Below, one piece after another: positions 1 to 11,859 of a stretch of 11,859 bases of DNA. Each line of letters starts with the position of its first letter. Position 1 is the first letter of the stretch. This DNA is from a virus. Taxonomy: Duplodnaviria; Heunggongvirae; Uroviricota; Caudoviricetes. The stretch is taken from the IMG/VR virus record IMGVR_UViG_3300044799_000708; one strand, 5' to 3'. Position numbers and translations under genes: made by a program. Under the pieces are notes generated by a model. That model had not been told where the DNA came from, searched no databases, and saw nothing but the letters and a program-made list of their open reading frames with translations.

Positions 1-68
1 CCCCCATTGGATGTGTGTCTATGTGTAACTACTTAACTCGATTCTACGAACCGACAAAGAGCGACCAA

Positions 69-135
69 TGTATATACTCTCGAACCGAAACCTTTATAAA
101 GCTTTCTACTATAGAATAAGTATTATGTATATACA
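69..135. promoter_or_regulatory. Pair of palindromic operator-like sites (TGTATATAC) flanking P1
   Basis: TGTATATAC at 69-77 and the perfect 10-bp palindrome TGTATATACA at 126-135. The same motif recurs around the putative promoter near 7750. Confidence 0.5.
85..103 (+). promoter_or_regulatory. Archaeal-type promoter P1 (BRE CCGAAA + TATA box TTTATAAA)
   Basis: CCGAAA (85-90) lies 2 nt upstream of TTTATAAA (93-100), matching the archaeal BRE-TATA arrangement. It sits in non-coding DNA about 60 nt upstream of the first gene of a long + strand run. Confidence 0.7.
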
Positions 136-162
136 AGTTAACAACAAAAAGGTTGAAGAAGT

Positions 163-612
163 ATGGAATTCAAATGGAATGGCGCAATAAAGCTGGAGAG
201 ATTTGGTAGAAAGACGATTACCCTGCCTGATTTCAGAAAATTACATTTAACAAAAGCAGGGGTAGGGGAAAAGGCTCGTTCTGTCTCTCTTCCCTTTTCT
301 ATTTCTGGGTATTTCCTATGTTCCTTTGACAGAGATAATGATATAATAAAGTTCACAGTGGGAAAGTCCACAAATAAAATGACATACAAGACAAGGAATA
401 TTGAAAAGGAAGGTAAACAAAATGGAATTACTGTTTCCTCTAATGCCATAAGGCAGTTGAACTGGCATGATGAAGTGGAAATTTACAGATACATAGTGAA
501 TAAAGACCTTTTCTTCCTATTCAGAAAAAAGGATTTGGTTATAGAATTGAGAAAACAGTTTGAAAAACCGATAGATAGAGACCATATTAAGGAAAGAGAA
601 TATGAAAAATAA
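163..612 (+). CDS. Hypothetical protein, possibly AbrB/SpoVT-like swapped-hairpin DNA-binding protein
   Basis: 149-aa ORF, first gene after P1. Segments ARSVSLPFSIS and NGITVSSNAIRQLNWHDEVEI loosely resemble the AbrB pattern G-x-I-T-I-P-x-x-I-R-x-x-L-x-x-x-x-G-D-x-V. The fold call is weak. Confidence 0.35.
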   Translation: MEFKWNGAIKLERFGRKTITLPDFRKLHLTKAGVGEKARSVSLPFSISGYFLCSFDRDNDIIKFTVGKSTNKMTYKTRNIEKEGKQNGITVSSNAIRQLNWHDEVEIYRYIVNKDLFFLFRKKDLVIELRKQFEKPIDRDHIKEREYEK

Positions 613-943
613 AATTGGAAGACCAGAAAGTTCAAGGATATGTGACATAGAAGGCTGTTCAAAAACGCATTATGCTAAAGGCTTCTGTAGAACTCATTAT
701 CTGAATTATAGATATAATAATGATGAGAAATTTAGAAAAGAGGTAAGTGAAAAAAGTAGAAAAAGAGTATCTGAACACTATCAAAAAATGATAGCGATAG
801 ACCCTGATTGGGGTGCTAAACGCCAAAGAGAATACAGAAATAAATATCCAGATAGATTTCGTTATATTATGTGTCGTTGTTATTTTCGTAAATTGACGAA
901 TGAACAAAAGAAAAATCTGATAGAGGAATGTGGTATGAAATGA
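602..943 (+). CDS. Zinc-finger protein (C-x4-C...G-x-C-x2-H-Y), no nuclease domain
   Basis: CDIEGCSKTHYAKGFCRTHY is the C3H finger often seen N-terminal to phage HNH/EndoVII nucleases. It is followed by a basic helix, and no HNH motif is present. Confidence 0.65.
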   Translation: MKNKIGRPESSRICDIEGCSKTHYAKGFCRTHYLNYRYNNDEKFRKEVSEKSRKRVSEHYQKMIAIDPDWGAKRQREYRNKYPDRFRYIMCRCYFRKLTNEQKKNLIEECGMK

Positions 944-1230
944 AAATCGATAAACAGCATTATGGTAATCTAACAAAGGATAGTATATGGGAAGAAATAA
1001 CAACAATTAGGGCAAAAATTATTTCCTTGCTACAAGATGATAAAATCAGTTCGCTAAAAACGGTAAGTGTGTTGAAGGAAATGAAAAAGAATTTTAGCAA
1101 TCATATTTTTCAAGAATTGCTGACGAGAGATGAAAAAACTAAAGATATATGGGGGAAATTTGTTTCAAAAAACTCTGATGTTATCATAAAATATTATAGA
1201 TGGAAAGAGAAAGAGGGGGTAAAATTATGA
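940..1230 (+). CDS. Hypothetical protein
   Basis: The track ORF starts at 928; the ATG at 940 overlaps the upstream stop (ATGA) and is the likelier start. Coupled to the ATPase by ATGA at 1227-1230. Confidence 0.7.
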   Translation: MKIDKQHYGNLTKDSIWEEITTIRAKIISLLQDDKISSLKTVSVLKEMKKNFSNHIFQELLTRDEKTKDIWGKFVSKNSDVIIKYYRWKEKEGVKL

Positions 1231-2327
1231 AAAGTGTAAATCATAAGCAGTTAGGGAAGCTGATAAGGGAAGCATATAAAAAGAAGAAAGCCTTATTCAT
1301 TTGGGGGGCTTGCGGAATTGGTAAGTCTGATGTTGTCAGAGACAGTGCCAAACAGATGGCAAAGGAAAAAGGTCTCATATATAATGAGGATATGACAAAA
1401 ATAAATGAGAAAACTGTCTTTTCTGTTATTGATATTCGTCTTTCACAAATGGATTTGTCAGACATAAGGGGATTGCCCAAATATGATGAGAAAACGGAGA
1501 CTACAAAATGGTATGCCCCTAACTTCTTGCCAAAGAATGGTCAGGGTCTTCTTTTCCTTGACGAGATTAACCTTGCAGTCCCGACAGTTCAGGCTACAGC
1601 CTATCAATTAATATTGAATAGGAGAATAGGCGACTATGTTCTGCCTGATGGATGGCTTGTTGTCTCGGCAGGAAACAGGCTTGAAGACCGTGCTAATGTC
1701 TTCGAGACTCCTGCACCATTGAACAACCGTTTCCTTCACATAGAATTGGCACAGCCTGATGTGGATGACTGGATAGATTGGGCTGTCGCTAACGGCATAG
1801 ACACTCGTATCTCCACATATTTGAAGTTCGAGCCAGTCCTTTACAGGTTTGATAAGAACATAAAAGACAAAGCATTCCCCACGCCAAGAACTTGGTTCTT
1901 CGCTTCTGAAATGATAAACGATAAGGACACGACAAAGGACTTGGACATGATAGAAATACTCGTAGCTTCGTGTGTTGGTGAGGCTACAGCGATGAAATTC
2001 ACTGCTTGGCTTAAGCTGACGGAGAAGATAGACATCAAGGAAATCCTTAAGAACCCTATGGAAGCGAAACTGCCAAAGGAACTTGATATGCTGTATGCAA
2101 CCATTTCAGGCATATTGGAACACTACAAGAGGGATAGGAAACTGCTCAAGCCTATCATACAGCTTGCAACAAGGCTGACCCCTGAATATGCTGTGCTGTT
2201 GCTGAAACTCATCAAAACGCACACTCCGAGATTCACACAGGAGGTCTATAACATGCCAGAATGGAAGGAAAATGCCAAAAGGCTGCAGCCATACTTTAGG
2301 AAAGAAGAAGGAGAGGGAGAAGAATGA
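1227..2327 (+). CDS. MoxR-like AAA+ ATPase (AAA_5/AAA_3-type), partner of VWA protein
   Basis: Walker A GACGIGKS (1305-1328), Walker B LLFLDEIN (D at 1560), IRLSQ...DIRGLP, SAGNR sensor, LNNRF arginine finger and FPTPRTW. Start 1227 is preferred over 1200 (ATGA overlap, GAGGGGG RBS). Confidence 0.92.
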   Translation: MKSVNHKQLGKLIREAYKKKKALFIWGACGIGKSDVVRDSAKQMAKEKGLIYNEDMTKINEKTVFSVIDIRLSQMDLSDIRGLPKYDEKTETTKWYAPNFLPKNGQGLLFLDEINLAVPTVQATAYQLILNRRIGDYVLPDGWLVVSAGNRLEDRANVFETPAPLNNRFLHIELAQPDVDDWIDWAVANGIDTRISTYLKFEPVLYRFDKNIKDKAFPTPRTWFFASEMINDKDTTKDLDMIEILVASCVGEATAMKFTAWLKLTEKIDIKEILKNPMEAKLPKELDMLYATISGILEHYKRDRKLLKPIIQLATRLTPEYAVLLLKLIKTHTPRFTQEVYNMPEWKENAKRLQPYFRKEEGEGEE

Positions 2328-2527
2328 CCAAAAAGGAAATCAGAGAATTAATTATTTTGAAGAAGCATGATGGAGAATGTCAGTCTTGGCATTCGATAAA
2401 ACAGGGCGAACTTAAAACTTGGATAAAAGATGGCAGTCTTAAAGAAGGCGATATGATAGTTTATCCGAAAACAATTAAAAGAATAGAGGTTGAACTAAAG
2501 GAGAAGATTCTTTTAAAAAAACTATAA
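2324..2527 (+). CDS. Small hypothetical protein between ATPase and VWA genes
   Basis: 67-aa ORF with ATGA overlap to the ATPase stop and a GGAG-rich RBS. Its stop abuts the RBS of the next gene. Confidence 0.7.
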   Translation: MTKKEIRELIILKKHDGECQSWHSIKQGELKTWIKDGSLKEGDMIVYPKTIKRIEVELKEKILLKKL

Positions 2528-2536
2528 GGTGAAAAT

Positions 2537-4984
2537 ATGATACCTGAAATATCACAGATGACCGCAGAAGACAGGATTAGGAAGGTCAGGATACAGTTTC
2601 TGCGTGAAAAGCCATTCTTCGCCCATTTGTCCCTTTATCTTAATCTCATAGAAAGAAAGGATTTTGACACTATGGGTGTGGATTTTGAGGGAGGTCTTAT
2701 CTATAATCCAAAATTCGTCAATAGCTTTAACTTTACGGACTTGAAGATGATAATAGCCCACGAAACTTGTTTAGTGCCAGAAACTTTTGTATGGAACAAA
2801 AAAATAAATGAAATAAAGGTTGGTGATAAGATTTTAGGAGATGATGGTAAAGAACATAAAGTTATTTTGACCAATGAAAGAAAATATGAAGGAGAATTGA
2901 TATGTATAACACCAAGAGGTTCTTTGCCTATTAAAATAACGCCAAATCATCCAGTTTTAACTACAAATGGTTTATGGAAAGGATTCCAAAAACCAAATTA
3001 TAGAAAATTAAAGAATAGAGTTGGAGAAAATAAATTTATTTTCGAAAAATTAAAATGGAAAAATGCAGATGAACTCACAGAAAATGATTGGTTGGTGATA
3101 CCTAAAATTAAACCATTAGAAAAATATGAAAATTATGTAATAAAATTCAGTTATGGTAATGTATGGTCAACTACTCTAAAAAAATCGATAAGGGAAGGAT
3201 TGAAATTAGATGAGGATATTGCATATTTTTTGGGTTTGTATACTGCTGATGGATGGGCAAACATAAAATCTAAAACTATTGGCATATGTTTACATTCTAA
3301 AAAAGATATAGAAAAAATAGAAAAAATAAAGAAAATAATAGAAAATAAAATGGGTTTCAAGGTCAACATAAAAAAAAGAACTGATTCAAATTGTTTCGAT
3401 GTCAAATTTTCCTCAAGACCATTTGTTTCGTTTTTACATGAAAATATTGGAACAAGAGCATGGAATAAGAAAATTCCAGAATTTATTATATTTAATAATG
3501 ACGAAATTAAAAAGGCATTTCTGAAAGGGTTCATAGATGGCGATGGATATAATAATCACATAAATATTGGTTTTGCTACGACTTCAGAAAATCTTGCCCA
3601 TCAATTATTTATGCTTTCTGCGAGTTTAGGTATAATTTTTAATATGTATAAGGAAAGAAGAAATACAAAGAAAGGACTTTCTCGATTAAATAAAATTAAT
3701 AAAGAATGGACTGACATTTATATATTTTTTTCAAGATGTCATAAAATTTTTGATGTTTTGAATTTGCCTCATAAAGAAAGAACAATAAGAAAAACAACAT
3801 GGTTCAAAGAATACGAAGATTACATTCTTATAAAAATAAGAAAAATACAAAGGGAAAAATATGATGGTTTAGTTTTTAATTTGCAGACAGAAAATCAAAA
3901 TTATATATCAAATAATATTGTGGTTCATAATTGTCATCTCGCCTTTCTTCACCTGACGAGAAGGGGTAACAGGATACCTTTGCTATGGAACATCGCTGTG
4001 GATTTGGCTGTCAATAACATTCTCCATGATGATGGCTTTCACATTCCAGAAGGATTCCTTATGAACAGAAAATACAAGGACATGACTGCAGAGCAAATTT
4101 ATGATGACCTGTATAAGAATGCAAAGCATATCAAAATGAGAATTGGAGGCATATGCAAGAAATGCTCTGACGGAACGCAGGAAGTAGATTTCAACGATAC
4201 GCAGGGTAAAATGTTCGATAAGCACTCTTTTCCGAAGAGACAGGATAATGGTGCAGGTAGAAAAAACAGCAAGGGAAGCGAAAAGAATGGCAAAGAAAGC
4301 GAAAAGGATAAGGATGATGACACCAAAGGAGAGCCATTATCTGATGATGAGTTAAAAAAACTGCAGGACTTGTGGAAGAAAAGGATAGTTGAAGCCGAAA
4401 CAATCGCAAAACAGATGGGGAAATTGCCTGCAAACCTTGAGCGTATGTTTGGAAACCTTCTGGACTCAAGAATAAACTGGAAGGCTCTTCTTTATCGTTA
4501 TATTACGCAGGAGATTCCATATGACAGCACATATGCAAGACCCTCGAAGAAATCCGAGAGCGTAGGCGTTTATTTGCCCTATCAGGTCAAGGAAAACATT
4601 GAGATAATCATAGGTGTGGACAGTTCTGGAAGCATAACGCAGGAGGAATTGACCGAGTTTATGAGCGAAATGGTAGCCATAGCGAAAAGCTTTTCGAGTA
4701 TAAGAATGTCTGTCATCGTCTGTGACAGCGAAATACATGAAACCTATGAGGTTATGAATGGCTTTTCTCCGACTGACATCAAGATTAGTGGTGGTGGTGG
4801 AACTGATTTTCGACCAGTTTTCAAATGGATAGAAAAAAATAAGCCAAGTGCAAAGTTGCTTGTCTATTTCACGGATGGCTATGGCAGTTATCCTGCAAAT
4901 GAGACAGTGAAAACCCTATGGGTCTTAAAAGAGAATTATGATGTTCCTTTCGGGGAAAAGGTTATCTATAAGGGAAGTGATTGA
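2537..4984 (+). CDS. DUF2201-type putative metallopeptidase + VWA-like protein, intein-containing precursor (815 aa; about 427 aa spliced)
   Basis: The N-terminus has PFFAHL, TMGVD and YNPKF. After splicing it reads IIAHETCHLAFLHLTRRG...LWNIAVDLAVN (HExxH). Other features are a low-complexity charged linker, W...L.RY, the MIDAS motif VDSSGS (4619-4633), GGGGTDFRPVF and YFTDGYG. AGGTGA RBS. Confidence 0.9.
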   Translation: MIPEISQMTAEDRIRKVRIQFLREKPFFAHLSLYLNLIERKDFDTMGVDFEGGLIYNPKFVNSFNFTDLKMIIAHETCLVPETFVWNKKINEIKVGDKILGDDGKEHKVILTNERKYEGELICITPRGSLPIKITPNHPVLTTNGLWKGFQKPNYRKLKNRVGENKFIFEKLKWKNADELTENDWLVIPKIKPLEKYENYVIKFSYGNVWSTTLKKSIREGLKLDEDIAYFLGLYTADGWANIKSKTIGICLHSKKDIEKIEKIKKIIENKMGFKVNIKKRTDSNCFDVKFSSRPFVSFLHENIGTRAWNKKIPEFIIFNNDEIKKAFLKGFIDGDGYNNHINIGFATTSENLAHQLFMLSASLGIIFNMYKERRNTKKGLSRLNKINKEWTDIYIFFSRCHKIFDVLNLPHKERTIRKTTWFKEYEDYILIKIRKIQREKYDGLVFNLQTENQNYISNNIVVHNCHLAFLHLTRRGNRIPLLWNIAVDLAVNNILHDDGFHIPEGFLMNRKYKDMTAEQIYDDLYKNAKHIKMRIGGICKKCSDGTQEVDFNDTQGKMFDKHSFPKRQDNGAGRKNSKGSEKNGKESEKDKDDDTKGEPLSDDELKKLQDLWKKRIVEAETIAKQMGKLPANLERMFGNLLDSRINWKALLYRYITQEIPYDSTYARPSKKSESVGVYLPYQVKENIEIIIGVDSSGSITQEELTEFMSEMVAIAKSFSSIRMSVIVCDSEIHETYEVMNGFSPTDIKISGGGGTDFRPVFKWIEKNKPSAKLLVYFTDGYGSYPANETVKTLWVLKENYDVPFGEKVIYKGSD
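2768..3931 (+). mobile_element. Intein (388 aa) with LAGLIDADG homing endonuclease
   Basis: Block A CLVPETFV (Cys1), block B ITPNHP, LAGLIDADG motifs AYFLGLYTADG (3221-3253) and AFLKGFIDGDG (3515-3547), block F GLVFNLQT, and block G IVVHN followed by +1 Cys (3932-3934). More AT-rich than the exteins. Confidence 0.95.
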
Positions 4985-4985
4985 T

Positions 4986-5768
4986 ATGACAACAATAATG
5001 GAAAGGGTAGTAGAGTTTAAGGATTCGGAAACATTGAAAACTTTGGCAGAGAGAAGCAAACAGATGGAAAAGATAATGGAAGCGATAGGTCAGGGATATG
5101 AGCCTTGTCTTGATTTATTCTTTAATATTTTCCAGAAACTGAACCCGAAGAAAAAGATTCTTGACATTCCTCTTCTTCCAAAAGACCCAGATGTGAAGAT
5201 AGTCTTGCACCAGTTCGGTTTTTTCCTAAAGAAACCTTATAAGGAAAGAGCCGAGCCTGTTGATAAGGAAAATCTTTTCTCATTTTTCCGTGACAACAAG
5301 CCAGAAACCTTCGAAAAGGTAGCGGATGAGATAAACTACAGGCATATGCGTATAGCTTTCCGTGACTTTTGCAGGATTATGAACGCCTTTATCAAGGAAA
5401 ATAAGCACAAGGATGCTGATGGAACAGATGAGGTAATTTCGGTGAAGATACCTTTTAAAAAAGAAATATTGACACATGATGGTGAGAAAACAAAGGTAAC
5501 TTCTATTGATTTCGAAGGATATGAATCGGGCATGACCATATGTATTCATTTACTATCAAATAGTATTGATGATATTGAACTTGGCGAAGAGAATCTGGAA
5601 CTGGACAACATTCTGATTCTTGAACAAATCCAGAAGGAAGTTTTGGAAGGCACTGAAAAGCTTCTGAAAAAGGTAAAGGATGAAAGAAAAAACAAGGGTT
5701 CTGTGGTTTCGCTCTACGAACAACTGCAAGAAAAGTTCTCGAACTTCATTATGGCGGATGAATTATGA
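4986..5768 (+). CDS. Hypothetical protein (260 aa), ends in ADEL tag
   Basis: The track ORF starts at 4938; the ATG at 4986, just after the VWA stop and with a GGAAGTGA RBS, is likelier. No family recognised. Confidence 0.8.
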   Translation: MTTIMERVVEFKDSETLKTLAERSKQMEKIMEAIGQGYEPCLDLFFNIFQKLNPKKKILDIPLLPKDPDVKIVLHQFGFFLKKPYKERAEPVDKENLFSFFRDNKPETFEKVADEINYRHMRIAFRDFCRIMNAFIKENKHKDADGTDEVISVKIPFKKEILTHDGEKTKVTSIDFEGYESGMTICIHLLSNSIDDIELGEENLELDNILILEQIQKEVLEGTEKLLKKVKDERKNKGSVVSLYEQLQEKFSNFIMADEL

Positions 5769-5778
5769 AGGTGAAAAT

Positions 5779-6192
5779 ATGATAGTAAAATTCAGAGCGT
5801 GGCATAAGAAAGAAAAGAAGATGTATAAAATGGGAACTAATTTTTTGAGTTTAAACTGGCAAGGATGGCATTTGATAAGTTCACTAACAGGAGAATCGTT
5901 AGTTTCAAATAAAAATGGAATTCTCATGCAATCCACTGGTCTCAAAGACAAAAATGGCAAGAAGATTTTTGAAGGCGATATACTCAAACTCAATTCGAAA
6001 GGTTTGCCAAGATGGGTTGGGCAAATAAAAAAATTTAGTGGTGGTTTGATATTCATAGAAGAAGATGATGATGAAAATCGAATAGAATATACAGGTGTGT
6101 TGCTAAAAAGATTAGCAGACAAAACACAAAAAATAATGGAAGTAATTGGCAACATCTACGAAAATCCTAAACTTTTGAAGGTGAAAAAATGA
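5779..6192 (+). CDS. yopX: YopX family protein
   Basis: MIVKFRAWH, LMQSTGLKDKNGKKIFEGDIL and EVIGNIYENPKLL are YopX hallmarks. The start at 5779 follows an AGGTGA RBS. Confidence 0.92.
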   Translation: MIVKFRAWHKKEKKMYKMGTNFLSLNWQGWHLISSLTGESLVSNKNGILMQSTGLKDKNGKKIFEGDILKLNSKGLPRWVGQIKKFSGGLIFIEEDDDENRIEYTGVLLKRLADKTQKIMEVIGNIYENPKLLKVKK

Positions 6193-6536
6193 TAAGGTTT
6201 CCAAGACGTAATTGTGTAATTTGTGGCAAAGAAATGCTGTGGAATAAAGAGAATCTTTTATATGAATGTCCAAATCCGACTCACAAATATACTAACATAT
6301 TTGATAAAGCAGAAAGCGAAGAGGGAAACAAGAATGGAAGGAAAAAAATGAAAGATAGAAAAGAATTTCAATGGTCAAATACTCAAATCGGACTTTATCT
6401 GGTAGGTGGAATATCATTTTTGTATGTTGGAATAACCAGAATTAGTGGTGATTTCCTATATATTTTGGGAATTATTTTTGGAATATTTTTCATATTTGCA
6501 TCTCTTGGCGCAATACATGGGAGAATGAAAAAATGA
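6189..6536 (+). CDS. Zn-ribbon + two-transmembrane-helix protein
   Basis: N-terminal CVIC...CPNPTH and two C-terminal hydrophobic stretches. An internal start (MKDRKEF, after GGAAGG) is possible. Confidence 0.65.
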   Translation: MIRFPRRNCVICGKEMLWNKENLLYECPNPTHKYTNIFDKAESEEGNKNGRKKMKDRKEFQWSNTQIGLYLVGGISFLYVGITRISGDFLYILGIIFGIFFIFASLGAIHGRMKK

Positions 6537-6700
6537 AATTAAACGAACCATACATTCCACTTGCCATCATATTTTCTTTTTTATCTGGAATATATATGGG
6601 GGCAGCAATAATGACATTCAATATCATTGCGTGGATTTTTGGCTTACCATTAATGTTTTTTACTTTCTATTTGATAAGTAGAATTTATTCTACAAAGTAG
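6533..6700 (+). CDS. Small membrane protein (55 aa, 2 TM), absent from ORF track
   Basis: Translated by hand: MKLNEPYIPLAIIFSFLSGIYMGAAIMTFNIIAWIFGLPLMFFTFYLISRIYSTK. It has an ATGA overlap and exactly fills the gap between neighbours. Confidence 0.75.
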   Translation: MKLNEPYIPLAIIFSFLSGIYMGAAIMTFNIIAWIFGLPLMFFTFYLISRIYSTK

Positions 6701-6708
6701 ATGAAAAT

Positions 6709-7185
6709 ATGAAAACCGCAATTGAAGAAACAATAGTCATGCGAGGGGAGTTTCATCCCAGAGGTTTGAGGAGAAAGCATAAAAGAATATTGAGCTATTA
6801 TCCGAAGGTTATGTTCAAGAAACAGGCAATGTCATCAGGCAAAAGGGATGAGATATTTCAACTATATTATTTTGGTTGGAAAATAAATTGGATAGCCAAA
6901 AAACTGAAACTGGACTGGCATACTGTAAAATATCATGTTGATGAAGAATATAAAAAAAGACGCTTGAAACTGTCAGGTATAAGACTAAAACGAATTTTAG
7001 CCGACCCAATTGAAAGAAAGAGGCAGTTTGCGAGAGTCGATGCTTGCAGAAAGGAAAGGAAAAAGAAGGATAATAGGTATAGGAAATGGATTAGAGGTGT
7101 GACAAGAAAAGCTGGAAGGAAATATGATGAAAAAAATAGAGAACATAGAAGAAAGAGGGCAATAGAAAGGCATAGAAAAAGGTGA
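6709..7185 (+). CDS. Basic helix-turn-helix DNA-binding protein
   Basis: KRDEIFQLYYFGWKINWIAKKLKLDWHTVKYHV fits an HTH (IA..L.....TV..H). It is followed by a long Arg/Lys-rich helix. Confidence 0.6.
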   Translation: MKTAIEETIVMRGEFHPRGLRRKHKRILSYYPKVMFKKQAMSSGKRDEIFQLYYFGWKINWIAKKLKLDWHTVKYHVDEEYKKRRLKLSGIRLKRILADPIERKRQFARVDACRKERKKKDNRYRKWIRGVTRKAGRKYDEKNREHRRKRAIERHRKR

Positions 7186-7189
7186 AAGG

Positions 7190-7573
7190 ATGAAAAAACA
7201 AAAGAAATGCAGAAAATGCAAAAAAGATATGCCAATAGCTGTAATATTCAATACGAATGCCCTAACTATTGCCCAATATTTTAGTTGGGTGGAAGGTGGT
7301 AAAAAAATGGGTCTATGTCCAGATTGCTTTTTGAAACTTCAAAATAGTAGTTCTGTTCCTAAATATCGTTGGAAAACAAGATTCACTGTGAAACAGCATT
7401 TATATCGTGGCGAAACCTCTGGCGGATGGTATATTTGGGACAGAAGAGAGAAAACTTGGGCATATTGCTTTGAAAATCATAAAGGTGGATTCGAACATAA
7501 AAAGGATGCTCTGGAATGTGCAAAGAAAATGGAAGAAGAATACATTTCTAAAAAGATAGCAGATGATTTATGA
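7190..7573 (+). CDS. Zn-finger protein (CRKC...CPDC), ends in ADDL tag
   Basis: 127-aa ORF with an AGGTGA RBS and two CxxC pairs. Confidence 0.75.
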   Translation: MKKQKKCRKCKKDMPIAVIFNTNALTIAQYFSWVEGGKKMGLCPDCFLKLQNSSSVPKYRWKTRFTVKQHLYRGETSGGWYIWDRREKTWAYCFENHKGGFEHKKDALECAKKMEEEYISKKIADDL

Positions 7574-7725
7574 TGAAAGGGAAGAAGACTTTCAATTCCA
7601 TTTCCTATTTTTCCACTATCATATTGCGTGCAGTAGATACATTTGTTGCAAATATTTCAACTAATTATTATCTGGATGGGGTAAATAGTTGAATATTCGT
7701 CTATTATATTGGATTAGGATGATGT

Positions 7726-7801
7726 TGTATATACGGAAAAACGATATGTTTTTAAGCTATGATACTAATTACCAAGTATTACTGCATATTGCTGTATAAA
7801 C
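7726..7801 (+). promoter_or_regulatory. Putative promoter P2 (TTTTTAAG) bracketed by TGTATATAC / TGTATAAAC
   Basis: Lies in the largest internal intergenic gap. TATA-like TTTTTAAGCT at 7749-7758 shares AAGCT with P1. Palindrome copies at 7726-7734 and 7793-7801. The BRE match is poorer than at P1. Confidence 0.45.
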
Positions 7802-7813
7802 AAAGGTGATGTT

Positions 7814-7948
7814 ATGAGAGGTTCGAAAAAAGTGCTGACCTGTGATATGGTCATGGAGAAGGCGACAAGAGTAGGCAATAGTAGCCATATCATTCTGCCC
7901 ATTTCGTGGCTCAACAAGAAAGTTATGGTAATAAAAATGGAGAAATAG
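7814..7948 (+). CDS. DUF2080-like (AbrB-fold) small protein, 44 aa, absent from ORF track
   Basis: MRGSKKVLTCDMVMEKATRVGNSSHIILPISWLNKKVMVIKMEK matches the archaeal K-x-x-x-x-G-N-S-x-H-x-x-L-P-x-x-W-x-x-K-x-V pattern. AAGGTGA RBS. Confidence 0.8.
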   Translation: MRGSKKVLTCDMVMEKATRVGNSSHIILPISWLNKKVMVIKMEK

Positions 7949-7958
7949 GGTGAAATAA

Positions 7959-8091
7959 ATGATACCAAGATTTAGAGCGTGGCATAACTGGCATAGACAC
8001 GAAGGTTATTTCCAACAAGTTGAACAGGTTAAGAAGAGCAGGAATCTTACCAAGAGTAATGTATAAAGCGAATCCTCTTGCAAGTCTGTAA
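7959..8091 (+). pseudogene. YopX 5' fragment fused out of frame to the 3' end of an HTH-like gene
   Basis: ATG 7959 with GGGTGA RBS gives MIPRFRAWH (YopX N-terminus) and stops at 8066. The +1 frame reads GIDTKVISNKLNRLRRAGILPR to a stop at 8089-8091 and has no start codon. TGGCATA direct repeat at the junction. Confidence 0.5.
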
Positions 8092-8101
8092 GGTGTGACA
8101 G

Positions 8102-8437
8102 ATGAAAATGGAAGTGGAAATCTGCGATAGTTGTAAATCTATGGTAGCAAAACATCAGTGCTTTATCTGCAAAAATATGTTATGCTCCAGTTGTGCCTCT
8201 GGCATATACATAGGAAAAAGTGAACCACTTGCCATTAGAACAACGCAAATATCAAGTATAAACAAGGATGAAAGGAAATACATATCAAGCATTTGCGACA
8301 AGTGTAGGGTAGAATTAAGGGATATGATAGGAAAATTTGAGCAGATGAAGATTGAAAAACAGGCACTGGTTGATAAGGAAATAATATTGTTCATAAAAGA
8401 AAAAATGGAATCGGTATTACTGGCTGATAAAATATGA
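8102..8437 (+). CDS. Zn-finger (B-box-like) protein, ends in ADKI tag
   Basis: CDSC...CFIC...LCSSC and CDKC; AGGTGTGA RBS. Confidence 0.75.
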   Translation: MKMEVEICDSCKSMVAKHQCFICKNMLCSSCASGIYIGKSEPLAIRTTQISSINKDERKYISSICDKCRVELRDMIGKFEQMKIEKQALVDKEIILFIKEKMESVLLADKI

Positions 8438-8727
8438 AAGAGAAAAAAATGACAGAAGAAGAAAAAGAAGCTGAAAGGAAATATCATAAAAGATACTACC
8501 ACAGTAACCAGAAATACAGGGAAAACCAGTTGCTTTATTACAAATTGAAGAGGATTAAAAAGGCTGTAAAAAGCCTGCGTGAATGTATACAGGTGAAAAA
8601 GGCAAGGACTATGGGCAATAGCTCTTGTGTCCTGCTTCCTAAAGATTGGGAAGGAAGAGATGTCATTTGTATTGACAACAAATTTTTCATGTTACAAATT
8701 TTCAAATCAAAAAGGTCGGAAACATGA
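8434..8727 (+). CDS. Basic helical protein with C-terminal DUF2080-like domain
   Basis: KKARTMGNSSCVLLPKDWEGRDVICI matches the same G-N-S..LP..W motif as 7814-7948. ATGA overlaps at both ends. Confidence 0.75.
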   Translation: MKEKKMTEEEKEAERKYHKRYYHSNQKYRENQLLYYKLKRIKKAVKSLRECIQVKKARTMGNSSCVLLPKDWEGRDVICIDNKFFMLQIFKSKRSET

Positions 8728-9275
8728 AATTGATACTTTATCATGGAACTTCGGGGAAAAATGCATGGAAAATAGAAAAGGAAGGCTTTCTTACCGACAA
8801 GAAATATAATTGGAAGGTAAAAAGTAAAAGGGGTTTTATTTATTTGAGCATAGCCTATGCACCGTTTTACAGTATGTCTACAAAGAATGCAAATGGCACT
8901 CTTGCGCTGATTAAGGTCGAAGTTGATACGGATGACCTTTACCCCGAAGATGATTTTTTAATGCTTATGATAGGCAAACCTGTCTATAAACAAAGGGATA
9001 TTGATAAGATAGACTTCGAGAAATACAAATATCTATGGAAAGCAAGTCTGGAATATCTCGGTAATGTTGCCGTGAAACCAGAAAAAATAAGGATTATTGG
9101 TATAACATATTTTGAAGGAAAATACCTGATAATGAAATGCGACCCTTGTATTACCCATCTTAATTTTAAAATTATGGGCAATTATTATGCAAAATTGACT
9201 AAATGGATTTTCGAAGGAAAAAATATTATGGAATTTCCTAATTTTATGGAGATGAAAAAAGAGGTAATATTATGA
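8724..9275 (+). CDS. Putative ADP-ribosyltransferase-fold protein (H-Y-type ART, PARP/Tpt1-like)
   Basis: N-terminal LYHGTS...A.KI.KEGF, then FIYLS...APFY and LIKVEV, which is the strand-motif order of H-Y-[EDQ] ART-fold proteins. Confidence 0.6.
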   Translation: MKLILYHGTSGKNAWKIEKEGFLTDKKYNWKVKSKRGFIYLSIAYAPFYSMSTKNANGTLALIKVEVDTDDLYPEDDFLMLMIGKPVYKQRDIDKIDFEKYKYLWKASLEYLGNVAVKPEKIRIIGITYFEGKYLIMKCDPCITHLNFKIMGNYYAKLTKWIFEGKNIMEFPNFMEMKKEVIL

Positions 9276-9323
9276 TTGCAACACACGAAGAAAGGCTGGA
9301 ATAATAATAGGGATGATGATAAA

Positions 9324-9563
9324 ATGACCGAAGAACAAAAAGAAAAAATAAAGGCATGGAGATGCTCAAAATGTGGTGGCATATATGTGGATGAAACCTG
9401 TAGTTGTCCAATATGGAATAAATCAGATAAACCAATAATTCTTATAGACAGGAATAAAATACTTGAAGAATTCAAAGAAATAATAAAAAGACATAAATGG
9501 TGCGGAAATATGTGCATAGGCGACATAATGTTGGCTTTAGAAGAACTCGAAGCGTCAAGGTGA
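9324..9563 (+). CDS. Zn-ribbon protein
   Basis: The track ORF uses TTG at 9276; the ATG at 9324 (MTEEQK) after GGGATGA is likelier. Contains CSKCGG...CSCP. Confidence 0.7.
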   Translation: MTEEQKEKIKAWRCSKCGGIYVDETCSCPIWNKSDKPIILIDRNKILEEFKEIIKRHKWCGNMCIGDIMLALEELEASR

Positions 9564-9567
9564 ATAA

Positions 9568-9843
9568 ATGATGTCCCAAAGAATAAGATTGAGAAGGCAA
9601 AAAGTCGGTGAAGTAAAGATAATCGTATTAGATGAAACATTTCAATTTAACGTAGTCACAGGAAACGGAACTTCCTCTCTTTATAACAAATTGAAAAATA
9701 TGAACAGGAATGATAGGGTTACGCTTTATTTTAAAATTAGGAAACAAAAAAAACTCGGCATATGCAGTTTTTCATATTCATGTGGAAACTGCCCATATAA
9801 AAAGGACAATAAATGCACATATAAGGAAAAGGAATTCAGATGA
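9568..9843 (+). CDS. Hypothetical protein with C-terminal Cys cluster
   Basis: GGTGA RBS; CSFSYSCGNCPY...KC. Confidence 0.7.
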   Translation: MMSQRIRLRRQKVGEVKIIVLDETFQFNVVTGNGTSSLYNKLKNMNRNDRVTLYFKIRKQKKLGICSFSYSCGNCPYKKDNKCTYKEKEFR

Positions 9844-10253
9844 GCGAGCATATAAGCGTTTCAGGGAGGGTTAAATATCATCATCTTGCATATAGAAAAC
9901 TCGGTTTTTCTTGGTGCAAGAGATGTAAAAAATTTGCAGACAGATTGAATATATATTTTGATGAGGGTTTTTTAGGTGATAGCATAAAGGTCGAGTGTGG
10001 CAGATGTGGCAAAACGATTTTTGTTGCTGAAACAACTGAAAAGACATATGCAAGGGACAATATAAAATGTTCGGTATGCGGAAAGAAAATCAGCCAATTC
10101 GATGCTTGGTGTATCAGCTATGAAACTATTATCACAGCTTCTAAAAAGGAAAATAAAAAAAGGGTATTATCACAAAAAGAAAATAAAAAAAGGGTATATT
10201 GTTCGGAAAAGTGTGAAAAAAAGGAAAAGGGGAAACAATATGACGGCAGATGA
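9840..10253 (+). CDS. Double Zn-finger protein (ribbon + TRASH/MYM-like CxxC...YCSxxC)
   Basis: CKRC...CGRC and CSVCGK...YCSEKC; ATGA overlap. Confidence 0.75.
   Translation: MSEHISVSGRVKYHHLAYRKLGFSWCKRCKKFADRLNIYFDEGFLGDSIKVECGRCGKTIFVAETTEKTYARDNIKCSVCGKKISQFDAWCISYETIITASKKENKKRVLSQKENKKRVYCSEKCEKKEKGKQYDGR
10127..10197. repeat. Interleaved in-frame direct repeat (30-nt period)
   Basis: GAAAATAAAAAAAGGGTAT at 10149-10167 and 10179-10197; TATTATCACA at 10127-10136 and 10165-10174. Encodes KENKKRV twice. Confidence 0.9.
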
Positions 10254-10347
10254 AGAAATTCCAAGATGCTATATCTGCGGTCATTCTATACTCTTAATAG
10301 ATGGTATATGGGTTTGCAATTTTTGTGGTGAAATTTACGAATATTAA
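10240..10347 (+). CDS. Mini Zn-ribbon protein (35 aa)
   Basis: MTADEEIPRCYICGHSILLIDGIWVCNFCGEIYEY is the 3' part of track ORF 10102-10347. ATG 10240 follows AAGGGG. CxxC-x12-CxxC. Confidence 0.65.
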   Translation: MTADEEIPRCYICGHSILLIDGIWVCNFCGEIYEY

Positions 10348-10762
10348 AAGAAAGTTTAAAATCTTAAAGGAGGATGAAAAAACAATAGTTATGGAATCGC
10401 CTGAAAATATTATAGAACAATATGAAAAAAGAACCAAAGCACTTGTCTTGAGAAGAATTCATAAGAAGGAAAATAAAAATCAAAGAAAGCTTTTCAAAAA
10501 AAGGGTGATGAGAAGAAGATTTTCTGTCGGGGATATAATTTTTATTACTATCACGCCTTCTACAGGTTTTAGGAAATTTGCAAGGGTTACAAAAATGAAT
10601 AGTAGATTGATTTCTGCCGATTTTATCTTTGGTGATAATATATTCAATTTCGAACTTCATAAAAAACTCTATATAATGGGAAAGGCAAGAAAAGAAGAAA
10701 GAAGGAATTTCGTAAAGCAACTTGAACAGATAGAAGCAATGAAATTTGCGGAGGCATTATGA
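10301..10762 (+). CDS. SH3/KOW-like paralog 1, ends in AEAL tag (start uncertain, possibly 10391)
   Basis: FSVGDII motif; ARKEERRNF + 12 aa + AEAL. Confidence 0.7.
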   Translation: MVYGFAIFVVKFTNIKRKFKILKEDEKTIVMESPENIIEQYEKRTKALVLRRIHKKENKNQRKLFKKRVMRRRFSVGDIIFITITPSTGFRKFARVTKMNSRLISADFIFGDNIFNFELHKKLYIMGKARKEERRNFVKQLEQIEAMKFAEAL

Positions 10763-11118
10763 TATTCAAAATTGGTGATATTGTGAAAATCAGAAACCAG
10801 ATACATAAAGATAGGTGTGTGGTAGGTTCAGGTTTCTATGGAAGAGCGGATTTACCCGAATATGTGATGAATAAGGTTGGCGAAATAATAAAAATACAGA
10901 CAGTTGAAGCCACATTCAAGAGGTTTCCATTCGAAAGGAAGGCGCATATCTATATGGTCTATTTTCTTTTTGATATTAGTATTGAATATAAATATATTTC
11001 CGAATTCACGGCTTTCCTTTTTGGTGATGAGATAGAGATGGCAACCGAAGAGGAAGGAAAGAAGTTCACAGGTATGAAGGATATACTGGTTGCCAAAGAA
11101 GTGGCTGATAGACTATGA
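10759..11118 (+). CDS. SH3/KOW-like paralog 2, ends in ADRL tag
   Basis: FKIGDIVKI...NKVGEIIKI; ATEEEGKKF + 12 aa + ADRL; GGAGG RBS and ATGA overlap. Confidence 0.8.
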   Translation: MIFKIGDIVKIRNQIHKDRCVVGSGFYGRADLPEYVMNKVGEIIKIQTVEATFKRFPFERKAHIYMVYFLFDISIEYKYISEFTAFLFGDEIEMATEEEGKKFTGMKDILVAKEVADRL

Positions 11119-11420
11119 GTGAAATAGTAAAAGTCGTAAAAATAATTGATGCAGATAGGCAAGCTGGATTCTCGGTAGTGGAAAGACCACCGAAACTCTT
11201 AATAGGTAAAATCGGCATGATAACCAGACCATTGATACAATGGGATGGCTATTGGGTCACTTTCTATTTCAAAAATAGAAAAAGGATATGCGAGAGGAAA
11301 GATGTTTTGAGTAAAGATGAACTTGTGGAAGCTACAGAAGAGGAAATCAAAAAATTCAATAAATTGCAGATAGAATTCGAAGAACAATATGAAGCGGAAA
11401 TGATGGCTGAAAGACTATGA
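11115..11420 (+). CDS. SH3/KOW-like paralog 3, ends in AERL tag
   Basis: IVKVVKI...IGKIGMIT...YWVTF; ATEEEIKKF + 16 aa + AERL; ATGA overlap. Confidence 0.8.
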   Translation: MSEIVKVVKIIDADRQAGFSVVERPPKLLIGKIGMITRPLIQWDGYWVTFYFKNRKRICERKDVLSKDELVEATEEEIKKFNKLQIEFEEQYEAEMMAERL

Positions 11421-11785
11421 TAAAATTAAATGAAATTAGATTTGGAGATATTGTAAAAACCATAGAAGTTTTTTTTCAATATGGAGATTCAATCTTTACG
11501 AGAGAAGAAAATATTGATAGTTTTATTAAAAAATCATGCAAACAAAAAGGTAGAATCGGTGAGATAACTGATATGCCTATACTACATGGTAATCGATACG
11601 ATGAACCATCAATAATTATATTTGAGGTTATGTTTATCGTCAAAAATAATTTTAAAGGAATTTTAATGGAAAAACGGACTCATATCCATTCAAATGCTTT
11701 TACAAAGGCGACAAAGGAAGAATGTGATAAATTTTTAAAATTGAAAGAGGATATAAAATTACAAAAATTTGCAGGTGAACTATGA
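11417..11785 (+). CDS. SH3/KOW-like paralog 4, ends in AGEL tag
   Basis: RFGDIVKT...GRIGEIT...FEVMF; ATKEECDKF + 12 aa + AGEL; ATGA overlap. Confidence 0.8.
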   Translation: MIKLNEIRFGDIVKTIEVFFQYGDSIFTREENIDSFIKKSCKQKGRIGEITDMPILHGNRYDEPSIIIFEVMFIVKNNFKGILMEKRTHIHSNAFTKATKEECDKFLKLKEDIKLQKFAGEL

Positions 11786-11859
11786 AAAATTTTAAGATTG
11801 GGAATATTGTGAAGGTGAAAATGCTACAAAATGCCCAGTATGGTAGTCATTGGGGACAG
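11782..11859 (+). CDS. SH3/KOW-like paralog 5 (partial, runs off window)
   Basis: MKNFKIGNIVKVKMLQNAQYGSHWGQ; GGTGA RBS, ATGA overlap, same FKIG.IVK start as paralog 2. Confidence 0.7.
   Translation, partial: MKNFKIGNIVKVKMLQNAQYGSHWGQ

What the first reader, a model, noticed from the sequence alone, without database searches (positions are those of the whole stretch)
2759..3937. Homing intein inserted inside the HExxH metal-binding motif of a DUF2201-type metallopeptidase
SEEN: the precursor reads IIA-H-E-T-[CLVPET...388 aa...IVVHN]-C-H-LAF. The two His ligands of HETCH are therefore 388 residues further apart until splicing, and the +1 nucleophile Cys is one of the motif's x positions. Both LAGLIDADG motifs keep their acidic residues. 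KNOWN: inteins favour conserved active-site motifs, mostly in replication and repair ATPases and terminases. INFERENCE: a metallopeptidase zinc site is an unusual host (I cannot confirm it is unreported). The placement implies this motif is under strong purifying selection, so the domain is probably catalytically important, and it makes activity strictly splicing-dependent, a possible conditional switch.
Basis: partly seen in the sequence, partly recalled or inferred. Interest (0 to 1): 0.7.

Follow-up and report, generated by a model that had tools for sequence, protein, structure and literature searches.

The report
Homing intein splitting a viral zinc motif
A normal-looking self-splicing, self-copying protein insert (a homing intein) sits inside the zinc-binding HExxH motif of a viral peptidase-like/vWA protein. 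The host gene family is not listed in the intein surveys I could read, yet metagenomes show it to be an intein hotspot.

Summary
ORF 2537..4984 (815 aa) reads ...IIAHET | CLVPET...(388 aa)...IVVHN | CHLAFLHL. The insert (2768..3931) has every hallmark of a class-1 intein and carries a two-motif LAGLIDADG homing endonuclease. Removing it in silico restores HETCH, which aligns with the invariant HExxH of DUF2201_N.

The host protein is a zincin-like domain fused to a vWA/MIDAS domain. It lies downstream of an AAA+ ATPase, the pair known from phage N4 and RaK2-like jumbo phages.

The intein has GC 26%, against 41% in the exteins. Between relatives it is far more alike than its host gene, so it spread by recent horizontal homing.

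It is not unique. Public metagenomes hold dozens of intein-bearing DUF2201 proteins at 11 or more sites, all at conserved residues (p about 5e-5). Six cluster representatives use this exact site, and 20 more use the two sites two and four residues away.

Site-a inteins fall into three unrelated lineages, two of them nested among inteins of the neighbouring sites. Inteins have therefore hopped over 2-4 codons.

No paper I could search reports inteins in this family. This scan had already noted such inteins on other DNA.

The "conditional switch" idea has no support. Verdict: a new member of a known kind, of moderate interest.

The parts
1200..2327 (+). AAA+ ATPase partner gene (375 aa). Walker A GACGIGKS is at 1305..1328, Walker B LFLDE at 1551..1565, SAGN at 1665..1676. 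It holds an empty intein site PTPR|T at 1889/1890.
   Evidence: phrog_1297 'ATPase', E 8e-90. Only weak Pfam AAA hits. The relative L001 carries a 308-aa intein here, PTPR|C...HN|S.
2324..2527 (+). Small 67-aa ORF between the ATPase and the peptidase-vWA gene.
   Evidence: No family hit. A 64-aa ORF holds the same position in L001.
2537..4984 (+). Precursor gene: zincin-like DUF2201_N + intein + vWA-like DUF2201 (815 aa, P0001).
2537..2767 (+). N-extein (77 aa), ending in His75-Glu76-Thr77 (2759..2767).
   Evidence: DUF2201_N profile positions 4-67. H and E are invariant in the family.
2768..3931 (+). Class-1 intein, 388 aa, with a nested LAGLIDADG homing endonuclease.
   Evidence: Pfam hits above their cut-offs. 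PDB sequence hits to PI-PkoII, V-ATPase inteins and PI-SceI. GC 0.260 against 0.409 in the exteins.
2768..2770 (+). Block A nucleophile Cys1.
   Evidence: Read from the sequence.
2939..2950 (+). Block B T-x-x-H (TPNH, intein residues 58-61).
3230..3253 (+). LAGLIDADG motif 1 (LGLYTADG).
3521..3547 (+). LAGLIDADG motif 2 (LKGFIDGDG).
3872..3931 (+). Blocks F and G (VFNLQTE...NIVVHN), with penultimate His and terminal Asn.
   Evidence: The matching stretch of PI-PkoII aligns here.
3932..4984 (+). C-extein (350 aa plus stop). It starts with Cys+1 (3932..3934) and the second zinc His (3935..3937). The vWA-like domain spans about 4604..4960.
   Evidence: DUF2201_N profile 69-268 and DUF2201 profile 1-119. 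MIDAS residues: DSSGS within 4616..4633, Thr in GGGGTDF at 4790..4810, Asp in FTDG at 4868..4885.
3986..4003 (+). WNIAVD: an empty target for a second intein (site d, between Ala at 3995..3997 and Val at 3998..4000).
   Evidence: L001 has a 371-aa intein here, WNIA|C...HN|CD. Asp is invariant in the family.

Best explanation
Residues 78-465 form a canonical class-1 intein that carries a LAGLIDADG homing endonuclease. It is a selfish mobile element lodged between the third and fourth residues of the HExxH motif of a zincin-like/vWA protein.

That protein is the partner of the upstream AAA+ ATPase in an uncultured tailed virus. This is the N4 gp24/gp25-type pair, proposed for jumbo phages to act in virion assembly and processing.

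Inferred chemistry:
1. Cys1 forms a thioester with Thr77.
2. Cys+1 attacks that thioester.
3. Asn388, helped by His387, cyclises and releases the intein.
4. An S-to-N shift joins Thr77 to Cys466, which recreates one helix reading HETCH.

Inferred mobility: the endonuclease cuts intein-less alleles in the DNA that encodes HExxH, and repair copies the intein in.

Shown here: the anatomy, the exact insertion point, conservation of the target, foreign base composition, and horizontal spread. Inferred, not shown: actual splicing, endonuclease activity and peptidase activity.
For: - All intein blocks are present: Cys1, TPNH, VVHN and Cys+1, with Pfam scores above cut-off.
- PDB sequence matches to PI-PkoII, V-ATPase inteins and PI-SceI include both LAGLIDADG acidic residues.
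- Exact excision gives the best score against the intein-free HMM.
- Intein-free homologues read HET(L/M)H at the same place. Examples are P0123 and P0265-P0276, 50-58% identical.
- GC is 0.260 (GC3 0.175) in the intein, 0.409 (GC3 about 0.45) in the exteins and 0.345 in the rest of the window.
- Window against L001, nucleotide identity: intein 99.6%, exteins 86-96%. Window against L002: intein 83.3%, exteins 64-70%, ATPase 68.6%. At protein level against L002 the intein is 82% identical and the exteins 54-60%.
- P0004 has a closer extein (60%) but lacks this intein.
- Extein identity: DUF2201_N and DUF2201 hits. The AF2 N-domain model (pLDDT 96) matches almost only zincins: abylysin, selecase, jannalysin, BlaR1, ArdC, SPRTN and BepA, at Z 5-6.7. 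The C-domain matches integrin I and vWA domains.
- The ATPase-then-peptidase/vWA gene order recurs in Klebsiella phage Muenster and, by that record's notes, in N4. It is described for jumbo phages in PMC7824862.
Against: - No experiment: splicing, cleavage and proteolysis are all unobserved.
- No near-identical intein-less allele of this virus was found. The nearest empty alleles are about 57% identical, so homing into this exact sequence is not directly documented.
- The +1 Cys replaces a Leu or Met that is usual at this position. Cys occurs there in only 4 of 231 intein-free relatives, so the spliced HETCH protein could be slightly impaired.
- The zincin fold matches have only middling Z, and one hit is a non-peptidase HExxH oxygenase domain.
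Confidence: 0.85

Rival explanations
1. Conditional-splicing switch. The intein has been co-opted so that the peptidase becomes active only when metal, redox or temperature conditions allow splicing. For example, Zn2+ could be held by the split His/Glu/His ligands together with Cys1 and Cys+1, or a Cys1-Cys+1 disulfide could form.
For: Geometry only. His75 and Glu76 lie at -3 and -2, and His467 lies at +2, next to the two catalytic cysteines. Conditional splicing is documented for other inteins in the abstracts of PMC5790916, PMC6195587 and PMC11409957.
Against: - Distribution is patchy, and the closest extein relatives lack the intein.
- The intein is much younger than the host-gene divergence and has foreign composition.
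- It keeps an apparently intact homing endonuclease.
- Unrelated inteins occupy 10 other sites in the same family.
All of this is the pattern of a parasite, not of a fixed regulator.
Confidence: 0.08
2. Decaying or non-splicing intein. The gene is effectively inactivated, and the virus does without this protein.
For: None directly. Intein-bearing genes can tolerate slow splicing, and the block F Asp is Asn here (VFNLQ).
Against: - The 815-codon frame is intact, and all essential splicing residues and both endonuclease acids are present.
- Every residue that is invariant in the extein family is retained.
- The intein is 99.6% identical in nucleotides in L001, with no frame damage.
Confidence: 0.05
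3. The host domain is not a peptidase. DUF2201_N would be a zincin-like metal-binding module with another role, such as substrate capture for the AAA+/vWA chaperone or a non-hydrolytic enzyme. The intein would then interrupt a metal site but not a protease. This is compatible with the intein reading above.
For: No member has shown activity. Fold matches are only Z 5-6.7 and include the HExxH domain of an alpha-ketoglutarate oxygenase, 8s5f. The sequence profile hits PDB zincins only weakly, at E 0.004-0.03.
Against: H, E, H and D100 are invariant, and H83 is nearly so, in 104 homologues. Glu of HExxH is the general base in zincins, which is textbook knowledge. The hit list is almost purely peptidases. 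PMC7824862 also reads it as a metallopeptidase.
Confidence: 0.2

Closest known systems
Archaeal and yeast LAGLIDADG homing inteins (PI-PkoII of the Thermococcus Pol gene, V-ATPase inteins, PI-SceI)
   Same: Class-1 Hint splicing domain with Cys1, TxxH, HN and Cys+1. A nested two-motif LAGLIDADG endonuclease. Insertion at an invariant catalytic motif. Sequence matches at E 1e-11 to 1e-5.
   Different: The host is a zincin-like/vWA protein rather than a polymerase or ATPase. Identity to any solved intein is low (local matches only).
Allelic and neighbouring inteins in metagenomic DUF2201 proteins (P0002, P0003, P0005, P0134, P0138 at the same site; about 45 more at other sites)
   Same: Same extein family and same kind of intein. 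P0002 and P0003 carry the same intein lineage, 99% and 82% identical.
   Different: P0005, P0138 and P0134 occupy the same site but belong to other intein lineages, at most 34% identical to this one.
MoxR-type AAA+ / metallopeptidase-vWA pair of N4-like and group 2.2 jumbo phages (Iyer et al. 2021, PMC7824862), and the ATV MoxR-vWA tail-assembly pair
   Same: Gene order ATPase then peptidase-vWA. Families phrog_1297 and phrog_1314. HExxH plus MIDAS.
   Different: Cultured-phage copies are under 30% identical, and none of the 631 phage records showed this intein in the gene. The ATPase here does not reach Pfam MoxR/AAA_5 thresholds.
Genes with several non-allelic intein sites (RNA polymerase subunits, PMC1635734; haloarchaeal MCM, PMC10643990)
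   Same: Many insertion sites in one protein family, each at a conserved position.
   Different: Here three sites lie within six residues of one helix, and the intein tree mixes them. This runs against the usual rule that allelic inteins are each other's closest relatives (PMC1635734).

Membership tests
Class-1 intein (Hint domain) | In-frame insertion that is absent from homologues, with exteins that rejoin into a contiguous alignment | tested here: met
   The N-extein covers profile positions 4-67 and the C-extein 69-268. The best HMM score comes from excising residues 78..465. 104 or more homologues lack the insert.
Class-1 intein (Hint domain) | Block A Cys/Ser1, block B TxxH, block G His-Asn, and a +1 Cys/Ser/Thr | tested here: met
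   C78, TPNH (intein residues 58-61), H464-N465 and C466. Pfam Intein_splicing 58.6 bits against a cut-off of 35.8.
Class-1 intein (Hint domain) | Autocatalytic protein splicing | not testable with these tools
   Needs expression and mass spectrometry.
LAGLIDADG homing endonuclease | Two LAGLIDADG helices, each with its catalytic acidic residue | tested here: met
   LGLYTADG and LKGFIDGDG align with the Glu and Asp of PI-PkoII. LAGLIDADG_3 56.8 bits against 22.5, with 2 stretches.
LAGLIDADG homing endonuclease | Site-specific cleavage of the intein-less allele, and homing | tested here: inconclusive
   Indirect only. The intein is far more conserved than its exteins between genomes.
DUF2201_N (PF13203), zincin-like putative metallopeptidase | HExxH on the active-site helix, and a Pfam match | tested here: met
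   109 bits against a cut-off of 23.2. H, E and H are invariant. In the AF2 model, helix 65-80 carries HExxH, preceded by a three-stranded sheet.
DUF2201_N (PF13203), zincin-like putative metallopeptidase | Zincin fold | tested here: inconclusive
   The top Foldseek and VIA hits are almost all zincins, but E is 1e-3 at best and Z is 5-6.7, in the range the tool calls middling.
DUF2201_N (PF13203), zincin-like putative metallopeptidase | Zinc-dependent peptidase activity | not testable with these tools
   I found no characterised member.
vWA / MIDAS domain (DUF2201, PF09967) | DxSxS...T...D MIDAS residues and the vWA fold | tested here: met
   DSSGS, Thr of GGGGTDF and Asp of FTDG are present and invariant in the family. 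Pfam 92.8 bits against 26.4. The homologue model hits integrin I and vWA domains at probability 1.0.
MoxR AAA+ / vWA chaperone pair | An adjacent MoxR-class AAA+ ATPase | tested here: inconclusive
   The adjacent ATPase has Walker A, Walker B and sensor motifs and matches phrog_1297 at E 8e-90. No Pfam MoxR/AAA_5 hit reached threshold, and PDB gave only weak Clp hits.

The most novel reading that the evidence does not exclude
The zinc-binding helix of this family is a place where inteins repeatedly move over very short distances. Three insertion points (x|C-HExxH, HEx|C-H, HExxH|C) lie within six residues. The six inteins at the HEx|C-H site form three lineages.

Two of those lineages are nested, over their Hint-N, endonuclease and Hint-C parts alike, among inteins of the neighbouring sites. 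That implies repeated ectopic re-insertion 2-4 codons away, an event generally held to be very rare.

The family, with 11 or more sites in about 400 residues plus two or more sites in the partner ATPase, would be a natural system for studying how inteins colonise new sites.
Probability: 0.65. Interest if true: 0.6.

Novelty: new member of a known kind. Interest (0 to 1): 0.45.

Why it matters
It adds a zincin-like/vWA protein, and its AAA+ partner, to the hosts of inteins. Those hosts are dominated by replication, repair and packaging ATPases.

The intein sites independently mark the functionally critical residues of an uncharacterised, widespread phage protein family: HExxH, the WNxAxD Asp and the MIDAS Ser, Thr and Asp. 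That supports the view that both the metal site and the MIDAS site matter.

The mixing of intein lineages among three adjacent sites gives a rare, testable example of short-range ectopic intein movement.

Practically, the family supplies many new Cys1/Cys+1 inteins with defined junctions. It also exposes a propagated mis-annotation, 'HNH endonuclease', for phrog_1314.

Tried and rejected
- No whole genome is held for this window.
- The search for related loci with the C-extein in viral contigs found nothing. The 104-row alignment was too diverse to use. A 12-row alignment gave only two viral loci and none in genome contigs. The ESM Atlas neighbours are mostly Uroviricota.
- hmmalign of the full precursors aligned only locally and mis-placed the inserts. 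I replaced it with scoring of all candidate excisions.
- Foldseek on the whole homologue model returned only vWA hits, so I folded the N-domain alone.
- The supplement of the Novikova survey is not held.
- The 'longer' homologue search returned only 15 proteins because of word-index limits. The census of sites is therefore a lower bound and is biased towards relatives of this protein.
- I considered and rejected two other readings of the insert. A free-standing endonuclease gene insertion would break the frame. A bacterial intein-like or Hedgehog Hint domain would lack the HN/Cys+1 junction and the LAGLIDADG domain.
Full report
**1. The observation**

The window holds one long ORF at 2537..4984 on the + strand, giving 815 aa (P0001). 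It reads ...KMIIAHET | CLVPETFVW... ...NNIVVHN | CHLAFLHLTRRG.... His75-Glu76-Thr77 are at 2759..2767. The insert Cys78..Asn465 is 2768..3931 (388 aa). Cys466 and His467 are at 3932..3937.

Pfam places Intein_splicing (58.6 bits, cut-off 35.8), LAGLIDADG_3 (56.8 against 22.5) and Hom_end in the insert. The N-extein matches DUF2201_N profile positions 4-67. The C-extein matches positions 69-268 and then DUF2201 (vWA-like).

I built an HMM from 104 intein-free homologues and scored every plausible excision. Removing exactly residues 78..465 scores best, 484.9 bits against 466.4. The spliced product is 427 aa and reads HETCH.

**2. The intein**

All splicing blocks are present:
- Cys1.
- TPNH (block B, 2939..2950).
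- VFNLQTE...NIVVHN (blocks F and G).
- Cys+1.

The two LAGLIDADG helices (LGLYTADG at 3230..3253, LKGFIDGDG at 3521..3547) keep their acids. These align with the Glu and Asp of PI-PkoII. Other sequence matches in the PDB are V-ATPase inteins and PI-SceI.

The intein is compositionally foreign. Its GC is 0.260 (GC3 0.175), against 0.409 (GC3 about 0.45) in the exteins and 0.345 in the rest of the window.

**3. The host protein and its context**

The alignment of 104 intein-free homologues (A1) has these invariant residues, numbered as in P0123: H74, E75, H78, D100, the MIDAS residues D285, S287, S289, T346 and D370, and a few others. All are present in the window's exteins.

An AF2 model of the closest intein-free homologue (P0123, pLDDT 87) matches integrin I and vWA domains in its C-terminal half. 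The N-domain folded alone (pLDDT 96) has a three-stranded sheet followed by the HExxH helix. It matches almost exclusively zincins: abylysin, selecase, jannalysin, BlaR1, ArdC, SPRTN, Wss1, BepA and M1 aminopeptidases. The scores are only middling (Foldseek E 1e-3 at best, VIA Z 5-6.7). One hit is a non-peptidase HExxH oxygenase domain. A sequence profile hits selecase and M48 peptidases weakly. 'Zincin-like' is therefore well supported, while 'peptidase' remains an inference.

Upstream lies an AAA+ ATPase (1200..2327; phrog_1297, E 8e-90). The same ATPase-then-peptidase/vWA order occurs in Klebsiella phage Muenster, whose record notes homology to two adjacent N4 proteins. Iyer et al. 2021 (PMC7824862) describe the pair in group 2.2 jumbo phages and propose a role in virion assembly with proteolytic processing.

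Neighbouring genes (YopX, a weak terminase-like hit) and the Atlas neighbours (mostly Uroviricota) indicate an uncultured tailed virus. I did not determine its host.

**4. Evidence of mobility**

Two related contigs carry the same intein at the same site.

| Comparison | Intein | Exteins | Other |
|---|---|---|---|
| Window vs L001 (JGI 3300032797), nucleotide identity | 99.6% | N 96.5%, C 86-89% | |
| Window vs L002 (ERR3772643), nucleotide identity | 83.3% | 64-70% | ATPase 68.6% |
| Window vs L002, protein identity | 82% | 54-60% | |

P0004's extein is closer to ours (60%), yet it reads HETMH with no intein there. The nearest fully intein-free proteins (P0265-P0268, 55-58%) read HETLH.

An element that is much younger than its host gene and patchily distributed is the signature of homing. 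No near-identical empty allele of this virus was found.

L001 also has a second intein at WNIA|C-D and one in the ATPase at PTPR|. Both sites are empty in the window (3997/3998 and 1889/1890). L003 has yet another ATPase site plus a site-g intein.

**5. Not unique: an intein hotspot**

The word-index search and the exhaustive representative search returned about 50 intein-bearing DUF2201 proteins. Mapping them gave at least 11 sites.

| Site | Junction | Representatives |
|---|---|---|
| b | x\|C-HExxH | 5 |
| a (ours) | HEx\|C-H | 6 |
| c | HExxH\|C | 14, plus 1 shifted by one residue |
| d | WNxA\|C-D | about 15 |
| h | EEIY\|C | 1 |
| g | AETL\|S-KQMG | 2, plus L003 |
| j | TY\|S-RPSK | 1 fragment |
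| e | MIDAS DxSG\|S | 5 |
| i | GGG\|T | 1 |
| f | FTDG\|C | 1 |

The sites fall in significantly conserved columns (permutation p 7e-5; p 3e-5 with a, b and c collapsed into one site).

In 231 intein-free relatives, Cys already occupies the +1 position in 22% at site b and 33% at site c, but only 1.7% at site a. This fits site a being the less common of the three.

**6. An unexpected point**

A maximum-likelihood tree of 46 inteins groups most sites coherently (d, e, g). The six site-a inteins, however, form three lineages:
- Ours (P0001, P0002, P0003).
- P0005 and P0138, inside a starred clade of site-c inteins. They are 52-56% identical to those, against about 34% to ours.
- P0134, sister to site-b P0129 at 50% identity.

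Forcing the six into one clade costs 340 log-likelihood units (AU p 4e-46). I named the group after seeing the tree, but the effect is very large. The relationships hold separately for the Hint-N, endonuclease and Hint-C parts, so whole inteins moved, not just the nuclease module. The junctions are unambiguous (HET|C...HN|CH against HEVLH|C...HN|CA).

This runs against the usual rule that allelic inteins are each other's closest kin and that ectopic moves are very rare (PMC1635734). I cannot say how the 2-4-codon shifts arise.

**7. Literature and earlier notes**

No paper in the held library combines 'intein' with DUF2201, 'metal-dependent peptidase' or a relevant HExxH context. The prokaryotic survey (PMC4760082), the mycobacteriophage survey (PMC5050341) and a 2025 actinophage preprint list no zincin, vWA or MoxR host. 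InBase could not be consulted.

This scan had already noted inteins in DUF2201 genes on other DNA (e1-831309, e1-1859171) and reached the same 'real but not unique' verdict.

**8. Verdict**

This is a genuine, apparently intact homing intein inside the HExxH of a viral zincin-like/vWA protein, best read as a selfish element. The 'conditional switch' has no support beyond geometry.

It is a new member of a known kind. It gains some extra interest from the density of sites in this two-gene module and from the short-range site hopping.

Noticed in passing
window 1889/1890 and 3997/3998; L001:1254-3305 and L001:3509-7090: The close relative L001 (92-99% nt identity) carries two more inteins: one in the ATPase (PTPR|C...HN|S) and one at WNIA|C-D of the peptidase-vWA gene. 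The window has the empty sites, which makes a natural filled/empty pair for homing tests.
   Followed up: partly
L003:1-2175 and L003:2825-5011: A third relative (IMG/VR 3300044799_000682) has an ATPase intein at another site (GDY|C...SGN|C, just before the SAGN sensor motif). It also has a site-g intein in the peptidase-vWA gene. Both genes of the module are therefore multi-site intein targets.
   Followed up: partly
phrog_1314; GenBank phage records H2, H4, H6, H15, H19-H23: The PHROG family of this extein is labelled 'HNH endonuclease', and many phage records carry that label on intein-free DUF2201 genes. This looks like a propagated mis-annotation.
   Followed up: no
P0141, P0004 (metagenomic homologues): Intein-free alleles carry Cys exactly at the +1 position: HETCH in P0141 and WNIACD in P0004. 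These could be footprints of lost inteins or ready-made landing sites.
   Followed up: no
window 1500-2250: The ATPase gene body has GC 0.42-0.47, against about 0.30-0.35 in the flanking small genes. The exteins of the next gene are also GC-richer than the window average. The two-gene module may have a different history from its surroundings.
   Followed up: no
window 4845-4938 vs L001:6924-7609: L001 has an extra 191-aa gene between the peptidase-vWA gene and the next conserved gene. The window lacks it. Gene order further downstream also differs (window 7179-7987 matches L001 8439-9196).
   Followed up: no
window 602-943: A small ORF has a weak match to an HNH-endonuclease PHROG (phrog_5351, E 9e-7, first 45 residues only).
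   Followed up: no

Follow-up and report, generated by a model that had tools for sequence, protein, structure and literature searches.

Why do proteins of unrelated families, encoded in one viral operon, end in nearly the same residues? The question arises from a stretch of 11,859 nucleotides, referred to here as the window, from a virus (virus W) that together with its relatives forms a small group of uncultured, archaeal-type viruses. The features of the window that bear on this question are as follows.

1227..2327, + strand: MoxR-type AAA+ ATPase (phrog_1297, E = 8e-90)
2537..4984, + strand: DUF2201 metallopeptidase-VWA precursor, with an intein at about 2768-3931 and an intact MIDAS motif (DSSGS..T..D)
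4983..5768, + strand: F1, a lineage-specific protein of about 260 aa; tail FSNFIMADEL at 5739-5768, with a separate AGGTGA RBS after the stop
5751..5781, + strand: junction consisting of tail codons, TGA, AGGTGAAAAT and ATG
7190..7573, + strand: F2, a Zn-ribbon protein of 127 aa; tail YISKKIADDL at 7544-7573
8102..8437, + strand: F3, a B-box-like Zn protein of 111 aa; tail MESVLLADKI at 8408-8437
10391..10762 (the ORF possibly starting at 10301), + strand: SH3-like barrel paralogue 1; tail IEAMKFAEAL
10759..11118, + strand: SH3-like barrel paralogue 2; tail LVAKEVADRL
11115..11420, + strand: SH3-like barrel paralogue 3; tail YEAEMMAERL
11417..11785, + strand: SH3-like barrel paralogue 4; tail IKLQKFAGEL
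11782..11859, + strand, running past the end of the window: start of SH3-like barrel paralogue 5, which ends KLAEKL on contig L014

The seven tails recognized in the initial annotation are all present at the ends of + strand genes (5768, 7573, 8437, 10762, 11118, 11420 and 11785), and three further tails (KLAEKL, TIAEEI and KMADTL) lie just beyond the end of the window on an identical Logan contig (L014), where paralogue 5 is followed by a 143-aa paralogue ending TIAEEI and then by a 90-aa gene ending KMADTL. The shared element is longer than was first noted and spans nine residues: hydrophobic(-9)-[A/S](-8)-x-x-hydrophobic(-5)-A(-4)-[E/D](-3)-x-[L/I]-COOH. Ala(-4) occurs in 57 of the 57 tails compiled; position -5 is hydrophobic in 7/7 tails of the window; and the chain always ends directly after the last hydrophobic residue of the tail. 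Among tails outside the barrel family, the last residue is Leu, Ile or Val in 17/17 and position -3 is Asp or Glu in 14/17, and among barrel-family tails position -3 is Asp or Glu in 25/40 and Lys or Arg in 11/40, that is, in about a quarter of the members, which indicates that an acidic residue is not essential there.

When counted in a strict form, [MILVF]-A-[DE]-x-[LIV] at the C-terminus, the motif accounts for nine of the ten tails found among the 28 + strand operon genes of virus W, and a relative that is 40% identical (virus X) has eight strict and 13 loose tails among 23 genes. Measured against the frequency of the strict motif at internal positions (about 0.001 per position), the binomial probability of this C-terminal occurrence is 7e-21 for W and 5e-19 for X, or 2e-17 when genes are collapsed to families (8 of about 35), all three values being optimistic, given that the motif was defined only once it had been seen. 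The enrichment check called for by the initial annotation gave a clear result: the tail is frequent in the W and X operons, and the strict form ends none of the 522 ORFs of 13 control viral loci that have the same ATPase/VWA pair (the complete genome G001, behind L001, and 12 others). A chance origin is excluded, and the tail is a real, lineage-specific peptide tag that the initial annotation understated.

BLAST searches with the tails removed bear out the lack of relationship among the 260-aa protein, the two Zn proteins and the barrel paralogues, and the four or more independent occurrences proposed earlier become at least eight unrelated families once the relatives of W are included. Between a third and half of the small soluble proteins in one operon carry the tail; the carriers look like early or accessory proteins. 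F1 is always encoded directly behind the VWA gene, and its structure model (pLDDT 77) matched no known fold. In the barrel family the tail is near-universal among 43 cluster representatives. In the widespread family of the IYSYGHHFPIA domain, the 27 homologues include only four with the ending IAEKL, VAEKI or IAEGL, and the others end differently; three tailed homologues were traced to contigs that bear the operon (L021, L022), and the contigs of the other two are too short to show it (2.1 kb; L023, 1.7 kb). The distribution in this family suggests that the tail was acquired within the present lineage.

Could such an ending be a by-product of translational coupling, in which an ATGA overlap and a Shine-Dalgarno (SD) sequence inside the upstream gene dictate its last codons? 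Eight of the ten W tails do end NTA TGA in overlap with the next start, and the initial caveat that coupling partly mimics the motif is justified for AEAL and AGEL, both of which spell an SD sequence: the GCGGAGG of the paralogue 1 tail codons doubles as GGAGG, and the Gly-Glu codons of paralogue 4 are GGTGA. The same applies to AEEI. However, these three (AEAL, GGAGG; AGEL, AGGTGA; AEEI, GGAGG) are the only W tails with an SD run of at least 5 nt, the matching runs in the remainder being at most 4 nt. About half of all tails in W and its relatives involve no overlap of stop and start; tails also precede TAA or TAG stops, separate RBSs and a 223-nt gap; and two operon-final genes carry one. 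The 90-aa KMADTL gene is operon-final, ending TTG TAA with no coupled gene downstream (L014). The gene that follows the ADEL ending of F1 has, as was first observed, its own AGGTGA RBS and an ATG that begins 11 nt past the stop (10 intervening nt), and other coupled genes of W end otherwise (KVKK, RSET, GEE, EFR). Tails are found in 7/14 coupled versus 2/14 uncoupled genes of W (P = 0.10) and in 4/9 versus 4/14 of X (Fisher P = 0.66), and none of the 67 ATGA-ending ORFs among the 522 controls has one. An origin as a coupling by-product is rejected on the uncoupled and operon-final tails, the tail-free ATGA controls and the synonymous codon changes described below, which keep the residues with other codons and stops.

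Conservation among relatives is at the level of the protein. Five homologues of F1 (40-97% identity) end IMADEL, IIADSL or VVAEKL, with TTA, CTG or CTA as the Leu codon, TGA or TAA as the stop and three different junction contexts. In virus Y the F2 orthologue (L021 6710-7063) ends EIADEL, its Ala codon changed synonymously; the F3 orthologue of virus X (L022 6756-7091) is only 28% identical in its body and yet has the tail EEVLIAEKI, here with a TAG stop and a separate RBS. In X142, the tail reads GCT GAG AAG TTG TGA on L016 versus GCC GAA AAA CTC TAA on L022, a difference of four synonymous and zero non-synonymous changes. The variation of the Ala codon among the tails of the window (GCG, GCA, GCT) was correctly reported; across all tails its wobble base is T, G, A and once C, and Leu is encoded by five codons. 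Synonymous changes thus affect the Ala, Glu, Lys and Leu codons as well as the stop while the residues remain constant, and orthologues with bodies 28-47% identical retain the motif. Judged by its codons, the tail is shown to be kept by selection on the protein, not as DNA, and the earlier claim of protein-level selection gains support from these orthologues.

The DNA that encodes the tail has a second role, as a recombination site for gain and loss of whole genes. At the junction where W has YopX behind F1, virus Y has F2; W and Y differ by an indel of four genes with GGTGAAA-ATG (RBS-start) junction repeats at its ends; another indel comprises precisely one gene, X55, flanked by two copies of the tail, AATAGCYGARAA; and in L034 the stop of the final + strand gene is immediately followed by a relic tail, GTC GCC GAA AAG TTA TGA. 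These events raise the alternative that gene ends are conserved as DNA for coupling and recombination, with the peptide as a passenger. Besides the X55 indel and the L034 relic, this alternative can draw on the lean of W tails towards coupled genes (7/14 versus 2/14), on the GGAGG or GGTGA spelled by three W tails, on the GCT GAG AAA TTA TGA common to the X paralogues, and on the minus-strand array of the W genome, which has a different tail that clearly encodes an SD sequence. Nevertheless we consider it improbable: codons change while amino acids stay, tails persist where no gene lies downstream, X shows no association with coupling, the 67 ATGA-ending control genes are tail-free, and a core of about 8 fixed bases in 15 is too few for a good cross-lineage recombination target. 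A neutral passenger, moreover, should have decayed in orthologues whose bodies are only 28-47% identical, whereas the tail survives. PeSLs, the mobile regulatory cassettes associated with modular shuffling in T4-type phages (PMC2839356, PMC4122927), are similar in that short repeats at gene boundaries are points of whole-gene gain, loss and reordering between close relatives; as PeSLs are outlined in those reports, they differ in being an intergenic promoter plus stem-loop, whereas the tail repeat is located within coding sequence, at junctions 0-12 nt long, is conserved as a peptide and has neither promoter nor terminator.

In every case the tail is the end of a predicted helix, in the shape of a nine-residue A-x-x-x-A terminus. 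The model of the barrel family consists of the barrel and one 22-residue terminal helix, and the confidence of the tail in it (pLDDT about 93) is high enough that the barrel-family tail may be packed on its own domain or dimeric instead of free. The tail could then be a generic end-cap or self-association helix that stabilizes or dimerizes small proteins, recurs as recombination copies it, and does no harm or is of slight use, with no common reader. The helix that the tail always terminates, the barrel model, the tolerance of Lys or Arg at -3 and the generality of small-x-x-x-small as a helix-packing pattern are all consistent with this explanation, but it is rather unlikely to be the right one, as the same nine positions and exact chain end recur in two Zn proteins, in barrels, in the alpha/beta protein F1 and in the IYSYGHHFPIA domain, homologues of the last manage without a tail outside the lineage, and Ala(-4) in 57/57 tails is stricter than a generic cap requires.

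If the tail has a reader, the virus itself offers a candidate. Among the receptors named in the initial annotation is the MoxR AAA+/peptidase-VWA pair, which might recognize the tail as a degron or as the mark of a client, perhaps with the acid or the carboxylate bound to the MIDAS metal. Wherever a contig is long enough to show both, the pair heads the operon and the tail genes follow; the MIDAS motif is intact; the C-terminal carboxylate of C3b binds the MIDAS metal of factor B; and in G001, the nearest outgroup that has the pair, the small genes just after it bear a recurring tail of another kind. Against this stand 13/13 control loci in which the pair and an intact MIDAS are present and 0/13 in which this tail is, a recurring tail of any kind being confined to G001, as well as the many barrel-family tails in which Lys or Arg replaces the acidic -3. 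The pair as reader is unsupported by these comparisons, and we regard it as improbable; the tail sequence is also unlike an ssrA-type ...LAA degron.

The Pfam tables of L014, L020 and L022 list no PDZ, TPR or other domain that binds C-termini; the analysis covered about 20 kb of the 76-kb genome. Retrieval signals of the KDEL type ([KRHQSA]-[DENQ]-E-L at the C-terminus) belong to the eukaryotic secretory context and were rejected as a parallel: the pattern is matched by the ADEL tails alone (F1 of W and Y, F2 of Y), and the operons are SD-led, overlapping and prokaryote-type. Docking peptides at the C-terminus that are read by a hub include PIP-box or clamp-binding peptides, class III PDZ ligands (x-[DE]-x-hydrophobic-COOH) and the MIM1 helices of ESCRT-III, which are read by the MIT domain of Vps4. 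The tail resembles these in being a short motif at the extreme C-terminus of unrelated proteins, with a hydrophobic end, an acid at -3 in many cases, and the form of an amphipathic helix; it differs in that the invariant Ala(-4) and A-x-x-x-A fit none of those consensuses, the acid at -3 is optional, its carriers are all encoded by one viral operon, and its hub is putative. The capsid targeting sequence of phage T4 is likewise one short peptide on unrelated proteins, specific to one virus lineage, but it is N-terminal and cleaved, whereas the tail is C-terminal and is carried by apparently early or accessory proteins with no known link to the virion. A literature search found no description of this shared tail.

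Of the initial interpretation, protein-level selection, the unrelatedness of the families and the independence from coupling stand, and the MoxR/VWA reader, faced with 13 tail-free loci, gains no support. What these sequences suggest as most likely (with a probability of roughly 0.5) is that the tail, a lineage-specific C-terminal peptide of about nine residues, serves as a common docking handle. The exact chain end and the invariant Ala(-4) fit recognition of a free C-terminus that is packed closely on a partner. The tail forms the final two to three turns of an amphipathic helix, and one partner, viral or host, would read its Ala-lined hydrophobic face and free carboxyl end, by which many different small proteins would be gathered at one place. 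The indels and the relic show that recombination in the repeated DNA of tail and RBS junction brings the tail to new genes and moves whole genes.

More tentatively, docking and recombination may together constitute an address-tag system, in which recombination pastes a nine-residue helix onto new genes and one reader, either a host hub or the AAA+/VWA/F1 module, receives between a third and half of the small operon-encoded proteins. If so, the tail would sort proteins and, as a joint between genes, also give the gene set its modularity. In uncultured viruses, most of the small early genes have no assigned function; a common tag would imply that many of these work via one partner, and identification of that partner could explain dozens of orphan proteins together. 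A peptide signal and a recombination joint in the same DNA would also provide a simple route by which unrelated genes gain a targeting signal and move as cassettes.

All plausible genes of the window lie on the + strand, and a read-out of the window places the seven gene ends that share a C-terminal tail exactly where the initial annotation had put them:

5768, + strand, gene end, IMADEL (260-aa protein F1)
7573, + strand, gene end, KIADDL
8437, + strand, gene end, LLADKI
10762, + strand, gene end, KFAEAL
11118, + strand, gene end, EVADRL
11420, + strand, gene end, MMAERL
11785, + strand, gene end, KFAGEL

The residue preceding Ala is hydrophobic in all seven tails, and the stop is part of an ATGA overlap in six; in F1, the ADEL gene, TGA is followed by AGGTGAAAAT and then by ATG. 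Two further statements of the annotation hold: the Ala codon varies (GCG, GCA or GCT), and BLAST with the tails removed sorts the carriers into four unrelated groups, namely the ~260-aa F1, two different Zn proteins and a set of SH3-like barrel paralogues.

The tail is commoner than initially reported. An identical 19.9-kb Logan contig (L014/L020) extends beyond the window end, and its next three genes have KLAEKL, TIAEEI and KMADTL at their C-termini, the last of these genes being operon-final, with a TTG TAA end and no coupled gene downstream. Three related viruses were reached through F1 homologues, and their F1 is 97% (Y, L021), 43% (Z, L015/L018) and 40-41% (X, L016 and L022) identical to that of W, the virus of the window. 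In X, 13 of the 23 + strand genes end in the tail (for example VVAEKL, IIAEKL, FVAEKI, LIAEKI, EVAEKL, ELAEKL, RIAEKL and ELAERL) or in a near form (NVAKEI, QVAKSI, DVARRL), and contig L034 has the same tail pattern as X. Searched against 1.8 billion proteins, a profile of the barrel family recovers 43 cluster representatives, and almost all of them end in the tail. Pfam and PHROGs gave no match for any tail-bearing protein, megablast matched the window to none of the phage records, and a homologue search with the 111-aa Zn protein returned that protein alone.

Alignment of all tails defines a nine-position motif, hydrophobic(-9)-[A/S](-8)-x-x-[IVLM](-5)-A(-4)-[E/D](-3)-[K/R/x](-2)-[L/I](-1)-COOH, with acidic residues upstream of it. 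Ala(-4) is present without exception (57 of 57 tails) and is mostly paired with Ala or Ser at -8; in the barrel family, Lys or Arg occupies -3 in 11 of 40 members. The carriers are small soluble proteins of at least eight unrelated families; the enzymes of the operon, AbrB-like regulators, YopX and membrane proteins are without the tail.

The tail is neither a chance occurrence nor an artefact of gene coupling. The strict motif [MILVF]-A-[DE]-x-[LIV] occurs at internal sites at a rate of ~0.001 per position and at the C-termini of nine of 28 genes in W and eight of 23 in X. The binomial P values of ~1e-20 by genes and 2e-17 by families err on the optimistic side, since the definition of the motif followed its discovery. 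The 13 control viral loci, among them the complete 95-kb genome G001, were gathered by way of the same AAA+ ATPase; none of their 522 ORFs has the motif, including the 67 that end in ATGA. The caveat of the initial annotation, that ATGA/RBS coupling might mimic such a tail, is answered both by these 67 controls and by the distribution within the lineage: in X the tail is found on four of nine coupled and four of 14 uncoupled gene ends (P 0.66), and in W on seven of 14 coupled and two of 14 uncoupled ends (P 0.10), most of the excess being the paralogue run. The tail is also followed, in various genes, by a TAA or TAG stop, by a separate GGTGA or GGAGG site or by a gap of 223 nt, and it is present on operon-final genes; a run of at least 5 nt matching a Shine-Dalgarno sequence occurs in only three W tails. 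A bulged-base Shine-Dalgarno (GGCTGAT versus GGTGAT) was rejected as the origin of the tail, the preceding G being inconsistent and the residues being kept in uncoupled tails.

Protein-level selection, proposed initially from codon variation, is borne out by residues kept through changes of codon, stop and junction. In F1 of W, Z and X, the Ala, the acid and the Leu are all kept, with terminal Leu codons TTA, CTG and CTA, stops TGA, TAA and TGA, and three differing junctions. In the 142-aa protein of X, which has no gene downstream, the last four codons and the stop all differ between L016 and L022, and the four codon changes are all synonymous. Between W and X, the body of the B-box-like protein has 28% identity, yet six of its last nine residues are shared. 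The widespread IYSYGHHFPIA domain family ends in IAEKL, VAEKI or IAEGL in only four of 27 homologues; tracing placed three on contigs that carry this operon, and another two are on contigs too short to tell. Because so few carry the tail and the remaining homologues have different ends, the tail looks to have been acquired within this virus lineage. The motif is genuine: a terminal helix specific to this lineage and constrained at the level of the protein. That it might be purely a by-product of gene junctions is unlikely in view of the coupling tests and this selection on the peptide.

A second tail, K-[LI]-[KE]-[KE]-V-[IV], is found on a minus-strand array of tiny genes (L014 13067-18508, past the window end, and L034 4438-9456), a few members of which are hybrids (KLAEML, LLAEVL). 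The codons GAG GTG ATA of this tail (for example K-L-K-E-V-I) constitute the GAGGTGAT Shine-Dalgarno of the following gene. The minus-array tail is DNA-driven and that of the + operon is not, a contrast that helps the case for the latter as a peptide. G001, the genome behind L001 and the nearest outgroup with the AAA+/VWA pair (loci L029-L033), has a different recurring C-terminus, E-x-hydrophobic-hydrophobic-x-x-[Y/L/F], often after L-T-x-x, on ~24 of 166 ORFs versus 3.7 expected (for example in 4551-7325, 18718-20183 and 93181-95085). Most of its carriers are small CxxC proteins encoded immediately downstream of the pair; BLAST fails to link the majority of them, which may nonetheless belong to a single, highly divergent family.

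Comparison of related loci shows that the DNA of the tail also serves as a joint for gene gain and loss. L016 has one 55-aa gene more than L022, with a copy of the tail sequence at both borders of the indel, so that one gene together with one tail was gained or lost through tail-to-tail recombination. W and Y differ by the presence or absence of four genes between two GGTGAAA-ATG junction repeats, and the tail-RBS-start junction after F1 is identical in both, with different genes next. In L034, the last + strand gene has an orphan tail (1350-1367, GTC GCC GAA AAG TTA TGA, V-A-E-K-L-stop) directly 3' of its stop, apparently a scar left by the deletion of a gene. A 35-codon ORF of the window (7959-8066) starts with MIPRFRAWH, the nine N-terminal residues of the complete YopX that Y has at the same position (L021 7449-7904), and is what a gene replacement left behind at a conserved RBS junction; W's own YopX gene sits after F1 (5779-6192). 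Joint behaviour of this kind is described for the PeSL cassettes of T4-type phages (PMC2839356); the tail behaves like such shuffling cassettes, but its repeat is coding.

The initial annotation had proposed the MoxR-type ATPase and VWA-peptidase pair as a candidate reader of the tail. The MIDAS site of the pair is intact, but the 13 control loci have the same pair without this tail; a complex prediction that combined a tailed barrel protein with the intein-free DUF2201/VWA protein of X, Mg and Zn included, scored 0.00 and speaks neither for nor against the proposal. A 67-aa gene between the ATPase and VWA genes (window 2324-2527) ends in ILLKKL, with tail-like hydrophobic spacing and Leu replacing the invariant Ala, an end that Y keeps as IFLKKL. 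Intein content differs between close relatives (window 2768-3931; L021 54-1586 and 1787-5371; L022 6-1712): W has a single intein, and it interrupts the VWA-peptidase gene, which has two in Y and none in X; in Y and X alike, the ATPase has one. The + strand operon ends ~1.2 kb beyond the window end with a gene for TnpB (IS605 OrfB; L014 11632-12855), whose best genome match, 56% identical, is to Aenigmatarchaeota, from a MAG of 45% GC versus 33% for the virus; as evidence for a host this was rejected as too weak.

Among the visible genes, F1 alone matches the tail in lineage specificity, which makes it a candidate reader; it is itself tailed and always located after the VWA gene. A search of IMG/VR returned no relatives of F1, and one of JGI metagenomes no more than three loci; Foldseek gave no match in the PDB, nothing in the Atlas and two unnamed proteins in AFDB (TM 0.45).

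Full-text literature searches found no published description of such a tail. It would work like C-terminal short linear motifs, for example clamp-binding peptides, class III PDZ ligands and MIM1 helices, but it fits the consensus of none of these, and the Pfam tables of L014, L020 and L022 show no cognate domain. A membrane-targeting helix was rejected, as the tail appears acidic or neutral rather than basic. KDEL mimicry was rejected too: only the ADEL ends fit that signal, and the genes form overlapping, Shine-Dalgarno-led operons of prokaryotic type. A structural or dimerising role of the helix, though somewhat improbable, stays a serious rival given the 22-residue terminal helix that the barrel model contains at high confidence. 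A docking handle is the reading we prefer, at a probability of about 0.5. In every family the chain stops exactly past the last hydrophobic residue, which together with the invariant Ala(-4) suggests that one face of the tail helix would pack tightly into a single reader that also senses the free C-terminus.
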